From the IMG/VR virus record IMGVR_UViG_3300045970_000794, positions 124,001-188,000 of that record: a stretch of DNA of 64,000 nucleotides, one strand, 5' to 3'. The notes beneath the pieces were generated by a model. The model searched no databases and had not been told where the DNA came from. It was given only the letters and a program-made list of their open reading frames with translations. Made by a program: the position numbers and the translations under genes. This document shows positions 1 through 64,000 of this stretch, one piece after another; positions within the stretch are counted from its first letter, which is position 1; the number at the start of each line of letters is the position of its first letter.

Positions 1-660
1 ATAATCTGATAGACCACTATAACTCAATATTTCACATTCCAATGTCTCACCAGAAACTGAATAATCAATATAATTTTCAGTGAAGTTACGTAAATCGAAT
101 AAATCAGTATGTAATGGTGTGATAAATCCACTATTAGTATAATTTATATCAAATTTATTTACAATATTGTTTATTGGAATTTTAAATGTTGAGAAATTAT
201 TAAGTGTATCATATGCATAATCTTGTACTGTATTACCAGTATATCCTTGATAATATCTATAAACGTATAATGATGCTGGCCATTCGGTTAATGTTTCCTC
301 TAATGCTACTCTAATGAACTCTCTAAATGAACCAAAGAAAGCATAATTAGTTAATTTTGTTTTATCTAAATTAAGTTTTAATTCTGTAGTACTAGGTAAT
401 ATAGAGATTGATTGATTTGTAGTTACATTTAAATCATTTAAACTATAAAAACTAGAAAACATTCTAGTATTGAATAGTTTAGAAATTCTAGGGTCAACAT
501 TTTCTGTAATCGTAAAATTACCGATAGTAAATAGAGCATCGCCACCTCCCTCGGTGAATTGCTGACCCACTAATGAGTCGCTAAAATTACGATATTCTAT
601 TCCTCCATCGTAGAATACTCTTTGAGCGTATCCAACTACTTTAACTCTACCAGTTCCCAT
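1..660 (-). CDS. Hypothetical virion-associated protein (partial, runs off the window start)
   Basis: ATG at 660 (MGTGRVKVVGYAQRVFYDGGIEYRNFSD...). The frame stays open to position 1. It follows 666..1571 after a 5-bp gap. Confidence 0.6.
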   Translation of the reverse strand, partial: MGTGRVKVVGYAQRVFYDGGIEYRNFSDSLVGQQFTEGGGDALFTIGNFTITENVDPRISKLFNTRMFSSFYSLNDLNVTTNQSISILPSTTELKLNLDKTKLTNYAFFGSFREFIRVALEETLTEWPASLYVYRYYQGYTGNTVQDYAYDTLNNFSTFKIPINNIVNKFDINYTNSGFITPLHTDLFDLRNFTENYIDYSVSGETLECEILSYSGLSDY

Positions 661-665
661 ATTAA

Positions 666-1571
666 TTATACATTAGTAATATCATTAAATTGTTTAGTGA
701 AATCAATAGAAGTTCTTTCTTCTCTAACCTCAAACAATGGTTTACCATTGAATTGTTCTTTGATTTCATATAAATTGTATTGTTTATAGATTTGACCTTC
801 GAAATTGTAAATAGTGTAAACACCATCTTCAAGTGATTTGGTTTGATTAGCTAATAACGCATATGCTAATGTTTCAATATCATGGTCAACTAATTCAATT
901 TCCAACATTATTGGATTGAAGAATGTATTAGTGATAATTACACTCTGACCAGCGGTTCCAATATATGGGGTCGCATTTGGTCTTACACTTGGTGATGATG
1001 ATGGTGAAACAGTACAAAACGTTAAAGTTCCATTATCATTAAATGAATATCTAGTACTAGAAATATTAGTATTTGATTGGTCGGCATTCACAGCCTCAAC
1101 TTTATTATTAGAAGTTACAATTCTAAAAAAATTATTAATTTTAACATCATCTGAATTAGCTGTTGAAAGATATTCAATACGATACCCAATTAATCCATTA
1201 TTAATAAATCGATTAACAAATTTCTGGTCAATTGTATTAATATCAAATACAATACCTTTATTATCTGGTAAATTACTTAATACACCACAATCAACAATAG
1301 TAGTTCTGATTTCAATCGGTTTTATTATTATGGTATAAATTCCTTTAAGGTTGAAATTAGCTGTTGGCAATTTCAATGTATATAAACCGCCAAATAATTC
1401 AACACTTGTATTATTTGGATTAGTAGTTTTAACTAATAAATCCTCACCATTGTATTTAGTTAGAACATTATCACCACTTTGACTTCTACTTGGTGTGAAG
1501 TGAACAAATATTTCAGCATCACTTGGTTGAATGTCGGCGGGTCTTACTGTCCCGTATGCGCCAGTTGCCAT
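666..1571 (-). CDS. Hypothetical structural protein
   Basis: 301-aa ORF tightly packed in the baseplate/virion operon. No recognisable motif. Confidence 0.5.
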   Translation of the reverse strand: MATGAYGTVRPADIQPSDAEIFVHFTPSRSQSGDNVLTKYNGEDLLVKTTNPNNTSVELFGGLYTLKLPTANFNLKGIYTIIIKPIEIRTTIVDCGVLSNLPDNKGIVFDINTIDQKFVNRFINNGLIGYRIEYLSTANSDDVKINNFFRIVTSNNKVEAVNADQSNTNISSTRYSFNDNGTLTFCTVSPSSSPSVRPNATPYIGTAGQSVIITNTFFNPIMLEIELVDHDIETLAYALLANQTKSLEDGVYTIYNFEGQIYKQYNLYEIKEQFNGKPLFEVREERTSIDFTKQFNDITNV

Positions 1572-1574
1572 ATT

Positions 1575-2519
1575 TTATAAATTATTTTTTACTACGTTAT
1601 AATATCCATTACCATATCGAACTAAATGTTCAACACTTTCAATTTCTGATAATCTTAGATGATTTTCAAGCGCACTCGTCACACCTCTATCTATAAATAC
1701 ATCAGTTTGAACTTCTGGTGAAGAAACTATTCCTAAATATATTTCTTCTTTTACAACCGCTGATAGTGTTGTATTACCTGAGTTCCAACCCTCACCAATA
1801 TATGAAATTGTTGTATTAACTTCTTCTGGCACATCAAAATCTAAACTATTCCTTAAATTAATTAAATTAGGGAAATAATTAATTATTTTATTATCACCGC
1901 TTAATGGATATGTTGTGTATTTAAACCCAGTTGTTTGATTTGGGGTTCCTATATTAGCATCAAAATTTGCTTTATTCACATATGTAATTGCAGATTGTGA
2001 TGGATTAATAGGGTTTTGTGGATGTGTAATTCTATTTCGACCATCAACTAAAATCCCCAAATAATTATTATAAACTTCAATATTAACATCAAAATTTTGA
2101 ATGTATTTATTAAGCCTATTATATGTATTGTATGCACCTAACTTAGAATCGGTAAATCCAGTTACTCGATACCCATAATTATAATAATGATTTGCTAATC
2201 TACCATCAACTCTTAAATCATCGTTAAAATTTGGTACAGTATAGCTAACACTAGTGCCATACATGAATGGAAATGTAAGTCCACTCATAGTTAAATTCTG
2301 TACTAAGTTATTATTCAAATTTGGTGAACCACCTATCGAAGCTGGAACAGCCCATGGCTCATCAACATATGGCATATCAGTAAAAATACCTAAATCATCA
2401 ATATTTTGAGTTAAAAACACATTTAAATGTATAGTCGAAGCAGTAATAGTCCCATAACTAATGTCTGGACTATGACTTTTAAGTGTTTCTAATAATATTT
2501 TTCGTTTAATTACTTCCAT
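1575..2519 (-). CDS. Hypothetical structural protein
   Basis: 314-aa ORF, overlapping start/stop with 2519..3331. Confidence 0.5.
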   Translation of the reverse strand: MEVIKRKILLETLKSHSPDISYGTITASTIHLNVFLTQNIDDLGIFTDMPYVDEPWAVPASIGGSPNLNNNLVQNLTMSGLTFPFMYGTSVSYTVPNFNDDLRVDGRLANHYYNYGYRVTGFTDSKLGAYNTYNRLNKYIQNFDVNIEVYNNYLGILVDGRNRITHPQNPINPSQSAITYVNKANFDANIGTPNQTTGFKYTTYPLSGDNKIINYFPNLINLRNSLDFDVPEEVNTTISYIGEGWNSGNTTLSAVVKEEIYLGIVSSPEVQTDVFIDRGVTSALENHLRLSEIESVEHLVRYGNGYYNVVKNNL

Positions 2520-3331
2520 TAGATTACGTTTGATTCATATAATTTAACTGTTACTTCATCTGGTGTGCTATAATCAACATTAGTTGAATATGTCTCATCA
2601 ATTGCATAATAATATCCGTCTGAATCCCTTTTTAGTAAATATTTAGTATGTAGATATTGTACTAAATCACCTAATATTATTGGACCTACCTTAGTAACTA
2701 ATTTGGTTGATTTCCCATCCTTTGCATTATTAAATTCAGCCTTCATATATAAAACTTTTGGTAATAATGGGTCTATATCGATATCATCTTTGTAATGATA
2801 AAGGTAAAACCCTTCAGCATACCCAGCTGGGTTCTTAATTGGGTTTGAGTATACAAATTTAACTGGTAAATTAAGTAAATTAGCGTAAGGGTCTTTTATA
2901 TTAACAAATAAATCCTGTACTGCAATCAAATTTTGGTCAGTTGGTATATCATTATCAAAAAATCTAAGCCTTAAAAAAGTATTTGATAGATTATTATTCC
3001 TAAATTTTAAATCATCATTAATAAATGAGTTATTAGTTGTTATATCACTAAATGTTGATATGTTAGTTGGTGTTGTTGCAGTAAAAACTAAACCATAATT
3101 AACAAATTTTAATAAATTCTGACTAGTTACACCAGAATATATTGGTAAAAACCTAACCCGTTCATTATCTACTGGTACATTTATTACATTTTTAACTTCT
3201 TTTTCAACAAAATTAGTCTTAATTAGCTCAGATTGGTCCACAGGAATGTAATCCATACTAATTGGAATGTTAATTGTTGTTGCAGTAACACCACTGAACT
3301 CAGAAAAATTTATTTTATACCTAGCAACCAT
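2519..3331 (-). CDS. Hypothetical structural protein
   Basis: 270-aa ORF with coupled overlaps to its neighbours. Confidence 0.5.
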   Translation of the reverse strand: MVARYKINFSEFSGVTATTINIPISMDYIPVDQSELIKTNFVEKEVKNVINVPVDNERVRFLPIYSGVTSQNLLKFVNYGLVFTATTPTNISTFSDITTNNSFINDDLKFRNNNLSNTFLRLRFFDNDIPTDQNLIAVQDLFVNIKDPYANLLNLPVKFVYSNPIKNPAGYAEGFYLYHYKDDIDIDPLLPKVLYMKAEFNNAKDGKSTKLVTKVGPIILGDLVQYLHTKYLLKRDSDGYYYAIDETYSTNVDYSTPDEVTVKLYESNVI

Positions 3332-5234
3332 TTGTTATTATATTATAGTTATAATTATCATCAAAAAATTTATCACCATATGGGTCTCGAGGAAATGTTG
3401 AATAATATAATCCATATTTACCGTATGGGTCTTGTCTTCTGAGTGATAAAATGTAATTTTTGTATATATAATGTGCACCGTTTAAAAATGGGTAATCAAC
3501 TAATTCACCATTAATTAAATATTGCTGACCAATATCCATGAAATCACGCCATACGAATCTGCCATCAGTAAATTCAGCGTAATCTGGTATATTAAACGTT
3601 CTTGCAACCTTCACAATTTCATTACCAATCATTTGTTCAGTCATACCAGTATTACCATATTCAACATAATTGGACCAACTTCTTAATTGAATCTTATAAT
3701 GTGGTTTATAATAGTAACCCTCTTGTCTTTGACCCATTGATATCGTTGAAGTAGTATAACCAGTCACATTAGTAAATGTAACACTTGAATTCATTGGTAT
3801 TGGTATATCTGAATTATAAGCTGGCTCACCCCATCCATTTAACGTTGAATATGTAATCGATGGTAAATAATCAATAACAGATATTGTAACTTGATTATTT
3901 GTTAAAACTCTATTATAAAGATTAAATCTATGATGAACTTCACCCAATACATTTTCAATGAAAGATTCTCGATTATATTCGACTACATCACCATAAAATA
4001 AAGTATCATTACCCAATATATCATCCTCAATTGGTGTGTGGGTCATAATTGGTGTTAAACCACCATCATGAATCCTATGAATATCAGATAAACCAAGATA
4101 ATCACCATTACCTTGCGCATCCGATTGAACATTGCTATTATATGGCATTTCAAGACCAGACTTAACATTGGTGAATATATTAGTTAATTTTGGGTCGGAT
4201 GATAAATCCGTTTTAACTATTGTTAAAAATAATTCAGTCAATGGCCTATTTCTATTATCTTTATAAGCTGAAACATCAATATCAACCGTTGTTCCAGAAC
4301 CACCATTAAATACAAATTGATATTGAGTATCATTGTATATTGTATTTGAAAATACTAATGGAAATATCTCATAATCATTACTTTCAGTTATTCTCTTTAA
4401 GATTCTAAAATAATATTCAGAATCAGCACCATTATACACTTTTTTCATCCTAGTAGCGATGAAACTAGGCATTATGAATGGTGTTGTTGATAATAATGAT
4501 TTATCTATTATGAATACATAATCAGTCATCGTACCATCTGGTAAACCGTTGTTCTTAACTGTAAAGGTTGTACCAGTTTGGGACCCGATAATACCAAAAT
4601 TAATGATTTTAACTTTATCACCCTCTTGTAACCCATGTTTTATTGGTGTATAGAACGCTAATAATGGTCTACCACCTAAGTTTACTACTTGAACATCAAC
4701 TATTTTTAAACCACCATCAACTAAAAAATGTTTTGTATCAGCTGAATAAGGGTATGTTACCATTAATTCCCAATTAGATTGGTCTCTGGTAATCATTTCA
4801 AATTTATCCTTTTTAGGATTTAATTCAACTCGATTAATCGTATTACTTTGACCAGTTAATATTTTAGGTTCATAACCATACCAACCATCCTTTTCTTTTA
4901 AATAATAATCCAATGATTCATTGTATATTAAAAGCCTTTCACCTACATCTTGCCTATCTCTAAATTCTGAATCTTGGAAGCTAGCTAAACTATCTGGACC
5001 CGTGGTATTATGTAATGTATTGTGAAATAATGTATTCACATTACCAAAAATTCTATATTTAGTTGCTTCTTGACGTTCAGTACTATATAATTCACCTTGA
5101 TTAATAATATAATTAATATCAGTATCTGGTATTAATTTATTACTATTAACCAATAGCACTTTAGTCGAAAAATCAGAATTAATCGATGTTACACTATTTG
5201 TTTTATCTCTTCTTTTGGTAAATCTAGTTTCCAT
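3321..5234 (-). CDS. Hypothetical structural (baseplate-associated) protein
   Basis: 637-aa beta-rich ORF in the virion operon. Confidence 0.5.
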   Translation of the reverse strand: METRFTKRRDKTNSVTSINSDFSTKVLLVNSNKLIPDTDINYIINQGELYSTERQEATKYRIFGNVNTLFHNTLHNTTGPDSLASFQDSEFRDRQDVGERLLIYNESLDYYLKEKDGWYGYEPKILTGQSNTINRVELNPKKDKFEMITRDQSNWELMVTYPYSADTKHFLVDGGLKIVDVQVVNLGGRPLLAFYTPIKHGLQEGDKVKIINFGIIGSQTGTTFTVKNNGLPDGTMTDYVFIIDKSLLSTTPFIMPSFIATRMKKVYNGADSEYYFRILKRITESNDYEIFPLVFSNTIYNDTQYQFVFNGGSGTTVDIDVSAYKDNRNRPLTELFLTIVKTDLSSDPKLTNIFTNVKSGLEMPYNSNVQSDAQGNGDYLGLSDIHRIHDGGLTPIMTHTPIEDDILGNDTLFYGDVVEYNRESFIENVLGEVHHRFNLYNRVLTNNQVTISVIDYLPSITYSTLNGWGEPAYNSDIPIPMNSSVTFTNVTGYTTSTISMGQRQEGYYYKPHYKIQLRSWSNYVEYGNTGMTEQMIGNEIVKVARTFNIPDYAEFTDGRFVWRDFMDIGQQYLINGELVDYPFLNGAHYIYKNYILSLRRQDPYGKYGLYYSTFPRDPYGDKFFDDNYNYNIITNGC

Positions 5235-5235
5235 A

Positions 5236-8200
5236 TTAATTTACTAGCACATTATTTATTATTGATGTACAACCATTTCCATCTGTTACTGTAAATGTGT
5301 ATTCAAATACTGATGTTGGTACATGTACCAAGAAATTAGGTACGGATACGTTAAAACTAACATTATCACTACCACCAGTGCTAATATTTGATGCATTCAA
5401 TACTAATGCCCCAGCACCGCCAACAATATCACCAGTTACATGTGCAATACCAAATGAAATTGACCCTACATTTATATTTGAAAGAATCAATTCATTAGGT
5501 CTAGTAAGATTTACTGTTTGGGTTGCTACAGTACAATTATTACCATCTTTTAATCCAATTGTATGTGAACCATACGCTAATCCAGTTTTATGGTATACTG
5601 TTGAATTTTGTGGCACTGAATTGACTCCATCAACAATAAATGTATATGGTGTTGTTCCACCAGCAGCAATCATATTAATAGCACCATCAGTACTAGAATA
5701 ACAGCTAACATTAAATCCATTATAATAACTTAAAGTTTTTGATAAAGTTAATTGTGATGGTTGAGTCATAACTGTTGTTGTTGACCATGTATCTAAATGT
5801 GAATCAGTAATGACTATATTATAAGCTCCAGCTGATAAATTTGTTAAATTAAATGTATTATAGACAGTACCAGTAGGTTGATGAGTCACAGCTATTGTAT
5901 ATGGTGGTGTACCACCATTGGCCATAATAGTCATTGTACCATTACTAGAATTATAGCATGCTAACATACTTTGTTGTGATATAGAACCTACTAATTGTGT
6001 TGGTTCCGAAATATTTAAATTACTTACTTGTGGTAATGAACCACCAGAATCAGTAACAGTTAAAACGTAATCACCAGTTGGTAAATTTGTAAATATATTT
6101 ACACAAGCTTGAAATCCACAATATAGTATATGTGTAATAGGGTTTGTTGATGGGCCAACTAATGTCATTGTATATGTTGGCGTACCACCGACAATATAAT
6201 TTACATTGATTGTACCAGTACCACCAAAAGTATAAGCATTAGTAACACTAGTTCCAAAAGATATTCCAACAGGTTCAATAATGATAACAGTAATTGTAGC
6301 TATTTTATTACTATTATCAACAACTTTAATAATATATGTTCCAGCCGCTAAGTTAGGAATCAATAAAGTGTTTGTAAATTGGACTCCATTAAATCCATAT
6401 ATTACTTGTCCATTTAATGTTACATAAGCAAGATATGGTGTAATGCCACCCTCAGCATCAATTGTGATAGTACCATCAATACCATTAGTAGTTGTAACAT
6501 TGGTTGCACTATAATTAATCATAAAATCATTTTCAACTGGAAAATCACAATCAGTAAAATACTTGTTATTTAACTTATCTAAACTAGTTTTACCAATATG
6601 CAATCCAAAATAGAAATAATATGAATTATTATATGGTAATGAAGAACCACTAGCACTAGGTATAAAAGTACTTACCATACCATTAAAGCCTTGTGCTTGA
6701 TAGCTTTCAGCATCACCAAGTCCAAATTGTAAATGATTTGGTGAAAAATGTCTATAACTATTATGCCATTCATCTTCTGGTGCTGTAGGTAATAAACCAG
6801 TTACATTCATATGTCTTAATGACCTTCTAACAAATTCATTTTCAATTTCCTTATCATCAATAATTCCATCACCTGGCCATGCATCATTTGCAAAATAATC
6901 ATATGGTGCTAAATTATCTTCATCAAGTCCACGACCAATCTCACAAATTAGTCTAATATTTTTACAATGGCGTTTATATAATTTAACACCTTTACAGTTT
7001 AAATAAAATAATACTGGCTCAATACATGACACTGTTTCATCTTTTTGGAAAACAAGATTCCCACTAGTACCACCAATTGGAGGAAATTTATATGTTGTTG
7101 GTGTTAAAAATTGATGAATAACGGGTGTTCCATAAATATTCCATTCTGTTGCACTACCTAGTAATGTAATATCAGTAGCAAATAATTTCATATAACCATC
7201 ATGTGATGAACTAGCATAATATAAATTACCATCTTGTCGTTTAATTAATCCTTCTTTGAAAGTATATTTTGTTGATACCACATTATCACATGAATTTGGC
7301 AATGTTGATAATAAACTAGTTAATGTACTTGGGTCTGGGTCCTCGCATTGAGTAGAATTCATTGCACATGAATCAAATTGAATTGTTTTGTTGCATGAAT
7401 TATCAGCAACACCATCATTATTACCATCAGCTGCGTTTGGGAAGCCTACACCACCACTATACCAATCTTCACAATCATATGCACAATATTTTATTTTACC
7501 ATTATCTTTTTGTTTAAATTTAAATAAAAACGCATATAATGCACCATTCACCCAATCATTATAGAAATCAAACCTATAAATGTTCATTGAATCAGCTAAT
7601 TCAGCCTGTTTACATGCCATATATAATTCAGTAGCATTTTCTATAACATATAAACCACTATTACAGTCATTAATTACATAAGCACCATTACATTCACTAC
7701 CATCATTACTAGTACCACAATATTCATAACCTGGTATATATTGAAGATTATCAAGACCACATTCTAGAATTATTGGCTTAACATAATTTATCATACACGT
7801 ACAACAATCATCACACGTACCTGTACTACAAATACACCAACCAAAAGTACTTAAAGTTGTACAAACCGTTTTCAATATACCATTAATTGAATGTATTACC
7901 CAATTTAACGCATAAATTATCGCACCATTTATTAATGCAATTATCTCAATAACTAATCCCATTATTAAACACATAAGTACGAACATTGGGTCCGTTTTAG
8001 TATCAGACCTATTATATGGGAATTCAGTAAATGTTTCACAATCATCAACATTTTTAATGCCGATGAAATTTCTAGATTCAACTGGTTTAACAAGTGAAAA
8101 CCTTCTTTGTATTCTAGGTATGAAGTTTCTAACTGTATAAATATTATTCCATATTAAATCAGTGAAATTATTATTAATATCTGGTGTTTCTGGACTAAAA

Positions 8201-9372
8201 GAATAATCACCTTCAATATTTGCTGGTGGATTATTTGGGACTAAAAATTTTGCTCTAGTTCTTAATCTACCCTCACCACCAGTATTATCCATACTAATTC
8301 TAAATCTAACTCTAGCTCTAGTAGCAACACCTTTTTTAGGGTTTTCAGATGGAATAATATCACCAAATTCATCAGTGATAATATAATCTATATTCATTGG
8401 TACTGGAACAACCCAAGCACCGTCTTCATCAATGTTTCTACCACCGTCAACAGTAAAATTTTCAACAGGGCTATCAGTTTTAGAATTAACTTTACGAATT
8501 AATTCAATTTTACCTTCACTTGTAGTTGTTTCAGACATTTTACCCATTTTAATTCTAGGTCTACAATGCTTATTAACACTATTTTTTTCTGAATCACTGA
8601 AGATACTACCAATAAAATAAGCTACTGGTTCAATTCTATATGGTAAATCAATATCATATCGGTTAATACCAATATTACACTCATCAGTATCACCCCAGAA
8701 CGATAAAATATCAATAGTATTGTTTTCTGTAATGATTTGTGGTAATCTATTTAAATCAGTATCAGTTTTAAACTTAGTTGGACTGTCAAAATCTTCTGGA
8801 TTTGACCCATTTCTAATCATATCAGAAGGTTTTTGTGATAAAATACCAATATCTGATAAATCAACATCAATGTGAATGTTTTGATTACCTACTGGTACAC
8901 CACAAATCATGTAATCACCAGCTTTATTGGTTGATGTGGTGTATTTATAATATTTTTCAAATATTTCCAACACATCATTATTATCCAAAACTTCTCTTTT
9001 ATTCGGGAAGCTTCCGACTGGAACATGGCATTTGGTTTGTCTGTTTTTTGGTAGTAAATTATATCTTAAACCATCTGAATCTTTATCGGAATACGCTTTA
9101 AATGGATAAACCGAACTAATTAATGGATTTGATTCATCATCATCGGATAATGGAATGAATATTGATACTTTAGCGTTAGGCACGCCAAGGCCACCATTAA
9201 CAGTTACTCGACCAACCACTACACCATAATCAGCGCAATGCTTAGGATATACATCATCTTGAGAAATTTTCAATGATAATATCTTAATAAAGTCGAAGTC
9301 CTGTTGTATTGGAACTTTAATGTATGTATCCCCACCATTAGGCGTAGTTCTAACTCTTATTGTTTCACCCAT
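5236..9372 (-). CDS. Large virion protein with an N-terminal carboxypeptidase-regulatory-like beta domain, a central hydrophobic Cys-rich region and C-terminal SprB-like repeats
   Basis: GRVTVNGGLGVPNAKVSIF near the N-terminus. Repeats such as CYNSSNGTMTIMANGGTPPYT and CYSSTDGAINMIAAGGTTPYTF match the SprB adhesin repeat pattern. Confidence 0.6.
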   Translation of the reverse strand: MGETIRVRTTPNGGDTYIKVPIQQDFDFIKILSLKISQDDVYPKHCADYGVVVGRVTVNGGLGVPNAKVSIFIPLSDDDESNPLISSVYPFKAYSDKDSDGLRYNLLPKNRQTKCHVPVGSFPNKREVLDNNDVLEIFEKYYKYTTSTNKAGDYMICGVPVGNQNIHIDVDLSDIGILSQKPSDMIRNGSNPEDFDSPTKFKTDTDLNRLPQIITENNTIDILSFWGDTDECNIGINRYDIDLPYRIEPVAYFIGSIFSDSEKNSVNKHCRPRIKMGKMSETTTSEGKIELIRKVNSKTDSPVENFTVDGGRNIDEDGAWVVPVPMNIDYIITDEFGDIIPSENPKKGVATRARVRFRISMDNTGGEGRLRTRAKFLVPNNPPANIEGDYSFSPETPDINNNFTDLIWNNIYTVRNFIPRIQRRFSLVKPVESRNFIGIKNVDDCETFTEFPYNRSDTKTDPMFVLMCLIMGLVIEIIALINGAIIYALNWVIHSINGILKTVCTTLSTFGWCICSTGTCDDCCTCMINYVKPIILECGLDNLQYIPGYEYCGTSNDGSECNGAYVINDCNSGLYVIENATELYMACKQAELADSMNIYRFDFYNDWVNGALYAFLFKFKQKDNGKIKYCAYDCEDWYSGGVGFPNAADGNNDGVADNSCNKTIQFDSCAMNSTQCEDPDPSTLTSLLSTLPNSCDNVVSTKYTFKEGLIKRQDGNLYYASSSHDGYMKLFATDITLLGSATEWNIYGTPVIHQFLTPTTYKFPPIGGTSGNLVFQKDETVSCIEPVLFYLNCKGVKLYKRHCKNIRLICEIGRGLDEDNLAPYDYFANDAWPGDGIIDDKEIENEFVRRSLRHMNVTGLLPTAPEDEWHNSYRHFSPNHLQFGLGDAESYQAQGFNGMVSTFIPSASGSSLPYNNSYYFYFGLHIGKTSLDKLNNKYFTDCDFPVENDFMINYSATNVTTTNGIDGTITIDAEGGITPYLAYVTLNGQVIYGFNGVQFTNTLLIPNLAAGTYIIKVVDNSNKIATITVIIIEPVGISFGTSVTNAYTFGGTGTINVNYIVGGTPTYTMTLVGPSTNPITHILYCGFQACVNIFTNLPTGDYVLTVTDSGGSLPQVSNLNISEPTQLVGSISQQSMLACYNSSNGTMTIMANGGTPPYTIAVTHQPTGTVYNTFNLTNLSAGAYNIVITDSHLDTWSTTTVMTQPSQLTLSKTLSYYNGFNVSCYSSTDGAINMIAAGGTTPYTFIVDGVNSVPQNSTVYHKTGLAYGSHTIGLKDGNNCTVATQTVNLTRPNELILSNINVGSISFGIAHVTGDIVGGAGALVLNASNISTGGSDNVSFNVSVPNFLVHVPTSVFEYTFTVTDGNGCTSIINNVLVN

Positions 9373-9388
9373 ATTCTATAATATATTT

Positions 9389-9658
9389 TTATTCACCTAA
9401 AATTGCTACATTTTTAGATGGTTTGCTTTTAATTTTTTTAAACATTTCACTAATACTAATATTTTTCTTCAATACAAACTTATTAAATAGAATTGCTATC
9501 ATTATTGGTATTGATAAAGGTACGAATATTAATGTCACTAAGAAAATGAAAAATCCTGTGATTCTATTCATTGTCTTATGTTCTGTTTGAGCTATCTCAG
9601 TATCATTAACAATCACTTGCCCAGAACTTTTTTGTTGTTTGCATTTAGTACATCCCAT
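9389..9658 (-). CDS. Small membrane protein
   Basis: 89 aa. CxxC at the N-terminus and one long hydrophobic segment (GFFIFLVTLIFVPLSIPIMIAILF). Confidence 0.5.
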   Translation of the reverse strand: MGCTKCKQQKSSGQVIVNDTEIAQTEHKTMNRITGFFIFLVTLIFVPLSIPIMIAILFNKFVLKKNISISEMFKKIKSKPSKNVAILGE

Positions 9659-9705
9659 AATTAATTTTTATTAAAATATAATCTTTTTAATAGTAAAAGG
9701 AAATA

Positions 9706-11532
9706 TTATGCTGTTTTAACTCTGACAATTATGTCGGAATCTGGATGCGAAACTTCGAACATACTTGTTGGTTCACCAAATAAAGTAAATTGCCCTAATA
9801 AATCAATTTGTCTAGTTGCCTCATCACTGTAAGGTTGTGAAATTTGATTATATGAATAACCACCAGGTTCACCAACTTTATTATAAACTCTCAAGTCAAT
9901 AACATTCAGCACACCAGAAACATTATTAATTTGCTCTAGTAATTGAGAGAAATAAATATTTTCACCCATACCGTGAGAATTAATATCCATAAATGTTGTT
10001 ACTTTATTAATAACTTCAGACATTACTTGACTTCTAGGTATTTGTTTCTCGATAAATAAATCAATCTCAAAACTTAAATTAACAACCCGACCATTATTTA
10101 TTTCAATATAATCATTAAGCATTCGATAATCCGATAAATATTCAGCTAAATTTTGCTTCATAGTAGAAGTAGTTGAATTTGATAATTTACCAGATTCATC
10201 TAAACCAATAACATATATGTTAATTTTATTTTGTTCTTCAAAAACACCACAACGGAATGGTACACCAAATTCACCAGGCATTAATGCAATTCTAGAATGA
10301 TAATCCTTAATAGTTACCGCTCTATTTTGAGCTGAGAAATTATATTTAATCAAATATCTAATTTCTTCAATACTTAATTCATCTTTTCCACCAATTGCTG
10401 GTGTTGGATTATTCACTTTTAATGATGCTTTAACTTGATTAACTATCGTTTGGCTACTACCATTGTTGATTATTTGAACATTACCAAGTTTAGTTAATAC
10501 ATTAGGCCCGATATTAGTATCGGCACCACCACCGACTCTATATTGAACGAACATTGTTTTATTTGGTGATGGAATCTCACCCAATGCAATATTATTGATA
10601 ATATCACCAATTCGCTCAACAAGACTTGCTGATATTTGGAAATCGCATAATGAACTAGTATCAGAAACGCCAGCACCGAAAATTAATTTAAGGAATCCTA
10701 AATTAGTGTATTCAGTTATGAATCTTCTATCAACATGTAAATATTTACCACCCTTAACACCAGAATTATCAGATACAACATTAGGGTCCTCAATAAAAAC
10801 CTTATCTTCAGCCAATGCATCTACTTCGAACCATCTATTATCTAAACTAAAGAATTGGTCCAGTGTTGGTGTAACAGTCCAATTAGTACCTTCTAAAGTT
10901 ATTACAGAATCAATTGATAAAACGTTGCTATCTGGTAATATTATCTCCATAAATGGCTTAACATCACTAGTATTAATTGTTTTAGTATAAATCTTTGTTG
11001 AACCATTAACTACTAATTCTCTTTTGGTTATTTCATAACTAGTAATTGTTTGGTTATTATCAATTATCGGTATTATTATTCTATTTGGTATACCACCAGT
11101 GGTAAAAGGTGACGTAAAATCAATATCATCAACAGCTTCAAATACTTTACCACCACCCATTACTTGAGCACCACGTCTAATTAAAGGGCAATATGATAAA
11201 TCGAATGTATCACCAAATGGTGGAACTGTTACCGTAAAATCACATATTGTAACTGATGGCCTTTTTCCTGGTATTTTCAATCCATATGTTCTAGCCAATG
11301 AAAGCATTGAATTTCTTTCTTGAGCATAATCAATTTGGGTTTCTTGAAACATACGGTCAGTATGGTAACTTAGCATATCAGCAACAGCTGCATTTAATTC
11401 TATTAACATCATACCAACGGATGCATCATTGAAATCGTTGAAGATTTCTGGGTAATATTGCCTTACAAAATTGATTAATTCGGTTCTTGCATCAGCAAAA
11501 TTACGTGCAAAATAATTTATCTTTTTAGCCAT
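9706..11532 (-). CDS. Baseplate wedge subunit (T4 gp6 / baseplate J-like)
   Basis: YFARNFADARTELINF, DMLSYHTDRMFQE, YRVGGG, GGKDELSIEEIR and QNRAVTIKDY are typical gp6/J-like motifs. Adjacent to the gp25-like gene. Confidence 0.85.
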   Translation of the reverse strand: MAKKINYFARNFADARTELINFVRQYYPEIFNDFNDASVGMMLIELNAAVADMLSYHTDRMFQETQIDYAQERNSMLSLARTYGLKIPGKRPSVTICDFTVTVPPFGDTFDLSYCPLIRRGAQVMGGGKVFEAVDDIDFTSPFTTGGIPNRIIIPIIDNNQTITSYEITKRELVVNGSTKIYTKTINTSDVKPFMEIILPDSNVLSIDSVITLEGTNWTVTPTLDQFFSLDNRWFEVDALAEDKVFIEDPNVVSDNSGVKGGKYLHVDRRFITEYTNLGFLKLIFGAGVSDTSSLCDFQISASLVERIGDIINNIALGEIPSPNKTMFVQYRVGGGADTNIGPNVLTKLGNVQIINNGSSQTIVNQVKASLKVNNPTPAIGGKDELSIEEIRYLIKYNFSAQNRAVTIKDYHSRIALMPGEFGVPFRCGVFEEQNKINIYVIGLDESGKLSNSTTSTMKQNLAEYLSDYRMLNDYIEINNGRVVNLSFEIDLFIEKQIPRSQVMSEVINKVTTFMDINSHGMGENIYFSQLLEQINNVSGVLNVIDLRVYNKVGEPGGYSYNQISQPYSDEATRQIDLLGQFTLFGEPTSMFEVSHPDSDIIVRVKTA

Positions 11533-11542
11533 ATATTGTTTA

Positions 11543-11926
11543 TTAAATTTTAATTATTATGAAATCTTCAGCACTGAATACATCGTCAGTTATTGTATAA
11601 TCAATGCGCATTATTACTAAATGGTCATTATCAGTAGATTCATCTAGGTTTATTTTATTAATTGTTAATTTTGGTAAGAATCTACTAACAACTGTATTAA
11701 TTTCTTCTTCAATTTGAGAAAATGTATACCCATCTTGAGGCTCAAAGATGAATTTTAAGAGGTTTGTACCAAATTCTGGGTCATATAGCCTTTCACCCTT
11801 TTGAGTTAAAATTAGATGCATTAAATCGGATTTAACCGCATTATTATCAGTAGTGTTTAACTTAACAAAAAACCCATTATCACTATTTTGAAAGGGAAAC
11901 GCAATATTTATATATCTTTTTGCCAT
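11543..11926 (-). CDS. Baseplate wedge subunit, gp25/GPW-like
   Basis: VKSDLMHLILTQKGERLYDPEFGTNL is the gp25 family signature. Confidence 0.88.
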   Translation of the reverse strand: MAKRYINIAFPFQNSDNGFFVKLNTTDNNAVKSDLMHLILTQKGERLYDPEFGTNLLKFIFEPQDGYTFSQIEEEINTVVSRFLPKLTINKINLDESTDNDHLVIMRIDYTITDDVFSAEDFIIIKI

Positions 11927-11988
11927 AATATCTGTTTAATCATAAATATTGTAATAAATAATTTCTAAAACTAAATGGTAATAAAAAA

Positions 11989-12017
11989 CAAAAAAAGCGT
12001 CCCCATTGAGAACGCTT
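11989..12017 (-). terminator. Intrinsic terminator after the nrdJ/endonuclease unit
   Basis: On the minus strand, AAGCGTTCTC-AAT-GGGGACGCTT followed by a T tract. Confidence 0.65.
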
Positions 12018-12043
12018 CTTTAATTTTAATATTAAAATGCTTA

Positions 12044-12601
12044 TTATAAAACTAAAGCTTTTTTAACTACCAATTCACATAATTGAATAAAATATTTTTC
12101 AGAATAATTTCTCTTCATCATATTAATATCTTTATGAGTCCATTGGATGTTATTTAAAATATAACCTTTTGATGAATCAATCCTGTCTAATGATGCTGTA
12201 ATATTACCACCAAATGTTGTTATATCTAATCCAGTTAAAGCACATTTTCGGTCTTGTTTAATAAATAAATTATGTAATTCTTCTATTGTAATATCAAACT
12301 CAAGTTTTCTTTTAATAGCAGTGCGTTTAATTTTACTATAAATTTTCCCTGGTATTTCACCATACCCTTCCCATGCTGGATTATCCTCTCTTTTCATTGA
12401 ATTACCACACTCTAAACATCGTGTAGATGTTCCTTTAACTAAAGTATAACAAGAAACCAAATTAAACTTACCACACTCACACTTACAATTAACTTTCGCT
12501 TCATGCTCAATTATTATATTTTCAGAAACTATTTCATATTTCCCAAATTTATCACCAATTTTAAAGTAATTTAAATACTTTGATTTACCTAATTTCCCCA
12601 T
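12044..12601 (-). mobile_element. Free-standing HNH (His-Me finger)-like homing endonuclease
   Basis: N-terminal CKCECG...CLECG motif and C-terminal SLDRIDSSKGYILNNIQWTHKDIN. Sits directly downstream of the RNR gene, a common homing target. Confidence 0.7.
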
Positions 12602-12677
12602 GATTTTTATTTATTAATAAATATCATATATTTTCGAAAAGTTAATAACGCATAACCCACCATTTGAAAATTAAATA

Positions 12678-14609
12678 TTATTTTTTAATTAATTTTTTCA
12701 TATCAATATCAATTTCACACGCACCTCCGCTACAAGATAATTCACCAGATAAATTCGTATTATCATCAATTTCAATTACTTTAGTTAAATCAACATCAAA
12801 TAAATTTTCCATAAGTTTATTATATTCATCTTTAGTAGAATTAGTAAAGGGGGCTTGAATATAATTTCCACCATCATATGGTAATACTGAAATACCGTTG
12901 AATGTATCTCTATTTAACCACATCCATTCACCGACTTCTGGCCATTCATTTTTAATAACAGTTTTAACACCACTATCATCACGTTTACTGAATTCTTTTT
13001 TAATTGAAATAGTTACCGATACATTATTTGTATTTTGACCATTTCTATGACCACCTCTAACCCAATCTAGGTTAAACTTTTTAACTCTTTCCAGTAATTT
13101 TAGCGGTTTTTCATAACGATAAATCGCATTTTCTGGTGCTTTTTGAGGTGCAATAATCACAGCAGTATCGTGAGGTCTAAAAAATTCATCTTCAACTAAT
13201 GCTGGGTGATTTTGTAATAAATATTGATAAATTGCTTCATTTTTACCAACTCTAACTCTTCTTATATAGTAATCATTATGCCATCCGTGGATACCAGAAG
13301 AAGTTCCAAGGACCAATGAACTACTACCACTAGGTTTAATGGTGGTTGTTCTAGCCGCATGATTAATTCCAATAATATCAGCAACTCTAGCATTTTCAGT
13401 TTTAACAATATTAGAAGATTCAATAAGGTTCAATTTCAATATAGAACCAGATGCAATACCAGTCATTCCAACACCTATCAAAGCATCTTTTTCGGTATTT
13501 CTTTGCCAAATTTCTCTTAAATAGTGAAATTCAGTATAACCAGCTTGTAATGTTCCGATAAATGCGGCTGCTCTAACACGTTTATTTAATTCTTCTTGTG
13601 AATCAACATCCGATACATTAACTTCAACAAGATTACAGAATGTAAATGGTCTTAAACCAATCTCACAACATGGATTACAACCCCAATCTTTATCATTTGA
13701 GAAATATAAACCTGGTTCACCAGACCCACTTTCCTCAATTTTACGCCATAATCCATCAAAATCTTCCTTAGTTACTTTATGTCTTAATAACACAACTGAA
13801 TTATTAGCTCTACCTCTTTGTGGATTTAATTCCCACCAATTACCAAATTTACATGACATCATTTCTTCATCATCAAAACTAAATAATGAAATTAATGCGG
13901 CTCTTCTTATACCACCAGCTAATACTGAGTCGGCAATGTGGCAAATAATATCATGTGTTTCGATTGGTGATAATTTATCACCATCTTTTTTGGAACCCAA
14001 CATTTTTTCAATGTTATGAACACAGTCTTTTAATGGTTGTGGACCTGGTGCTTTACCTCCAGATGTTACTAATAACGCACCTTTTGGTCTAATATCTGAA
14101 TAATCAAATATTGGTGTTGATGTTGAATATCCGAAATATGATTTCATTAATATTTTAATCGCATCAGCCCACCCTTCAATTGAATCGCCGATTAAATATC
14201 TCCTAGTCCTTTCTGGATTTGGCTTTCTAATCTCGGGTAAACATTCAACATGATGTTTTTGCACTGAAATACCTACACCAGTACCACCTAGTAATAAAAA
14301 CATTATTTCTGAGAATACTCTCCAATCATCTACTGGTGCGTATGCGCAATTATATACTCTATTAGGTGAAATTTCAATCGATTTACCAGCAAATTGCATA
14401 CTTCTCATTGAAGGGAGTATTTTTCGCTCGTATACTAATTTATATGCTTCATTTATTTCATCTTTTAATTGCGGAAACTTTTTAATATGCATTTTTTTAT
14501 TCCTATCAACGAGTTCTTCCCAAGTTTCCCTTCTTTTTAATACTGGTAAGTACTTTGCGTACTTCATGTGAACTGTTATGTCTGACAAAATTTTACTTGC
14601 TATGTCCAT
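12678..14609 (-). CDS. nrdJ: Class II (adenosylcobalamin-dependent) ribonucleotide reductase, monomeric RTPR type
   Basis: LPSMRSMQFAG, NCAY, GCNPCCEI (thiyl-radical Cys), TTTIKPSGS and C-terminal CSGGAC. No NrdB partner in the window. Confidence 0.88.
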   Translation of the reverse strand: MDIASKILSDITVHMKYAKYLPVLKRRETWEELVDRNKKMHIKKFPQLKDEINEAYKLVYERKILPSMRSMQFAGKSIEISPNRVYNCAYAPVDDWRVFSEIMFLLLGGTGVGISVQKHHVECLPEIRKPNPERTRRYLIGDSIEGWADAIKILMKSYFGYSTSTPIFDYSDIRPKGALLVTSGGKAPGPQPLKDCVHNIEKMLGSKKDGDKLSPIETHDIICHIADSVLAGGIRRAALISLFSFDDEEMMSCKFGNWWELNPQRGRANNSVVLLRHKVTKEDFDGLWRKIEESGSGEPGLYFSNDKDWGCNPCCEIGLRPFTFCNLVEVNVSDVDSQEELNKRVRAAAFIGTLQAGYTEFHYLREIWQRNTEKDALIGVGMTGIASGSILKLNLIESSNIVKTENARVADIIGINHAARTTTIKPSGSSSLVLGTSSGIHGWHNDYYIRRVRVGKNEAIYQYLLQNHPALVEDEFFRPHDTAVIIAPQKAPENAIYRYEKPLKLLERVKKFNLDWVRGGHRNGQNTNNVSVTISIKKEFSKRDDSGVKTVIKNEWPEVGEWMWLNRDTFNGISVLPYDGGNYIQAPFTNSTKDEYNKLMENLFDVDLTKVIEIDDNTNLSGELSCSGGACEIDIDMKKLIKK

Positions 14610-14660
14610 AAATTCGAACTTATTTTTTTAATTATTATTATTTATTTTAATAAAACACTA

Positions 14661-16082
14661 TTACTCTCTAGGTTTGTTTAAGGTAGAGCCTCGTTTTTTG
14701 TCTAAGGCGAATTTAACAGCTGTTAGATTTTTATCTTCCTTATCTTTTTTAGCCTCTAAAAACGTTTGTCCACCAGCGTTGGTTAAATCGATTACAATTC
14801 TACCGTTATCAAAAATAATATCACTAAATATGATACCATCCTTACCAAATCTGGATTTTAATATGGCCATTGTCGCTGTTCCTAATTCTTTTTGTTCTAA
14901 TGTTTTAGCAACTGATACAACAAAGTGACCAATTTGACCTCTTTTAATAGACCCGCCCATCATCTGTGCTTCAACAACTCCAGCACCTATTGATGACCTA
15001 TTACCTTGTACGGCAGTCCAGCCAGCAATATCAAGCTCTGACAGCATTGTTTCAAATGCTCTCATAACGTTACCTTCACCAGCATTTTGGTCATCAAATT
15101 GTTTTGATGGTTGAACACAATCGATATAATCTAAAAATACAATATCTGGTTTAAATCCTTGAGACGTAAGCTTTCTAATGTATTGTCTAATCATTGGAAT
15201 TGTGGTACCATCGGATGCAAATTTTTTGAGTTTAATAATACCACCCTTGCTTTTTTTATCTTTAACGATTTCTTTTACATCATCTGCATTTTCATTTAAA
15301 TCGTTAATTGTTATTTGGTCAGCTTTAGTACTATTATACCAACATGTGTAATGTTTTCGTTGAATTACTTTAGGGTTATCTTCGAAGAATATTTGAAGTA
15401 CATTATACCCAGCATCTTTAGCGTGATTAGCCATTTTAGTAATCATAGTGGTTTTACCAACACCAAATGGTGCTAAAATAACTCCTAACTCACTTTTTGC
15501 CAATCCACCATCCATGTATTCATCAAGACCACTAATTCCAGTAGGTATTGGCTTACGAAAATCAGCAGCCAATACAGAGTCTGGGTCATCACACACATCA
15601 ATAATATCATCATCACCTTGACCTAATTCTAATGCGCCTTTTATTAACTCTTCACATTCGTAATATCGGTCAACATCACCAGTATTAATGATATCATCAA
15701 TTTTTTTAACTGTTACTTTTAATTGTTGTTGTTTACAAAAATTTAATCCATACTTTTTGATGTATTCACCATCTGGCTTTGATAATATCTCAGGTATATC
15801 AGAATTTAAATATTGATTAATTCGATGTAAACTTGGGCCAGTAACATTGGCCGCAATTCTAATAAGCATTGAATCAACATCTAAAAGTACTTCATCTTTC
15901 TTCCAAGCATCTATAAATTCTTTAACAATTTTTTTTCGCCAAGTCTCTTCAAAATAATCAGTACTTAACAAATCTGAGATTTTATTTGCAAACCTCCTAT
16001 CAGTTAATAAATGTGCTATTAGTTTTTGTTGAAAATCGGTTCCTAAAAACTTGAACGTATCTTTCGTTTCTTTTTTAATCAT
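14661..16082 (-). CDS. Replicative DnaB/gp41-like helicase
   Basis: Walker A APFGVGKT, IVFLDYID, WTAVQGNR and ILKSRFG. Confidence 0.88.
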   Translation of the reverse strand: MIKKETKDTFKFLGTDFQQKLIAHLLTDRRFANKISDLLSTDYFEETWRKKIVKEFIDAWKKDEVLLDVDSMLIRIAANVTGPSLHRINQYLNSDIPEILSKPDGEYIKKYGLNFCKQQQLKVTVKKIDDIINTGDVDRYYECEELIKGALELGQGDDDIIDVCDDPDSVLAADFRKPIPTGISGLDEYMDGGLAKSELGVILAPFGVGKTTMITKMANHAKDAGYNVLQIFFEDNPKVIQRKHYTCWYNSTKADQITINDLNENADDVKEIVKDKKSKGGIIKLKKFASDGTTIPMIRQYIRKLTSQGFKPDIVFLDYIDCVQPSKQFDDQNAGEGNVMRAFETMLSELDIAGWTAVQGNRSSIGAGVVEAQMMGGSIKRGQIGHFVVSVAKTLEQKELGTATMAILKSRFGKDGIIFSDIIFDNGRIVIDLTNAGGQTFLEAKKDKEDKNLTAVKFALDKKRGSTLNKPRE

Positions 16083-16109
16083 ACAACCATAATGTTATTA
16101 TAAATATTA

Positions 16110-16580
16110 TTAGAATTCGAGTTCGCCCCATTGATTAGAATAATTTTTTTGACTTAATCCTTCACGGATTTCACTAATTATTTTAGGGATTATCTCTTTA
16201 ATATCCACTTGATATCTAACTTTTGGTGGATATACATTGCCAGTGAATTTACTTTCAATCACTGATTTTTTATCTACTCGAATTTCGAATCCATAAACGT
16301 CTTCCTTTTCATAAATGTCACCTCTTGGAACTTCTTCTTCGGTTTGTTCTTTATATGGGTTGAAAAATTCCCATAAATAATTAACGGTTTTAGCTTTTAG
16401 GTGTTCCTTAATAATATCCACACAATAGTCGTGAGTATATTTTAAATACAATGATTTAATAGAATTCTCATTGAATCCACGGATGTTGAAATATCTTTGG
16501 CAAATAATGTTACCATTAATGTATAGAAGAAACTCAAATCTTTGTTCTTCAATGCTTTTTTTGAATGTTAAATTTTCCAT
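16110..16580 (-). CDS. Hypothetical protein in the replication module
   Basis: 156-aa ORF between the exonuclease and helicase genes. Confidence 0.55.
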   Translation of the reverse strand: MENLTFKKSIEEQRFEFLLYINGNIICQRYFNIRGFNENSIKSLYLKYTHDYCVDIIKEHLKAKTVNYLWEFFNPYKEQTEEEVPRGDIYEKEDVYGFEIRVDKKSVIESKFTGNVYPPKVRYQVDIKEIIPKIISEIREGLSQKNYSNQWGELEF

Positions 16581-16607
16581 AAAAATTGTTTTTTTTTAGT
16601 TATTATT

Positions 16608-17672
16608 TTAATTTGACTTATTATAAAATTCTTTTTCTCGATTAGTTATTTTTTTAAATGGCAAGAAAAATGATTCCTTATTATATTCACTAATTAAATC
16701 GTTAATCCCATCACGCCTTAAATTAGTGTAAACTCTTATAAACCCATCAACCTTAGGGGTTATCGCATTTTCCATCCAACTATGGAAATCATCTAAAACT
16801 CTCTCATCCATCAGAGGGTTTTTAAGGTCCATTATGATGCGATTGATGTCGTATAGTCTATTGCCTTGACTTCCATCAGTTCGTTGCTCTAAAATGTTTA
16901 AATTGGATTGTAGCGGCTTTTTTCTTTTATCATTATCTTCCCTAGCTTTAATTAATACTTCTTGTAATGTAACTTTTCTATCGGCTATTTCTGGCATTAG
17001 ATTAAGTAATGTTTTTTCACCAACACCTTTAACACCTTTGATTGAATCACTTTTATCACCGCAAATCATTTTAACTAGCAAAGCATTCTCTGAATGATGT
17101 TTGAAATGTTCTCTATAATTTGCTTTTGTTATCATCCGTTTAATATCAATTAAATAAACTCTAACATCATCAGATAATAGTTGACACATATCTCTATCGC
17201 TAGTGAATATAGTTATTTGTTCATCTTCTGGTTTGTTAATGCAATAATATCCTATGAAATCATCACCTTCGATAATATCATCCCAAAATTGTCTAATTGA
17301 TAAGTCGAATAAATATTCTCTAATTAATTCAATTTGTAATAATATATCAGCTTCTGGAATATTACCATTAACATAATCTTTATTTCTATTTGATTTATAC
17401 TCTGGGTATAAAGCATATCTTTTCTGTCCAGATAGTTTACCATCCCAGAAAACATAAACTTTTTTAAATTGACTATTATCAAATAAAAAATTTCTTAAAA
17501 TAAATAGAAATTGATACAATCCACCAACGTGGACTATTTCACCATGCTTTGATTTACTAGTGAAAACATCTTTTGCACCGTGATAGGCTTGCTTAAACAA
17601 AGCATTCCCATCTACGAGCAAAACATTTTTCATTATTTTAACAGTACCAAATTTTGGTGGAAGTCGGTTCAC
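16608..17672 (-). CDS. 5'-3' exonuclease / flap endonuclease (T4 RNase H / PolA N-terminal-like)
   Basis: LLVDGNAL, YPEYKSNR, EGDDFIG, TSDRDMCQL, GDKSDSIKGVKGVGEKT (H3TH). The start may be the ATG at 17633 (MKNVLL). Confidence 0.88.
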   Translation of the reverse strand: MNRLPPKFGTVKIMKNVLLVDGNALFKQAYHGAKDVFTSKSKHGEIVHVGGLYQFLFILRNFLFDNSQFKKVYVFWDGKLSGQKRYALYPEYKSNRNKDYVNGNIPEADILLQIELIREYLFDLSIRQFWDDIIEGDDFIGYYCINKPEDEQITIFTSDRDMCQLLSDDVRVYLIDIKRMITKANYREHFKHHSENALLVKMICGDKSDSIKGVKGVGEKTLLNLMPEIADRKVTLQEVLIKAREDNDKRKKPLQSNLNILEQRTDGSQGNRLYDINRIIMDLKNPLMDERVLDDFHSWMENAITPKVDGFIRVYTNLRRDGINDLISEYNKESFFLPFKKITNREKEFYNKSN

Positions 17673-17702
17673 GACATAATTTTTAAAGGGTTAAACAATA
17701 TA

Positions 17703-18842
17703 TTAACTTACTAAGCTTTCTATGATTTCGTCTTCACTTGGTGCTTCTTCAACTAATACAATCTCAGCATCACCAGATACATTTAATTTCTCTAAGAAAA
17801 ATGCTCTATATTCTTTTAAATAAGCATCTTTTCTTTCTGGGGAAACATAACCATGAACAGTTGAAATCAATTTACCTTCCCAAGTAAGGCCATTAATGTG
17901 GTTTTTCTCTATTTTAACTCTAGATTGAGTACCATAAAAGAATGTATTACCATTACTAGTTGCACTAATATTAGTAGTACCACGAGCTGCAATGCCTCCC
18001 ATATGGAAAACTAAACGAGCTGCATGATAAATAGCATCACCATTTTTATTATCGGTAGATGCTGCACCACCAGATGCGCCTATATTTTTTCTAATTTTTT
18101 GAATTGCTAAGAATGTATTGGTAAATGGTTGACCTTCTTTTTTAGAAGCTGGAATCCTAGAATTCACAATACCCATAAAGCTACGTTCAACAGCTTGTGC
18201 ATCCCATGCGTTGTTATCAGCATCAGACGTAATTCTTTTGTATGATTTAAGGGTTCCAATAGAATCCCACATAAAACATAATTCATAATTTAATTCACCA
18301 TCACGTTGTTTATCTAAACATTCATCAACATAGCGAGCACAATCTTCAATACATGCTTCATAACGCATTTTTTTTGCATCTTTAAACATTTTTCTTTCAA
18401 CGTAATCATACATACCATATAAAGTTGATAATGTATTTGTATTGATATAAATAAAGAATCCTTTATAATCAATAACTTCACCAGTTTCTTCATCAACAAC
18501 ATCTTCGAATACCATACCAATATCTCTAGCATGTTCCCAACTCCAAGCATTTTCAGTGTCAATAATTACTGGTATTATACCAAGTTTTTGACAACCAACG
18601 GCAGCCTCATAAATTGATGTTGATTTACCTGTATCTGAAAAGCCTTTAAATATTGTTACATATCCTTTTGGTATTCCTGGTAATCCAGTTTCTTCTTGGA
18701 AATCTTTACTAAATGGAATCCATTGTAATGGTTTATCTTTAACGCTAATGTTACTTAAACCATTATTCTTTTTAAAATCATCTAAATTAGACTCTGGTAA
18801 AGTAATAGCTTTTTTGGTTGGTGCTTTTCTTTTTATCGGCAT
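17703..18842 (-). CDS. uvsX: RecA/UvsX-like recombinase
   Basis: Walker A GFSDTGKST, IDTENA, WDSIG and KIEKNH. Confidence 0.82.
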   Translation of the reverse strand: MPIKRKAPTKKAITLPESNLDDFKKNNGLSNISVKDKPLQWIPFSKDFQEETGLPGIPKGYVTIFKGFSDTGKSTSIYEAAVGCQKLGIIPVIIDTENAWSWEHARDIGMVFEDVVDEETGEVIDYKGFFIYINTNTLSTLYGMYDYVERKMFKDAKKMRYEACIEDCARYVDECLDKQRDGELNYELCFMWDSIGTLKSYKRITSDADNNAWDAQAVERSFMGIVNSRIPASKKEGQPFTNTFLAIQKIRKNIGASGGAASTDNKNGDAIYHAARLVFHMGGIAARGTTNISATSNGNTFFYGTQSRVKIEKNHINGLTWEGKLISTVHGYVSPERKDAYLKEYRAFFLEKLNVSGDAEIVLVEEAPSEDEIIESLVS

Positions 18843-18886
18843 AAAAATAAAATATTAATTTTTTGTTATCTTTTGAAAGGCATTAA

Positions 18887-18917
18887 AATGAAAATGGGCG
18901 TTACCGCCCATTTCATT
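18887..18917. terminator. Hairpin/terminator after the SSB gene
   Basis: AAATGGGCG-TTAC-CGCCCATTT perfect 9-bp stem (18892-18913). Confidence 0.6.
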
Positions 18918-18929
18918 CAATGGTTGTGA

Positions 18930-19892
18930 CTAAAATGGTAAGTCATCAGTTTCTTCTTCAGTTGCATTTACTTCAACAACAGCTGGTTTCTTTTTAGCCG
19001 CTGGTGCTTTAGTAGTTTTAACTGTAGTTTCAGCAACTGTTGTTTCAACAGCTGGTGCTTCAACGTCTTTTTCACCACCAATAGTCAATGTGTTTTCTAA
19101 ATCAGAAGCTTCAGATTCAGCTAATTCTAATTTATCAACCCATTTGTTTTTTGTTTTGTCCCATACAGGTTCTGCACCTCTAACAACAAGTTCAAGATAA
19201 TCATAAGTTCTGATGCTATAAACATCTTCCCATGTACGAGTATCATTCAACCATTCAGCTGATAATTCTTTATCTTCTGAAATTGGAGCTGGGTCAGCAT
19301 CAACAATAGACTTGATAATTGTAGCATTGTTTTGGTTTTTACCCATATCAATGATAAGGTCACGTCCACTTTCAGCGTCAACGATGTTACCCTTTGCGCC
19401 TCTAGTTTTAATAATACCAATGATTTTGTCAAAGATACCTTCACCTCTATAATCATGGTTAAATCTCCAGAATTTTACACCTTCATCTTCCGCATCACGG
19501 TCAATTACTTTTACAACATATGCTTTACGAGCACCATAATCTTTAGCAAGTGTCTTATCTGATTCAACGCCAGTAGCTAATAAAGCTTCTCTTGCTTCAC
19601 AAAATGGACAATCTTTGTCAAAATTATGATTCAAACATACGAATTTTTTCCATTCACCTTTGATTTGTAATTTGTGAATATAAACTTCTTTAAATGGAGT
19701 TCCACCTTGGCTATCTGGTAGAATACGAACGTGTTTACTTCCGTTTTTTTCTTTATCACCAAGTCTTGGTGTAAAATAATTTTTTAAATCGTAAGATTTT
19801 TTTGTAGTACTTTTACTTTGTTGATTGTTGTTGTACTGGTTCAAAATTGCATTTACTGCGTCTAATTCTTGGTTCTGTTTTTCTGTACTCAT
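18930..19892 (-). CDS. Single-stranded DNA-binding protein, gp32-like
   Basis: VRILP, CxNHxxxxxCPFC zinc motif, YVVKVIDR, GRDLII and an acidic tail ending DDLPF. Confidence 0.8.
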   Translation of the reverse strand: MSTEKQNQELDAVNAILNQYNNNQQSKSTTKKSYDLKNYFTPRLGDKEKNGSKHVRILPDSQGGTPFKEVYIHKLQIKGEWKKFVCLNHNFDKDCPFCEAREALLATGVESDKTLAKDYGARKAYVVKVIDRDAEDEGVKFWRFNHDYRGEGIFDKIIGIIKTRGAKGNIVDAESGRDLIIDMGKNQNNATIIKSIVDADPAPISEDKELSAEWLNDTRTWEDVYSIRTYDYLELVVRGAEPVWDKTKNKWVDKLELAESEASDLENTLTIGGEKDVEAPAVETTVAETTVKTTKAPAAKKKPAVVEVNATEEETDDLPF

Positions 19893-20095
19893 TTTTTTTT
19901 CGTTTTTTTTAGTTTTTGTTATTAGGTCATTTATTTGTTCAAATAATTATAATTAATATAATAATATTCTGTAAAAAGTAAACAATTATAATTAATTATT
20001 TTCATCCGATTGAAACAAAAATACATCCTTTTTCATCATATGTCCACTAATTTTAAATAAAAATTCAAAATATTTTTTAATCAACTGATTTTAAA

Positions 20096-20127
20096 TAAAA
20101 AAGGGAACTACCATGAATTCCCTTTTT
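20096..20127. terminator. Bidirectional-looking intrinsic terminator
   Basis: A tract, AAGGGAA-N10-TTCCCTT, T tract, just downstream of 20150..20938. Confidence 0.55.
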
Positions 20128-20149
20128 ATACGTAATTTATTTTTGTGCG

Positions 20150-20938
20150 TTACACATCTTCTTCTTCATATTCATCAAAAGTTTTTTTAACAGTGCCATG
20201 GCTATAATCAGAGCCAACATCGTCTTGTGTTAAAACATATTCCTTTTCTTTTTCTTCATTTGGGTTTATTGCTCCTAATCCCCTACCAGTATCATAATTT
20301 CCATCTTTTTCAGCCCAAAAATCAGTCAATTTTAAGTTATATGGGTATGAATCTAATGAGCGCATTTCTAGTTTCTCAACAGGTGTTGGATTTCTCTTTT
20401 CAATTTCAACTTCTAAATCTTCAATCTTTTTAGTTATAACATCCATTTTACTTAATTGACCTGTTAATTGACTAAATTGATTTAATAATTCTTCCATTTT
20501 TTGTCCATTCATCTGAGCCATTTGTTTAGCTTCTTCAGTTCCTTGAACTAATTGTGTTACATCAACATCAACTTCATCTTCAGCTGGTGCTTCAACTGGG
20601 GGTACATCCATATCAATTTCTTCACCACCATTTTCATCACCAAATCCAGTCATTTCAGTATCATCAGTAGCACCATCAGCACCACTAACATCTACATCAA
20701 TATCTTCAGCGTTAGCATCTTCTGGAGCGTCTTGATTAGCTTCATCACCAATTGGTGGCTCACCATTAACATCGGCTTCTTGGTCAGTCTCTGGGTCAGC
20801 TTGTAGAATTAATCCTTTACCATCATCATTTTGACCTAGAACGTCAATATCATCGTCTTCGTCAACATAAAAAGAGTATTCTAATAACTGTTTATGTCTT
20901 TTTAGCTCTTCAGCTAATAATTTCTTATTAATATCCAT
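20150..20938 (-). CDS. Highly acidic hypothetical protein with a coiled coil (possible internal head/scaffold protein)
   Basis: D/E-rich low-complexity middle, coiled coil (EELLNQFSQLTGQLSKMDVITKKIEDLEVEIEKRN), N-terminal LLAEELKRHKQLLEY. Confidence 0.45.
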   Translation of the reverse strand: MDINKKLLAEELKRHKQLLEYSFYVDEDDDIDVLGQNDDGKGLILQADPETDQEADVNGEPPIGDEANQDAPEDANAEDIDVDVSGADGATDDTEMTGFGDENGGEEIDMDVPPVEAPAEDEVDVDVTQLVQGTEEAKQMAQMNGQKMEELLNQFSQLTGQLSKMDVITKKIEDLEVEIEKRNPTPVEKLEMRSLDSYPYNLKLTDFWAEKDGNYDTGRGLGAINPNEEKEKEYVLTQDDVGSDYSHGTVKKTFDEYEEEDV

Positions 20939-20951
20939 TTTAAATAATTAT

Positions 20952-21140
20952 TTAAACAAGTAATTGTCTACCATCCTCAACGATGATTTGTTTATTTATA
21001 CGAACTCGTTCAATTAAACCATCTTTTGATTTAACTTTACATTCTGAACCACTACACACTTCTTCTGGGTTAGTTTGTTCAGTTTGACCTAGAAAACTAT
21101 CTAAACCATTTTGCAATTCTTTATCTTCAATATTTTCCAT
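20952..21140 (-). CDS. Small hypothetical protein
   Basis: 62 aa, ATG start, preceded by the ATATTTAT motif. Confidence 0.5.
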   Translation of the reverse strand: MENIEDKELQNGLDSFLGQTEQTNPEEVCSGSECKVKSKDGLIERVRINKQIIVEDGRQLLV

Positions 21141-21190
21141 AAATTTATTGTTTAATATGTTTATTGTTAACTATAAATATACTGAAAGTA

Positions 21191-21592
21191 CTAAAAAATA
21201 CGCTCAATGTTGTAAATAATGAGTTCTTCTTTGTTATTTAATATAATTTTGTTTTGATAATTATCCCAATTTATTTTATGCTCTTTGTAATTTATATTAC
21301 CAAGTTCACCACCACATTCAGATTCTATAAGCTTATTTAATGCATTAATAGTGTAAATTGCATTCCCTTTTTTGTGGATTGGGATTGTATTTGGGAAGTT
21401 GTTATTTAAATCAATTTTCTTACCATCAAGTAATATTAATTTGAATGTAACAATTAATTTAGATTCGTCATCTAAATTTTTGTACACGAATACTTTTTCT
21501 TTATTTACTTTGAATTTAAGATTTAAATAGTTGTAAAACCAGTCTAATCTCTCTGGGAAAATAAATGAAGCCAATAATAAAGTCTTGTCCAT
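21191..21592 (-). CDS. Hypothetical protein
   Basis: 133 aa, preceded by the ATATTTAT motif, TAG stop. Confidence 0.55.
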   Translation of the reverse strand: MDKTLLLASFIFPERLDWFYNYLNLKFKVNKEKVFVYKNLDDESKLIVTFKLILLDGKKIDLNNNFPNTIPIHKKGNAIYTINALNKLIESECGGELGNINYKEHKINWDNYQNKIILNNKEELIIYNIERIF

Positions 21593-21650
21593 TTTTTATT
21601 TTATTATAAATATACTATCCAATCGCACAGTACATCAATAAAGTAAAAAA

Positions 21651-22274
21651 TTAAGAATTATTATCTAACTCATCTAAATAACATAAATATGGGGTGTATT
21701 TTAAGCCATTATTAAGGTAAAACATATCATCATTATATTGTTCGGGTAATTCTTTTTGAGTTATTAACCCATTGGCTAATGCGCTGAAGTTTTCCTTAAC
21801 TTTTTCTGGGTCCTTGCCAGTAAACTTAGATAATTCTAGGTCAAATCCGAATATTATCCCATCACCGTATAAATAAATCATTCGATTATCGTGAATATAT
21901 CCAATTAATTTATCAATGCTTTTAAGTTTATCATATGTTTTGACTAGGCTATCATGTGATAGGTGAACTATATCAATGAAAAAATATATTATATCTGATT
22001 GTAGTTTTTCATAGCAAAAATTAACAAATAACTCAATATCAGATTCATATTCTCTAACCGCTTCACTTTTAGTGAATGTCCAATGAGTATTTTCATCAAT
22101 TTTACGGGTCTTAATTATTAATTCAGTATCTGGAAATAACCCACACGCATATTCATAACCAACAATTAGTGTTGGTATACCTTCATAACAATCATCTAGT
22201 GATGTGACCACATTAAAGCGGTCACTCACGTTAACTTTTTGTTTGGTTGAAACAATATTTCCGATTTTTTTCAC
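21651..22274 (-). CDS. Hypothetical protein
   Basis: 207 aa, GTG start, preceded by a perfect Bacteroidota-type promoter. Confidence 0.55.
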   Translation of the reverse strand: MKKIGNIVSTKQKVNVSDRFNVVTSLDDCYEGIPTLIVGYEYACGLFPDTELIIKTRKIDENTHWTFTKSEAVREYESDIELFVNFCYEKLQSDIIYFFIDIVHLSHDSLVKTYDKLKSIDKLIGYIHDNRMIYLYGDGIIFGFDLELSKFTGKDPEKVKENFSALANGLITQKELPEQYNDDMFYLNNGLKYTPYLCYLDELDNNS

Positions 22275-22278
22275 AGTA

Positions 22279-22310
22279 CAAATATACTATAAAAAAATTA
22301 AAAATACAAA
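22279..22310 (-). promoter_or_regulatory. Bacteroidota primary-sigma-type promoter (TTTG-N20-TAnnTTTG)
   Basis: Minus strand: TTTG (22307-22310), 20-nt spacer, TATATTTG (22279-22286), 5 nt before the GTG start. Confidence 0.65.
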
Positions 22311-25300
22311 TTAAACATATTCATCTGTCATATAATCACTATATTTTGGTACATATGCCGTCCATCCATAACGTGATAATGGTCTTGGTGATGGTGTACC
22401 ACTTAATGGTGGTGTTGGTGTGTCAAATGTAGTTTGTTTTTGTATTACTTGTACTGGGTCGTTAACAATCGATGATTTTAATTTATTACCACTACTATCA
22501 AGTTGACGTGAAGTTCCATTTACTAGTGGACTATTATCCCAAAACTGACTCTTATTAGTAGCTGTTCTAATTTCCAAATGTAAATGTGGTCCAGCAGTTA
22601 ATCCACCAAATGAATTACCAGCTGATGTTTTTGGACATGTAGTTGGATTTCCACCAGATTCTGCAATTTTTTGAGATTTTGTTACTTTAAGGTTGGTTGG
22701 GTACTTATAATTCGCACTACCATCTATTTGGTCATAATTACTAATACCAGCGGATGTTAATATTGCACTATCGATAGCATTCAAATGCCCATAAAGACTA
22801 AATACTTTTTCACCATTAACATCATGTTCAATTATCATATGTAAACCAAACCCACTTCCAATTCCAATATAATAAATCGTTCCATCTGAAATTGTATGAA
22901 CATTTGTGTCAACTGGACAATAAATATCAATACCATAATGTGGTGATGTATCACTCGCACCCCTTAATCCAATTGGTGAACCAATTTTATGTTTAACATC
23001 AACTGGATATACAGCATCTAATGCAAGTACAGTATCAGATTTCATTTCACCATCTTTAATCCATTGGTCGTCTTTATTTGTTGCGGTTGATAATGTACCA
23101 CCAAATATACCAGTCAATTGAGATTTAGTATTTACACTATTATTAATATCACCAATAAAATCACTAAAAATAGTGGATGCATCTAATAATTGAGTCTTTT
23201 CTCTTCTAATTCTAACACCTTTAAATTTAGTTGTCATATGATTAGGAGTTATTGAATGACTAGTTTTAATAATCCAATATGCACCTCTAAACATAGGGAT
23301 ATTATTCAATTGGAAATACATCATTGGTTGAATCATAGCATTACCTAAACATTCAACTTCACACGAATATGACCTAACCGAATATAAATTAAATAAATTT
23401 TGACCAATATGTGATTTATTGGTTGGTGAACCATTTTGTGCAATATCATCAATTATTTTTAACCCTTCATCAGTTTCAGTAAATTCTTGTTGGTCTAATA
23501 ACACATCTTTAAAAATGCTTTGGTTTTCATTACCATAATTAACAACAAATACTGGAACAGCTGTTGCATTAGATTCAAAGAAATCATCTGGAACACCAGT
23601 ACCATCTTTAACACCAAAATTAAACCCATCACTTTTAAAATTTGAATCCGAAAAATCTAAATGTTGTGAACGTTGACCTAAATAAACACAAATAAATGAT
23701 GGTCCAACAGTCATATTAGCACCATTAGCAACTTTATTATATGAATATGGGGTGAACATGGCCCTTAACTGTTTTTCTTCCTTAAAATTAACAAATGAAG
23801 GTAATGGAATGAAATCCATATAATTATCACTTAATATTCTACCGAATACATCATAGATGCTTTGATTGTAATTACCAACAATTAAATTAGCAATTGCTGC
23901 TGGGTTAATAAGTAAATCATTAGAAATATCAACATAACTCCTAGTTATAAATTTAAAAGTATCAATTAAGTGAGTATTACTATTATTTGTCCTACCAGCA
24001 CCATTACATGTTTCCCATGGATAATCGCCATTATTACCAGAAATCCATTTATCAAAAATCGCTTTAATATTTCGATAAATGTTTAATTTTAACATATTAT
24101 TATCAATGTTAGCATCAGTAAGCATTGTTGTTTCATTTTCTTCTTTTTTCTCACCAAGCTCATTAAGTTGGGCGAAAAATGCTGATAAATAATTTTCTAA
24201 GTCTTTTAAATCAATACTAATTGGGTATCTATTATGGTAATTTGAATATGTTGCTGGAAACGCATCTTTATTTGGGTCATCATGGGTTTGATTCCATATT
24301 CTCCATGTTGAATTAACAATTAAAATTGGTTTCTCAATGAAATTCATTAGTAAAGTATTGGTATTAGCTGATAATGCTGGATTTTTTATTGTTGGGTTGG
24401 CTAATAAATTAGGTTCAATACTTGAAATAAATTCAGTTGTTGCCCATGAGTTAAATAAATTAATAAACTCTTGTTTAACTTGCCATGGTAAATTAATTAT
24501 AACTCTCTCAATAGGTGATGGTGCTTCATCATGTCTAATAGTTAATGGCGCATACGCACCAGCACCACCTGGTGTTATATAGGTAAATTCATTGTAAATT
24601 AATTTAAAATTGTTTTGTTCAGCAACTGTTAATGTTCTACCATCACTTAATAATTTGTTATTAGCAATAAATATAATAGGGTCTGGTGTTTGGCTATATC
24701 TCCAAAGTATTCCACCTAAAAATAATGCCCAAGCATATGGTGCTCTAATTAATCCAGCCCTCTCTGAAAATAAACCTCTAATATCGTCTGGTCTTAAAAT
24801 ACCAATATAATCACCATTAGTTTCATATTTAAAAAAATCAGTAAAATTTAAATTACTAGTTGTATTTGATATTAATCCTTGAAATGGTAGTGAATGCAAA
24901 AATAAAAAAGCTTTTGCTTGTGGACTAGTTTGATGAGTATAAAAATCACTACCAAATAATGGTTTATAGTCATATCTATTAGTAGATATAATATCATTCC
25001 AAGAACCATATACAATACCATTAAAATATGATGAATTAGTGCCACCAGAAGTTCGATTATAAATAGCATCTCTATATGGCCATATTGGTGCTGCTGACAT
25101 GCCAGCACCGCCAGTACCACCACCAGGATGATAAATATAACTAGCCTCAGCTGGTGTTGTTATAATTTCAAAATATGTTTTTTCAGATGAGAAAAAATTA
25201 TATAACCCATCGTAAGAATCTAATTTACCATTTAATTCATAATCAATATTATAAAAATCCTGTGTTTTAAATGTAAAACCATTTGGCCTCCAATTTGAAT

Positions 25301-27878
25301 TATCTGGGTTTGGATATACTTTTAATTTATTTAATTCATTAGCTTTCATACCAGTATCAAATTTATCACTTTTATACCCATTTTTTGTTAATATTTTTTC
25401 ATAAATCTCTTCATCATAGCCAATAGTACTAGCATATTTTTTATATTCATCCCATGGAAGAATTTTAACATAAGTAGCACCATCTAAATTTAATTCATCA
25501 GCATTGGCTCTAGTGTATTTAGTAATAGTGTTAGTTGGATTAGTACTTGAATAATTTGGTGTTACACAATTACCAAAAATAGTTGATTTTAATTCTAATT
25601 GTTTTAATTCATCTCTAGATTTTAAATTATTAAAACTTTCATAGAAATAATTACCAGTCACTATTTTTTTATCATCACCAACATTATTTATATTTTCACT
25701 TCTTAATGGAATGTAAACTCTATAATGATTAGTTATTGGTATTGTAGCTGCGTCTTTTATGAATGTGTATTCATAATAATTACTAGTGGGTGATTTATAT
25801 ATAACTTTTGGTCTAGAAGTTTGTGTTGGTTTATCAACAAGTGTTTCATTGTTTTGTGCTATAGCATCATTAATTAATAAATTAGCAGCTGCTGATGTAT
25901 TAACTGATTTATAATATCTATCTTTTATAAATGCTAACATTTTTACTGGTGCATATCTATAAAGATTTGTAGCTTCTAATGCGCCCATTGTCTTTATTTC
26001 AAAATCAGTTAAATTACGATTACTATAACCCATAAATATAAATGCTCGCTCTAATATCAACAACATCATATCCCAATATTTTTCACCTCTAATATCAGTA
26101 TTTAACGTTAAATTAAATGGATTATATGATTTAGCTAACATAGTATCCATTGGATTTACAGGGAACCAACCATCTTTTGCATTGGTTTGAGAATTGAGAT
26201 ATTCTTGGTCTTGTCTAGCTGATTTTAATATACCATCCAATAATTCATTAATAAATTGAACCTCAGTTATTTTATCATGATTAGCAATTGTACCTAACCA
26301 TTCTTCATTATTAGTGGCATCACTATATTTTGGAAATGGCAAAATATCTTTATCTTTTGGATTTGTATAATCAAAATATTTAGTGTGATTTTTAAGTGTA
26401 GCTGTTCTATCAGAACTTTTTTTAGCATTGTCAGCAACTTCACTTATTCGCTGTAATAATACCTCACAACTAGTTGTGAATATTTCAAAAATATTTTTAA
26501 TCGATGGAGTAAATGTTAATGCCCGTGTTACTTGGTCTTTAACTGCATCAGATACCTTTTTTTTATTTAATTTTAACGCTTCTAATGAATCGAACTCAGT
26601 TGTAACCACTTCTTTATCCGCTTCTCTTAAATCAAACACTAATAAATTATTAAATGTTTTTAATTCAGTTGATATATTAGCCAAAGCAATTGCATCAATA
26701 CCATTAATAGGACCACCAGATGGTAATAATAAATCATTATATTTAAGTTCGGTCATCCTTCCACCTCTTAATTTAAATAATGATGGTGTAAATTTAGATG
26801 ATGGTAATTGTGAGTTAATAGTAGTAATCGTATTTTCAATATCAGTATCGTATCTATCAACAATTTCATCAATTTCGCTTTGTTTACTACTACTAGGTTT
26901 TTTAATTACAATTAGCCCAGATACTGGTGACGATATTTCACTAGCATTACCAACACTTGTTTGAATATCATCATAAAATGATTTAGTCTCTGTTTTTATA
27001 TCATCAATAAGTGACAAAATTGAATTTAAAACACCATTTTGTGTTATGGATGGGTCAGAATCTGATAATTGTTGTATTGAAATGGTTAATTTATCAACTT
27101 GTCTAATCAATTCATTAATTGATATTATATGGTTTGAATCTCTGGTCGCACCAACATCAGATTTAATACTTTCTAATATTTTTTTACCAGCATCGGTTTC
27201 CTCTACACCTCTTAAATAACCAACTAACATGTCAGTTAAAAATGCATATGTATATCCAATAAAATCACATGATATTTCGAAATTACCAGTTTTTGAATTA
27301 AATTTTGATGTAAATTTAGTTAAATGAAGACAATATTGAACTTGCATTCCATAATAACCCTTTATTTTCAAACTAAATATTGGATATGGTAATTCAAAAA
27401 ATACTCTATATTGTGAATTCATACCAGCGGCAAATATACTACCACCTCTAACATCAATCATTTCAATATGAATCATTGGTGCGTATGATGTATTAAATTC
27501 AATATTAATACTAGTAATACCTAGTGCTTCAGCATTACCCCCACTTTGACTAAGTTTAGCATCAATGTCAGTATAATTAGTTGTTAATGAATTACGAACT
27601 CGACTATTACCATCAGTACCTACAACATTACTTTCAGAACCTTTAATGAAATTAACTGACATGCTTTTGTTATTACTATTATCAACATAACCACCACCAT
27701 TACCAGTTGCTAGAATAATTGTTCTAGCTTTTTTTGCAGTTGTTAATTCAACATTAATACATAATTCTTCCAATGGCATTGAATGTCTATCATATATTTG
27801 CCCTTTTTCATTTTCTAATTGGTTTGGGTCTACAATTAAAACCCTACCATATCCATTTGATAATAATTTATCTTCCAT
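22311..27878 (-). CDS. Baseplate hub (gp27/VgrG-like) fused to a C-terminal M23 peptidase
   Basis: N-terminal LGITSINIEFNTSYAPMIHIEMIDVRG, then YSCEVECLGNAMIQPMMYFQL and GAYWIIKTSHSIT (hub-like). M23 motifs HYGIDIY and HLHLEIR. Confidence 0.72.
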   Translation of the reverse strand: MEDKLLSNGYGRVLIVDPNQLENEKGQIYDRHSMPLEELCINVELTTAKKARTIILATGNGGGYVDNSNNKSMSVNFIKGSESNVVGTDGNSRVRNSLTTNYTDIDAKLSQSGGNAEALGITSINIEFNTSYAPMIHIEMIDVRGGSIFAAGMNSQYRVFFELPYPIFSLKIKGYYGMQVQYCLHLTKFTSKFNSKTGNFEISCDFIGYTYAFLTDMLVGYLRGVEETDAGKKILESIKSDVGATRDSNHIISINELIRQVDKLTISIQQLSDSDPSITQNGVLNSILSLIDDIKTETKSFYDDIQTSVGNASEISSPVSGLIVIKKPSSSKQSEIDEIVDRYDTDIENTITTINSQLPSSKFTPSLFKLRGGRMTELKYNDLLLPSGGPINGIDAIALANISTELKTFNNLLVFDLREADKEVVTTEFDSLEALKLNKKKVSDAVKDQVTRALTFTPSIKNIFEIFTTSCEVLLQRISEVADNAKKSSDRTATLKNHTKYFDYTNPKDKDILPFPKYSDATNNEEWLGTIANHDKITEVQFINELLDGILKSARQDQEYLNSQTNAKDGWFPVNPMDTMLAKSYNPFNLTLNTDIRGEKYWDMMLLILERAFIFMGYSNRNLTDFEIKTMGALEATNLYRYAPVKMLAFIKDRYYKSVNTSAAANLLINDAIAQNNETLVDKPTQTSRPKVIYKSPTSNYYEYTFIKDAATIPITNHYRVYIPLRSENINNVGDDKKIVTGNYFYESFNNLKSRDELKQLELKSTIFGNCVTPNYSSTNPTNTITKYTRANADELNLDGATYVKILPWDEYKKYASTIGYDEEIYEKILTKNGYKSDKFDTGMKANELNKLKVYPNPDNSNWRPNGFTFKTQDFYNIDYELNGKLDSYDGLYNFFSSEKTYFEIITTPAEASYIYHPGGGTGGAGMSAAPIWPYRDAIYNRTSGGTNSSYFNGIVYGSWNDIISTNRYDYKPLFGSDFYTHQTSPQAKAFLFLHSLPFQGLISNTTSNLNFTDFFKYETNGDYIGILRPDDIRGLFSERAGLIRAPYAWALFLGGILWRYSQTPDPIIFIANNKLLSDGRTLTVAEQNNFKLIYNEFTYITPGGAGAYAPLTIRHDEAPSPIERVIINLPWQVKQEFINLFNSWATTEFISSIEPNLLANPTIKNPALSANTNTLLMNFIEKPILIVNSTWRIWNQTHDDPNKDAFPATYSNYHNRYPISIDLKDLENYLSAFFAQLNELGEKKEENETTMLTDANIDNNMLKLNIYRNIKAIFDKWISGNNGDYPWETCNGAGRTNNSNTHLIDTFKFITRSYVDISNDLLINPAAIANLIVGNYNQSIYDVFGRILSDNYMDFIPLPSFVNFKEEKQLRAMFTPYSYNKVANGANMTVGPSFICVYLGQRSQHLDFSDSNFKSDGFNFGVKDGTGVPDDFFESNATAVPVFVVNYGNENQSIFKDVLLDQQEFTETDEGLKIIDDIAQNGSPTNKSHIGQNLFNLYSVRSYSCEVECLGNAMIQPMMYFQLNNIPMFRGAYWIIKTSHSITPNHMTTKFKGVRIRREKTQLLDASTIFSDFIGDINNSVNTKSQLTGIFGGTLSTATNKDDQWIKDGEMKSDTVLALDAVYPVDVKHKIGSPIGLRGASDTSPHYGIDIYCPVDTNVHTISDGTIYYIGIGSGFGLHMIIEHDVNGEKVFSLYGHLNAIDSAILTSAGISNYDQIDGSANYKYPTNLKVTKSQKIAESGGNPTTCPKTSAGNSFGGLTAGPHLHLEIRTATNKSQFWDNSPLVNGTSRQLDSSGNKLKSSIVNDPVQVIQKQTTFDTPTPPLSGTPSPRPLSRYGWTAYVPKYSDYMTDEYV

Positions 27879-28191
27879 TTAATTCAATGTGTTTGTTAAC
27901 TTTATTTTCATAGATTTCCAAAGATTTATTAAATGGAAACGGTACTGTTAAAACCGTTCCATCTGGTATATTAAATTCTAAGCCACCATATTGTGGATTT
28001 GCTGCAAGAATTAACCATCCGTGGAAAGGATTATTATAATACGTTTGACTTATTTTGTCAAGTCTAGTAACTCCTAAACGATAAAGAATTTGTTTATCAC
28101 CTTGTTTAGGTTCTAAAAATATACCAGGAACTGGTTTTATATCACCATTGGCTCTAAATGCCTCATATCTATCGAAATATCCTCTTCCCAT
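27868..28191 (-). CDS. LysM-like baseplate protein (gp53 / P2 gpX-like)
   Basis: RLDKISQTYYNNPFHGWLILAANP...IPDGTVLTVP. Confidence 0.7.
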   Translation of the reverse strand: MGRGYFDRYEAFRANGDIKPVPGIFLEPKQGDKQILYRLGVTRLDKISQTYYNNPFHGWLILAANPQYGGLEFNIPDGTVLTVPFPFNKSLEIYENKVNKHIELNGR

Positions 28192-28193
28192 AA

Positions 28194-31100
28194 TTAACTT
28201 GTTTTAACAATTGTCATTTTACCACCACATTCGTTAGTTGAACTCAATAATTTTACATTAAGCATCGTAGAAACTTCCGTTTTTTGATACCCAGTACCTT
28301 CTGGTGCAACATATTTAACTTTAATTGCATGATTACCTTTTGATATTGTTTTACCATCTAAATAATATACAATTTTATCTGATTCAGTATGTGGTTCATC
28401 AAAATCACCTTCAAAATATAATACATCAGTTCCTATATCAGTAGTAGTACCATTAAAAATATAAAACTTAAATCTTCCAGGTGGTAATTCAGTATAATTA
28501 TCATCATTAATTTTAAATTCAACCCTAATTTCAGAACTAGAACCAGCCGTTGTATACCAAAAATTAAAGTCAACAGTTATACCACTTGTTGAAGCCATTG
28601 GATTGATTATAATATCTTCATTTTTCTTTCCTTCAATTTGATTAATACTCCTTGGCTTTGCTTTTGTCATATTACCATAAATGTCAGTACGGTCAGTATT
28701 TACATTACTATCCCATTGTCTATTTGTTCCATGTTTATAACCTTCTTTTAATTTACCATTTTCAATATAATCGGGTCTTTCACTATAAACTTCATTATTA
28801 GCAAAGAAATTAAATGATACAGCATTTTGTAATCGATTAATTGGACCTTGTAAACTTGAGCCCCCAACAAATTTAAAATTTAAATCAACTGTTGCTAACA
28901 TTGGTTGAACACCAATACCTTCTGGGTTTAAATCCCAAACTAATGGTTCGTATGTGAAATTAATTGAATCAATAACAATTTTAGTATGGTAAAAATCACC
29001 AATCCTTAAAATACAAACTGGTGGCCTACCAAATGCTAAATTTTCTGGGTTTGATGAATTTTCACCTGTTGAACCTTGTCTACCACATTGTTGTAAGAAA
29101 GTTAGTCTACTATTTAAACCTTCTGGTGTTGTCGAATGAAATGCTGGGTGGAACCATCTTAACTTTTGGCGAATATCATCATAAACATATTTGTTAATAT
29201 CCTGTAATTTAAAGAAATATTCAGCTTCATCAATATACTTAGATTTGCGAAGACTCATATTTAAATCTTCAGTTAAAAATTCGTCATCAATTATGTCTGG
29301 TGTTAATGCCCCATCTAAACTAGGGTCATAATAAAAATATAAATCAACTTTTCTAGCCATAATATCTTCTTTAGTAATAACTTGTGCTATATAATATTGT
29401 TCTTCACTCATACCATTTTTTGGAATAACTGGCACTGTTATAACACCTGTTTTTACAATCTTAACTCTTTTTTCAGCATCTAGTATATTTGCCTTTTTAA
29501 ATTTATCAATTAAAAATGTTCGTAAAGAATTAGCTCTATCTTTAGCTAAATTTTCATTATTAACTTCACCAGAACTACTAGCATAACCCTTAATATTTAC
29601 ACTTAAAGCTCCATTTTTACAAGAATTAAGTATTTTTTTAAATGTTTCATCATTTATTAATAAATTATGCCATGAATATTCACCAGTATCATTTAACATA
29701 TAAGATGTTGGATATGGGATATTATGCTGACCATATGGTGATTCTTCTTTAAATGTTTTAACACCATTTGCAGTTTCATAAATTGATGACCATGTTAAAT
29801 CGCTGACCGAATAAACTGCATTTGGAAAATAAACAGTTATTAATTGATTGTATGATAAATTACTTATTTTATTTTGACCCTCAGTTGCTTGTTTTACCTC
29901 CATAGCTGACAATTCAGCATTAGTCAATCTCATTTTAATGCTTGGTGGTAGTGTTTTACAGCCAGCCATTATATCTTCAATCTGATATTTTTCAGATGTA
30001 AATCTCAAATCATTTAACATTGAAGGGTGGTCGGCAATTACTTTAAATTGTAATGTGCCAGTTCTTTCAGTATTGCTATAAGTATAAATCGGTTCACTTC
30101 TTCCAATGAAAGTTGTTGTTTCCCAATTAACACTAGTACTATCAGTGAAATTAATATCATATGGTGGGAACCACATTATTCTACCCTTCATTGCTGGATT
30201 TAATGGGTCACCTGGTCCTTTTTCTGAATTAGGTAGATTATAATAGTCATCGGCCCACGCTAAATTTTCAATTGAAAGCATAAATCGTTTCATATTTAAA
30301 TTACCATCATTACTATCACCATAATATGGACTAACTCTTGCAAATCCATTATCATCCAATACGGATAAATGTCTATTATTTCTATGTACTGTACCAACAT
30401 CTAATCCTCTATGTTTCTGTAAATCACCAACACGGTTATATTGCTTTAATGTACTCCATGTTCTGCAAAATCTTCCATCTTCACCTTGAATTGCGCTACC
30501 TTTACTTATTGTTAAATCACCACAATTGTTTACCCTACCACCTGTTTGAATTTGGTCATATGCATCATTAGCAATTTTAGAATGTGAATTAACCATAGTA
30601 TCAATTTTTCCACTTTTGAATAATTCATAAGTTTTGTATAGAATACTACTTTTGTTTTTATATGGGTTAGGTGCTTCATATGCCGATACTGGCATTGTTG
30701 TACCGATTGGTGATTTATCACTACCACGTTTATAATCTGGCCAAACTTGATATTCTTGTTGTGATTCAACTACTGGTTGTCCATCAATAGTTTCATTTGT
30801 CATTAAATAAAAACTTCCAAATGGATTATCACTAGCTACGCTGTCTGGATAATTGTAAATATTACCATTGGTTCCATCTTTTTCTAATCTTTTATCACTA
30901 TAAGCTGGACGATACATGTTAATATCTAAGTTAGCAAATAACGCAATCACTTGGCCTTTACCAGTATTCTTAATTAATTCATTTTCACTTCTGATTTGTG
31001 TTTGAGTAGAACCCAATGTTGGTGCATATGTCCATGAATCAGCATCCATACCACTTGCTGGTGCTTGAAAGCCCATAAGTTTTGAAGTGAAATCTAAAGC

Positions 31101-32381
31101 TTTACCTAATGAAGTTTCAGATACAGTAATATCATAATTTGGTATTATTAAATCATGTCCAGTTAATAAACTCAATGGATTTAAATTAACATGTCCTATA
31201 GTTTCTTGTTGTAAATTGAAAGCTGCATTATTAGCTAAAGCAAATGCTAATTGTTGAGCACCAATACGACCTAATTCAGTATCATTGATAATTCCAATAG
31301 TTCCTAATGTTCTACCAGCTAACGTACTCCTTAAATCAAAATTAGTAACTAAACCATTTTGACTAAATCCTAAACTACCTGTTAATAAGCTTCCAATTAT
31401 ATCAGCTGGTTGTGTATCATAACCACCAACATTTAATTTATGTTTATCATCCAGATACTCAGTAGTTTGATTAGCTACATCACCTGGTACTCTACTTCCA
31501 ACGTCAACTGTAGTTTCATTATTGAAAGTATATTTATTCTTACCCATTAATGAATCCCTAAGATAATTACCAGCATTGCTTAAATTTGATACTAAATCAA
31601 CACCAGTTTTAGGATATGTTAAAGGGTGAGTATATTGTGGGAGTGGAACAATATTACCACTTGCATCAATTAAATCTGATTGAGTCATTGGTAATGTAAA
31701 ATTCTCATTAATATCAGTATAGGACCATGGCTGGCCTGATTGATATATGTTTGAATTCATAGCTTCTTCTCTTCTAATATCAGTTGAAGGACTTTCAATA
31801 GCATTTGGATTTTGTCCTACTTGCGCTAGTGTTGGTGATATACCTACTTGTACTTGGCTTCCGATAGCATCCAAACTATTTAATGTTGATAATAAATAAG
31901 GACTATTAGCTACCGTATCCAATATTAAATTTTGAGCTAATAATACAGTTCTTCTTTGAGTAGCAACATTATCAATCTCAATTGATGATTGAGTATGAAT
32001 AGTTCCATTAGTTATAAATTGCTGTGATTCAGTATCAACGAATTGTCCTAATGCATCATTCGCATTTAAAAAAGTATTATAATAACCATTCTGAATAATA
32101 GCATCGGCATATAAATCATTATTAAAGGCTTCAGCTCGTTTTTGATTGGCTACGTTGGTAATCTCAATTGATGATTGAATATGGCCACTAACAGGGTCTG
32201 AAATGAATTCTTGGGCAGTTATATCAACTGGCATACCAATAACGTCATTACTATGTAACATAACGTTATAATAAGCATTTTGAACAACAGCGTCAACTTG
32301 CAAATTTCTTAATAATAAATAATCTCTAATTTGTGGTGAACATGTATTAATATCACCGATACAGCTATAAGGAATTGGCAT
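28194..32381 (-). CDS. Baseplate/tail tube initiator-like protein with an inserted OmpA-like domain
   Basis: WFPPYDINFTDSTSVNWETTTFIGRSEPIYTYSNTERTG and PPVCILRIGDFYHTKIVIDSINFTYE (tube-initiator-like). OmpA-like IKGYASSSG...NENLAKDRANS...RKVDL. Confidence 0.62.
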   Translation of the reverse strand: MPIPYSCIGDINTCSPQIRDYLLLRNLQVDAVVQNAYYNVMLHSNDVIGMPVDITAQEFISDPVSGHIQSSIEITNVANQKRAEAFNNDLYADAIIQNGYYNTFLNANDALGQFVDTESQQFITNGTIHTQSSIEIDNVATQRRTVLLAQNLILDTVANSPYLLSTLNSLDAIGSQVQVGISPTLAQVGQNPNAIESPSTDIRREEAMNSNIYQSGQPWSYTDINENFTLPMTQSDLIDASGNIVPLPQYTHPLTYPKTGVDLVSNLSNAGNYLRDSLMGKNKYTFNNETTVDVGSRVPGDVANQTTEYLDDKHKLNVGGYDTQPADIIGSLLTGSLGFSQNGLVTNFDLRSTLAGRTLGTIGIINDTELGRIGAQQLAFALANNAAFNLQQETIGHVNLNPLSLLTGHDLIIPNYDITVSETSLGKALDFTSKLMGFQAPASGMDADSWTYAPTLGSTQTQIRSENELIKNTGKGQVIALFANLDINMYRPAYSDKRLEKDGTNGNIYNYPDSVASDNPFGSFYLMTNETIDGQPVVESQQEYQVWPDYKRGSDKSPIGTTMPVSAYEAPNPYKNKSSILYKTYELFKSGKIDTMVNSHSKIANDAYDQIQTGGRVNNCGDLTISKGSAIQGEDGRFCRTWSTLKQYNRVGDLQKHRGLDVGTVHRNNRHLSVLDDNGFARVSPYYGDSNDGNLNMKRFMLSIENLAWADDYYNLPNSEKGPGDPLNPAMKGRIMWFPPYDINFTDSTSVNWETTTFIGRSEPIYTYSNTERTGTLQFKVIADHPSMLNDLRFTSEKYQIEDIMAGCKTLPPSIKMRLTNAELSAMEVKQATEGQNKISNLSYNQLITVYFPNAVYSVSDLTWSSIYETANGVKTFKEESPYGQHNIPYPTSYMLNDTGEYSWHNLLINDETFKKILNSCKNGALSVNIKGYASSSGEVNNENLAKDRANSLRTFLIDKFKKANILDAEKRVKIVKTGVITVPVIPKNGMSEEQYYIAQVITKEDIMARKVDLYFYYDPSLDGALTPDIIDDEFLTEDLNMSLRKSKYIDEAEYFFKLQDINKYVYDDIRQKLRWFHPAFHSTTPEGLNSRLTFLQQCGRQGSTGENSSNPENLAFGRPPVCILRIGDFYHTKIVIDSINFTYEPLVWDLNPEGIGVQPMLATVDLNFKFVGGSSLQGPINRLQNAVSFNFFANNEVYSERPDYIENGKLKEGYKHGTNRQWDSNVNTDRTDIYGNMTKAKPRSINQIEGKKNEDIIINPMASTSGITVDFNFWYTTAGSSSEIRVEFKINDDNYTELPPGRFKFYIFNGTTTDIGTDVLYFEGDFDEPHTESDKIVYYLDGKTISKGNHAIKVKYVAPEGTGYQKTEVSTMLNVKLLSSTNECGGKMTIVKTS

Positions 32382-32490
32382 AATATTAGTTTTTTATATA
32401 AATACCAACTTAATGAAAATTTTGACAAAATAAATAGTAAAAATATTTAAGAATAAATTGCGATGGGATAATAATATAATAATAAAGTAG

Positions 32491-32576
32491 ATATTATAGT
32501 AATATTATAGTATATTTGTATTATTATTATATATTATAGTAATTATTATAGTAATATTTATTGTAATTATTATAGT
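32491..32576. repeat. Five copies of WTATTATAGT in a ~285-bp non-coding AT-rich gap
   Basis: Copies at 32491, 32502, 32531, 32543 and 32567. Confidence 0.6.
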
Positions 32577-32667
32577 AGTTTTGTATTATATAAAAGAAAG
32601 TAAATTTTTTGGTAAATGTCAAGTAAAATCTTAATTATTTACTAACAAAATTATAATATACTCAATA

Positions 32668-35202
32668 TTACTTACTTACATTATTGTTAACTTTACCACC
32701 ACTTGAACCTTTTTTAACTTCAGTTTGAATCATTCTAGTTAAAGTCCTCATTAATACTGGATTATTCTTTAAAATATCTTCATCAAGTGTTTTACCGTCA
32801 TTACCAACTAATTCAATTCTACCAGTAATTTTAATATCATCAAATGAATGCTTTACATTAGAAGCTCCATTACTAGAATTCATTCTTTGGTCAATTGGTC
32901 CACTTGGCTTATGTCCAATAAGCGTATCTACTTTATCACTACTATCAATTGGTATTGGCATAGCAAAATCATGATACATTGGTCCATTACTACCATATTT
33001 TGTATTACCTAATGTTTGATTACGTAGTGTTTTATCTTTAGTCAATTGTTGATATGCACCAACGCCAGTACCAGCAATGCCACCAGCTAACATACCCCAT
33101 GGACCAAACATAGAAAGTGCGCTAGCACCTTTTAAAGTAGCACTATTAATACCCATTGCTTTACCACCGAAACTATCTGGGTCAAGATTACTACCAATTT
33201 CATCAGATAAAGCAGCACCAGCACCTAATCCAATAGTAGCACCAGCACCACGTAACATTGGATTTTTACCACCCCATGAATTAGCGAAACCACCCTTTGT
33301 TGCACCTTGAAACTTTGAACCAGCTGGTATTTTACCACTAAAATTTTGTTGTGCACCATTTTTATAATAACCAGCGTTAGTACTTTTTCTATACATACTA
33401 GGACCGCTAGTACCACCACCACCACTACTACCACCACCAGGCATACTAGGACCATATCCACCACCTCCACCACCACGAGCAACTGAATTAAATCCTATAC
33501 CCAATGCAACTCCATTTGCAATCCAAGTGGCAGCTTTTAATGCAGCCCATCCACCAAGAATTACACCTATTGATAATAATGGACTTTTAGCTAATTGGTC
33601 GATAGCCCATTTTAAACCATCACCAATTTTTTGAGCAACGCTAAATAGCTTCTCAAAACTGCCTTTTTTACCCCAGTCGGTGAATTTCTTCATCGCACCA
33701 CCTAAACCCTCAAAAATACCTTTTATTGCGGGTAATAATGCTGTTTTAAATGTGTTAACAATATTAGCCCATTGTTCATCAAAATCTTTAGACGATTCAG
33801 CTCTAGATGCTATTGATTCTTTTTCATCCTTATAAGCCTTAATTTGCTCTTTAGTCAACGTATTAATTAATTGTTCTGGTTTACCACCAACCGAAATAAC
33901 GAAACCTTTTTTATCTTTACTCCAAGTAGCGGTACTTTCAATAAACTCTTTAGCACCTTTGTCACCTCTAATTGTTGGATTAATATCCATATCAATTGAT
34001 TTAGTCATAGCCATTCTATGAGCAATCTCACTTAATTCTTCAAAAGGAATATTAGTCGCTTTAGCAACTTCTCTTAATCTACTTAATTCTAATGCTGATT
34101 TATCAACTTCACCAGTTACTCTATTAAATCTAAAGGTACCAGCAGTTGCTTCACCAATTGATTTAGTAAATGATTCCATATCATTTCTAGCTTCATACAT
34201 TAATCTAAATGGGTCAGCCAATTGAGCCCAAGCACCACCTAATGTTTGTAATGTAGCAGCCGCTTCAACAGCACCTTCTGGATTTGAAACTTGTGCAGCA
34301 AACCCAGCAATACTTTGCATATTGATTTTAAGTTTTTCGGAATAAGCAGTCATTTCAATCACACCACTAATTCCTTTCTTGAAATTATATGTTTGAGCTA
34401 ATTTAAGATTTTGTTGAAGGCTTTTCAATACTTTACTAGCATTCATACCCATTTTGTGAGCTAAATCAACGGTTTCTTGTACTTTATCTCTAGCACCTAC
34501 AACACTAATACCGAACATATCCATTGATGATGCCATTTGAGCTGCACCTTCAGCACCAAGAGTAGTACCCTCGGCCATTTCTGACATAGCAATTAAACCT
34601 TGTTGAGATAAAACAACCATTCTACCAATACTTTCACTGTAATTGGCTTGCATTTTAGCTAAATCAGCCGCAGAACTACCTAAAATATTAGTTTGTAAAG
34701 CCGCCTTTGTAATATTATTCCAATAATCCCTTGATGTTGATTTAAGGATACCCATATTAAGGGCCGACATTTTAATCGCTTTATCCTGTTCAACATACCA
34801 TTTCCAATTAGCCTTACCACTTTTAACTAAACTATTACCAGCGGCAACAATTAGATTAGTAGCATTTAATTGTGATGATATTAATTTAGATTTTTCTCGA
34901 TAAGTTGCAATATCTTCTTGTTGGAGCTTAATCTTTCGTTTAAGTAATATTAATTGCTGTTCATCCTGTACACTTAATGTATTATTATTAGCGAGTTTTT
35001 TATTTTCTAATCTAGCCTCTTCTTGTCTTAGTTTTAATATTTGTTTTTCAACAAAAGCAATACTAGCCGACAATTTATGCATATCTTTATAAACTTCCAC
35101 TGAGCCTTGAAGTGAACTTCTAACCTTTTCAGCGGCAGTTTGCATTGCCCGTTGATTTTGTAAATATTCCTCTAATTCTTTCGATAAAGTACGTCTAGCC
35201 AT
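32668..35202 (-). CDS. Tape measure protein
   Basis: 844-aa helical Ala-rich protein with an N-terminal coiled coil and a Gly-rich hydrophobic C-terminal half. Lies downstream of the tube and chaperone genes and upstream of the baseplate genes. Confidence 0.72.
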   Translation of the reverse strand: MARRTLSKELEEYLQNQRAMQTAAEKVRSSLQGSVEVYKDMHKLSASIAFVEKQILKLRQEEARLENKKLANNNTLSVQDEQQLILLKRKIKLQQEDIATYREKSKLISSQLNATNLIVAAGNSLVKSGKANWKWYVEQDKAIKMSALNMGILKSTSRDYWNNITKAALQTNILGSSAADLAKMQANYSESIGRMVVLSQQGLIAMSEMAEGTTLGAEGAAQMASSMDMFGISVVGARDKVQETVDLAHKMGMNASKVLKSLQQNLKLAQTYNFKKGISGVIEMTAYSEKLKINMQSIAGFAAQVSNPEGAVEAAATLQTLGGAWAQLADPFRLMYEARNDMESFTKSIGEATAGTFRFNRVTGEVDKSALELSRLREVAKATNIPFEELSEIAHRMAMTKSIDMDINPTIRGDKGAKEFIESTATWSKDKKGFVISVGGKPEQLINTLTKEQIKAYKDEKESIASRAESSKDFDEQWANIVNTFKTALLPAIKGIFEGLGGAMKKFTDWGKKGSFEKLFSVAQKIGDGLKWAIDQLAKSPLLSIGVILGGWAALKAATWIANGVALGIGFNSVARGGGGGGYGPSMPGGGSSGGGGTSGPSMYRKSTNAGYYKNGAQQNFSGKIPAGSKFQGATKGGFANSWGGKNPMLRGAGATIGLGAGAALSDEIGSNLDPDSFGGKAMGINSATLKGASALSMFGPWGMLAGGIAGTGVGAYQQLTKDKTLRNQTLGNTKYGSNGPMYHDFAMPIPIDSSDKVDTLIGHKPSGPIDQRMNSSNGASNVKHSFDDIKITGRIELVGNDGKTLDEDILKNNPVLMRTLTRMIQTEVKKGSSGGKVNNNVSK

Positions 35203-35204
35203 AA

Positions 35205-36356
35205 TTAATTAATATTTAAAATACTGATTTTAACAGCATTGCCGTTATTTAATGATTTTTTATAATTAAGTCTATCTTCACCTTGTGGTAATAGATAAGC
35301 TTTTACTGATAAATCTTCAGTATTTACTCTTGGTTTGAAGTTACTTCCATAAAATAAGGCAATTACTTCATCATTTGCATTATTAGTTACTGCGATGTAA
35401 TTACGTTTAGCATTTATAGTACCAACCAATGTCTTATCCTTAGCCAATAAATCAGTACCATTTTCATCTTTTATTGAATCATCAATTAATTTAAATTTGA
35501 TATTACCACCTGTTAAATATTCATTATGTCCTTCTTTTGATACTCTATCAACATGTGCACCATATTTCGATAAAATATCATCCATAACGGCATATCCTTT
35601 TGGGAAGAAGAAGAAATTATTCATATTAAATAATCCTGGTGTAAATTCAGCACTTTTAAGGATTTGCACTATTCTTTCATCCCATTTAAAAATTAAATTA
35701 CGCCTTTTGTTTCTAAGTTGAGCTTTAACTTCTTCAGATTTATTGAAAACTGCCTTTATTTCTTCATTATTTAAAGGTTCTGTTTTAACTTCTTCATAAT
35801 CGGTATCAATAGTATCATTTGGTTGATTTTCATCACCATTTGATGGTAATCTTCTAACTGATATATCACCATGGATTTCGAATGTTAGGAAATCTGGTAC
35901 TAATTTGTTTCTACCATATTTAATTTCTTTTGATTCTGGATTATAGTTGCTAACACTAAGGCAATTTAACCTACATGATGATGCGGTAACAACTATTGAA
36001 TTTTGAAAAGGAATACCAATTAATGTTTTAGGTTCTAAGATTGGTGAACCAGAGTTTTGTGTATAATCAACCGAAACAATAGCCAAAACTAGCATATTAT
36101 TCAATTCATCAACGTCAACAACAATAGTTCCGTAGGTTACAACGCTTTCTTCAATAATTTTATTTTCATTATCCGTTTTACCGAATAATAAAAGTAAGCC
36201 AGTATTAACCTTAGCATTTTTAAGTGATTTTGAAAATTCTTGTCCTAATTTTTCACTGAAATCCTTAATATTCTTCTTTTTAGCTTCATCAGCCTCAAAT
36301 ATGAAGAAATTTTCCATAATCTCACGCTGATTTTCGGTTATAATTACTCTTTTCAT
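35205..36356 (-). CDS. Hypothetical protein with an N-terminal KRVIITENQ motif
   Basis: 383 aa, own ATATTTAT motif upstream. Confidence 0.5.
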   Translation of the reverse strand: MKRVIITENQREIMENFFIFEADEAKKKNIKDFSEKLGQEFSKSLKNAKVNTGLLLLFGKTDNENKIIEESVVTYGTIVVDVDELNNMLVLAIVSVDYTQNSGSPILEPKTLIGIPFQNSIVVTASSCRLNCLSVSNYNPESKEIKYGRNKLVPDFLTFEIHGDISVRRLPSNGDENQPNDTIDTDYEEVKTEPLNNEEIKAVFNKSEEVKAQLRNKRRNLIFKWDERIVQILKSAEFTPGLFNMNNFFFFPKGYAVMDDILSKYGAHVDRVSKEGHNEYLTGGNIKFKLIDDSIKDENGTDLLAKDKTLVGTINAKRNYIAVTNNANDEVIALFYGSNFKPRVNTEDLSVKAYLLPQGEDRLNYKKSLNNGNAVKISILNIN

Positions 36357-36390
36357 ATAAATTAATATTTAATAATAAATATTCAGTAAT

Positions 36391-36696
36391 TTATATTTTA
36401 CCAGAATATTCTTTAACTGCATTACCAGATATTTTACGAGTTCTTTTACCTTTACCAGTTTGTGATGACTGTGAATCCCTAGCTTCTTGCATTTTCTCTT
36501 TTTGCATAGTATTTTCACGCCTTAGAGTGTCAATAAAGAACCTACGTTCATATGTTGGTATGTTCATAGCATCATTATAAGTACAATTCATGTGTTTAAT
36601 CATCACATAAACCTCTTCTAATAACGGTATCTTAAAAGCTGAAGTCAGGCCAAAAAAAGTTGATGTTAAGGGGAAGAAAGGACTTAATGGACTCAC
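36391..36696 (-). CDS. Tail assembly chaperone second segment (gp51/GT-like); possible frameshift product
   Basis: CTYNDAMNIPTYERRFFI motif. Overlaps 36632..37837 in the +1 frame. The first ATG is only at 36603. Confidence 0.55.
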   Translation of the reverse strand: MSPLSPFFPLTSTFFGLTSAFKIPLLEEVYVMIKHMNCTYNDAMNIPTYERRFFIDTLRRENTMQKEKMQEARDSQSSQTGKGKRTRKISGNAVKEYSGKI

Positions 36697-37837
36697 CCCC
36701 AGGAGTCCTAATATCGATTCTTAAATCAATACCACTTTCAATTTCATCAACATATTTTCTAAACGGTCTGGAATCACCAACTCTCATAGATAATATTTCT
36801 TGGCGTATGAACTCTGGGTCCCTATTACCGTCAATTTCTAATATTTGTCTATCAAGTCTATGAGTTAATGAATTTGCGAACTCTAAATTCAATACATTTA
36901 ATTCATAATCTTCAATAGCAGCCAATTCTTCAATATCTCTAACGGTTAATAATCTAAATTTAATAACTCGGTGAGATTCTTCCAATGTATAAGTAAATAA
37001 TCCATGTGCATCTGGTTCAGCACCTAAATTTTTGATTTTCAATGTTGATAAATCAACTTCATAAACCCAAGGTTCACCAGTTACTTTATCTATTATTATT
37101 TGCCCTGTTGCTGGGTCAATAACATTAATTGGGTACATTACACCATAGCTAGTTGCTCTAAGCCATATCATAATAGCATTTCTGTCACCCATATGAAGGT
37201 CTTTTGGGTCAATATCTTCCAATATTTTTCTACGTAATAATGTTTCGAACCAATCACCACTTTCCAATATGTTTGGTGATGTTAAAAGGTTTTCATCTGA
37301 TGCGTTAAGATATGCAACTTTGAATCTATTTTTTCTAAACGGATATATTTTACCGTCTGATGGTATTGGAATTAAATCATATTGCACGTTTTGTGGTTCA
37401 ACAACTGGTCTATATCCAGCTGGTGCTGGTGTAGTTGCTGGCATTCTAACAGGGCTTGATGGTTGATAACTCTGTGGTGCTTGATATGATTCTTTATTTT
37501 GATATTCGGTTCTATTAGTCATTGTTTCTAGATTTTTACTTTGTTTCAAGTAATATTCACGTTCAGCATCGGCCGCTTTACCTAATTCTTCACGTCTAGC
37601 CATTGCTATTCTTTTTTCTTCAGCGAAGCGTGCTTCACGTTCAGCTAATTGTTGTTCAGTACGTCTACGCATTTCATCAGCAGCAGCTACTTCACCTGGT
37701 GGTGGTGTTACCATATTATCGTGCTTTTTAATCATTGCTTCTGCATTAGCTTTATTCATTGCTTCTGAATATGCATTAGCCGCTTCAATTTGTTCCTTAG
37801 TTGGAAAAACATTCAATTTGTTGGTATTTTCATCCAT
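36632..37837 (-). CDS. Baseplate hub assembly protein / tail chaperone (T4 gp26-like) with a long N-terminal extension
   Basis: LIPIPSDGKIY, YLNASDENLLTSPN, DRNAIMIWLRATSYG and PLNINFFWPD. Confidence 0.7.
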   Translation of the reverse strand: MDENTNKLNVFPTKEQIEAANAYSEAMNKANAEAMIKKHDNMVTPPPGEVAAADEMRRRTEQQLAEREARFAEEKRIAMARREELGKAADAEREYYLKQSKNLETMTNRTEYQNKESYQAPQSYQPSSPVRMPATTPAPAGYRPVVEPQNVQYDLIPIPSDGKIYPFRKNRFKVAYLNASDENLLTSPNILESGDWFETLLRRKILEDIDPKDLHMGDRNAIMIWLRATSYGVMYPINVIDPATGQIIIDKVTGEPWVYEVDLSTLKIKNLGAEPDAHGLFTYTLEESHRVIKFRLLTVRDIEELAAIEDYELNVLNLEFANSLTHRLDRQILEIDGNRDPEFIRQEILSMRVGDSRPFRKYVDEIESGIDLRIDIRTPGGESIKSFLPLNINFFWPDFSF

Positions 37838-37906
37838 TTCTATTAATTTTTTAAAAACTTGTTATATTTATAATATTATAACAATAAATATGACAAAGTA
37901 AATTTT

Positions 37907-38344
37907 ATGAAAAAAGTAAATCGGAATTATTGGAATAAAGAAAATTGTACAATTGAAGCTAGAAAATATAAAACTAGATTAGAATTTCAAAAATCATGTA
38001 GTGGTGGTTATAAATATTGTTTGAGGTATGGTATAATTGATGAAGAAAATATTGTTAGTTTTATTAAATTTATGAGTTCTCATAATATAAATGATAGTCG
38101 TGAAATTAATACTGAAATGTGGAATCAATTCATGGAAGAAACAAATCATACAATTGAAGATGTTAGAGAACTTTTAGAAGAGGCTGGTGATTGTATCAAC
38201 ATACCAGATTTAATGGATTTTATTGATGATTTCGATAATATAATATTAACTGGTGGTGGTATTAATGAATGTTTAAAGGAAGTAGAACTAGCTTTATTAG
38301 CTTTAAATAAACCATATTCACTTTTAAAACAATATACGTATTAA
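37907..38344 (+). pseudogene. Chimeric ORF: endonuclease-associated repeat fused to the C-terminal half of a cysteine-hydrolase-like protein
   Basis: N-terminal WNKENCTIEARKYKTRLEFQKSCSGGYKYC resembles a homing-endonuclease helical repeat. C-terminal IILTGGGINECLKEVELAL resembles the isochorismatase-like catalytic Cys segment, but the N-terminal Asp-bearing part is missing. Confidence 0.4.
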
Positions 38345-38346
38345 AA

Positions 38347-39234
38347 TTATAAATTTAATTCCTTTTTTAGCCGTATAATTACGGATTCTGTGTTTTTATT
38401 AATGTCAGACTCCCAGAAACGTAATAATTTATAATTATGTTCTTCAGCTATTCTATTTTTACGAATATCATTACCAACAGTTTTAATTTGAATTGGGTAT
38501 ATTGGTATATTATGAATACTGTTTGGATTACAGTGGTGAAAATCCCCATCAACCTCAATTATAATATTTTTATTAATAATTAAAAAATCAAAAATAGCTG
38601 AACTAACTTGATATTGGTATTTATAGTCAATATTTTCAATTAACCCTAACTCATTTAATATATTTTGAAAATCGGACTCTAATTTAGTTTTTTTATTTCT
38701 ATAATTGTTTTGAATTAATCTAGTGATTAATCTTTTTGATTGTTTCTCACGTTCATCTGGATTAGCCCATCTTAACTCAGCCGCAGCTTGTATATTAATT
38801 TTATGCTCTTCACTTTTAGAAACACCTAATAATTTTTTTGAAATATTATTTCCACGCTCTGGATTAGCCATCACTTTATCAATATTATCTCTAACTCGTG
38901 AATCATCAATTGTAAGTCCCTTATTCCAGATTTGCAATTCACCAGTATCATGCATTTTTTTCTGTGTTTCGTGTGATTTACGATTAGCTTCTGGATTATG
39001 ACCCCAATTATTACTAACTCTAGATGCATGGCCACGAATATATTCAACAAATCCTTTTTCTATCGAGAGGAAATTAGGCTTTTCACCACATCCACATTTA
39101 CATGTTGGTGGAATACCATTTAAATTATAATCAATATATGTTTGCTCAGTATTAATATTGTGCTTTTGTGAACGATGTCTTCTTAATGAATCTAATGTCT
39201 CAAATTCTCTATTACATTCTTTACAATTTATCAT
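38347..39234 (-). mobile_element. Homing-endonuclease-like protein: C2H2 zinc finger, NUMOD3-like repeats and a Vsr/DUF559-type nuclease domain
   Basis: CKECNREFETLDSLRRHRSQKH, CKCGCG, KSEEHKINI and FDFLI...IIEVDGDFHH...NDIRKN...LLRFWE. Confidence 0.7.
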
Positions 39235-39357
39235 AAAATAAAAATTCTTTTAATATATCCGTTATTATACAAATATACTAAAAGAATTTAATAAGTCAAC
39301 CATTTGACCAAGCTATTTTTTATAAAAAATTATAAGTGCTTGATAATCAAATAAAAA

Positions 39358-39846
39358 TCAAAATAAAAGTATTGCTCTATCAAATCTCAAAGTAGCGGTA
39401 ATATCTGCAATTGAATCATCGTCCATCGCTAAATCACCAAAGTTAACGTTTGTTAACATAGTACCATCAAGTAACCATTTTTCAATTACAACACCAGTTG
39501 GGTCAAGCATTTCAACTTCAACTTGTTTTTTGTAACCAGCGGCATAACCTTGACGGCCAGTGATTGATTCTGAATGAAGACGAACCCATTCCATGATTGC
39601 TTGTGATGCAGAAGGTCCAATAGGGTCACGGAAGGTAACATCTATAGTCGACCATCTAAATCTACCAATAACCCATGTTGATGTGTTAAGGAAAGGTATT
39701 TCAACTTCATCTTGTTCGATTGAAGGCCTAGCAGCGTTTTGTAACCACCATTCTTGAATTCCAAGTTCATCAGGAAATCTAATAAGCCATCTATTCTTTT
39801 TCTTAGGCTCATATGGTAGGGGCATTTTCATTAGTAAATCAGCCAT
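39358..39846 (-). CDS. Tail tube protein (T4 gp19-like)
   Basis: EPKKKNRWLIRF, AARPSIEQDEVEIPFLN, LDPTGVVIEKWLL and ATLRFDRA. Confidence 0.88.
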   Translation of the reverse strand: MADLLMKMPLPYEPKKKNRWLIRFPDELGIQEWWLQNAARPSIEQDEVEIPFLNTSTWVIGRFRWSTIDVTFRDPIGPSASQAIMEWVRLHSESITGRQGYAAGYKKQVEVEMLDPTGVVIEKWLLDGTMLTNVNFGDLAMDDDSIADITATLRFDRAILLF

Positions 39847-39972
39847 AATTTTTGTTTTTTTAAATATTAAAATATTATATTATACTAATAAATATACTAT
39901 AATTAAAAAATTTAAATAAATATGTAAATTTTATGTGTGAAAGGTATATTTCAATATATTTATTTACATAAA

Positions 39973-40004
39973 CTTGTATATTTAAAAATTATTTATTATC
40001 TTTG
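39973..40004 (+). promoter_or_regulatory. Bacteroidota-type promoter for the endonuclease gene
   Basis: CTTG (39973-39976), 20-nt spacer, TATCTTTG (39997-40004), 15 nt before the ATG at 40020. Confidence 0.55.
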
Positions 40005-40019
40005 TAAAAAATTAAATAA

Positions 40020-41651
40020 ATGGAAAAATTCAAATTAAATGATTTTATTCTAAAAGCTAAAACCATTCATGGTGATAAATATGATTACTCTATCACAAAA
40101 TATCGTAATATAACATCAAAAGTTAAAATAATATGTCCGATACATGGTGAGGTTGAATTAGTTGCTAGAGAACATCTTTATAATAAAATTGGATGTCCAA
40201 AATGTTATAGTAAATTCAATGATATTGAATTAGTAATAAATGAAGCTAATTTGATTCATGGTGATAAATATGATTATTCATTAGTTAATTATATTAATAA
40301 AAAAACTAAAGTTAAAATAATTTGCCCAATACATGGTGAATTTGAACAATTATTACATTCACATGTGAACAATAAACAAGGTTGTCCAAAATGTAGTGGT
40401 AATAAACGATTAACAACTAATGATTTTATTGAAAAAGCTAAAACTATTCATGGTACTAAATACGATTATTCATTAGTTGAATATGTTAATAATTTAACTA
40501 AAGTTAAAATTATATGTCCAATCCATGGTGAATTCGAACAATCACCATCAAATCATTTAATTGGTAGGGGTTGCAAAATATGTGGTAATATTAAATTATC
40601 AGAATTTAGAACTAAAACTAGTGATGAATTTATATCTGAGGCTAATAAAATTCATAATAATAAGTACATATATAATTTAACTGAATATATTGATTGTAAA
40701 AATAAAGTTAAAATAATATGCCCAGTACATGGCGAATTTGAACAAACACCAGATGCCCATATAAATGGTAAACAAGGTTGTCCGAAATGTTCAACAACCA
40801 ATAGCCAACCTGAAGAAGAAATTAATGATTTTATATTTTCATTGGGTATTGAAACTGTTAGACATGATAAAAAAATCCTTAATGGTAAAGAGTTAGATAT
40901 CCTAATACCATCACATAATATAGCTATCGAATTTGATGGACTATATTGGCATTCTGAATTATATGTATCATCTGATTATCATTTATCAAAAACAAATTTA
41001 TGTATAAAAAATGGTATTCAATTAATTCATATATTCGAGGATGAATGGATGTATAGAAAAGAAATAGTTAAAAGTAGATTAAAAAATATATTGGGGTTAA
41101 CCGAAAATAAGGTGTTTGCTAGGAAATGTGAGGTTAAAGAGATTCCACCCAAAATTGCAAAATCATTTCTTAACAATAATCATATTCAAGGATATACTAA
41201 TTCTAATATTAAATTAGGATTATACCACAATAATAATTTAGTTTCTGTTATGTTATTTAATAAACCAAGAAAAGGTATTGGAAATACGGTTGATGGTTAT
41301 GAATTAAGTAGGTTTGCTAGTAAATTAGATATTAATGTGCTTGGTGGTGCATCTAAATTATTTAAATACTTCATCAGTAATTATTCAGCTAATAATGTAA
41401 TAAGTTATGCTGATAGAAGATGGTCTAATGGTAATTTATATGATAAATTAGGTTTTACTTTAAAATCTATTAATAGACCAACGTATTGGTATATATTTAA
41501 TAATAAACGTAAACATAGATTATTATTTAGAAAACAATTATTAATTAAAGATGGTTATGATAAGAACTTAACTGAGCATAGTATAATGCTCAATCGTAAA
41601 ATTTTTAGAATATATGATTGTGGTACTAAAACATATATTCTAAAATTGTAA
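40020..41651 (+). mobile_element. Homing endonuclease with four DUF723-like zinc-ribbon repeats and a Hef-like PD-(D/E)xK C-terminus
   Basis: Four copies of HGxKYxY...KVKIICPxHGE...GCPxC, then ELDILIPSHNIAIEFDGLYWHS and IYDCG. Opposite orientation to the structural operon. Confidence 0.78.
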
Positions 41652-41699
41652 GGCATTTAATTTTTTATTAATAATATTAGCTAATTTATAATTTTCATC

Positions 41700-41739
41700 T
41701 TTTATCCCATTTTTCAATTAAATTTTCCATAATTTTTTT
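41700..41739. repeat. 40-bp direct repeat, copy 1 (orphan gene start MENLIEKWDKR*)
   Basis: Identical to 42118-42157. Mini-ORF 41695..41730 on the minus strand. Confidence 0.8.
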
Positions 41740-41752
41740 CTAATACACTAAT

Positions 41753-42148
41753 TTAGCTTAATCTTGTTATATGTTTTAGATATAAAGTACATAAAAAAAT
41801 TAACGACTCAGCTTCAATATCAATCTTTTTATAATCAATATGATTACTTAAATTACTTAAATTTAAACAATCATTTAAATAGTTAATTAATTTTAACATA
41901 TTTTCTTCATCAAACATATAACTATCTGGTAATTTCAAAGCAACATCACCCCAAGTAATAATATTACCAACTAAAAGTCTATATATTGCTGGAAATACAA
42001 CTTCAGTTGTTAAATTGTTCGAACAATGTTTATCTAATAATATTTTAGCACACAATTCATAAGCACTAGCAACTTTTAGTTTTAAAACCTCATCTTTAAT
42101 TGTATTTAATACAAAAATTTTATCCCATTTTTCAATTAAATTTTCCAT
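41753..42148 (-). CDS. Hypothetical protein (131 aa; probable start MENLIEKW at 42148)
   Basis: The ORF-track start at 42235 overlaps the upstream gene. The ATG at 42148 has an A-rich leader. Confidence 0.5.
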   Translation of the reverse strand: MENLIEKWDKIFVLNTIKDEVLKLKVASAYELCAKILLDKHCSNNLTTEVVFPAIYRLLVGNIITWGDVALKLPDSYMFDEENMLKLINYLNDCLNLSNLSNHIDYKKIDIEAESLIFLCTLYLKHITRLS

Positions 42149-42157
42149 AATTTTTTT
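42118..42157. repeat. 40-bp direct repeat, copy 2 (start of the 131-aa gene)
   Basis: TTTTATCCCATTTTTCAATTAAATTTTCCATAATTTTTTT. Confidence 0.8.
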
Positions 42158-42194
42158 TATAAATAATTTAATTAAAAATCTAATAAAATAAAGA

Positions 42195-42914
42195 TTAAAT
42201 AATAATTTTTTTCTTAATTTTTTCGGATGTATCAAATATTTTGAAATCTGCTGCTGGGTAAATAATCTTCAAATACTTAAATAAATCAACGGCTGCGCTT
42301 ACATTATCTAAATCATCATCACTGAAAAAAATATTTATTTTATCATATTTTTTTTCATTTAATTTATTCATTTTACCAGTTACATAGTAATTTATCGCCA
42401 AACATTTTTTATCTTTTGACTTTTCATTACCATTCATACCAAATTTTTTATTGAATTCTGGTGATGATATTGTAAAATAAGCTTGTTTTGATAAATAACT
42501 ACTAATATCACCAACGTTTTCAATCATTTGATTAATTTCATTGATACTAAATGTTCTAAATATTAACATCATAATACCACTAGTAATTATATGTGGAGAA
42601 TGCCCCTGCATTGTTACGATAGCAAAATCATCACCATTAATTAACGTTTCTTTAATAGTAACATATGATGGACCAAATGTTTTTTCTTTAATGGCCTTTG
42701 ATAAATGTTTTAAGAAAAATGAATCCTTATGAAACTCTTCATACGAAACATCCCCTAAATCTCTTATATCTTCGTTGTATTTGATTTTTGCATACATATT
42801 GGAGTTGACATTCACTGGGACCCATCGAGTGCCTAATTTCTTCTCTAAATGAAGAACTGATGGCATGACCATTATATTATCATCCCAATCATAAATAAAA
42901 AAGTTTTTAACCAT
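42195..42914 (-). CDS. HAD-superfamily phosphatase-like protein
   Basis: DWDDN (DxD motif I), AIVT (motif II) and FFSDDD (motif IV). Confidence 0.55.
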   Translation of the reverse strand: MVKNFFIYDWDDNIMVMPSVLHLEKKLGTRWVPVNVNSNMYAKIKYNEDIRDLGDVSYEEFHKDSFFLKHLSKAIKEKTFGPSYVTIKETLINGDDFAIVTMQGHSPHIITSGIMMLIFRTFSINEINQMIENVGDISSYLSKQAYFTISSPEFNKKFGMNGNEKSKDKKCLAINYYVTGKMNKLNEKKYDKINIFFSDDDLDNVSAAVDLFKYLKIIYPAADFKIFDTSEKIKKKIII

Positions 42915-42940
42915 ATTTGTTTAAAATTTTAATTTAATGA

Positions 42941-42972
42941 CAAATATAACAATAAAAATGTTGATTTGCAAG
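42941..42972 (-). promoter_or_regulatory. Bacteroidota-type promoter
   Basis: Minus strand: CTTG (42969-42972), 20-nt spacer, TATATTTG (42941-42948), just after the sheath terminator. Confidence 0.55.
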
Positions 42973-42981
42973 TATTTAAAC

Positions 42982-43009
42982 AAAAAAAGCGGACAATCGC
43001 CCGCTTTTC
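42982..43009 (-). terminator. Intrinsic terminator after the sheath gene
   Basis: Minus strand: AAGCGGGC-GATT-GTCCGCTT followed by a T tract. Confidence 0.7.
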
Positions 43010-43027
43010 TCATAGTTTTATGTTATA

Positions 43028-45853
43028 TTAAATGTTGTCGAAGCTAGCACCAGTAGGTGTTACAACGAATTCAATGTTAATATATTCAAGAGCTCTTGTT
43101 GGTTTGATGAAAATCTTACCATTAAGTTCATTTCTGTCGATTGATTCTGGGTCATTATCTACAGTTACTCTGAAATCTACAAGACCTCTAGCACTTCTAA
43201 TGTTTTCAAGAATTGGATTTACCAAGCTCAAGAATTTATTTCTCACAACTGAGTCATTTTGGTCGAAAAGTAACCTCAATGATACAGCAGAAATAAGTTT
43301 TCTTGTTTGTAATAACAATCTTCTAACATTAATTCTATTAAGAGCTGTTTCGTTAACTTGAAGAGTTTTGTTACCCCAGATTTTAACACCTTCAGTTGCA
43401 AATGTTGCAATTGGGTTAATACGTCCTTCGTACAATGTATCTCTTTCGTCAAGTGTAAGTTTTTTACGTGCTTTAATACAGCTAACATCACCTCTTTCAA
43501 TACCAGCAACTGAGAACCATGGGAAAGCAATATTATCAGTCAATGCAATATTTCTTAATACGTCTCTTGTTGGTGGTAACCAAATGTAAACGTTATTTTC
43601 AGTATCATTAACTTGAACCCATGGCCAGTAAGTACATGAGTAATTACTATCAAAAAAGTCAGTTAAATCAGCTACAATGTCTTCAACAGTATAAAGGCTA
43701 CCATTTGACATATCTGGTGTTGTTACAACATACAATGAGTCACGTCTGTCGTTTTCAACCATGTTGATTGTATCTTCAACTAAGTTTGTGTTGTTAACAG
43801 TATCAATACCTGGTGTTGCAAATACGTTAATATTTACAGCTTCTGGGTTAGAGAATGTTAAAACACCTTCTAAATATGCGTAGTAGTCGGAAGTAATTCC
43901 ATTATCACCATTGCTACTTACATAATCAGCAAAATTATCTAATGTTGTTCCTAAAAGTCCTCTAGTACCATTAATTGTGTAAGTATTAGTATTTGTTCTA
44001 CTTCTTCTGTAAATGTCCCATCCATCATAAGCACCATAAGGAGCCATAGTGAATTTACGAGCATATACTTTTTCATAATCAGTTCCTAAAACACCTAATT
44101 CACTTCTGAATTGAGCACTTCCACATTCAAATGTGTAAGAAATTGAGTTATCATCAACAGTAACACCAGTAGCAGCAATATCCATGTGGAAACCACTAGT
44201 TAATGCAGTCCATGCTGTTCCATTTCCATCTTCAGTACCTTTATAGTTGAATAATGGTTGGTCAATACCTTCAGTATCTGAAAGTCCTAAATAGAATTTA
44301 CGTTTATTTTCGTAGATTCCATATCTTGTTTTGTATAATATTGAAGGGTCAGCAACTGAAGTATTACCATTAGTTTGATAATCTCTTACTGGAACACCAA
44401 TCATACCAGCTGGGAAATACATAGATGTATTAATATCTGGATTCATTTCGATTAAAATATAATCTGATTTTGAAGGATATTCACCATCATAAGTACCAAT
44501 TTTACGTCCAACATAGTTTGTTAACGTTGGGTCCATACTACATTTTGTGAATTTTTCAATGATACTTGGTTTTGCATCAGTATCATAGAAACTTCTAACT
44601 AAAATGTCGAATTCTTTATCATCTGGTTTAATGTTAACGATAGAAATTTTGATTTCTTGGTTAGCATGGTTACCATCAGAAATTGTAATGAATCTAAATA
44701 AACTGAATATTTGATTACCAATTACCTGTGATACGGTCCAAGGTGTTGTTGCATAAGTGTATTGTGATTTGTAGAATTGGAAATCACTACTGTAGTCAAC
44801 TAAAGATAAATTAATACCTCTAACTTTTCCGTCAGCAACAAATTTATCAAGCATTGCATCGTAAACTTCTTCAGCAAAAACAGCTGTTTGTTTATCGAAA
44901 GCTTTTGTACCTAATGCATTTGTAATATAATTTTGATTTGTATTGTCTAATGAAATAGTATATGTGAATGCGCTTTGAACTGTTGATAATCCACTTAATA
45001 CAAATTCACCACTTGGGTCTAATAATGCATTACTTGAATTAGCAGCATCAATACTTACAGTATATGAACCACCACTTAATTCGAATAATAGATTTTCATT
45101 TCCATCATAAGTTGCTCTAGAACGTAATAACGCTACAACAGTATTTTGTACGTCTGCGTATGAAGTACCAGAATATAATACAACAGTACCGCTAACACTA
45201 CCACTGACTGATGATGCATCACCACTAATCTTAACCATGTCAGTAAATAAAATACCAACAAAGGCACTAGTTGATTCATTTGGTTTATAGAAGAATGTAG
45301 TACCAGTATATCCAGAACCTAATGCTAAATTAGCCATATTAGTTATTTCAATAGCAAACTCAGTATAAGTTGATGCACTAGTATTAAATAAACTTTCAAT
45401 ACCACTGAATGTTGGAGTTGTAGTAATACCAGTAACGGTTGAACCACTAACTCTAGTATAATCAATAGTAATACCAGTTGTTGTTGTTATACCAGTTGTT
45501 GAAGTATCTAACGCACCATTTAGTGTGATACCCCATGATTTGCCAGCATCATAACCAGAAAGACCAAGCACTCTAGTTACATATAACTGATTTGTTTGGC
45601 TTAAATATGATTTAGCGATATATGGAAGTTCGTATTGTGGGAAACCAGTGTCAATGAACTTTGAGGCATTTTGCCCGCCAAAGAAAGCTTTGAATTCATC
45701 ATAGTTTGAGATGAAAATTGGTTGGAATGCTGGTCCTTTAGTAGTTTCACCAACTAAGCCCAAGGTTGTTACCCCTACTTGTCTGGTTACGAAGGTTAAG
45801 TCTTTTTCAGATGTGTAAACACCTGGACTAACGAATACTCTATTTGATGCCAT
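43028..45853 (-). CDS. Contractile tail sheath protein (T4 gp18-like)
   Basis: FVSPGVYTSEKD, LVGETTKGPAFQP, INVFATPG, YWPWVQV, PWFSVAGIERG, WGNKTL, RINVRRLL and IKPTRALEYINIEF. Confidence 0.93.
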   Translation of the reverse strand: MASNRVFVSPGVYTSEKDLTFVTRQVGVTTLGLVGETTKGPAFQPIFISNYDEFKAFFGGQNASKFIDTGFPQYELPYIAKSYLSQTNQLYVTRVLGLSGYDAGKSWGITLNGALDTSTTGITTTTGITIDYTRVSGSTVTGITTTPTFSGIESLFNTSASTYTEFAIEITNMANLALGSGYTGTTFFYKPNESTSAFVGILFTDMVKISGDASSVSGSVSGTVVLYSGTSYADVQNTVVALLRSRATYDGNENLLFELSGGSYTVSIDAANSSNALLDPSGEFVLSGLSTVQSAFTYTISLDNTNQNYITNALGTKAFDKQTAVFAEEVYDAMLDKFVADGKVRGINLSLVDYSSDFQFYKSQYTYATTPWTVSQVIGNQIFSLFRFITISDGNHANQEIKISIVNIKPDDKEFDILVRSFYDTDAKPSIIEKFTKCSMDPTLTNYVGRKIGTYDGEYPSKSDYILIEMNPDINTSMYFPAGMIGVPVRDYQTNGNTSVADPSILYKTRYGIYENKRKFYLGLSDTEGIDQPLFNYKGTEDGNGTAWTALTSGFHMDIAATGVTVDDNSISYTFECGSAQFRSELGVLGTDYEKVYARKFTMAPYGAYDGWDIYRRSRTNTNTYTINGTRGLLGTTLDNFADYVSSNGDNGITSDYYAYLEGVLTFSNPEAVNINVFATPGIDTVNNTNLVEDTINMVENDRRDSLYVVTTPDMSNGSLYTVEDIVADLTDFFDSNYSCTYWPWVQVNDTENNVYIWLPPTRDVLRNIALTDNIAFPWFSVAGIERGDVSCIKARKKLTLDERDTLYEGRINPIATFATEGVKIWGNKTLQVNETALNRINVRRLLLQTRKLISAVSLRLLFDQNDSVVRNKFLSLVNPILENIRSARGLVDFRVTVDNDPESIDRNELNGKIFIKPTRALEYINIEFVVTPTGASFDNI

Positions 45854-45890
45854 TCTTTAATTTATTATTTTGAATATTATTGTTTTTATT

Positions 45891-45898
45891 ATAAATAT
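45891..45898 (-). promoter_or_regulatory. ATATTTAT motif (candidate phage late promoter) upstream of the sheath gene; representative of about 15 copies
   Basis: The same 8-mer lies about 15-70 nt upstream of many starts (see findings). Confidence 0.5.
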
Positions 45899-45974
45899 AT
45901 CCTCAATTAAGAAAGAACATATTTAATCATTCGGATTATTCATTTTTAAATGTATTTTATATCCGCAATATTAA

Positions 45975-46289
45975 TTAGCAATCAATGGCATTACTCCATT
46001 CACTCATTAATTTAATTTGTGAGTATGCATAAGCTCTCAAATCACTAGTTAAATTCATATTCATAGGAACTTCAAATCTAATATTTTCTTGTATAATATT
46101 ATCTTTATTATCATCCCTTTTTAATTTATCAACGTAACCAAGTAAAACAACTTCAAATCCATCCATAAACATAGGTGCCATGAATAAATTACTTGTATAT
46201 ACTCTATTAATGTGTGTACTTATTGATGCAATTTTCCAATAAGTTGCAACAGCTCCTGTTGCCAATTCTTTTGTTAATTCTAATCCCAT
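45975..46289 (-). CDS. Hypothetical protein (tail-fibre-associated, possibly a chaperone)
   Basis: 104 aa, last gene of the fibre cluster. Confidence 0.45.
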   Translation of the reverse strand: MGLELTKELATGAVATYWKIASISTHINRVYTSNLFMAPMFMDGFEVVLLGYVDKLKRDDNKDNIIQENIRFEVPMNMNLTSDLRAYAYSQIKLMSEWSNAIDC

Positions 46290-46330
46290 AATTTTAAATA
46301 TTAATTAATATATTATTTTATTTAAAACAT

Positions 46331-46621
46331 TTATACACCAGTAGAATCAACTTCCTTCCAATTACTACCATCCCATCTTTTTAGTTTTTTAGCGACAAAA
46401 CTACCTGTATTCACCATTAATTTCGCTTTAATCCAACCATCACCATTCCATCTTTTTAATATTCCAAAATATACTAATGGTGTTGAACCAAAAAACCAAT
46501 CATTCATCATGGTTCTTCTTTGAGTGTTATTATTAGACCAGAAAAATCCAGTACTCAACACCGTAGTTTTATTTACCCAACTTGATTTAAATGGAAATCT
46601 TCCTCTACCTGTTATCGCCAT
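46331..46621 (-). CDS. Small hypothetical fibre-associated protein
   Basis: 96 aa with two KRW(N/D)GxxW motifs. Confidence 0.45.
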   Translation of the reverse strand: MAITGRGRFPFKSSWVNKTTVLSTGFFWSNNNTQRRTMMNDWFFGSTPLVYFGILKRWNGDGWIKAKLMVNTGSFVAKKLKRWDGSNWKEVDSTGV

Positions 46622-46627
46622 AATAAA

Positions 46628-47431
46628 TTAGCCTTGTGTAAATATTATTTCTGAATTTATTGGTGTTGTTGTTGTCGTACTAGGTTGAAAAACCAAAAAT
46701 GGTACTGAATCATCAAATATTTCTGGAAATCCACCAGTTAACGCATCCACAGATGATGATAAATAAGCACCTACAATATCAACTGATGCAATTACTCTAT
46801 AAGCTACTAATGATATTGAACCACTAGTCATTGTTGTATTATGTGTCCATGTTTGTATTGATTGTACCCCAACATCCCCAGCTTGTAAACCCATTTGATA
46901 AAATGTACCTTGAATTGATGACGCAACCACTGTTAATAAACCAGCACCAGTCCTACCACTTACACCTAAACTATTTGTATAAGACATTGATAATGTTGGT
47001 GTACCAGCACCAAGGTTGGCACTTGCTTCCATTGCAATATAAATACCTGTACCACTTATTGAACCATTCATATCTCTAGGTGGTAAAGCAACTGAATTTA
47101 CGTTTTGAGCTGTTGTAGTGGTAACAGCCAAACCCGAATTATGCCATAATCTATCACATAATAATAATTTACCAGCTTGAGCTGCTTGACCTGTCATTCT
47201 AGCTAAGTATGTGTGTCCAGCAACTGGATTTGTGAATGGAATTTGACCAGCATATGTTGTTAATGCAGCACCAGTTACACCTGGAGCTGGTGCAACTGCT
47301 GCACCTGGAGCTCCAACTTGATAAATCGTTGAATGTGGTCTACCAGCAACCAATGTACCAGTAACCCCTTTTGTTATATATCTTGGTGGTTGCATTCCAG
47401 CTATCGCACCATCGAGTGTTGTTATTGCCAT
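46628..47431 (-). CDS. Hypothetical virion/fibre-associated protein
   Basis: 267 aa, Gly/Ala/Thr-rich, own ATATTTAT motif. Confidence 0.5.
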   Translation of the reverse strand: MAITTLDGAIAGMQPPRYITKGVTGTLVAGRPHSTIYQVGAPGAAVAPAPGVTGAALTTYAGQIPFTNPVAGHTYLARMTGQAAQAGKLLLCDRLWHNSGLAVTTTTAQNVNSVALPPRDMNGSISGTGIYIAMEASANLGAGTPTLSMSYTNSLGVSGRTGAGLLTVVASSIQGTFYQMGLQAGDVGVQSIQTWTHNTTMTSGSISLVAYRVIASVDIVGAYLSSSVDALTGGFPEIFDDSVPFLVFQPSTTTTTPINSEIIFTQG

Positions 47432-47471
47432 AATATTAAATTTATTCTTATTATTATAAATATCTTAATTT

Positions 47472-50400
47472 TTAATTAGTATCAACCCATAAATCACCAA
47501 TTATTGGTGAGCTTGGTGCTGTATTACTAACAGTTATTTTTGCCAACCCACTAAATGCTTCAGTCTTTAAAAATAATGAACCAATATTAGTAGTACCAGA
47601 CATAATTGTACTTGCACTTATAGTTGTCGCTGTTATTGTATTAGCTGTTAAACCATTAGTAAATATTGTTGCACCATTAACAGTTCCACCAGTAAATGTA
47701 GCGGGTGTTATTGGTATGTTTAAATAAGTAGTTGCACTTATCGTATTAGCTGTTAAACCATTAGTAAATATAGTTGCACCAGTTACGGTACCACCTGTAA
47801 ATGCCGAGCCAGTACTAGTATTAAAACCAGTTACTGTAAATGTGCCTCCTGTATTATTAGTAAAAGTAGCTGTTCCACTAGAGTATGTACCTCCTGTTAC
47901 CCTAACATCAGTAGGTAAATTACTGTAAGTAGTTGCACTTATCGTATTTGTACTTAATCCATTAGTAAATATAGTTGCACCTGTTACAGTACCTCCCGTA
48001 AATGCTGAACCAGTACTAGTATTAAAACCAGTCACAGTGAACGTACCTCCTGTATTATTAGTAAAAGTGGCTGTTCCAGTGCTATATGTACCACCAGTTA
48101 CCCTAATATCAATAGGTAAATTACTGTAAGTAGTTGCACTTATCGTATTAGTCGTTAAGCCATTAGTTAGTATTGTTGCACCAGTTACTGTACCTCCTGT
48201 AAATGGTGTACTCAAACCAGTTACAGTAAACGTACCACCTGTATTATTGGTGAATGTAATAATTCCAAAATTATATGTACCACCAGTTACTCTAATATCG
48301 GTAGGTAAATTACTATAAGTAGTTGCACTAATAGTTGGTGCTGTAATATTACCTGTAAAAGTTTGTCCAGATACATTAGCTTTATTACTTAATAAACTAG
48401 GTACTGAATCAATATATGTTTTATCAGCCGCTGACATAAAACCAGCGATTGATGTAGTTACAGTACTATGTGTTGAACCACCACTAATTGAACCGTGGAA
48501 GTGTCTGTGGTCACTTCTAGCAATAGAATTTGCAATACCATCAGCATTAGAACTATTACTAATATCAACAGGAATACCCATTGTTAATGCATCACTACCA
48601 CTATTTGGTAAATGTCGACTAGCATGAGTTTCGATTGTAACACTATTTATGGTTCCAGCACTGATTATATTATGAGTACCTAAATTTAAATTACCTTCCA
48701 TTACTCTAGTACCACTTGCAAGTAAATATTGTTGATGGTCATCAGCTATTAATCCTTGTAAATTACCATGAATCAATGTTGATGATAAATTGGATGCATT
48801 AAATGAAGCCATTGGCCTTTCATCAGTTATTTGAACAATATTAGTAGCACCTTCTTTTGTAATAATACTAGCAATAATACATGTTGAATCAACAAATTCG
48901 GTTGGTGGTATTGGTAAATTTGAAGCAACAACCTCAGTTAACCCACTATATTGTGCTTGAGCGTAAACTAATAAATATTGTTCATAATCACCTTCACCAG
49001 TAACATATAATGAATGTTTAGCATAATATCCAGCAGTCATAGCAGTTAATCCAGAACTAGGATTATAAACATTGTTTTGAACTGTTGTTGCTGTAGTCGC
49101 ACCATGTCTAAATGTTCCATCACCATTTCTCCAATGTTCTTCAAAAAATACTGGAGTACCACCAGTAGAAATGAATTCATTTAAATTATAATATCTTTCA
49201 CCACTAGTAATATTTAATTGTCTAGTTCCATTTTCAGTTACTCGTGAACCAGTAGTATACATCACACCAAATGCTTCATTTATAAAATTTGTTGTCCTAT
49301 TACCAAGCAAATTAATACTTAATGGTGTATTTTCAATATAATGAATGCGTGCTGTAGAAGCATATACACTACCTAATAAAATGTTATGAACTCCATCACC
49401 TTTACTAGCATTTGCTGATACAACAGCATTTTCATCAACACTAATATATTTTGTTGTTCCAGATGGAATTGTCAATGTTGTTGCTGACCAAATTACTTCT
49501 TTAATGAAATCACCAGTTGCATATAAATAACCATCACCAGCTGATACCCCAATCGTCAATCCACTAACTTCGGTTAATAAACCACCAGTACTTACACCCA
49601 TAGCAGCCTCAGCTTTTACCATTTTAGATAAATTAACTAATTCAGCCTTATTAGCACCTTGATAAAGGTCACCAATTACAATTGCACCACCTGTTGTAGT
49701 CCTATTAGTGAAAAATGGTGTAAATGTACTTAATGAATTAATATTAAGTTTATCCAAATCCATCGAACCAATCATACCACCAGTCGTAAATGGACTTAAT
49801 ATATCAATATCATATATTGCATTATTAGCGAAAATAGTTCCAGCAATAGAAATTGTACAACCACTACCAGTATTATTATTTAATAAACCAATATTAAAAC
49901 CAGTAACTTCATTAGCAACCATAACAATATTAGCACCATTCTGACATTCAATACCTGTATTTCCGTATGAAATAGTATTTGGGCTTTCACTACCATAAAT
50001 ACCAGCTGAATTTATAATTAATTGTGAACCAATACCAGTAACATATGCTGAAGTAAAACCACTAACAGTTGGGAATGTATAAAAATTCTCAGCATTAACG
50101 GTTGTATTAAATCCATTAGTCGCTTCAATATAAAGACCATATGACATTACACCATTAAAATCAACGTATTCTAAATATGTAACAGTATCTTGACTTACTG
50201 ATGTAATTTTAACGCAAGTATCACAATCGATAAATGTAACTTTATGTACTTGAGAAAAATCACCACCATCTATTGCTGCTATACCAACATAACCAGTACC
50301 AGCACTCATAATTGTTAAAAATGAAATTTCATTATTAGTACCTACGTTGAAAATATTATGAACATTACTATCTGGTATTACTATTGTAGTTTGAATTGAA

Positions 50401-51683
50401 GCTCCAACTATTGAAACATATGGTTTAGCACTTAAATCAATCAACGGTTCAATAAAAATACCAGCACCAACTCTAATTTGATAAATATTAGTTTCACTAG
50501 CACCAGTAATGTAATCAACAGCTGTTGAAATTGATGAGAAATCACCCCCTTTATTAGCTACAGTAATAACCTTTAAATCTTTGTTTACAATATAGAATGA
50601 ACTTAATGGGTTAATATATGTTTTCACATAATCATTCGTTCCGAAATAATTACCAGTTGAATCAGAACTTTTAATATCCAAATCCATTGTTGTATTAATG
50701 AGATTTACATCATTAAGTTTTAAACTACACCCAGAACCTAAATCTTCATTATTAATACCTGTACCACAACCATCAACAGCAACTGATACTACCTCAATAG
50801 TTGCTCCACTATAACATCTTATGAAGTTAGTTAGAGCACCACCAAATACTGATTGTACTAAAACACCAAAATTAGTTAAAATAACTTTATTATTAGCACC
50901 ACTAATGTGAATATAATCATCCATAACATTAGAAACCGAATTTTTTGAATCGGCCATCGATACTATCATAAATCCATCACCATGTATATCAAATCCAGTA
51001 GTGAATCCATTACCATATGAACCTGTAATACCTTCAAAAGCAACAATACCAAATGTACCAGCAGTTAATGATGAATTTAAAATGCTATATGTGTTACCAG
51101 CAGTACATCTTATGATTGTACATACTTTACCCATACCCATATCAGTTGATATATTGAATATTGTCTTACCAGAATCGGTTGAACCTCTAAAAATTAAACC
51201 ATTTAATGTGACATTACCAACAACATTAACACAATTTTTACTGGTTGCATTAACTTCAATAATAACAGAATTAGACGTATAAGCTTCAATATCAACGAAT
51301 TCTTTAAGTGTGATGGTATCTTCAACGTAAATACCAGGGTGTACTAAAATACCATATCTATTTGAAATTGATGCGTCTGTGATAGAATCTATTGCTGCTT
51401 TTACTGATGTAAAATTTGTAGCACCAGATTTACCAACAATAATAGTATTTTGAATATAGCCGCCAGTATATGCTGATAATGGTAAACTACCAGTCGTATT
51501 ATTTAAATCAATATTAGTTATACCAGCACCATCACCATGGATAGTATTACCAGTTAATGAATCAGCTGTAACACCACTAAAATTAGCAGTAATTGCTGAA
51601 GTACTGATTAAATCAGAACTTGTTTCTACAATTGAACCATCAGTTGTAGTTACTTGATTAATTATTTTATATTCTTGTCCCAT
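47472..51683 (-). CDS. Tail fibre/tailspike with putative parallel beta-helix domains and C-terminal tandem repeats
   Basis: Two V(G/A)xxGxx(N/D)F(T/S)S(V/I)xxA(I/V)D...G(I)(Y/F)xE beta-helix caps, FTGGTVTGAT repeats and a terminal APSSPIIGDLWVDT. Confidence 0.7.
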   Translation of the reverse strand: MGQEYKIINQVTTTDGSIVETSSDLISTSAITANFSGVTADSLTGNTIHGDGAGITNIDLNNTTGSLPLSAYTGGYIQNTIIVGKSGATNFTSVKAAIDSITDASISNRYGILVHPGIYVEDTITLKEFVDIEAYTSNSVIIEVNATSKNCVNVVGNVTLNGLIFRGSTDSGKTIFNISTDMGMGKVCTIIRCTAGNTYSILNSSLTAGTFGIVAFEGITGSYGNGFTTGFDIHGDGFMIVSMADSKNSVSNVMDDYIHISGANNKVILTNFGVLVQSVFGGALTNFIRCYSGATIEVVSVAVDGCGTGINNEDLGSGCSLKLNDVNLINTTMDLDIKSSDSTGNYFGTNDYVKTYINPLSSFYIVNKDLKVITVANKGGDFSSISTAVDYITGASETNIYQIRVGAGIFIEPLIDLSAKPYVSIVGASIQTTIVIPDSNVHNIFNVGTNNEISFLTIMSAGTGYVGIAAIDGGDFSQVHKVTFIDCDTCVKITSVSQDTVTYLEYVDFNGVMSYGLYIEATNGFNTTVNAENFYTFPTVSGFTSAYVTGIGSQLIINSAGIYGSESPNTISYGNTGIECQNGANIVMVANEVTGFNIGLLNNNTGSGCTISIAGTIFANNAIYDIDILSPFTTGGMIGSMDLDKLNINSLSTFTPFFTNRTTTGGAIVIGDLYQGANKAELVNLSKMVKAEAAMGVSTGGLLTEVSGLTIGVSAGDGYLYATGDFIKEVIWSATTLTIPSGTTKYISVDENAVVSANASKGDGVHNILLGSVYASTARIHYIENTPLSINLLGNRTTNFINEAFGVMYTTGSRVTENGTRQLNITSGERYYNLNEFISTGGTPVFFEEHWRNGDGTFRHGATTATTVQNNVYNPSSGLTAMTAGYYAKHSLYVTGEGDYEQYLLVYAQAQYSGLTEVVASNLPIPPTEFVDSTCIIASIITKEGATNIVQITDERPMASFNASNLSSTLIHGNLQGLIADDHQQYLLASGTRVMEGNLNLGTHNIISAGTINSVTIETHASRHLPNSGSDALTMGIPVDISNSSNADGIANSIARSDHRHFHGSISGGSTHSTVTTSIAGFMSAADKTYIDSVPSLLSNKANVSGQTFTGNITAPTISATTYSNLPTDIRVTGGTYNFGIITFTNNTGGTFTVTGLSTPFTGGTVTGATILTNGLTTNTISATTYSNLPIDIRVTGGTYSTGTATFTNNTGGTFTVTGFNTSTGSAFTGGTVTGATIFTNGLSTNTISATTYSNLPTDVRVTGGTYSSGTATFTNNTGGTFTVTGFNTSTGSAFTGGTVTGATIFTNGLTANTISATTYLNIPITPATFTGGTVNGATIFTNGLTANTITATTISASTIMSGTTNIGSLFLKTEAFSGLAKITVSNTAPSSPIIGDLWVDTN
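47640..48335. repeat. Tandem coding repeats of 201/201/189 bp in the tail fibre gene
   Basis: GTTGCACT(T/A)AT recurs at 47731, 47932, 48133 and 48322. Confidence 0.8.
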
Positions 51684-51687
51684 ATTT

Positions 51688-53640
51688 TTAACTTATTGAT
51701 TTGTATTTAAATACAAAATTTATCATATCTAATGAACCTGTAAATGTATCACCCACATCCGCTGGATTCCTATATATTCTAATATGCATAGCAGTGTCAG
51801 CTGATAATGTCATTGCACTTCTAACTGTTGGTGAAAATAAGAATGTATTCGCACGATTTGGAACGTCAACCAATGATAATGTTTCGGCTGGTGTAACTAA
51901 ACTTCCAAGTTCACTAGTACTACCAGTATATATCTCTAAATATGTTTTAGCTGATGTTGTACCAGTACTAGTTGTTCTCCATGTAAAATAAAAATCTGGT
52001 TCGCTATGATAATCATCTGGTGTGATAAATGAAATACCAGCATCACTAGTCGCACCACTTCCATTAAATCTAGTTACCACCATAACTAATGGTGTTAATG
52101 TAACTCTAGTCGCAGTATTCAATGTAATATCATTTGAATTGAAAATTAATTCTCTAGTTACTTTAGTGTCAGCAGTTATATTAGCAATTCCATTATTTTG
52201 CTTGATTGTTAAGGTGCCCGCTGAATTTGTAACACCAGTTACGTATGTATCACCACTTACAAAACCAGTTACTGTAAACGTACCTCCTGTATTATTTCTG
52301 TAAGTTGCTGTACCATTTGAATAAGTACCTCCTGTTACATATGTATCACCAGTCACAAAACCAGTTACAGTAAATGTGCCACCTGTATTATTTCTATAAG
52401 TTGCTGTACCATTTGAATATGTACCTCCAGTAGTATAAACATCAGTAGGTAAATTAAGGTAAGTCGTTGCACTTAATTGACCCGCAACTGTCAAACCAGT
52501 AAATGTGTTAATTGTAACTGAATAATTATTTCCTAGTGAATTATTTATTGTTAATGTATTTGCACTATACGCAAATCCAGTTACTTTAGATTCATTAGTG
52601 GTTTGAAGGAAAATTCCGTAAATATCTACTCCACCAAGATATAAATAATTTAATACATCTAACGAATCAATAACACCACTTTTGTTAATAATCGATACGG
52701 AAACTCGTCCACTAACTGCGTCATTTATCAATAACCTACCAACTCTAATTGCATAGCTAGGACTTATTGGTTTTGTGGTTGTTAATCCACCTAATACACC
52801 GTCACTTAAATATAATTCATCACCAGCAACACCACCATATAATGTTGTATTTAATTCATTTACATTACCCCTTACGGTTACATAACCATATCCATCATTT
52901 TCAATTGTTTCGGTTGTAATACCTAATACAATGGTTGATGCACTTGATGTAGCAATCGTCATTGCGATTGTTTGTGTTGTGGTGGTAGTACCACCAGCAC
53001 CAGTTACGTATACAACACTACCATTAGGTATTTGAACACCGCTATTATTATAAACATAAACTAATTCTTCTTGTCCTATTTGTAATGTAACACTATCATC
53101 AATTTCAGCGGCCATAGTTTTCCATTCTGAATCATAATAGATTCTACCAGCTGAAAATCCAGTAACAGTTGGATTACTATTAAATTGTAAAGTATTTGCA
53201 CTTAATCCATCTGTAAATATTGTAGGACCAGTTACGGTACCACCTGTGAATGTAGAAGATGGTATATTAAGGTAAGTTGTTGCACTAATCGTATTGGCCG
53301 TTAAACCATTGGTAAACGTAGTAGGGCCAGTTACGGTACCCCCTGTGAATGCGTTAGCAATACCAGTTAAATTAGAACCATTACCATAATATGTGGTTGC
53401 ACTAATAGTTGTGGCTGAAATCAACCCATTAATATAGAAATTTCCCGTAACAGTATCACCAGTTCTAGATATTCGGTCCCATCCAATTGGAATAATCGAA
53501 TTTGCTGTTGTGCCAGACGCATATAATTTAACATCAGCAACATTTATCGCCAATTCACCAAGTAATAAGTCACCATTTGATGGTACTTTCCCAACTACAT
53601 TGCTTCTTTTAAGAACAACGGTATTCTTACGTATTGCCAT
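51688..53640 (-). CDS. Tail fibre protein with a conserved N-terminal attachment domain
   Basis: LKRSNVVGKVPSNGDLLLGELAINVADVKLY N-terminus. FTGGTVTG and GGTYSNGTATYRNNTGGTFTVTG repeats, including a 96-bp tandem unit at 52261/52357. Confidence 0.7.
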   Translation of the reverse strand: MAIRKNTVVLKRSNVVGKVPSNGDLLLGELAINVADVKLYASGTTANSIIPIGWDRISRTGDTVTGNFYINGLISATTISATTYYGNGSNLTGIANAFTGGTVTGPTTFTNGLTANTISATTYLNIPSSTFTGGTVTGPTIFTDGLSANTLQFNSNPTVTGFSAGRIYYDSEWKTMAAEIDDSVTLQIGQEELVYVYNNSGVQIPNGSVVYVTGAGGTTTTTQTIAMTIATSSASTIVLGITTETIENDGYGYVTVRGNVNELNTTLYGGVAGDELYLSDGVLGGLTTTKPISPSYAIRVGRLLINDAVSGRVSVSIINKSGVIDSLDVLNYLYLGGVDIYGIFLQTTNESKVTGFAYSANTLTINNSLGNNYSVTINTFTGLTVAGQLSATTYLNLPTDVYTTGGTYSNGTATYRNNTGGTFTVTGFVTGDTYVTGGTYSNGTATYRNNTGGTFTVTGFVSGDTYVTGVTNSAGTLTIKQNNGIANITADTKVTRELIFNSNDITLNTATRVTLTPLVMVVTRFNGSGATSDAGISFITPDDYHSEPDFYFTWRTTSTGTTSAKTYLEIYTGSTSELGSLVTPAETLSLVDVPNRANTFLFSPTVRSAMTLSADTAMHIRIYRNPADVGDTFTGSLDMINFVFKYKSIS

Positions 53641-53710
53641 ATTAATAGCTATTTTGTGGCCCTATATAGGGTTTATTAGATTTGAAGATTATATAACCTA
53701 CTTAAAATAA

Positions 53711-53738
53711 ATATCCCCAAACTTGCATTTGAGGATAT
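53711..53738. terminator. Hairpin between fibre genes
   Basis: ATATCCCCAAA-CTTGCA-TTTGAGGATAT, overlapping an ATATTTAT motif on the minus strand. Confidence 0.45.
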
Positions 53739-53784
53739 AAACATTGAAATATAATTAATTTGGAAAAGTAATATATTACTCAGT

Positions 53785-55386
53785 CTAAAATGACCCACCA
53801 TCGAGCACATCCCATTCAGCAATTACTCTTACACCATTAGGTGTTGTAACATCACTACTTCGAATCACAATATCATTTAATTGAGTTACAAAGCCTCTGT
53901 TAGCGTACCCATTTAGTGCTGTATATTCACTAATATCTGGAACATTACTTGCAGTAAGTCCAGTTAATGTCTGCATTGTTCTAATATCAAGATTAACTGA
54001 CGAACCAGACGTTCCACTACCATCTTGAATGGTCCAACCAGCACCAATTGACGCTGAGGTAGTACTACCAGTAGGATTATAATTAATATAAACATTATTA
54101 TCTTCAATATATAATTCAGATGTAAATGCTGAAATTGCTTGACCAAATAATGTTAAATTACCATAAACTAATAAATCACCAGAACCAATTGTTTGACCAA
54201 CTGTTAATCCAGATACTACTGTTAAACCACCTGTTATAATATCACCAGTAACATTAACATAGCGACTATCTAAATCAATTAGTGTATGATGTACACTAGT
54301 ATCAGCAGTATGTGCAGTAAAATTAATATTATCAGTCTTAGAATCTAATGATGTTTGTAAATTAATTACAGCACTAATAGGATGAGTATGAGCACTATCA
54401 CCAATAATACTTAAAGTAATACTAGATAATGGATAATGAATAGTTGTATCACCAGTATGACTAACAAAATCAATTATTGTAACAGCAGATATTTGAGTAG
54501 TAGTTACATAATGAGGATTATTTGTATCACCAGTATGATTCGCAAAATCAGTTTGGTATGTCAACGCACTTAAACTAACACTATAAGCACTTAAACTATC
54601 ATTTCTATCAAAATAAATTGTTTTATTATCAAAAGTACTAGCTGTTGTGAATGTATTTGTATCACTACCAGTTAAAGCAAATATATTAAGTAAATTAGTA
54701 CCACCTGACAATATTGTATCACCACTTATTGTTATTGCACTAATTGATGGTGTAATTAAACCACCACTCATTGTACCACCTGTTATATTTACATATAAAC
54801 CATCTAATTCAGTAATTGTATGATGAACACTAGTGTCGGCAGTATGAGTAGTTAAATCAGATTGATAAGCTAATGTATTTAAATTAGCTGTATATGCAGA
54901 TAATTGGTCATTCCTATCAAAATAAACCGTTTTATCAATTAATGTTGCACCAGTAGTAAAAGTATCGGCACTTAATAGATTGGCAAATGACGTTAAATCA
55001 ACATCAATATCAACACCATCACTTCTATAATATCTTAAAAGATAGCCAGTATTACTTCCACTAACAACATATTTATCCAATCCATTGATAACGTCAATTA
55101 ATGGTGTACCACCGCTATAATATGTGTCAGCACTAACGGTAAGTGTACTTATTGGCATGGTGAATACCGTAACACCACTCAATAGATGAATTTCACTATC
55201 ACCGCTACATGAGTAAATATGGTTAGTAACTACACCAGTGCATGCGGTAATGCTAATGAAATCAGTTCCATTAGGTTCGATTATAACATTTTCAATAATA
55301 TTTGGTTGTGTAGGACACGTATTTTGTGATTCATACCCACCGTTTGTTATATAAATGTTCTCGTTTATTTCATTGCAATTACCCAT
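53785..55386 (-). CDS. Tail fibre-like protein
   Basis: Thr/Ser/Gly-rich. Repeats DTxTFTTxxTxxxKTxYFDRND and HTxDTxxH. Ends with LDGGSF. Confidence 0.6.
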   Translation of the reverse strand: MGNCNEINENIYITNGGYESQNTCPTQPNIIENVIIEPNGTDFISITACTGVVTNHIYSCSGDSEIHLLSGVTVFTMPISTLTVSADTYYSGGTPLIDVINGLDKYVVSGSNTGYLLRYYRSDGVDIDVDLTSFANLLSADTFTTGATLIDKTVYFDRNDQLSAYTANLNTLAYQSDLTTHTADTSVHHTITELDGLYVNITGGTMSGGLITPSISAITISGDTILSGGTNLLNIFALTGSDTNTFTTASTFDNKTIYFDRNDSLSAYSVSLSALTYQTDFANHTGDTNNPHYVTTTQISAVTIIDFVSHTGDTTIHYPLSSITLSIIGDSAHTHPISAVINLQTSLDSKTDNINFTAHTADTSVHHTLIDLDSRYVNVTGDIITGGLTVVSGLTVGQTIGSGDLLVYGNLTLFGQAISAFTSELYIEDNNVYINYNPTGSTTSASIGAGWTIQDGSGTSGSSVNLDIRTMQTLTGLTASNVPDISEYTALNGYANRGFVTQLNDIVIRSSDVTTPNGVRVIAEWDVLDGGSF

Positions 55387-55387
55387 A

Positions 55388-56434
55388 TTATAATATTATT
55401 CCTGTTAATCTAAATTTTCCTGTTATTTGTTGATTTTTAGTAAAATCAATTCTTAATGTCTGACCAGCATTAATTTCAAAAGGAAATGCTGTTACAACAT
55501 TGTCAATTCTATATATTGGGTTCGTAATTCCTTGTATTGGTACGAATGTATTAAATAATGCATGATAATTATGAATCATTTCAAAATAATTTTGAGCAAA
55601 TGGTTTACAAACAATATTCAAGTTAATTGTAGCTTGAGCTTCACATACAGTTGTTTTAACAATTGGTTTAGTTGGTTCACATAATTCGACCATTACCATT
55701 GTTCTATCAATTGATGGAACTACTTTAAAATCTTCTTCATTAATTATGTAGCCCAAAAGTTTCATTTCAAACATTTGAACATAAAATCTTCTATTTTCAA
55801 AATCATCAATTGGACTTTCATCACCAATACTTTCTAAATGAACTGGCATTGGATGACCATTAGGTGAAATATAAAATTGTCTTGATTGAAAAGTTTCTTG
55901 TATTTTAACGTTAAATTTATTCAATTCACGCATTCTATTGCAAAATAACCTTACTTCATATGTCATATCAACGGATGTTGGCTGTGGCACTCTATAAGTA
56001 TCCACACCAGCTCGTCCACCGTTCCATGTCGGAACTTTCATGTATGCATATGTGTGATGACCTGGTATATTCCATAAACTTTTTTGATTTGTACCCACTT
56101 GAACATCTGGTTTTCTAACTACTGTAATAAAAGGCATTTGCATATCCTTAAATTCATCAGTAAATTTCCAAGTTCTAGCAAATTCAGCCCATCTTTGAAT
56201 GGTTAAGAATATTACTGGGACTTTTTCACCATCAATTACTATTTGTAAATCTTCATTAACGAATTCAATAAATGTTTTATCCAAATCTTCATACATAACA
56301 CCTCTAGGAAGATAAGTACCACCTTTGGCAATATCTTCAGTAACCATTTCTTCCCTTCTTCTTGGTCCGAAATGTTCTGGATATAATTTCAAATCCTTAC
56401 GAAAACCCTTAGAAAATCCTTTTGGTAATCCCAT
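55388..56434 (-). CDS. Tail completion / sheath stabiliser (T4 gp15-like)
   Basis: YEDLDKTFIEF, QRWAEF, MPFITVVR and PTSVDMTYEVRLF. Position next to the neck genes. Confidence 0.6.
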   Translation of the reverse strand: MGLPKGFSKGFRKDLKLYPEHFGPRRREEMVTEDIAKGGTYLPRGVMYEDLDKTFIEFVNEDLQIVIDGEKVPVIFLTIQRWAEFARTWKFTDEFKDMQMPFITVVRKPDVQVGTNQKSLWNIPGHHTYAYMKVPTWNGGRAGVDTYRVPQPTSVDMTYEVRLFCNRMRELNKFNVKIQETFQSRQFYISPNGHPMPVHLESIGDESPIDDFENRRFYVQMFEMKLLGYIINEEDFKVVPSIDRTMVMVELCEPTKPIVKTTVCEAQATINLNIVCKPFAQNYFEMIHNYHALFNTFVPIQGITNPIYRIDNVVTAFPFEINAGQTLRIDFTKNQQITGKFRLTGIIL

Positions 56435-56435
56435 A

Positions 56436-57056
56436 TCACATTATTTTTTTACCTTTAACCATATTATCTTTAGCCCATAATGGTTGTAAATTACTTAATG
56501 CATTTACAACACTAGGTGGTGTATCGGCTGAAAAGCTACAAACTGGTATTTTATGGTCAATATGCCATTCACCATAATTATTCCATGACATACCCTCAAC
56601 AAATAAAGATTCTAAATGCTCTTTTAATTGGTGTGGTGAATATCCTAGTAAATCAATGGTATGACCACTTTTTTTCTGACCTAACCGCCTCAATGATAAA
56701 TATAATAAACCTCTCCATTTATCACCTATTGTTTGTTTTCGACCTTTTTTTCGTTCTTTATCATATTGTTTAAGCTTAGCATCATTTTTAATCCTATATT
56801 CCTTTTGCCATTTAGAAATTATTTCAGCATTTTCAATTGTATATGTTTTTTTCTTAATCGATATTATTTCTTTATTAGATTCACGATATATTTTAACCAC
56901 TGAACAAATTTTGTCTTTATTAATAATATAACGCTGCCCATCAATTTCTTTTTTACATGTTTTACAATATGTTGAATATCCATCTTTAGATGCTGAACAT
57001 TTATTAAAATCTTCAATTGGTTTATCAATACTACACTTATAACATATTTTAACCAT
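56436..57056 (-). mobile_element. HNH homing endonuclease (probable start MVKICY at 57056)
   Basis: N-terminal CYKC...KDGYSTYCKTC zinc ribbon. WHIDHKIP...NLQPLWAKDN HNH core. Confidence 0.8.
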
Positions 57057-57057
57057 T

Positions 57058-57836
57058 TTATAATCCCTCAAATTCTATTTTATATTTCCATAAATATCCA
57101 CCAGCTGTATTACGTTTTCCAGATAATACCGAATTTATATGTTTATGTATTTTTTTAATTTCACAAACCGATTTCCATTCTTTAATTATTTCACCATCTA
57201 ATGATAATTGAAGAACTGATTTTGGCCTTTGTTTTTCGTGTTTATTTTTAACTAAATAAACATCACGCTTTAATAATTCATCAGATTTATAACGCCAAAT
57301 AAACCCACCAGCACTACTTCTTTTTTTATTAACGACTAAATTTATATTTTTAATATTAAAATTAATTTTAACATCATTAACCGATTCCCATTCTTTAATA
57401 AAATTACCATTCAAATCATATTGGATTACTGAGTCAATTATTTTTGATTTTTTAAAATAGTCAATATTTTTTGGTGTTTTACCTTTTTTTGTTTTTGACA
57501 TTTTATTTTTAGTTTAATCACTTAATTTAACACCTAATGACCCACCATCACCACCATTTGTTAAATTTTTTAATTCAAAACCCCATGTTTTGAATTGATT
57601 TATCCAGTATATCTCCCAAAATCCCCATTCCAAATTTGGTACAATATCAATTATTTCAATTATTGGTGTTTCGTTTCGATTTATTAACGATTTAATCCAA
57701 GCATCTCGTTTAGTTAGTTTTTTTTTGTTTTAGCGTCAAAAATATGACGATATAATCTCTGTTTTAAATTATTTGTTTTACCAATATATTTAACACCAAA
57801 ACTATCACTTAAACTATATATAAATACTGTATCCAT
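57058..57836 (-). pseudogene. Inactivated GIY-YIG homing endonuclease with NUMOD3/NUMOD1 domains
   Basis: ATG at 57836 gives MDTVFIYSLSD..KYIGKTNNLKQRLYRH. A 1-nt frameshift occurs in the A9 run (57718-57726). The next frame gives EIYWINQFKTWGFELKNLTNGG, then an in-frame TAA (57514-57516), then the 147-aa NUMOD1-repeat ORF 57058..57501. Confidence 0.8.
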
Positions 57837-57839
57837 ATT

Positions 57840-58364
57840 TTATTCAGCTGAAAATTCTATTTTATCAACAGGAGCGCAGATTACAGTTCTAAATGCACCT
57901 TCAAACCCCATTATTGTATGTTTATTATCAAAATGTTTTATACCATCATTAACAACACTGAAAAATCTAAGTTCAGTTTCGGTTATTGGGTATCCAATGT
58001 AATCACCATAAGATAAATCAACTTCTAATTCAGTTAATTGTTCTTCATAGATTCCAAATGTTAATTGTCCATCTTGAATGTATCTTAAACTACCAGAATC
58101 TTTACCATATACAGCATTTTCTGGTTCCGCTATGATTGGTACTACTTTTAATTCAACAGGTGTTTTAAATCTGATATCTTTTTTACCAGCTTCACCATAT
58201 AATGAATCAGTTTCACTCAAACCCCTATCAACTTGATAAAGTACCACAACAAAATTACCATCACCTTCAATTGCTTCCCTACCTAAAGATACCTCAAGTT
58301 CAAAATCCTCCCTAGAATACCATTTATTTATCCTAGTTATAGGCATTTTTCTACTATTTCCCAT
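57840..58364 (-). CDS. Neck/head completion protein (T4 gp14-like)
   Basis: VVLYQVD...SLYGEA..IRFKTPVEL, YIQDGQLTFGIY and DLSYGDYIGY. Confidence 0.55.
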   Translation of the reverse strand: MGNSRKMPITRINKWYSREDFELEVSLGREAIEGDGNFVVVLYQVDRGLSETDSLYGEAGKKDIRFKTPVELKVVPIIAEPENAVYGKDSGSLRYIQDGQLTFGIYEEQLTELEVDLSYGDYIGYPITETELRFFSVVNDGIKHFDNKHTIMGFEGAFRTVICAPVDKIEFSAE

Positions 58365-59130
58365 GATTTTTAACGTATTTATGTATTATTTTATTTGAGC
58401 AACCATATATCTCCCCAATTTGAACTAAATTTAATCCATTTTGTTTATATTCAGTTATTTGATTAACATCTAAATTATATTTATTAGACTTAGGTTTATA
58501 TATCTCAAAACGCCTAAGATTATTATTTATAACATCCTTTGAACAATTAAAATGTTTTGCTATCTCAGTTATTTTAAAGTTTTTATTTAAAAATAAATCT
58601 CTTAATTCATCCCCATTTATTTTATATTTAAAATTACCATTATTTTCATATTTATGAATTCCAAGTAATTTAACTTTTTCACTTCGTTGTTTTAACACTT
58701 TTTTCGATAATGATTTACCGTGCATCGGGTTGTTTTTACCAATATTAATTTTCTTCATATATTCTTTGGTTTCTTCGCTATGTTTTAAACCTAAACACCC
58801 TTCACCACCTTTGGTTATATTATAACCAATAGATTTTTCAGTTGAATTATATTTTTGAATCCAATATTTTTCTTTATTATCTAATATTTCTTTAGTATTA
58901 CAATGTTCAAGAATTTCCTTAATAAAATTATTTTTACCGTATTTTTTAATAGCTAATTTTATTATTTTACCAGAACCAATATAATTAGGATTATTTTTAG
59001 AATCTTGACCAATATAAATTTTACCATTGATTAGGTTAGTTGTTTTATAAACAACCATATCAAGTTCAAAATCTTCACGAGAATAGAACTTATTAATTCG
59101 AGTAATTGGTATCTTTCTATTTGCTGCCAT
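58354..59130 (-). mobile_element. GIY-YIG homing endonuclease fused in frame to a duplicate of the neck gene's first 24 codons
   Basis: MAANRKIPITRINKFYSREDFELD, then MVVYKTTNLINGKIYIGQ (own ATG at 59058), EKYWI..YN and NUMOD3 HSEETKEYM. Confidence 0.85.
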
Positions 59131-59219
59131 AATTTTTCTTTTTAGATAAATATTTATGTATTCATAAATAAGCCAGTAAGTATTGATTTTTTATTAATAT
59201 TTAGTAAATTTAGTTCACT

Positions 59220-61076
59220 ATGATAAATATAGATGATATAAAAAATCGGTCATCATTGACATTATTAGAAGGTTATAGTGGTAATAACCCATATATTCGT
59301 AAATTGAAATGGGATTATGTACAGCGTAAAACTAAATTAACTGATAATCAAATGAAATATGTAATTGATAATCACGACAAAGAGCCAATTAAAATGGATA
59401 AAGTCGTGAGGATATCACTATTACTAGGTGAAGAGTTACAAAAACAAACAAATGTTTCATTCGTACCAGAGAAAATATTAATTGAATATTTATTGGCTGA
59501 TACTGAAAAAGCTTTCCACATAATTGGTAAATTAAAGAAAAATCAAAAGGAATCCAGAATGTACTGGATACCTAAAACTCAAATATTTGATGACATATAT
59601 TTTGATGAAATTGACATTGAAGTTGATTTTGACAAATATAAAGCTCTTGATTCACTACATAGAGAACCATTCGAACATCAAAAAACGGGTGTTAAATTTC
59701 TATTAAGTCGAAATGGGTGTATTTTAGCTGATGATATGGGTCTTGCCAAAACATGGCAAGCAATTGTTGCGGCTTTGGAGTCTAATTGTATGAAAATATT
59801 AGTAGTTTGTCCATCTTCAGTTAAAATTAATTGGCAACGTGAAATTAACTGTTTTTGTGATGATACTGTAATTGTTAGTGGTAAAAAATGGAAATCATCT
59901 AGATTCACAATTATTAACTATGATATTCTTAAAAATTTCCATACAATTAAAGAACCTAAAAAATCAGAAGAAGAAGTTACTGTTGAGGTTAAGACTCAAT
60001 TAATTAAAGGTGATTTTGATTTAGTTATTATCGATGAAGCCCATTACCTTAAAAACCCAAAAAGTATTAGAGGTAAGATTATGACTGATTTATGTATTAA
60101 ACATAATATTGAAAAAGTGTGGTTATTATCTGGTACTCCAATTACAAATCGACCTATGGATTATTATAACCTTTTAAAGCTAATTAAGAGCCCTATAACA
60201 GACAATTGGGTCTTTTATGCAAAAAGGTATTGCGATGGGAAAAAGTTCTTTAAAACGCTTAAAACTGGTCAAAGAAAGCAAATATGGCTTACAAATGGTT
60301 CTTCTAACTTAGATGAGTTGGCTCAGAAAACTAGAAACATTATGTTAAGGCGTAAAAAGGAAGAAGTATTGGATATGCCAGAAAAGACTAGAATTCCAGT
60401 CTTCCATGAGTTAGATAAAGCTGGATGGGCTGAATATGATAATCTTTGGGATGAATATTTAGAACAAAGGAAACTTGACGGTAAAACAGTTAATCTACAA
60501 CGAGATTTAACTGAAACTATTTTATTGAGACGATTCATTGCTAAACAATCAATACAACATACTATTGATTTAGCTAATAGTGCGATTGAGCAAGAACAAA
60601 AAGTAATTATATTCACAACATTTACTGATGAATTATTGGAATTGCAAGAATATTTTGGAAAAGAATGTGTTGTTCACTACGGTAAAATAAATGACCGACA
60701 AAAGCAATATGCTGTTGATAAATTTCAAACTGACCCTAATATTAAAGTGTTTATTGGTAACGTAATATCGGCTGGTGTTGGTATTACCTTGACAGCTGCT
60801 AATATAGTTATATTTAATTCATATGATTGGACACCTGGTAATAATGACCAATGTGAAGACCGTGCTTATCGTATTGGTCAAAATAATAATGTTACAGTAT
60901 ATTATCATTTATTTATGAGAACCATATCAACAGTGATGTGGAAAATATTATATGAGAAAAGAAACATAATCTCAATCATCATGAGTGAACAGAATTGTCC
61001 AGAAGATATTGCGATTGATATTATATTAAAAGATGAATTAACTAATGGAACAGAAAGTAATTGTATATCTGATTAA
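59220..61076 (+). CDS. SNF2/SWI2-family helicase
   Basis: HQKTGVKF, LADDMGLAKT, VVCPSSVKINW, IIDEAH, LSGTPITNRP, GVGITLT and QCEDRAYRIGQ. Confidence 0.88.
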   Translation: MINIDDIKNRSSLTLLEGYSGNNPYIRKLKWDYVQRKTKLTDNQMKYVIDNHDKEPIKMDKVVRISLLLGEELQKQTNVSFVPEKILIEYLLADTEKAFHIIGKLKKNQKESRMYWIPKTQIFDDIYFDEIDIEVDFDKYKALDSLHREPFEHQKTGVKFLLSRNGCILADDMGLAKTWQAIVAALESNCMKILVVCPSSVKINWQREINCFCDDTVIVSGKKWKSSRFTIINYDILKNFHTIKEPKKSEEEVTVEVKTQLIKGDFDLVIIDEAHYLKNPKSIRGKIMTDLCIKHNIEKVWLLSGTPITNRPMDYYNLLKLIKSPITDNWVFYAKRYCDGKKFFKTLKTGQRKQIWLTNGSSNLDELAQKTRNIMLRRKKEEVLDMPEKTRIPVFHELDKAGWAEYDNLWDEYLEQRKLDGKTVNLQRDLTETILLRRFIAKQSIQHTIDLANSAIEQEQKVIIFTTFTDELLELQEYFGKECVVHYGKINDRQKQYAVDKFQTDPNIKVFIGNVISAGVGITLTAANIVIFNSYDWTPGNNDQCEDRAYRIGQNNNVTVYYHLFMRTISTVMWKILYEKRNIISIIMSEQNCPEDIAIDIILKDELTNGTESNCISD

Positions 61077-61317
61077 TGAGTGCCCTTATTGTGAAAAGCT
61101 TGAAAAATTACTTAATGAAGCTAATATTGAACATACAGCTATCAATATTGACACTAAAGAAGGTGATGAATTGTTTAAGCCAGTGTATGACTTAACTAAA
61201 TCTGAAATGGTTCCAACAATTGTGATTGGGGAACGAATATTAGTACCAGAAATTAGTTTTATGACAATAGATATGGCATTTAAATTAATAAAAATGACAT
61301 TAAGTGGTGAAGTTTAA
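61045..61317 (+). CDS. Glutaredoxin/NrdH-like redoxin
   Basis: CPYC active site and VPTIVI cis-Pro motif. Confidence 0.8.
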   Translation: MEQKVIVYLINECPYCEKLEKLLNEANIEHTAINIDTKEGDELFKPVYDLTKSEMVPTIVIGERILVPEISFMTIDMAFKLIKMTLSGEV

Positions 61318-61608
61318 TTATTCTTCGCCTTTTTTGTTCATTAATTTAGTTATTCTTAAATTTAATATTTTTTTACCATTAATTGTTGGGTGACCGAACT
61401 CATCGGTATCAATATCTTTAACTTTAACCTTTTTATTTCTAAATTTACCCATTAAAACTTCATCACCAACCTCAATTGGTAATTCAATCACTTCATTCAA
61501 CTCATTAATTCTATCAATTTGAGATTCAGTTACAATAATTCTTCTAGGATTACCATTTCTGATTTTATCGTACTGTGATTCAGTAATTTTTATAGTTCGT
61601 TTAGCCAT
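61318..61608 (-). CDS. Hypothetical protein with two I(K/V)xTESQ motifs (start MAKRTI at 61608)
   Basis: KRTIKITESQY and RRIIVTESQI. SH3/KOW-like C-terminus (EVGDEVLMGKFRNKKVKV). Confidence 0.55.
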   Translation of the reverse strand: MAKRTIKITESQYDKIRNGNPRRIIVTESQIDRINELNEVIELPIEVGDEVLMGKFRNKKVKVKDIDTDEFGHPTINGKKILNLRITKLMNKKGEE

Positions 61609-61677
61609 TGGATATGTTTTTATATAAATATTGTGCTGATATTGAAAGTTATTGATATTTATATGTAAAAGATTATT

Positions 61678-61737
61678 ATGGCAGCAACACAAGCAGAAAA
61701 AGATAGATTATTCAGTATATCAAATCCAATTTTTTAA
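61678..61737 (+). pseudogene. Orphaned 5' end of the neck gene (MAATQAEKDRLFS...)
   Basis: Matches MAASEIEKTRLF at 62725 at 8 of 12 residues. Similarity ends at the endonuclease stop codon (61712-61714). Confidence 0.65.
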
Positions 61738-62482
61738 CAATATTTTCATTGTATTTTATTTCGACTAGTGTAATATTATTTTTATTACAATATTTTCGTT
61801 TAATTTCATCACTCTCAGTTGTTAACTTAAATGCATTCTCACCAAAAAGTTTGCATGGTCTATAATGTTGTTCGCCTTGATATTCAATACATGTATTATA
61901 TTCTGGAATATAAAAGTCAAATGGTAATAGATTAATTCGCTTGCAATCATCAAATTTATGTTGTGGAATGAAATTAATATTGTGTTTATTCAAATAATCT
62001 CTAATTGTTTTTTCACCATTAGATTCAGAACACATTGGGCATCCACGACCTTTTTTATGGTGATGTGGTATCTGTGTAAAATCACCATGTATTGGACATG
62101 TGATGATTATTTTAGTCGTAGAATTAACATATATAACTTTTGAATAGTTATAAAAACCATTATGTATTTTTGATAATTCATTAATATATGATTCGGTCGT
62201 TATTCTTGGTATTTTTAATTTGTATGCCTTTTCTTTAATGTCTTTAGCATCTCTTCTTAATTTTTCCCCACAATATTTACTACCAAAATTACTATAGTTT
62301 TCTTTTAAAAATAAAATTTCATCAGTACCCCAAACATTTAAAATATTTAATCCTAATTTATTTGCTTTAACACGTATTGCATTTTTATTTCTATCTAAAA
62401 ACGATGTACATCCAGCTACACCGTTAATCGGGTAGTTTTTGATTAATATATCAATTTCTTCATTAGTCCAATATGTGTTCAT
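61712..62482 (-). mobile_element. Homing-endonuclease-like protein: helical repeats, DUF723-like zinc ribbon and PD-(D/E)xK/DUF559-type domain
   Basis: WTNEEIDIL repeats, CPIHGDF...GCPMC and LPFDFYIPEYNTCIEYQGEQHY. Confidence 0.75.
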
Positions 62483-62642
62483 GTTTTATACCTATATTAA
62501 TTTTTTCCCTTATTATTTCAGATAATTTAACTATTCTATTTTCTTCATTACTACGCTTAATCGTTAAATTAACCAATTGATTATAGATATTTTCATCTAT
62601 TTTAATTGATATGTGTTTCAAATTCATTTTATTTCGTCCCAT
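62463..62642 (-). CDS. Small ribbon-helix-helix-like DNA-binding protein (59 aa, not in the ORF track)
   Basis: MGRNKMNLKHISIKIDENIYNQLVNLTIKRSNEENRIVKLSEIIREKINIGIKHEHILD*. Alternating beta strand followed by two helices. Overlaps the endonuclease start. Confidence 0.55.
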   Translation of the reverse strand: MGRNKMNLKHISIKIDENIYNQLVNLTIKRSNEENRIVKLSEIIREKINIGIKHEHILD

Positions 62643-62724
62643 AATATATTGTATTACTTTATAATAAATATACGAATATTTAAAAAATTAGTTGCATTCA
62701 GATATTTATTTAAAAAATAAAATT

Positions 62725-63894
62725 ATGGCTGCAAGTGAAATTGAGAAAACACGCTTATTTAGACAAGTTAGACATCAACTAGGTGCTCCAATGCGTAAAA
62801 TTGAGTTACCAGACGAAAATTTAGTAACTTTATTGGAATTATCTATTGAAGATTACGCTGAATATGTACATAATTGGCTAATAGATAGTCAATGGTCATC
62901 ATTTATAGGTCAACCTATTGATACTTTAGATATGGCATTCGCATTAACAACTAGAACATTAGATTTTGAGACACAATTTACTTATGCTTACTCAAAACAA
63001 GTTGGTTTACAAGCTAGAGGTCCATGGGAACTCAAAAAAGATTATGTTGAGATAGAAGCTGGTAGACAAGTTTATGAAATTCCAGCTGGTCGTGAGGTAA
63101 ATCAAGTATTATGGTTAACCCCATCGGTAACTAATCGTGCATTATTTGCTAATTTTGGTGGTTTTGATAACGGTATTGGTGGTGGTTACGCTCAAACTGG
63201 TTTTGGAGTCGGTGGTGGTGGTACTGGTGCTGGTTCTGGTGGTATGGGTGGAAGAGGTGGATATTATATCGCACCAGCATTTGATGTTTTATTGACTGCG
63301 GCCGATATGAATCTTAAACATAGATTATTAAGAAGTGATTTAGTATATAAAATAACCGCTGGGCCTAATGGTACTAAGTTATTACATTTAATTAGCACAC
63401 CAGGTTCTAAAATGACATTCGGTATGGGTGGTCAAGGTGGAAGTATGGCTGGTTCTAGTTCTTTAGGTATTGCTGGATGTCACGTATGGTATCATTATTA
63501 CGATACTAATGGTGATGTTGATGCATGTAGAGCGGCTAATTTAGATATTATTACGATGCCGAATGAAGTACCATTAACTAGATTAGATTTTGATGTGTTA
63601 AATGAACCTACAAAAATATTAATTCGTCAAATATTAACAGCTAGAGCTAAAATAACCTTAGGAAGAACTAGGGGTAAGTTTGGTGGTGTTGTTGGTCCAC
63701 CAGAAGCTGAAAGAACTATGGATTGGGAAAGTTTATTAACTGAAGGTAATGAAGAATATGGTAAAATATTTGAAAGATTAGCTGCTAGGTTAGAGCAAAT
63801 GACTAATACTAAAATGTTAGAGCGAAAAGCTAATGAAGCTGAAAACTTAAATAAAACATTAGCTTATAGACCCTTAGGATTTTACGTTATTTAG
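62725..63894 (+). CDS. Neck/head-tail connector protein (T4 gp13-like); probable start ATG 62725
   Basis: RQVRHQLGAPMRKIEL, Gly-rich insert, KITLGRTRGKFGG and LLTEGNEE. Confidence 0.62.
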   Translation: MAASEIEKTRLFRQVRHQLGAPMRKIELPDENLVTLLELSIEDYAEYVHNWLIDSQWSSFIGQPIDTLDMAFALTTRTLDFETQFTYAYSKQVGLQARGPWELKKDYVEIEAGRQVYEIPAGREVNQVLWLTPSVTNRALFANFGGFDNGIGGGYAQTGFGVGGGGTGAGSGGMGGRGGYYIAPAFDVLLTAADMNLKHRLLRSDLVYKITAGPNGTKLLHLISTPGSKMTFGMGGQGGSMAGSSSLGIAGCHVWYHYYDTNGDVDACRAANLDIITMPNEVPLTRLDFDVLNEPTKILIRQILTARAKITLGRTRGKFGGVVGPPEAERTMDWESLLTEGNEEYGKIFERLAARLEQMTNTKMLERKANEAENLNKTLAYRPLGFYVI

Positions 63895-64000
63895 TAATTT
63901 TTTTTCTAATTTTTTAATTATATCTTCATTATACCTAATAATAATTAAAGGGATGCTATTAATATAACAGTATCTCTTTTTTATTTTATCTCTTTTTCTA
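63874..64000 (-). mobile_element. C-terminal fragment of another DUF559/PD-(D/E)xK-type endonuclease (partial)
   Basis: RKRDKIKKRYCYINSIPLIIIRYNEDIIKKL...* resembles the tail of 61712..62482 (DEIKRKYCNKNNITLVEIKYNENI). Confidence 0.5.

Follow-up and report, generated by a model that had tools for sequence, protein, structure and literature searches.

A giant phage uses a conserved +1 frameshift site in a gp26/gp51-family gene to encode a short and a long form of a predicted tail assembly chaperone

The gene for a predicted tail assembly chaperone of the T4 gp26/gp51 family in a jumbo phage probably gives rise to a short and a long product when some ribosomes slip one base forward on a run of seven U's. 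This conclusion is held with fairly high confidence, although it rests on DNA sequence alone, and it links the lambda G/GT frameshift to the T4 proteins gp26 and gp51, which were thought to be the exception. The locus lies within a stretch of 64,000 nucleotides (here called the window; positions 124,001 to 188,000 of IMG/VR record IMGVR_UViG_3300045970_000794), which is part of a 362,102-bp phage genome with direct terminal repeats and 30% G+C. The features are included in Table 1. The 401-aa gene ends AAC TTT TTT TGG CCT GAC TTC AGC TTT TAA, a few codons after the T7 tract. The +1 frame after the tract reads GLTSAFKIPLLEEVYVM... and is open for 86 more codons, with GTG as codon 16 and ATG as codon 17, whereas the -1 frame is open for only 10 nt before and 14 nt after the frame-0 stop. 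The original prediction described this anatomy correctly and proposed a G/GT-like pair made by +1 or -2 slippage at the T tract, a reading that our results support with the refinements given below. A contig from a second pond metagenome covers positions 36602-37668 with no differences and no gaps, and an assembly or homopolymer error is therefore excluded.

Table 1. Position, strand and description of the features of the recoded locus and the surrounding tail module (window coordinates).
Feature	Coordinates	Strand	Description and supporting matches
Frame-0 gene	36632..37837	-	401 aa, short ('G-like') product; residues 1-146 low-complexity N-terminal region, residues 147-401 gp26/gp51-family domain (PF12322)
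Frame-0 stop	36632..36634	-	TAA
Shift site	36647..36658	-	TTT TTT T GG CCT; Phe-tRNA inferred to slip +1 (UUU to UUU), next codon read GGC
Slippery run	36652..36658	-	U7
+1-frame ORF	36391..36696	-	Open +1 frame, including the part before the tract
+1-frame extension	36391..36651	-	'T-like' module, 86 codons plus stop (TAA, 36391-36393); 481-aa long product with the upstream part
Lineage-specific start region	36601..36618	-	GTG (36606) and ATG (36603), preceded by GAAGAGG (36612-36618), which looks like a Shine-Dalgarno site
Candidate stimulatory element	36672..36679	-	TTTCTTCC, 21 nt upstream of the tract
Tape-measure-like gene	32668..35202	-	844 aa; phrog_28 tail length tape measure, E 4e-7
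ORF of unknown function	35205..36356	-	383 aa; no Pfam or PHROG match
Homing-endonuclease-like gene	38347..39234	-	Between the tube gene and the 401-aa gene
Tail tube gene (gp19-like)	39358..39846	-	phrog_4542 tail tube, E 5e-27; PF06841 weak
Second homing endonuclease gene	40020..41651	+	Between sheath and tube
Tail sheath gene	43028..45853	-	phrog_23 tail sheath, E 5e-60

To determine whether the site is conserved, we retrieved 80 loci related to the 401-aa protein (34-58% identity to the window's protein), 160 more related to its homologues in Flavobacterium phage immuto and Microcystis phage Mel-JY01, and four further cultured phages. Every related locus with an intact gene end (80 loci of the jumbo clade, 153 loci of the Flavobacterium-phage and Microcystis-phage clades, and 6 cultured phages) needs the same +1 shift, and none has an in-frame fusion or lacks the +1 ORF. 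UUU_UUU_U or UUU_Y lies 2-5 codons before the stop in all of these roughly 240 loci. The 12-mer TTTTTTTGGCCT is identical in 80 of 80 loci of the window's own clade of jumbo phages and in 109 of the 153 loci of the other two clades, the rest of which have close variants. In 90 representative genes from the three clades, TTC makes up 20% of the Phe codons and CCT 33% of the Pro codons elsewhere in the gene, yet at the site the first Phe codon is always TTT and the Pro codon is always CCT. The T of CCT is the second base of the invariant +1-frame Leu codon. The first +1 codons, GGC and CTG, are rare in this genome at 3.6 and 0.64 per 1000.

The coding frame switches exactly at the tract. The mean nucleotide entropy by codon phase is 0.50/0.36/0.93 upstream, where the frame-0 third position varies most, and 1.23/0.66/0.53 downstream, where the +1 third position varies most. 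Pairwise amino acid identity downstream is 0.65 in the +1 frame against 0.43 and 0.39 in the other two. The +1 peptide, GLTSEYKxPLLEEIYxCxxHL...MPTYERRFF, is conserved from its first residue in 64 distinct relatives, and the G and L after the junction are invariant. The fused reading has one non-standard step.

These data bear on the possibility that the downstream ORF is a separate gene, translated from the GTG or ATG as a protein of about 70 aa with an incidental overlap. In favor of this, GAAGAGG lies 5-8 nt upstream of the GTG/ATG and GenBank records of relatives annotate small separate ORFs. However, the 15 codons before the GTG are conserved as protein in all relatives, starting right at the tract, and periodicity is already in the +1 frame from +7. 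Most relatives have Ile or Cys codons in place of the GTG and ATG, and at least nine have no ATG, GTG or TTG in the +1 frame from the last upstream stop to +70. Eighteen have a +1 stop at -29, so an upstream start is also excluded. The conserved stretch GLTSEYKxPLLEEIYxC can therefore be reached only by a shift. The GAAGAGG is probably a by-product of the conserved Leu-Leu-Glu-Glu codons and not the main way into the +1 ORF, and the ATG lies inside a confidently predicted helix. Two separate genes are thus very unlikely, although a separate short product made in addition to the shift cannot be excluded in this one phage.

Variants of the site are informative as to the mechanism. These include TTT CTT TGG CCT (33 loci), TTT CTA TGG CCT (three separate contigs), CTT TTT TGG, TTT TTT TAC, TTT CTT TAC and TTT TTT TTC, as well as TTC TTT CGT in Bacillus phage HSE3 and Streptococcus phage GXN1, TTT TTT CAC in Bacillus phage SP-15, and TTT TTT TGG AAT in Rhodothermus phage RM378. 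The only common feature is a UUU codon followed by a pyrimidine, which lets peptidyl-tRNA-Phe re-pair one base forward (UUU to UUY). With the slip at the first UUU, the junction stays Phe-Phe-Gly-Leu in both T7 and TTT CTT T phages. A -2 shift on U7, as in phage Mu, would be as good a re-pairing of tRNA-Phe in the window and would reach the same frame, giving ...NFFFGLTS..., but TTT CTA TGG, TTT CTT TGG and TTC TTT CGT offer no cognate -2 re-pairing while they do allow +1 at UUU_C, making this alternative highly improbable.

Transcriptional slippage, in which RNA polymerase stutters on T7 and makes some mRNAs with one U fewer, would give the same protein outcome. The T7 homopolymer is widely kept, and the related Kyanoviridae use a T6-T8 run to reach the -1 frame, so that runs of T serve both directions, as a polymerase that stutters both ways could also produce. 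However, the TTT CTT T, TTT CTA T and TTC TTT C sites leave runs of only 3 T, too short for stuttering (efficient slippage in bacteria appears usually to need 8-9 or more A/T), yet the +1 ORF stays intact and conserved. Additionally, the Kyanoviridae site is a canonical ribosomal -1 heptamer, U_UUU_UUN. A -2 shift and polymerase stuttering both need the homopolymer, so neither can explain these variants. We therefore favor a ribosomal +1 shift, while transcriptional slippage is unlikely but remains possible for the T7-bearing phages.

None of the usual +1 stimulators is visible. The A-site codon (UUU or UGG) is not a stop, no Shine-Dalgarno-like sequence lies 3 nt upstream in the window (the upstream sequence is CTT AAC ATC AAC), and no stable or covarying RNA structure was found. 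The MFE z-score is -0.22, and RNAalifold found only a trivial 5-pair helix without covariation. The sequence TTTCTTCC is fixed at the nucleotide level in the jumbo clade, being present in 60 of 61 distinct sequences although CTT is only 18% of Leu codons elsewhere. A pairing found by hand between TTTCTTC and GARGARR at the Glu-Glu codons 40 nt downstream has 96% of cells paired against 52-78% when slid, but it shows no covariation and is not predicted by RNAalifold. An upstream shift at the TTT_C of TTTCTTCC was considered and rejected, as variation at the CCN third position is silent in frame 0 but changes the residue in the +1 frame.

The shared domain belongs to the T4 gp26/gp51 family and is not a lambda-G homologue. 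PF12322 is matched by 32 of 39 aligned family members (best E 3.6e-16), although the window's own protein scores 17.9 bits, below the 24.5 cut-off, and the protein also matches phrog_150 'baseplate hub' (E 1e-5). The AlphaFold2 model (pLDDT 92; the two frames were folded separately) matches BFVD entries named 'baseplate hub assembly protein, T4-like' (E 3.2e-14 to 6.4e-9) and the hub subunit of Bacillus phage SP-15 (E 5.5e-18), and the best match overall is an uncharacterised phage protein (E 3e-25). In a comparison against 48,161 solved chains with VIA-align, rank 1 was 3fgx, an uncharacterised Bacillus protein (Z 5.8), and ranks 2 and 3 were the tail assembly chaperones YqbN (Z 5.1) and HK97 TAC (Z 4.7), all on residues 1-94. 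A second subdomain (residues about 130-225) matched 5ir0, 3pes and the phage p2 ORF12 tape measure chaperone. The Z values are only 2.3-5.8, below the level considered reliable, so this similarity is suggestive and not proof, and Foldseek against PDB found no match with E at or below 0.001.

The extension is predicted to fold into three helices (4-21, 25-30 and 33-65) with pLDDT 89-97 for residues 1-60, followed by a basic tail with a conserved KG-R...SG-ALK motif. Foldseek of the extension against BFVD gave only weak hits, among them a 53-aa Prochlorococcus phage 'Gp51' and proteins labelled as tail chaperones. Megablast of the region and tblastn of the small ORF against cultured phages found nothing, as did BLASTP of the 401-aa protein against T4 gp26. 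Profile searches with the G-domain, extension and fused profiles against T4-type ORFs gave only sub-significant hits, although gp51 C-termini dominated the top of the extension list, and whole-protein hhalign to gp51 and gp26 gave collinear alignments with low probability. The domain-level comparisons were decisive. The profile of the +1 extensions aligns directly to the C-terminal tail of T4 gp51 (score 26.9, P 6e-5, 0 of 300 column shuffles reach it). It also matches the profile of the cyanophage 'mini-gp51' (prob 97%, E 1e-10), which in turn matches the T4 gp51 tail (prob 96%, E 2e-9), with both alignments starting at the Phe-Phe and 0 of 100 shuffles reaching the score in each.

The best explanation is that the 401-aa gene and the ORF after it form one recoded gene of the G/GT type. 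It is inferred that most ribosomes read frame 0 and stop, and that a fraction slip while peptidyl-tRNA-Phe sits on one of the two UUU codons, then read GGC CUG ACU... to give a long form with the junction ...NFFGLTS.... By analogy with lambda G/GT and by homology with T4 gp26/gp51, the shared part would act on the tape measure and hub during tail initiation and the extension would add a second contact, and neither form is expected in the virion. The order sheath, tube, gp26-like gene, small ORF and tape measure is seen in relatives, and the order tube, overlapping pair and tape measure is seen in six cultured relatives. The original prediction placed the gene upstream of the tape measure gene in a T4-like phage, but the 383-aa ORF lies between them, and 'T4-like' holds only loosely for a jumbo phage with T4-type tail genes. 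It is about as likely as not that all myoviruses with T4-type tails follow the lambda G/GT logic, with the long form made by +1 frameshifting at UUU_Y (this phage and the Flavobacterium, Microcystis, Bacillus, Streptococcus and Rhodothermus phages), by -1 frameshifting at U_UUU_UUN (cyanophage-type Kyanoviridae), or from a duplicated full-length gene (T4 gp51 beside gp26), which would remove T4's status as the exception. The locus gives a testable function for gp51 and gp26, and it provides a natural series of +1 and -1 sites on U-runs for studying what sets the direction of slippage. The GenBank records inspected annotate the downstream piece as a separate hypothetical gene or not at all. The locus corrects the annotation of many phage genomes, where small 'hypothetical' or 'gp51' ORFs would be extensions rather than genes. 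No paper linking gp26/gp51 to the tail chaperone frameshift was found, although the literature searched was incomplete and prior description elsewhere cannot be excluded.

Programmed frameshifting in tail chaperone genes is one of the most conserved recoding events in phages. In the lambda G/GT system (Levin, Hendrix and Casjens 1993; Xu, Hendrix and Duda 2004; reviewed in PMC5009743), as here, two overlapping ORFs lie between the tail tube and tape measure genes, a slippery site sits a few codons before the stop of the first, the second has no conserved start, and a short and a long product (here inferred) share the N-terminal part. The locus differs in that the direction is +1 on UUU_UUU_U rather than -1 on an X_XXY_YYZ heptamer. 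Additionally, the shared part is a 255-aa PF12322 domain, more than twice the size of the roughly 100-residue solved chaperones it weakly resembles and without sequence similarity to them, it carries a 146-aa N-terminal region, and homing endonuclease genes and the 383-aa ORF interrupt the module. The RF2 (prfB) +1 frameshift, like the slip inferred here, involves slippage of a P-site tRNA onto an overlapping cognate or near-cognate codon, and the TTT CTT T variant even contains CUU_U as in prfB, but there is no in-frame stop in the A site and no Shine-Dalgarno-like element 3 nt upstream in the window.

In cyanophages, gp51 is only about 20% of the length of T4 gp51 and matches its C-terminus (Sullivan et al. 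2010, PMC3037559). In cyanophages and marine T4-like phages, this small ORF lies right after the gp26-like gene and is annotated as a separate gene, and the term 'frameshift' does not occur in that paper. In Methylophilales phage Melnitz and 69 related contigs, it lies in the -1 frame directly behind the U_UUU_UUN heptamer at the end of the gp26-like gene and is conserved upstream of its annotated ATG. T4, with its gp26 and gp51 ('hub assembly chaperones', PMC3004832), has been listed as the exception to the G-T frameshift (PMC5009743). The original prediction noted that they are separate genes, and this is the key comparison. T4 gp26 (208 aa) ends ...KEFFELL, three residues after the equivalent Phe-Phe, like the short form, whereas the Pfam domain of gp51 ends at the matching place but gp51 continues in frame for about 48 residues, like the long form. 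T4 makes the two forms from two paralogous genes on opposite strands without recoding, whereas the window has a single gene plus a shift.

Two homing-endonuclease-like genes are inserted into the tail module. The gene inserted between sheath and tube matches HNH phrog_559 with an E-value of 1e-146, while the gene inserted between tube and chaperone has a C2H2 zinc finger plus DUF559. An ORF of 383 aa with no Pfam or PHROG match is found between the chaperone extension and the tape measure gene, whereas the cultured relatives have the tape measure gene next, with at most one small ORF before it (Mel-JY01). Downstream of the tape measure gene, an 1855-aa protein carries a peptidase/endolysin-like segment near residue 1630 and may be a tail-associated lysin.

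Locations of features in the window, elsewhere in the phage genome (G000:C1) and in Kyanoviridae-type contigs (L262-L342)
Location	Strand	Feature
window 40020-41651	+	Homing-endonuclease-like gene
window 38347-39234	-	Homing-endonuclease-like gene
window 36672-36679 and 36612-36618	-	TTTCTTCC and the complementary Glu-Glu codons
window 36391-36470	-	Basic tail of the chaperone extension
window 35205-36356	-	383-aa ORF
window 22311-27878	-	1855-aa protein
G000:C1:24310-77051 (outside the window)		tRNA genes
G000:C1:71732-71807 (outside the window)		tRNA with anticodon CUA
L262:2474-3366 and L263-L342		gp26-like gene and mini 'gp51 / baseplate hub assembly' ORF

The sequence TTTCTTCC upstream of the slip site is fixed at synonymous positions in 60 of 61 relatives, and although it is complementary to the Glu-Glu codons downstream, no covariation was found. 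The extension ends in a basic tail with a motif (KG-R...SG-ALK...G-IP) that is conserved across the jumbo clade but absent from the other clades, and this tail is predicted to be disordered (pLDDT 55-60). The genome carries 40 tRNA genes, which include three tRNA-Phe(GAA), two tRNA-Trp(CCA), tRNA-Gly(GCC), and a tRNA with anticodon CUA that looks like an amber suppressor. The ORFs in the window read normally under table 11.

In the Kyanoviridae-type contigs, the gp26-like gene ends at a U_UUU_UUN heptamer, and the annotated mini 'gp51 / baseplate hub assembly' ORF is in the -1 frame and is conserved upstream of its ATG. This arrangement looks like an unannotated -1 programmed frameshift in cyanophage-type T4-like phages.

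What the first reader, a model, noticed from the sequence alone, without database searches (positions are those of the whole stretch)
55388..64000. Head-tail connector locus as a homing hotspot: a general intron-less, terminus-replacing strategy
Seen: five nuclease ORFs or remnants from three families (HNH, two GIY-YIG, two PD-(D/E)xK-like) alternate with the gp15-, gp14- and gp13-like genes within about 8.6 kb. Three of them leave duplicated gene termini, and I found no intron or intein features. Known: phage homing endonucleases are best documented next to nucleotide-metabolism and replication genes. Inference: in this lineage conserved termini of morphogenesis genes are repeatedly targeted, which could drive allele exchange and marker exclusion between co-infecting phages.
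Basis: inference. Interest (0 to 1): 0.7.

Follow-up and report, generated by a model that had tools for sequence, protein, structure and literature searches.

The report
Homing nucleases leave gene-end stubs
In a 362-kb pond phage, selfish nuclease genes have inserted at the ends of the neck genes and left short duplicate copies of those gene ends as scars; this resembles what is known from fungal mitochondria, and I found no phage paper describing it.

Summary
Window 55388-64000 carries an HNH gene, a broken GIY-YIG gene, an intact GIY-YIG gene, and two DUF723/Vsr-like PD-(D/E)xK genes (the second runs past the window end). They are interleaved with gp15-, gp14- and gp13-like genes, with SNF2 and glutaredoxin genes in between.

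Four junctions show altered gene ends:
- a 24-codon gp14 start plus its promoter, fused in frame to the intact GIY-YIG gene;
- a 12-codon gp13 start plus promoter beyond one PD-(D/E)xK gene;
- a 12-codon gp13 end beyond the other (just outside the window);
- a 4-codon in-frame repeat at the gp15 start.

Eighty relatives show a nuclease-free gene order, with each junction occupied in 5-15% of them, and the same stubs recur. A near-identical strain in another metagenome lacks the HNH/GIY island and has consensus gp14 and gp15 ends. Genome-wide, stubs flank 6 of 34 nuclease islands, including the major capsid gene, against about 1 of 390 control flanks.

Best reading: free-standing homing endonuclease genes spread by intron-less homing, and the stubs are scars of one-sided, partly illegitimate break repair. 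The pattern is not specific to neck genes. Cleavage and marker exclusion are untested. New variant of a known kind; interest is moderate.

The parts
55388..56434 (-). gp15-like gene (348 aa). Its first 8 codons (56411-56434) differ from the nuclease-free allele and create a 4-codon in-frame repeat, PKGFS-KGFR.
   Evidence: It is collinear with 55 relatives. The Atlas lead to PF16724 T4-gp15_tss scores 0.83 by features and TM 0.63 by structure. The Pfam HMM gives no hit. The nuclease-free allele MAVPKGFRKD comes from run X3.
56436..57071 (-). HNH endonuclease gene (211 aa), ending 1 nt before the gp15 start.
   Evidence: It hits phrog_1035 at 2e-23. There are about 12 paralogues in the genome. 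It is absent from most relatives, and an HNH alone occupies this junction in L015. It is absent from the X3 strain.
57058..57836 (-). Broken GIY-YIG/NUMOD homing endonuclease gene. It consists of a 40-aa catalytic N-terminal piece (57714-57836), frameshifted middle remains, and a 147-aa NUMOD ORF (57058-57501).
   Evidence: The N-terminal piece hits PF01541 at 3.8e-6. Stops are visible in the translation. The intact 263-aa homologue occupies the same junction in L032.
57840..58364 (-). gp14-like neck gene (174 aa). Its last 3 codons (57843-57851) read SAE, where the nuclease-free allele and the family consensus have (R/E)G(L).
   Evidence: There are 209 relatives at 62-70% identity. The Atlas lead is to a PF11649-bearing cluster at 0.97, TM 0.81. 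All top Foldseek hits are phage neck or connector chains, including T4 gp13/gp14 neck entries, at E about 1e-3.
58354..59058 (-). Intact GIY-YIG homing endonuclease core, with its own ATG at 59058. Its stop overlaps the gp14 start by 11 nt.
   Evidence: It scores 70 bits on TIGR01453 (cut-off 56) and hits NUMOD3, GIY-YIG and HTH domains. The same 11-nt overlap is found in L055 and L076.
59059..59130 (-). Stub: a second copy of gp14 codons 1-24, fused in frame to the GIY-YIG ORF.
   Evidence: 17/24 residues are identical, with 8 synonymous changes. No shuffle out of 500 reaches the score. Stubs of 12-24 codons occur in 6 of 7 GIY-carrying loci; one of these, L006, is a 100%-identical copy of this phage.
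59131..59157 (-). Native gp14 upstream region with the promoter-like motif ATAAATATTTAT, now driving the stub-GIY fusion.
   Evidence: The same motif sits at about the same distance (roughly -30 to -12) upstream of gp14 in nearly all nuclease-free relatives shown. The nucleotide duplication runs from about -27 to +72.
59220..61317 (+). Resident SNF2 helicase (59220-61076) and glutaredoxin (61045-61317). They separate gp14 from gp13 in every relative.
   Evidence: Pfam and PHROG hits are.
61321..61611 (-). Unknown 97-aa ORF lying between glutaredoxin and the gp13 stub. It is extra DNA; relatives have a median of about 32 nt here.
   Evidence: No homologue appears in the 80 loci at 1e-5. Only a weak Cpn10/KOW-like hit is found.
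61654..61713 (+). Stub: promoter-like GATATTTAT motif plus gp13 codons 1-12 (61678-61713, MAATQAEKDRLF). It abuts the stop of the nuclease gene.
   Evidence: 3/500 shuffles reach the score. A 12-codon stub sits at the equivalent position, beyond the PD-(D/E)xK nuclease gene, in L050 and L054. The upstream 30 nt closely match relative L030 by eye.
61712..62482 (-). PD-(D/E)xK-like (DUF723/Vsr-type) nuclease gene, 256 aa, on the strand opposite to gp13.
   Evidence: It hits phrog_559 at 2e-53. The D...E-x-Q-G-x-Q-H motif is visible in the sequence. There are about 12 paralogues in the genome.
62463..62642 (-). 59-aa ORF just upstream of the nuclease gene, possibly a ribbon-helix-helix DNA-binding partner.
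   Evidence: A 49-aa ORF sits in the same position in L054. It has no family hit. The fold assignment is my reading of the sequence pattern only.
62700..63894 (+). Functional gp13-like neck gene (ATG at 62725, 389 aa) with its own promoter-like motif.
   Evidence: The nearest Atlas clusters are PF26809 Phage_T4_gp13 families at 0.99 and TM 0.75. There is a weak hit to phrog_211, head-tail adaptor. The promoter-like motif is shown.
63874..64000 (-). 3' part of the second PD-(D/E)xK-like nuclease gene (305 aa, running to 64791). It overlaps the gp13 end convergently by 21 nt. The gp13 C-terminal stub lies beyond it at 64832-64870.
   Evidence: The ORF is. No shuffle out of 500 reaches the stub's score. 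A 26-aa stub occurs in L036.

Best explanation
The nuclease genes are free-standing homing endonuclease genes (HEGs) that spread between co-infecting relatives by break-and-repair, that is, intron-less homing.

The short duplicated gene ends are repair scars.
- When a nuclease cut a naive genome near the end of a neck gene, one side of the break was repaired by ordinary homologous copying from the donor. This imported the donor's gene end together with the nuclease gene.
- The other side was joined outside proper register.
- As a result, the recipient's own gene end survives as a stub on the far side of the insert. At gp15 it survives as a 4-codon in-frame repeat.
- The working gene therefore carries a replaced end.

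The 5' stubs keep the native promoter-like motif and start codon.
- At gp14 this drives the GIY-YIG enzyme as a fusion to the first 24 residues of gp14.
- gp14 itself then starts 11 nt before the nuclease stop, which suggests translational coupling.
- The stubs also provide homology for later homing.

Shown here:
- the anatomy of the inserts and stubs;
- presence/absence polymorphism across relatives;
- the scattered distribution on the host-gene tree;
- decay of some nuclease copies;
- the genome-wide association of stubs with nuclease genes;
- a near-isogenic allele without the HNH/GIY island.

Inferred, not shown:
- nuclease activity;
- the cut sites;
- the repair route;
- which copy of each duplicated end is the donor's;
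- expression of the fusion.
For: **Nuclease-free gene order and polymorphism**
- The canonical order in relatives is polB, gp13, grx, snf2, then gp14, gp15 on the other strand.
- Median gaps are 237, 32, 110 and 13 nt.
- Inserts over 300 nt occur in 7/78, 4/79, 7/57 and 7/47 loci at four junctions.

**Stubs recur in relatives**
- gp14 N-terminal stubs occur in 6 of 7 GIY-carrying loci, with junctions at codons 12-24.
- gp13 N-terminal stubs occur in L050 and L054, and a gp13 C-terminal stub in L036.
- snf2 C-terminal stubs of 66-74 aa lie beyond an HNH in L024, L050 and L054. L036 has a stub with no nuclease left.

**Mobility**
- Six GIY carriers need 6 changes on the tree, at least 4 of them forced by well-supported branches.
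- GIY copies are degenerate in L021, L067 and L073, and at 57058-57836 here.

**Near-isogenic empty site**
- A 381-nt contig with 3 mismatches in 358 nt joins 56412 to 57852 through 23 nt that are absent from this window.
- It gives consensus gp14 (..EFEGL) and gp15 (MAVPKGFR..) ends.
- So the empty allele is not a simple deletion of the occupied one, and the occupied allele has replaced ends.

**Regulatory reuse**
- The promoter-like motif is conserved before gp13 and gp14 in nearly all relatives shown and is retained before both 5' stubs.
- The in-frame fusion and the 11-nt overlap are conserved in all three intact GIY carriers.

**Genome-wide association**
- Stubs lie on the far side of 6 real nuclease islands.
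- One is a 39-aa major-capsid C-terminal copy with 22 identical residues.
- Comparison with controls gives P=0.0009 to 4e-5.

**Allele signature and independent assemblies**
- The working gp14 has W at residue 15 in 5/7 GIY carriers against 9/57 non-carriers (P=0.004), and the three stubs long enough to cover that residue carry F.
- Independent assemblies carry the same arrangement (L006; X1 and X2 contigs).

**Published support for the repair route**
- One-sided, microhomology-mediated repair during homing in T4 is described in PMC2988022, citing Parker et al. 1999.
Against: - No enzyme was assayed and no cut site is known.
- Relatives are only 62-70% identical, so co-conversion tracts could not be seen. 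GIY carriers are not clearly closer to this phage in the gp14 5' region (0.66 against 0.63 identity).
- The W15 association is not corrected for shared ancestry.
- Three PD-(D/E)xK inserts at the gp13|grx junction in relatives (L014, L079, L083) show no detectable stub, and the broken GIY gene leaves none. The scar is therefore frequent, not universal.
- No nuclease-free allele was recovered for the gp13 or gp14-5' junctions in near-identical strains.
- Which copy is resident and which is imported is argued only from position, upstream similarity and consensus.
- The nuclease-free contig is a single low-depth Logan contig (depth 3.4).
Confidence: 0.72

Rival explanations
1. The duplicated ends are an evolved part of the mobile cassette, a true 'terminus-replacing strategy'. 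Under this reading each nuclease gene carries a spare gene end, and at gp13 a spare promoter too. This would let it insert inside a coding region without killing an essential gene, and selection would maintain the spare end. The stubs would then be the disabled originals.
For: - The functional gp13 start has its own promoter-like motif inside the insert.
- The gp13 C-terminal codons are encoded antisense to the last codons of the nuclease gene.
- The GIY stop / gp14 start overlap is conserved in three genomes.
- The same cassette-plus-stub layouts recur in distant relatives.
- HEG-linked alternative or duplicated gene ends are described in fungal mitochondrial genes (PMC4019555).
Against: - The same facts follow from passive co-conversion of donor flanks.
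- Several inserts of the same nuclease families have no stub.
- gp14's last three codons were replaced by a non-consensus end (SAE against RG-hydrophobic). This looks like damage rather than a designed spare part.
- Stub lengths vary from 12 to 24 codons at a single site.
Confidence: 0.18
2. The stubs arose from local tandem duplication or slippage unrelated to the nucleases, and nuclease genes later settled in the resulting spacers.
For: - L036 has an snf2 C-terminal stub directly after the full gene with no nuclease gene between them.
- Tandem whole-gene paralogues exist elsewhere in the genome.
Against: - Short end-only stubs are almost confined to nuclease islands (6/64 against 1/390 flanks).
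- In every case the stub lies on the far side of the nuclease gene.
- The L036 case is equally a footprint left after nuclease loss.
- The near-isogenic empty gp14|gp15 allele has no duplication at all.
Confidence: 0.05
3. The nuclease genes are domesticated phage functions (for example packaging helpers, anti-defence or exclusion nucleases) rather than selfish elements, and their position by the neck genes reflects co-regulation.
For: - The GIY-YIG gene is placed under the gp14 late-type promoter-like motif.
- HNH proteins assisting terminases and HEG-derived functional domains are known. The latter is discussed in PMC10448857; the former rests on my own knowledge.
Against: - Each junction is occupied in only 5-15% of relatives.
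- The distribution on the tree is scattered.
- Pseudogenes are frequent.
- There are about 38 paralogous units across the genome.
- A near-identical strain does without two of them.
Confidence: 0.05

Closest known systems
Free-standing Seg (GIY-YIG) and Mob (HNH) homing endonucleases of T4-like phages; intron-less homing and localized marker exclusion (SegF, SegG, SegB, MobE)
   Same: - They are free-standing nuclease genes next to conserved genes, with no intron or intein.
- They are sporadic among relatives.
- The T4 genome is also very nuclease-rich, about 11% HEG sequence (PMC2988022).
- The domain layout is I-TevI-like: GIY-YIG, NUMOD3 and HTH.
   Different: - The T4 review does not use the word stem 'duplicat' at all, so no end stubs are described there.
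- Here the inserts sit within the first or last 3-24 codons and leave stubs.
- One nuclease is fused in frame to the target's N-terminus.
- A third family (DUF723 plus Vsr-like PD-(D/E)xK) is as common as the other two.
- Activity is untested here.
HEG-associated duplicated or alternative gene ends in fungal mitochondria (Allomyces atp6, Ophiostoma rps3, Phlebia radiata atp6/cox2, Tremella N-terminal duplications)
   Same: A nuclease gene inserted at a gene end, a foreign or alternative end fused in frame, and the displaced original end left nearby (PMC4019555; PMC8393795).
   Different: - Those cases are in organelle genomes and mostly involve introns or former intron ORFs.
- Here the genome is a phage genome, both 5' and 3' ends are affected, promoters are duplicated too, and the same scar appears at many genes in one genome.
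'HEG islands' bracketing essential and structural genes in ICP1 and other phages (Barth et al. 2023)
   Same: Nuclease genes flank essential morphogenesis genes and mark recombination boundaries. gp13 here is bracketed by two PD-(D/E)xK genes (PMC10448857).
   Different: - That work concerns the T5orf172 and IPA-HNH families.
- In the text I searched, it reports duplications inside the nuclease DNA-binding domains, not stubs of the target genes.
Genes split by HEG insertion (Aeh1 nrdA/mobE, T4 gene 60/mobA, phage 25 gene 43)
   Same: A free-standing nuclease gene has entered a coding region without an intron (PMC2988022).
   Different: - Those genes are cut into two polypeptides that reassemble.
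- Here the gene stays whole because its end is supplied again.
'Core creep': in-frame fusion of intron ORFs to the upstream exon
   Same: The nuclease borrows the host gene's start and expression signals through an in-frame fusion (PMC8393795).
   Different: No intron is involved. The fused piece is a redundant copy of the host gene's first 12-24 codons.

Membership tests
GIY-YIG homing endonucleases (I-TevI/Seg type) | GIY-YIG catalytic domain joined to NUMOD/HTH DNA-binding modules | tested here: met
   For 58354-59130: TIGR01453 scores 70 bits against a 56-bit cut-off. NUMOD3 hits at 3.5e-7. PF01541 scores 21.3 bits, just under its 22.6 cut-off, and reaches 22.6 with its neighbours in the frame.
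GIY-YIG homing endonucleases (I-TevI/Seg type) | Site-specific cleavage of the nuclease-free allele, and resistance of the occupied allele | not testable with these tools
   There is only an indirect hint: W15 in the working gp14 of 5/7 carriers against F15 in stubs and in most non-carriers.
Homing endonuclease genes in general | Presence/absence polymorphism at a fixed site, with a distribution discordant with host phylogeny | tested here: met
   Occupancy is 5-15% at each of four junctions. Six changes are needed for six carriers on the tree. A near-isogenic empty allele exists.
HNH endonucleases (phage endonuclease VII / HNH group) | HNH motif-bearing domain | tested here: met
   phrog_1035 hits at 2e-23. 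The motif H-x3-H...N...N is visible in ..EWHIDHKIPV..NLQPLWAKDN... There is no Pfam HNH hit at E<=0.01.
PD-(D/E)xK (Vsr-like) homing-type nucleases with DUF723 zinc ribbons | Restriction-endonuclease-like core with acidic and Lys/Gln catalytic residues | tested here: inconclusive
   phrog_559 hits at 2e-53. DUF723 repeats are present in the 305-aa gene. Vsr (1.4e-4) and MTES_1575 hits appear only in the 543-aa paralogue. The D...E-x-Q motif is read by eye.
T4 gp13 neck protein (PF26809) | Match to the family profile | tested here: inconclusive
   PF26809 is not in the HMM library offered. The nearest Atlas clusters are 87-98% PF26809, at 0.99 and TM 0.75. The AlphaFold model was too poor to use (pLDDT 46).
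T4 gp14 neck protein (PF11649) | Match to the family profile | tested here: not met
   PF11649 finds nothing in the genome at E<=1. Supporting leads only: a neighbouring Atlas cluster is 11% PF11649, and all top Foldseek hits are phage neck or connector chains at E about 1e-3, TM 0.3-0.5.
T4 gp15 tail sheath stabiliser (PF16724) | Match to the family profile | tested here: not met
   PF16724 finds nothing at E<=1. Atlas gives a lead only, at 0.83 by features and TM 0.63 to a cluster that is 12% PF16724.
Group I intron or intein-borne HEG | Ribozyme fold or in-frame splicing domain around the nuclease gene | tested here: not met
   There is no Rfam match in 53000-64000. The nuclease genes lie outside the uninterrupted host ORFs.

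The most novel reading that the evidence does not exclude
Terminal stubs are a general, machine-searchable footprint of intron-less homing in phages.
- They would record roughly where the break was repaired, and they can outlast the nuclease gene (a stub without a nuclease gene in L036).
- They would therefore allow gain, loss and end-swapping of essential structural genes to be reconstructed in uncultured phages.
- In addition, 5' stubs are exapted. The nuclease is expressed from the target gene's own late promoter as an N-terminal fusion and is translationally coupled to the target. This would be a phage counterpart of mitochondrial 'core creep' that ties nuclease dosage to virion assembly.
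Probability: 0.3. Interest if true: 0.6.

Novelty: new variant of a known kind. Interest (0 to 1): 0.5.

Why it matters
- The scars give a sequence-only way to recognise homing events, approximate junction sites and past nuclease occupancy in uncultured phage genomes, where crosses cannot be done.
- They show that even the extreme ends of essential virion genes (neck proteins and the major capsid protein) are repeatedly rewritten by selfish nucleases. This creates mosaic gene ends and in-frame repeats that annotation pipelines will misread as small ORFs or odd start sites.
- If the 5' stubs really drive nuclease expression, the arrangement shows how a selfish gene borrows an essential gene's promoter without harming it.

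Tried and rejected
- **Phage database searches.** BLAST of the region and of the gp13-like and gp14-like proteins against 50,697 GenBank phage records gave no match.
- **Profile searches against PDB sequences.** Profiles of the three neck-gene alignments found nothing.
- **Pfam HMM searches in the genome.** PF11649 and PF16724 gave no hit, and PF26809 is not in the library.
- **Structure prediction.** The AlphaFold model of gp13-like was too poor to search (pLDDT 46). The gp14-like model (pLDDT 62) gave only weak, though thematically consistent, Foldseek hits.
- **Co-conversion tracts.** I compared 5' and 3' identity of gp14 between GIY carriers and non-carriers. There was no usable signal at 65-70% identity.
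- **gp14 C-terminal or gp15 N-terminal stubs inside the HNH/GIY island.** None was found. The scar there is an in-frame repeat and a replaced end, seen only by comparison with the nuclease-free contig.
- **Nuclease-free alleles at the gp13 junctions.** Laying contigs on the region gave only cross-mapping of paralogous nuclease genes.
- **Within-genome clustering.** This does not hold as evidence for a hotspot (scan statistic P about 0.09).
- **The apparent stubs at genome 25953-26559.** These are similarity between tRNA genes and were excluded.
- **Assembly chimera.** I considered this and set it aside, because a 100%-identical independent contig (L006) and single contigs in X1 and X2 span the joins.
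- **Literature.** Five full-text searches found no phage paper describing target-gene end stubs beside HEGs. The library is incomplete, so this is not proof of absence.

Full report
**Where the window lies**

The window is bases 124001-188000 of a complete 362,102-bp virus record with direct terminal repeats. The region has about 30% G+C. It has no nucleotide or protein match among GenBank phage records. It does have at least 209 relatives in IMG/VR, several on contigs of 350-370 kb. Two pond metagenomes hold the sequence itself, and a freshwater-sediment metagenome holds a close strain.

**Gene map, 55388-64000 and just beyond**

On the minus strand, in the direction of transcription:
- a promoter-like motif at 59146-59157;
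- a 258-codon ORF at 59130-58354;
- the gp14-like gene at 58364-57840;
- a broken GIY-YIG gene at 57836-57058;
- an HNH gene at 57071-56436;
- the gp15-like gene at 56434-55388, followed by fibre-like genes.

On the plus strand:
- SNF2 helicase at 59220-61076 and glutaredoxin at 61045-61317;
- the gp13-like gene at 62725-63894.

Between glutaredoxin and gp13 lie, on the minus strand:
- an unknown 97-codon ORF (61611-61321);
- a PD-(D/E)xK-like gene (62482-61712);
- a 59-codon ORF (62642-62463).

After gp13 comes a second PD-(D/E)xK-like gene (64791-63874, minus strand), then a family-B DNA polymerase (69306-64903, minus strand).

**Family assignments of the nucleases**

- The 258-codon ORF is an I-TevI-type GIY-YIG enzyme: TIGR01453 at 70 bits (cut-off 56), plus NUMOD3 and HTH domains.
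- The HNH gene hits phrog_1035 at 2e-23.
- The two PD-(D/E)xK-like genes hit phrog_559. They carry DUF723 zinc-ribbon repeats, and a 543-aa paralogue reaches Vsr and a restriction-endonuclease family.
- The broken GIY-YIG gene has a 40-residue PF01541 piece ending in a stop, frameshifted remains and a 147-residue NUMOD ORF. Relative L032 has the intact 263-residue gene at the same junction.

**Identity of the neck genes**

This is less firm.
- No Pfam or PHROG model hits gp14-like or gp15-like.
- Profiles of 30-sequence alignments find nothing among PDB sequences.
- The ESM Atlas places gp13-like inside clusters that are 87-98% Phage_T4_gp13 (0.99, TM 0.75).
- It places gp14-like next to a cluster that partly carries T4_neck-protein (0.97, TM 0.81).
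- It gives only a lead to T4-gp15_tss for the third gene.
- A moderate AlphaFold model of gp14-like (pLDDT 62) finds only phage neck and connector chains at the top of the Foldseek list, including T4 gp13/gp14 neck entries, but at E about 1e-3.

I accept 'neck-gene-like' as the working name.

**The duplicated ends are real**

- *gp14 start.* Codons 1-24 of the 258-codon ORF repeat codons 1-24 of gp14 (17 identical residues, 8 synonymous differences). Codon 25 is the nuclease's own ATG, followed by the usual GIY-YIG opening. No shuffle out of 500 reaches the score. At nucleotide level the repeat runs from about -27 to +72.
- *gp13 start.* MAATQAEKDRLF at 61678-61713 repeats gp13's first 12 residues. 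It starts on an ATG, lies on gp13's strand, and abuts the nuclease stop (3/500 shuffles).
- *gp13 end.* TMKYRPMGFYVI followed by a stop, at 64832-64870, repeats gp13's last 12 residues beyond the second nuclease gene (0/500 shuffles). This stub lies outside the window.
- *gp14|gp15 island.* No separate stub exists there, but see the empty-site allele below.

**Relatives give the empty sites**

- In 80 loci the order is polB, gp13, grx, snf2, then gp14 and gp15 on the other strand. Median gaps are 237, 32, 110 and 13 nt.
- Inserts over 300 nt occur at snf2|gp14 in 7/78 loci, gp14|gp15 in 4/79, gp13|grx in 7/57 and polB|gp13 in 7/47.
- HNH genes also occur between snf2 and grx.
- About 11 relatives carry a LAGLIDADG intein in the SNF2 P-loop.
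- The 97-codon ORF and everything else between grx and gp13 here is extra DNA relative to the relatives.

**The stubs recur in relatives**

- Six of seven GIY-carrying loci have a gp14 N-terminal stub. Junctions lie after codons 12, 14, 14, 21, about 23 and 24.
- L050 and L054 have a 12-residue gp13 N-terminal stub, and L036 has a 26-residue gp13 C-terminal stub.
- L024, L050 and L054 have 66-74-residue snf2 C-terminal stubs beyond an HNH gene. L036 has such a stub with no nuclease gene left.
- Three PD-(D/E)xK inserts (L014, L079, L083) show no stub.

**Evidence for mobility**

- On a tree of gp14 (residues 31 to the end) plus gp15, the six GIY carriers need six changes. At least four are forced by well-supported branches, which is no more clustered than shuffled labels.
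- Three carriers have intact, in-frame stub-GIY fusions whose stop overlaps the gp14 start by 11 nt. Three have decayed copies.

**A near-isogenic empty-site allele**

- In the sediment run, one 381-nt contig matches 56293-56412 and 57852-58089 with 3 mismatches in 358 nt. It bridges the two parts with 23 nt that occur nowhere in the window.
- Read on the coding strand, it gives gp14 ending ..KIEFEGL, a stop, one base, then gp15 starting MAVPKGFRKD.
- Both ends fit the family consensus..EF(R)G-hydrophobic for gp14 and MA(M/L/V)PKG(F/Y) for gp15.
- This phage instead has ..KIEFSAE and MGLPKGFS-KGFRKD.
- So the 1.4-kb island came with a different gp15 start that was joined four codons out of register, and it clipped the last three codons of gp14.
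- This is what one-sided, microhomology-mediated repair would leave. That route has been demonstrated for intron homing in T4 (PMC2988022, citing Parker et al. 1999).

**Regulatory reuse**

- Nearly all relatives shown have an ATATTTAT-type motif roughly 12-30 nt upstream of the gp13 and gp14 starts.
- Both 5' stubs keep it. The gp13 stub's upstream 30 nt closely match those of relative L030.
- The working gp13 has a second copy of the motif. The working gp14 has only a relic, lying inside the nuclease's 3' coding region.
- From this I infer that the GIY-YIG enzyme is made from gp14's own promoter and start as a fusion, with gp14 translated by coupling. This is not shown.

**Is it general?**

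- The genome holds about 38 nuclease units of these families, about one per 9.5 kb.
- I took the 40 residues of each flanking gene that face a nuclease island and searched the island with shuffled controls. Eight of 66 flanks score z>5.
- Two of those are tRNA-to-tRNA similarity and were excluded.
- The remaining six, apart from the gp14 and gp13 cases, include a 39-residue copy of the major capsid protein's C-terminus with 22 identical residues. They also include a 24-residue N-terminal copy of a P-loop kinase-like gene and two C-terminal copies of unknown genes. Each lies on the far side of the island.
- Among 398 control flanks around ordinary genes, nine score z>5, and eight of those are tandem whole-gene paralogues.
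- Fisher tests give P=0.0009 uncorrected and 4e-5 after both exclusions.
But the phenomenon is genome-wide, not a property of neck genes.
- The neck locus is the densest cluster (6 units in 10 kb, 7 in 15 kb), yet a scan statistic gives only P about 0.09.

**A possible immunity mark**

- The working gp14 has Trp at residue 15 in 5 of 7 GIY carriers against 9 of 57 non-carriers (P=0.004).
- The three stubs long enough to include that residue have Phe.
- Shared ancestry is not controlled, and no co-conversion tract is visible at this divergence.

**Comparison with what is known**

- Free-standing HEGs, intron-less homing and marker exclusion are textbook T4 biology (PMC2988022). That review does not mention target-gene duplications.
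- HEGs bracketing structural genes are described for ICP1 and other phages (PMC10448857).
- Duplicated or replaced gene ends next to HEGs are described in fungal mitochondria: atp6, cox2 and rps3 (PMC4019555; PMC8393795).
- Five full-text searches found no phage report of such stubs.
- I therefore rate this a new variant of a known kind. It is well supported as an observation, ordinary in mechanism, and useful as a footprint.

**Verdict**

- Observation: confirmed.
- Best explanation: selfish homing nucleases with repair scars, confidence about 0.7.
- Interest: 0.5.

Noticed in passing
L005:3903-8306 (window-equivalent 64903-69306, minus strand): The family-B DNA polymerase carries a roughly 355-residue in-frame insert (residues 606-960) with a LAGLIDADG_3 domain. 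Nearly all relatives lack it, so it is an intein with its own homing endonuclease just past the window end.
   Followed up: partly
L010:2548-3657, and about 10 other loci (L014, L015, L016, L037, L050, L054, L060, L067, L074, L079): In these relatives the SNF2 helicase is interrupted in its P-loop (..DDMGLGK | insert | T..) by a roughly 370-residue in-frame LAGLIDADG intein-like insert ending in HN. This phage lacks it.
   Followed up: partly
window 62463-62642 (minus strand); L054:975-1124: A 49-59-residue ORF with a ribbon-helix-helix-like sequence pattern sits directly upstream of the PD-(D/E)xK nuclease gene in both genomes. It may be a small DNA-binding regulator travelling with the nuclease. 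No family hit supports this.
   Followed up: partly
window 61321-61611 (minus strand): A 97-residue ORF lies between glutaredoxin and the gp13 stub, with no homologue in the 80 related loci and only a weak Cpn10/KOW-like hit. Its origin and role are unknown.
   Followed up: partly
genome 239791-243859 (window-equivalent 115791-119859, outside the window): The T4 gp23-like major capsid gene has a 39-residue copy of its C-terminus (22 residues identical, followed by a stop) beyond an island holding a broken PD-(D/E)xK gene and an HNH gene. This is the strongest stub in the genome.
   Followed up: partly
genome 24000-29000 (outside the window): A cluster of 12 tRNA genes has an HNH gene inserted between tRNA-Lys and tRNA-Glu. 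This recalls T4 segB in its tRNA region.
   Followed up: partly
L036:5834-6046: A 74-residue copy of the SNF2 C-terminus lies 4 nt after the full-length gene with no nuclease gene between them. It may be a footprint left after loss of an HNH gene.
   Followed up: no
window 40020-41651 (plus strand): A 543-residue paralogue of the PD-(D/E)xK nucleases carries three DUF723 repeats, CapR-like and Vsr-like hits, and a C-terminal Mom-family hit. This is an unusual domain combination.
   Followed up: no
window 59146-59157, 61666-61674, 62707-62715, and upstream of gp13 and gp14 in the relatives: A conserved ATATTTAT-type motif lies roughly 12-30 nt upstream of the start codons of these late-type genes. 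It is a likely late promoter element of this phage family. The 10-mer alone is not enriched in the window (4 matches against 3.2 expected).
   Followed up: partly

What the first reader, a model, noticed from the sequence alone, without database searches (positions are those of the whole stretch)
57058..57865. The same neck gene has its 3' end replaced by a second, now dead, endonuclease
Seen: the neck gene ends ...VDKIEFSAE* and the following GIY-YIG/NUMOD1 frame ends ...YKIEFEGL*. An exact 14-bp repeat (AAATTCTATTTTAT at 57852-57865 and 57070-57083) brackets the element. The nuclease domain has a 1-nt frameshift in an A9 run and an in-frame TAA, but the 147-aa NUMOD1 DNA-binding part remains open. 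Inference: the ancestral C-terminus KIEFEGL* was displaced and now ends the nuclease ORF, so both ends of one small essential gene were rewritten by mobile nucleases. The remaining NUMOD1 ORF may be a domesticated DNA binder.
Basis: partly seen in the sequence, partly recalled or inferred. Interest (0 to 1): 0.62.

Follow-up and report, generated by a model that had tools for sequence, protein, structure and literature searches.

The report
Dead homing nuclease with displaced gene tail
A selfish nuclease gene, now broken, inserted into the last codons of a jumbo phage's neck-protein gene, gave that gene a substitute three-residue tail and kept the original tail as a fossil at its own end; this is a clear phage example of a process already known from fungal mitochondria.

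Summary
The window comes from a 362-kb phage genome. The 174-aa gene at 58364-57840 (minus strand) has a neck/connector-like fold. It is followed by a broken GIY-YIG/NUMOD homing endonuclease gene (57836-57058), then an HNH endonuclease gene.

In about 75 of 80 related phages the neck gene directly abuts the next virion gene. The same GIY-YIG gene family sits at this exact site in at least 11 other lineages, mostly intact.

Most neck homologues end EF-x-G-[LIMVF]*, and the closest end KTEFEGI*/KTEFDGI*. The EFEGL* that ends the nuclease frame is therefore the displaced resident tail. That codon pattern occurs once in the window. The K and I before it belong to the nuclease, so the 14-mer repeat is 9 nt of microhomology plus 5 nt of duplicated neck sequence.

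The working tail SAE* is a minority neck tail type (SA[KRE]). It is enriched next to this nuclease but also occurs without it.

The A9 frameshift and the TAA recur in four assemblies. Reads could not be checked.

Nothing supports domestication of the 147-aa ORF. Its close relatives are almost all full-length nucleases, and the dead catalytic half is as conserved as the binding half.

This is a known kind of event, well documented here.

The parts
57840..58364 (-). 174-aa neck/connector-like gene (gp14-like fold), full length, ending DKIEF-SAE*
   Evidence: more than 1000 homologues of 172-176 aa; best fold matches are phage neck/connector proteins, Z 8.9-10.1. Atlas neighbours carry PF11649.
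57840..57851 (-). substitute tail SAE plus stop, the SA[KRE] tail type that travels with the nuclease cassette
   Evidence: It matches the SAE* tail of L141 at 11 of 12 nt, but the closest relative with DNA (L083) at only 4 of 12.
57852..57865 (-). left copy of the exact 14-mer (codons D-K-I-E-F of the neck gene)
57058..57836 (-). dead free-standing GIY-YIG + NUMOD3 + 2x NUMOD1-like homing endonuclease gene
   Evidence: It is 47-64% identical to intact 253-263 aa orthologues at the same site in L018, L029, L086, L087, L189-L191.
57718..57726 (-). A9 run, one base short of the reading frame of intact orthologues
   Evidence: The same ORF boundaries appear in four assemblies.
57514..57516 (-). 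in-frame TAA between the catalytic domain and the NUMOD3 motif
57058..57501 (-). open 147-aa remainder (NUMOD3 motif plus two NUMOD1-like repeats plus the ghost tail)
57058..57075 (-). ghost of the resident neck tail, EFEGL plus stop
   Evidence: the only match to the pattern in 64 kb; 15 of 18 nt identical to the tail of L083; agrees with the family consensus.
57070..57083 (-). right copy of the 14-mer: 9 nt native to the nuclease's 3' end plus 5 nt of ghost
   Evidence: the nuclease-native 3' end is shared with L029 and L144.
56436..57056 (-). HNH homing endonuclease gene between the ghost tail and the next virion gene; its ATG lies 2 nt after the ghost's stop
   Evidence: phrog_1035, E 8e-23; a 46% identical homologue occupies the same site in L012/L151.
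55388..56434 (-). 348-aa virion gene that directly follows the neck gene in nuclease-free relatives
58354..59130 (-). intact GIY-YIG/NUMOD3 homing endonuclease gene on the 5' side; its first 24 codons (59059-59130) are a ghost of the neck N-terminus
58294..58307 (-). exact 14-mer at the inner edge of the 5' duplication; its partner is at 59060-59073

Best explanation
A site-specific, free-standing GIY-YIG homing endonuclease gene occupies the boundary between the neck gene and the next virion gene in this family of roughly 360-kb phages.

Its cassette overlaps the last codons of the neck gene. It brings a substitute tail plus stop (SA[KRE]*; here SAE*), and the nuclease frame runs out into what is left of the resident tail.

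In this phage the right-hand junction formed at a 9-nt microhomology between the nuclease's own 3' end (codons Y-K-I) and the neck codons D-K-I. This left a 14-nt direct repeat and the resident tail EFEGL* fused in frame to the nuclease. An HNH nuclease gene sits where the normal right-hand homology arm (the 348-aa gene) would be. That may be why an illegitimate junction was used.

The nuclease gene then died. It lost one A in an A-run, gained a TAA between its catalytic and DNA-binding halves, and lost its upstream spacer. The open 147-aa frame is most likely a young remnant.

Shown: the synteny, the orthologous nucleases at one site, the similarity of the ghost, the lesions, and the enrichment of the tail type beside the nuclease.

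Inferred: the order of events, microhomology-mediated joining, homing and co-conversion as the driving process, and the nuclease's target.
For: - Ancestral order: in 80 related loci the neck stop lies 0-50 nt from the ATG of the 348-aa gene, except where nuclease genes are inserted. The window's gap is 1406 nt. The closest relatives P0002-P0004 have no nuclease there.
- One site, many lineages: orthologous nucleases sit at the same site in L018, L029, L049, L086, L087, L088, L189, L190, L191 and the contig of P0124, and a 104-nt remnant sits there in L144/L145.
- Tails of homologues: about 100 of the top 120 end EF-x-G-[LIMVF], and the closest (76-81% identity) end EGI, DGI or ENL.
- Ghost similarity: 15 of 18 nt (22 of 27 with the two preceding codons) match L083. 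The pattern is unique in the window.
- Nuclease-native end: the end up to Y-K-I is shared with L029, L086, L087 and L144.
- Second example: the nuclease in L088 ends RGV*, 11 of 12 nt identical to neck tails of nuclease-free relatives, while its own neck gene uses different codons.
- Tail association: SA[KRE] tails occur in 5 of 11 nuclease-bearing loci against 15 of 177 overall.
- Lesions: present in the 362-kb record, in a second IMG/VR record identical over 5575 nt, and in two Logan contigs with the same ORF boundaries.
Against: - The ghost is only 18 nt.
- Direction is not fixed. The EFEGL* piece could instead have arrived as the left flank of the HNH cassette. No relative with the arrangement neck-EFEGL*-HNH was found.
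- Six nuclease-bearing loci keep xG/xS-type neck tails, and four SA[KRE] necks have no nuclease, so the link is a tendency. The counts are not phylogenetically independent.
- The neck tree is poorly resolved, and single-residue controls are also homoplastic.
- No reads, no expression data and no biochemistry are available.
Confidence: 0.78

Rival explanations
1. The structure is the same but the direction is reversed. The resident gene already ended SAE* with the GIY-YIG gene behind it. The EFEGL* piece then came in as the upstream flank of the HNH cassette from a donor whose neck gene ended EFEGL*, joining at the same microhomology.
For: - The HNH ATG lies 2 nt after the ghost's stop, as if ghost and HNH were one unit.
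- An HNH homologue sits directly behind an intact neck gene in L012/L151.
Against: - The body of the neck gene, up to and including D-K-x-E-F, groups with relatives that end EGI/DGI.
- The SA[KRE] tail is enriched beside the GIY-YIG gene elsewhere.
- No donor-like arrangement was found.
Confidence: 0.12
2. The resemblance is chance. IEFEGL* is simply the nuclease's own tail and the AT-rich 14-mer is coincidental.
For: - About 2 exact 14-mer pairs within 1 kb are expected per 64 kb.
- Nine of the 14 bases are nuclease-native.
- 8.5% of homologues do end in SA[KRE].
Against: - The E-F-x-G-(xTx)-stop pattern occurs once in 128 kb of strand and lands in frame at the nuclease's end.
- No orthologue has this tail.
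- 15 of 18 nt match a close relative's neck tail.
- L088 shows a parallel ghost, and the 5' side shows the mirror arrangement.
Confidence: 0.04
3. The 147-aa NUMOD ORF is kept as a stand-alone DNA binder, for example a repressor or a shield of the homing site. Alternatively, the nuclease is still made through slippage on the A9 run.
For: - The ORF is open and starts at a conserved Met 12 nt after the TAA.
- A second copy (L049) is also one base short in the same A-run.
- From my own knowledge: I-TevI doubles as a repressor. This is also noted in PMC10448857.
Against: - Twelve of thirteen close relatives are full-length nucleases, and the one 141-aa form is on a 980-nt contig.
- The catalytic half is as conserved as the binding half, which points to recent death rather than selective retention.
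- Slippage cannot bypass the TAA.
- The conserved upstream spacer is lost.
Confidence: 0.08
4. The lesions are assembly or sequencing errors and the nuclease is intact.
For: - Homopolymer runs are error-prone.
Against: - Sequence is identical over 5575 nt in a second record.
- The 40-aa and 147-aa ORF boundaries are the same in two Logan assemblies from other runs.
- The TAA is a substitution, not a homopolymer error.
- ORFs of 1400-1855 aa elsewhere in the window are intact.
Confidence: 0.05

Closest known systems
Mobile endonuclease ORFs (mORFs) of fungal mitochondria that carry a foreign gene C-terminus (Allomyces macrogynus atp6; Glomus atp6, atp9, cox2, nad3), as described in PMC3630166
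   Same: The order is host gene core, inserted C-terminal, endonuclease ORF, displaced native C-terminal. The native piece is closer to the nearest relatives than the inserted one. The endonuclease frame can be in phase with the gene pieces.
   Different: The host is a phage virion gene, not a mitochondrial respiratory gene. Only 3 codons were exchanged and the ghost is 6 codons. The junction shows a 9-nt microhomology. The nuclease is dead and is followed by a second nuclease gene.
'HEG islands' that bracket essential phage genes, and frameshift-split homing endonuclease genes, in ICP1 and other phages (PMC10448857)
   Same: Several homing endonuclease genes of different classes flank one essential gene. 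One inactivated nuclease is split into a nuclease part and a DNA-binding part. One orthologue has lost a DNA-binding repeat (L088).
   Different: In the passages I read, that study does not describe exchanged gene termini with ghosts at both ends of the bracketed gene.
T4-type free-standing GIY-YIG endonucleases (Seg proteins, I-TevI) and intronless homing with co-conversion of flanking markers (from my own knowledge; weak DNA similarity of the upstream nuclease gene to segD/SegB-like genes)
   Same: N-terminal GIY-YIG domain with C-terminal NUMOD-type DNA-binding modules. Presence/absence polymorphism at one intergenic site between conserved genes. A linked polymorphism in the neighbouring gene.
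   Different: No activity, target site or homing has been shown here. Sequence identity to T4 enzymes is low.

Membership tests
GIY-YIG homing endonuclease (free-standing, Seg/I-TevI-like) | GIY-YIG catalytic domain | tested here: met
   Pfam PF01541 scores E 3.8e-6, 27.6 bits (cut-off 22.6) on the 40-aa fragment. Orthologues score 23.8-33.5 bits. The conserved motif residues are kept in the X-bridged reading.
GIY-YIG homing endonuclease (free-standing, Seg/I-TevI-like) | C-terminal NUMOD-type DNA-binding modules | tested here: inconclusive
   In the window ORF, NUMOD1 scores 16.5 bits (cut-off 22.8) and I-HmuI_NUMOD-like 19 bits (cut-off 27), both below threshold. Orthologues reach threshold: NUMOD1 24.4 bits in L087 and NUMOD3 23.1 bits in L029.
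GIY-YIG homing endonuclease (free-standing, Seg/I-TevI-like) | uninterrupted reading frame | tested here: not met
   There is a frameshift at the A9 run and a TAA at 57514-57516. The window's copy is a pseudogene of the family.
GIY-YIG homing endonuclease (free-standing, Seg/I-TevI-like) | same insertion site in diverged genomes, with presence/absence polymorphism | tested here: met
   At least 11 other lineages carry it between the neck gene and the 348-aa gene, and about 75 of 80 relatives lack it.
GIY-YIG homing endonuclease (free-standing, Seg/I-TevI-like) | site-specific cleavage and homing | not testable with these tools
   This needs a cleavage assay or mixed infections.
mORF-type hybrid gene (inserted C-terminal + endonuclease + native C-terminal) | host gene stays full length with a substitute tail | tested here: met
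   The protein is 174 aa against 172-176 aa in homologues, and the SAE* tail belongs to a recurrent type.
mORF-type hybrid gene (inserted C-terminal + endonuclease + native C-terminal) | displaced native tail lies downstream of the endonuclease and is closer to the nearest relatives than the tail in use | tested here: met
   Over the last 12 nt, the ghost matches L083 at 9 of 12 and the tail in use at 4 of 12. Over 18 nt the ghost matches at 15.
mORF-type hybrid gene (inserted C-terminal + endonuclease + native C-terminal) | substitute tail travels with the endonuclease | tested here: inconclusive
   The tail type is enriched (5 of 11 against 15 of 177, p about 0.001), but the counts are not independent and there are exceptions both ways.
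T4 gp14-like neck protein | fold of phage neck / head-tail joining proteins | tested here: inconclusive
   The top fold matches are all neck/connector chains, including T4 gp13/gp14 (Z 8.9-10.1), but the model is weak (pLDDT 60). Atlas neighbour clusters carry PF11649 or PF24214 in 11-19% of members.
T4 gp14-like neck protein | direct Pfam or PHROG match | tested here: not met
   No family matched at E 0.01 in Pfam or 0.001 in PHROGs. No PDB sequence match was found.

The most novel reading that the evidence does not exclude
The open 147-aa NUMOD frame is retained as a stand-alone, sequence-specific DNA binder. It would sit on the boundary between the neck gene and the next virion gene, and either shield the boundary from related incoming nucleases or repress local transcription. 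A dead selfish gene would then have become a site-immunity factor.
Probability: 0.08. Interest if true: 0.6.

Novelty: new member of a known kind. Interest (0 to 1): 0.36.

Why it matters
This case shows, with population-level support, how homing endonuclease genes rewrite the very ends of an essential phage structural gene without breaking it. The cassette brings a working substitute end and leaves the old end as a fossil. The fossil also marks the recombination junction.

The locus offers a testable system. There are two natural tail types and intact orthologous nucleases. One can therefore ask whether the substitute tail is a cleavage-resistant allele. That would explain why a three-residue polymorphism is scattered across the family tree.

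For annotation, the 40-aa, 39-aa and 147-aa ORFs should be merged into one pseudogene.

Tried and rejected
I did not try to get the same information through another tool. The only check on the lesions is their recurrence in four assemblies.
- INPHARED phages: there was no protein match for the neck gene. DNA matches were limited to nuclease genes.
- PDB sequence search for the neck family found nothing meaningful.
- Searching for the ancestral arrangement (neck-EFEGL*-HNH) through HNH relatives gave no close HNH homologue. The best was 46% identical, and only L012/L151 lies at this site.
- The tree test of tail type gave 13 changes for 15 tips. Single-residue control states are also homoplastic (median ratio 0.53; 7.5% at or above 0.87), so it is only suggestive.
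- Programmed frameshift at the A-run: rejected as the main reading. Most orthologues seen are in frame there, and the TAA would still truncate the product.
- The first call to the search for related loci failed and was repeated.

Full report
**Context.** The window is bases 124001-188000 of a 362,102-bp virus record with direct terminal repeats, so it comes from a jumbo phage. The region of interest reads on the minus strand. In order it contains:
- a 258-aa GIY-YIG/NUMOD3 endonuclease gene (59130-58354);
- a 174-aa gene (58364-57840);
- three short frames that together make a GIY-YIG/NUMOD gene (57836-57058);
- a 206-aa HNH endonuclease gene (57056-56436);
- a 348-aa gene (56434-55388), followed by further virion genes. 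A tail sheath gene lies at 45853-43028.

**Is it a neck gene?** Pfam, PHROGs and a PDB sequence search give nothing for the 174-aa protein. It has more than 1000 homologues of 172-176 aa at about 65-80% identity. An AlphaFold model built from 43 homologues is weak, with mean pLDDT 60. Even so, its best structural matches are all phage neck or connector chains:
- phiXacJX1 connector, Z 10.1;
- phage Chi neck, Z 9.6;
- T4 gp13/gp14 neck, Z 8.9;
- XkdH, Z 8.2.

Atlas neighbour clusters carry the T4 neck-protein family or a head-tail joining family in a minority of members. In relatives a gp13-like gene lies just beyond the divergent SNF2 gene. The label 'neck' is therefore reasonable but rests on fold and context.

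**The observation.**
- the two tails, DKIEFSAE* and YKIEFEGL*;
- the exact 14-mer at 57070-57083 and 57852-57865, which does not extend further;
- the A9 run at 57718-57726;
- the TAA at 57514-57516;
- the open 147-aa frame.

A third lesion was not noted. Orthologues have a conserved 14-17 nt spacer between the neck stop and the nuclease ATG. Here it is 3 nt.

**Ancestral arrangement.** In 80 related viral contigs the neck gene is preceded by a divergent SNF2 helicase gene. Its stop lies 0-50 nt from the ATG of the 348-aa gene's orthologue. The exceptions are the loci with nuclease genes inserted there. The three closest relatives (78-81% identity) have 2-3 nt between the two genes. The window's 1406-nt gap is therefore an insertion of two nuclease genes.

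**The nuclease is a site-specific resident of this boundary.** Orthologues (47-64% identity) lie between the neck gene and the 348-aa gene in these loci:
- intact at 253-263 aa: L018, L029, L086, L087, L189, L190, L191 and the contig of P0124;
- L088, 187 aa, with one DNA-binding repeat lost;
- L049, which has a frameshift;
- L144/L145, a 104-nt remnant that keeps the first 69 nt and the last 13 nt of the gene.

The intact copies have a GIY-YIG domain, a NUMOD3 motif and two NUMOD1-like repeats.

**The ghost tail.** Of the 120 best neck homologues, about 100 end EF-x-G-[LIMVF]. The closest end KTEFEGI, KTEFDGI or KTEFENL. The 18 nt that close the nuclease frame encode EFEGL*. They match the tail of L083, the closest relative with DNA, at 15 of 18 positions, or 22 of 27 with the two preceding codons. 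The pattern E-F-x-G-(xTx)-stop occurs once in the whole window on both strands, at exactly this place, with 0.18 expected.

Orthologous nucleases end WKYKII*, WKYKEM*, WKYKGM*, WGYKM* or run on into the next gene. None has this tail. The end up to Y-K-I is shared with L029, L086, L087 and the L144 remnant. The neck-derived piece is therefore EFEGL*, not KIEFEGL*. The 14-mer is 9 nt of pre-existing similarity between the nuclease's 3' end and the neck codons D-K-I-E, plus 5 duplicated bases. I read this as a junction made at a microhomology.

L088 gives a parallel case. Its nuclease ends RGV*, written 11 of 12 nt like the neck tails of nuclease-free relatives. Its own neck gene ends RGV* in different codons.

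**The tail in use.** Up to and including D-K-I-E-F, the window's gene resembles its closest relatives (14 of 15 nt to L083). The last 12 nt then switch. They match L083 at 4 of 12 but the SAE* tail of L141 at 11 of 12.

SA[KRE] tails make up 15 of 177 distinct homologues and are scattered on the tree, with 13 changes for 15 tips. Single-residue controls are also homoplastic, so that count is only suggestive.

These tails are enriched beside the nuclease. The window, L144/L145, L189, L190 and L191 have them, which is 5 of 11 nuclease-bearing loci (binomial p about 0.001). Among the eight loci found through the nuclease, the count is 3 of 8 (p 0.025). The counts are not phylogenetically independent, and there are exceptions both ways. 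Six nuclease-bearing loci keep xG/xS-type tails. Four SA[KRE] necks have no nuclease. The L144/L145 remnant shows how the nuclease can be lost while the tail stays.

**The lesions.** The record IMGVR_UViG_3300045971_000325 is identical to window 54668-60242 at all 5575 positions. Two Logan contigs from other runs have the same 40-aa and 147-aa ORF boundaries. Runs of nine or more A/T occur only three times in the window, and the other two lie outside the listed ORFs or at their edge.

I read the gene through with X at the two breaks. The catalytic half is then 60-64% identical to intact orthologues and keeps the conserved motifs. The binding half is 47-59% identical. The death is therefore recent, and the binding half is not preferentially preserved.

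L049 is also one base short in the same A-run. Most orthologues seen are in frame there. I read this as a mutational hot spot.

**Domestication.** The 147-aa frame's close relatives are twelve full-length nucleases of 251-256 aa and one 141-aa protein on a 980-nt contig. There is no recurrent stand-alone family. I give domestication about 8%.

**The 5' side.** The upstream GIY-YIG gene begins with 24 codons that copy the neck N-terminus (53 of 72 nt identical), then continues with the start that its orthologues use (MV[IV]YKTTN). The duplication ends in another exact 14-mer (58294-58307 and 59060-59073). Orthologues at the same site carry ghosts of 24 codons (L052), 13 codons (L086), 12 codons (L073) or none. 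The ghost has the NKFYSRED form of the closest relatives. The gene in use has NKWYSRED. Both ends of the gene were therefore exchanged.

**Comparison with what is known.** The architecture matches the mobile endonuclease ORFs of fungal mitochondria, which carry a foreign C-terminus and leave the native one downstream (PMC3630166). The setting matches the 'HEG islands' that bracket essential phage genes. That study also reports frameshift-split nucleases and recombination between DNA-binding repeats (PMC10448857). I file this as a new member of a known kind. It is a well-resolved phage example with a junction that can be read base by base and a testable idea about the substitute tail.

Noticed in passing
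window 58354-59130 and 58294-58307 / 59060-59073; L052, L073, L086: The upstream GIY-YIG gene is fused to a 24-codon ghost of the neck N-terminus and is bracketed by its own exact 14-mer. Orthologues at the same site carry ghosts of 24, 13, 12 or 0 codons, which suggests repeated junction events or stepwise deletion.
   Followed up: partly
L144:2889-2994 and L145:3522-3627: There is a 104-nt remnant of the GIY-YIG gene between a neck gene ending SAR* and the next gene. It keeps the spacer, the first 23 codons and the last 13 nt. It looks like a snapshot of nuclease loss that leaves the substitute tail behind.
   Followed up: partly
L049:4522-5086 (same contig as L089): This independent copy of the nuclease is also one base short in the same A-run (A6 where A7 would be in frame). 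The run is either a mutational hot spot or a slippage site.
   Followed up: partly
L088:2486-3049: This orthologue has lost one of the two NUMOD1-like repeats in frame (187 aa) and ends RGV*, a ghost-like copy of the neck tail.
   Followed up: partly
L007, L011, L012, L013, L034, L039, L047, L057, L071 (SNF2 gene upstream of the neck gene); L141:1-2914: In many relatives the SNF2 helicase match is split after residue 177 by roughly 1.1 kb. In L141 the 972-aa product carries an intein-splicing Pfam hit. An intein or another mobile element seems to recur at one site in the neighbouring gene. The window's own SNF2 gene (59220-61076) is uninterrupted.
   Followed up: no
window, 20 sites, e.g. 12616-12624, 36374-36382, 39887-39895, 53706-53714 (-): The 9-mer ATATTTATT is about twice as frequent as expected (20 against 10.2). 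Several copies lie 15-70 nt upstream of gene starts. It is also the conserved spacer before the intact nuclease genes and is missing before the dead one. It may be a promoter element.
   Followed up: partly
window 40020-41651 (+), 61712-62482 (-); G000:C1:73053-73409: The genome holds further homing endonuclease genes: a 543-aa and a 256-aa HNH-type gene in the window, and an intact 262-aa paralogue elsewhere that is 47% identical in the GIY-YIG domain. The genome is rich in such genes.
   Followed up: no
window 62692-63894 (+): This 400-aa ORF has a weak head-tail adaptor match (phrog_211, E 1.8e-5). In relatives the corresponding gene carries a T4 gp13 Pfam hit. The two neck genes therefore flank the SNF2 gene.
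   Followed up: no

Follow-up and report, generated by a model that had tools for sequence, protein, structure and literature searches.

We identified a GIY-YIG homing endonuclease gene lodged within the first ~26 codons of a conserved phage gene (here gene X), in which the native start of X serves as the in-frame leader of the nuclease open reading frame (ORF), and a foreign or re-coded copy of that start downstream of the nuclease keeps X whole. Related nucleases are flanked by similar gene-start duplications at five or more other phage genes. The analyzed window is a 64,000-nt stretch (bases 124001-188000) of a single 362,102-bp contig with 30% G+C, which appears to derive from a jumbo phage from pond metagenomes. 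The cleavage site, immunity of the restored allele, and translation of the fusion are inferred rather than demonstrated, but comparison with about 90 related loci supports this model, in which we have fairly high confidence. The following features are referred to below:

59146..59157 (no strand assigned), conserved 12-bp palindrome ATAAATATTTAT in the spacer between the divergent SNF2 gene and X, 15 nt upstream of the stump ATG, marking the native upstream region of X and possibly a promoter or operator
59059..59130 (minus strand), stump, i.e., the first 24 codons of the resident gene, now the in-frame leader of the nuclease ORF
58354..59058 (minus strand), body of the GIY-YIG homing endonuclease, from its clade-typical start (Met25 of the ORF) to the stop
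58354..58364 (minus strand), overlap of the nuclease stop with the start of X (ATGGGAAATAG)
58275..58364 (minus strand), replacement start of X (codons 1-30), carrying W15, L27, and AGG Arg codons at R11, R18, and R29
57840..58364 (minus strand), gene X (174 aa), first gene of a long minus-strand structural block and possibly a neck or connector protein
59060..59073 (minus strand), 14-nt exact repeat, copy in the stump (codons 20-24)
58294..58307 (minus strand), 14-nt exact repeat, copy in the replacement start

The GIY-YIG ORF (58354..59130; 258 aa) starts with MAANRKIPITRINKFYSREDFELD, and the next ORF, X, starts with MGNSRKMPITRINKWYSREDFELE. In the first 24 codons of the two ORFs, 18 residues are identical, of which exactly 8 are encoded by different synonymous codons (K6, P8, I9, R11, I12, K14, R18, and E19), and 53 of 72 nt are identical. 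The 14-nt repeat (plus strand TCAAGTTCAAAATC) occurs only at the two positions listed above in the window. This similarity is not due to chance, as a tblastn search of X against the whole 362-kb genome recovered the upstream copy with an E value of 3.8e-7. In a genome-wide scan of 494 ORF starts, the pair ranked third, the other high scorers being tandem paralogues and a possibly tRNA-like stretch. Codon 25 of the nuclease ORF is an ATG followed by VVYKTTNLINGKIYIGQ, which is where this nuclease clade normally starts. The nuclease stop (TAG) lies inside X codons 3-4 in another frame, giving an 11-nt overlap, and the same layout was observed in six other element-bearing loci (L016, L050, L071, L111, L114, and L117; L numbers denote the loci compared). 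The arrangement is not an assembly artifact, since contigs from two pond-metagenome runs (which may be the source sample) cover it at 100% identity, with one contig spanning 56738-60229. Among these assembled contigs, no element-free variant of the same strain was found at this site.

The nuclease matched PHROG 314 (homing endonuclease) with an E value of 1.2e-32 over residues 26-230 and Pfam NUMOD3 with an E value of 3.5e-7, whereas the match to Pfam GIY-YIG (PF01541; E value of 3.4e-4) was just below its cutoff (21.3 bits against 22.6). PF19835 (SegE_GIY-YIG) was hit with an E value of 6e-4. The VVY..YIG motif, the E of KEKYWI, and GYN are visible in the sequence, and several helix-turn-helix families gave weak hits at residues 182-255. 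A total of 1937 homologues were found at E values of <=1e-20. X belongs to a highly conserved family, with homologues of 170-176 aa (62-81% identity), many of them from contigs of about 360 kb. In GenBank phages, a tblastn search of X gave no hit and a blastn search of the 7-kb region matched only nuclease fragments; the clade is not among isolated phages. The original prediction labeled X a gp14-like neck gene, but this label has only weak support. X had no Pfam, PHROG, or PDB sequence hit, and none of 32 PF11649 or related connector family members hit it at E values of <=1. Its AF2 model is poor (pLDDT of 58; pTM of 0.50); the top Foldseek PDB hits are neck or connector chains of phages P1, T4 (gp13/gp14), phiKZ, and Chi, although with E values of 3e-3 to 2e-2 and TM scores of 0.38-0.52. 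Clusters neighboring X in the ESM Atlas have 11% PF11649 members, and the block headed by X contains the tail sheath gene (43028-45853). A neck/connector-like structural role is plausible but not established, and the essentiality of X is inferred from its conservation.

Element-free relatives showed a divergent SNF2 helicase gene, an 88-131-nt spacer, and then X, with neither a nuclease nor a duplication. Of 79 non-self IMG/VR loci, about 70 have this layout (spacer of 95-131 nt, with X followed by a 345-348-aa gene), and the four closest relatives (74-81% aa identity) also have this empty layout. Six of the 79 loci carry a related nuclease at this exact place, each with an upstream partial copy of the X start, and further occupied loci (L111, L114, L115, L117, L139, and L156) were found with the nuclease as the query. 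The only duplication-bearing loci without an intact nuclease are decayed elements, namely, L018, in which a 12-codon stump is fused to the last ~33 nuclease codons and followed by X, and L044, which retains a footprint of about 60 nt. Direct repeats and short duplications are common in AT-rich phage genomes, and a tandem duplication could in principle have arisen independently (e.g., by replication slippage) before a nuclease gene landed between the copies by chance. This scenario is very unlikely given that none of the roughly 70 element-free loci has the duplication, that the same architecture recurs at unrelated genes always with this nuclease clade, and that nuclease and downstream start move as one unit (see below).

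Several lines of evidence indicate that the upstream copy is the lineage-native one and that the downstream copy travels with the nuclease. The core of the spacer motif ((A)AATATTTAT) is present about 12-24 nt upstream of the X start in most element-free loci, whereas in occupied loci it lies upstream of the stump only. This motif (core AAATATTTAT) was not enriched genome-wide (10 found, 19 expected) and is thus locus-specific rather than a genome-wide late promoter. The stump shares 42-43 of 51 nt (codons 8-24) with the closest element-free relatives (L104-L107), which are its top matches and share with it the codons AAG TTC TAT TCx CGT GAA GAT and the residues NKFYS; the 100 nt upstream also match their spacer. 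The downstream copy departs from these relatives (F15W, Arg CGT->AGG at R18 and R29, Glu GAA->GAG, and M27L), and X of the window is least like its relatives in codons 8-27 (60-67%, against 74-79% overall). Codons 8-15 of the downstream copy instead best match the X starts of other element-bearing loci (24/24 for L016 and 22/24 for L071 and L050), although whole X is only 68-71% identical to theirs. The W15+L27 combination occurs in 7 of 9 element-bearing alleles (including L016), compared with 1 of 58 element-free alleles; L071 and L056 carry the element without the full signature. Occupied loci also share excess identity in codons 8-30 relative to the rest of X (permutation p = 0.0004), although they are not phylogenetically independent. 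Codons 16-24 of the replacement start in the window encode the residues of its own lineage (YSREDFELE) with different codons, which requires either a donor from the same sublineage or later conversion. An alternative reading of the same linear order is that a cassette with a foreign stump at its 5' end was inserted just upstream of the X start codon, leaving the downstream copy as the untouched resident start. Cassettes at other genes do carry old decayed stump fragments at their left end (L016, L068, and L084), but the affinities of the two copies described above, and the L149/L155 pair described below, make this reading very unlikely.

The original prediction placed the insertion at about codon 24 and proposed that the nuclease may carry an N-terminal tag from the interrupted protein. 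Among database homologues with the same C-terminal domain (type 1), 25 of 31 have an in-frame leader composed of X residues 1-10 to 1-28, the commonest form having 26 residues ending in ..LEIS directly before the nuclease Met. Native X has a nearly invariant Met27 (ATGGG) at exactly that place, so that in these 26-codon stumps the nuclease ATG(GT) stands where X has codon 27, where the traveling allele has Leu. The usual junction is after codon 26, and the stump in the window is two codons shorter. The 14-nt repeat, which the original prediction took to mark the junction, is a stretch in which the two copies are identical to each other but differ by 2 nt or more from all four close relatives; we interpret it as conversion between the copies or a shared recipient origin, not as a target-site duplication. 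It remains possible, though we consider it less likely, that the nuclease is translated from its own Met25 without a tag, the stump being an untranslated or separately translated remnant. Met25 is conserved in all clade members, some loci have an out-of-frame stump (L062) or a stump stop overlapping the nuclease ATG (L114; ATATGA), and type-2 and other cassettes carry their own leader. Furthermore, this genome uses no Shine-Dalgarno motifs (12 of 266 ORFs, equal to background), so internal starts cannot be judged from sequence. Against this possibility, the 25 in-frame stumps contain no stop across leaders of 10-28 codons and many X lineages, and no stop separates the stump from the nuclease in the window. 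The stump is renewed at each homing event, however, and its open frame alone does not prove selection for a fusion protein; by our count, 4 of 6 independent length changes kept the frame (binomial p of about 0.1).

To assess generality, we scanned 85 loci of this nuclease clade for similarity between the DNA before the nuclease and the gene after it. Gene-start duplications were identified at five further targets: a UvsW-like gene (46 codons), a gene starting MY.DRNF (29 codons), an IF3-like gene (about 57 codons), ThyA (about 33 codons), and a gene starting MNE.KIKGKIS (14 codons). One other target, starting MY[KQ]AIGYDKK (L087-L099), showed no duplication, and its leader GYGLDIYNKGVIM is the conserved cassette leader (GATATTTATAA..ATG) rather than a stump. 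Six other members of the clade in the same genome also lacked a start duplication. A decisive example is the pair L149 and L155, which are 98-100% identical from about 65 nt before the nuclease ATG to about codon 62 of the IF3-like gene, while their left flanks are 50-65% and their right flanks 69-82% identical. Each keeps its own diverged stump, which ends at the equivalent position. This shows that the nuclease plus the replacement start is the mobile unit and that the duplicated length equals the distance from the start codon to the insertion point. Recent transfer is thus shown for a sister element and not for the element in the window, as no close relative of this particular nuclease (>67% aa identity) was found in another background in IMG/VR or JGI metagenome contigs.

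These data fit double-strand-break repair after a cut near the insertion point. In the inferred pathway, the enzyme cuts an element-free X allele near codon 26/27, the left end keeps the recipient's codons 1-26 and pairs with the donor stump, the right end pairs with donor X beyond the break, and repair copies the nuclease and the donor's X start into the gap, with co-conversion of a short tract to the right (L27 and the AGG at R29 in the window; about 4 codons in L149/L155). The restored gene again contains the insertion-site sequence, and any immunity must therefore come from the changes that bracket it (W15 to L27, a span of about 39 nt); the replacement start and the short converted tract (F15W, M27L, and synonymous changes) are inferred, from association only, to make the restored gene a poor substrate. 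We considered whether the nuclease and downstream start might instead lie within a self-splicing intron or an intein-like insert, since several homologues are named group I intron endonucleases by JGI and GIY-YIG enzymes such as I-TevI are intron encoded. This is very improbable: no Rfam family, including group I introns, matched 56300-59400 on either strand at E values of <=1, the folding energy of both junction RNAs is ordinary, and the insert ends in a stop followed by a complete, conserved X start with its own ATG, whereas an intein would need one continuous frame into X. A sigma-70 promoter and terminator scan was at background level, with no terminator between the nuclease and X. We therefore propose that ribosomes start at the native ATG of X, translate the stump plus nuclease, and probably reinitiate at the overlapping X start. 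A more speculative possibility is that this layout is a translational addiction circuit, in which any nonsense or frameshift mutation in the selfish gene would starve the structural gene and the nuclease ORF would stay intact far longer than ordinary homing endonuclease genes do. The stump, placed between the upstream region and the nuclease as the uncut-type left half of the presumed homing site, might also act as an operator for autorepression. If so, these elements would define a general gene-start replacement class of phage homing elements, with portable coding-sequence homology arms that let them home into phages whose intergenic DNA has diverged.

The closest known analogues are mobile endonuclease ORFs of fungal mitochondria (Allomyces macrogynus atp6; Glomus atp6, atp9, cox2, and nad3), in which an endonuclease ORF inside a conserved gene brings a foreign copy of the gene end that is fused to the resident gene, and the displaced native end survives as a diverged duplicate (PMC3630166). 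There, too, the copies differ mostly at synonymous sites and the ORF can be in phase with the gene, but those elements replace the 3' end and sit downstream of the gene body, and the ORFs are mostly LAGLIDADG (GIY-YIG for atp9). In the phage element described here, the 5' end including the start codon is replaced, and the displaced native start becomes the nuclease's own leader. The free-standing seg/mob endonucleases of phage T4 share GIY-YIG enzymes with NUMOD/HTH DNA-binding parts, promoterless cassettes that ride on host transcription, overlaps with neighboring ORFs suggesting translational coupling, embedded expression signals for essential neighbors that favor retention, and co-conversion of flanks (PMC2988022). 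The T4 elements lie between genes or split a gene in two (mobE in nrdA and mobA in gene 39/60), and we found no report of a duplicated or replaced gene start in phages, although most subscription-journal papers were outside our search and this is not proof of absence. For I-TevI, which is intron encoded, a sequence resembling the homing site lies between the promoter and the nuclease ORF and mediates autorepression (PMC2988022); the stump occupies the same position, but its binding by the present enzyme is pure conjecture. Homing endonuclease genes are thought to survive inside genes only when hidden in introns or inteins, or to sit between genes, and carrying a spare gene start represents a third solution in phages. 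It would explain how a nuclease can target highly conserved coding sequence without killing its carrier, and it creates chimeric genes whose first 15-70 codons have a different history from the rest, with fused ORFs and short orphan stumps that are easily misread in annotation and phylogeny. Recurrence at ThyA, IF3-like, and UvsW-like genes suggests a widespread, overlooked class in environmental phages.

In addition to the elements described above, a second subtype with a NUMOD3-repeat C terminus (L068, L084, L085, L139, and L156) joins X after codon 14. This subtype carries a decayed older stump and a promoter-like ATATTTAT leader, and its 3' end, AAAGGAGTTAAATATGTCTAA, supplies a new ATG and new codons MSK[SP]IV for X. 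L042 is a near-identical empty site for L084.

In addition to the nuclease at its 5' end, gene X is flanked on its 3' side by a 1.44-kb block of endonuclease remnants (window 56413-57851), which includes the following three features:
57714-57836, a 40-aa GIY-YIG N-terminal fragment
57058-57501, a NUMOD-type ORF
56436-57071, an EndoVII/HNH-like ORF
In relatives, X is followed immediately by the 345-348-aa gene. A near-identical contig from a freshwater-sediment run skips 56413-57851 and has 23 other nucleotides in its place. Another homing-endonuclease-like gene was identified nearby (window 61712-62482; PHROG 559 HNH endonuclease, E 1.6e-53), and six further members of the GIY-YIG clade are located elsewhere in the genome (e.g., at genome positions 2452-2850 and 60010-60768). 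The same nuclease clade, together with gene-start duplications, is found in genes of other environmental phages, including a UvsW-like gene (locus L171), an unnamed gene (L160), an IF3-like gene (L149/L155), ThyA (L164/L165), and a further unnamed gene (L143/L144). Of these, the restored gene in L171 appears to carry a frameshift about 60 codons in. Three tandem paralogous genes outside the window (genome positions 44269-46637), which share the N-terminus MKIFNLYE and were detected by the duplication scan, are unrelated to endonucleases.

The SNF2 helicase gene next to X carries, in many relatives, an in-frame insert of about 370 aa after residue 177, at the GLGK|T Walker A motif (i.e., L005, positions 1243-4194, and loci L009, L010, L011, L032, L037, L045, L055, L062, L069, and L074). 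This insert has LAGLIDADG-like motifs and ends in HN, and it thus resembles an intein. The SNF2 gene of the window (59220-61076) lacks this insert. In L056, an occupied X locus, an IS200/IS605-like element (positions 1525-3400), comprising an ORF that resembles a Y1 transposase on visual inspection and a large ORF on the other strand, is inserted between the SNF2 gene and the stump (i.e., the upstream copy of the X start).

Shine-Dalgarno-like 4-mers were found upstream of only 12 of 266 long ORFs across the whole genome, which is the same as background (4.4%). Translation in this phage/host pair seems to be SD-independent, which would fit a Bacteroidota-like host. The divergent SNF2/X spacer contains a perfect 12-bp palindrome, ATAAATATTTAT (window 59146-59157), which is conserved in the equivalent spacer of relatives, across phages whose proteins are only 55-70% identical. 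It is not a genome-wide motif. A related ATATTTAT box precedes the nuclease ATG in cassettes that have their own leader.
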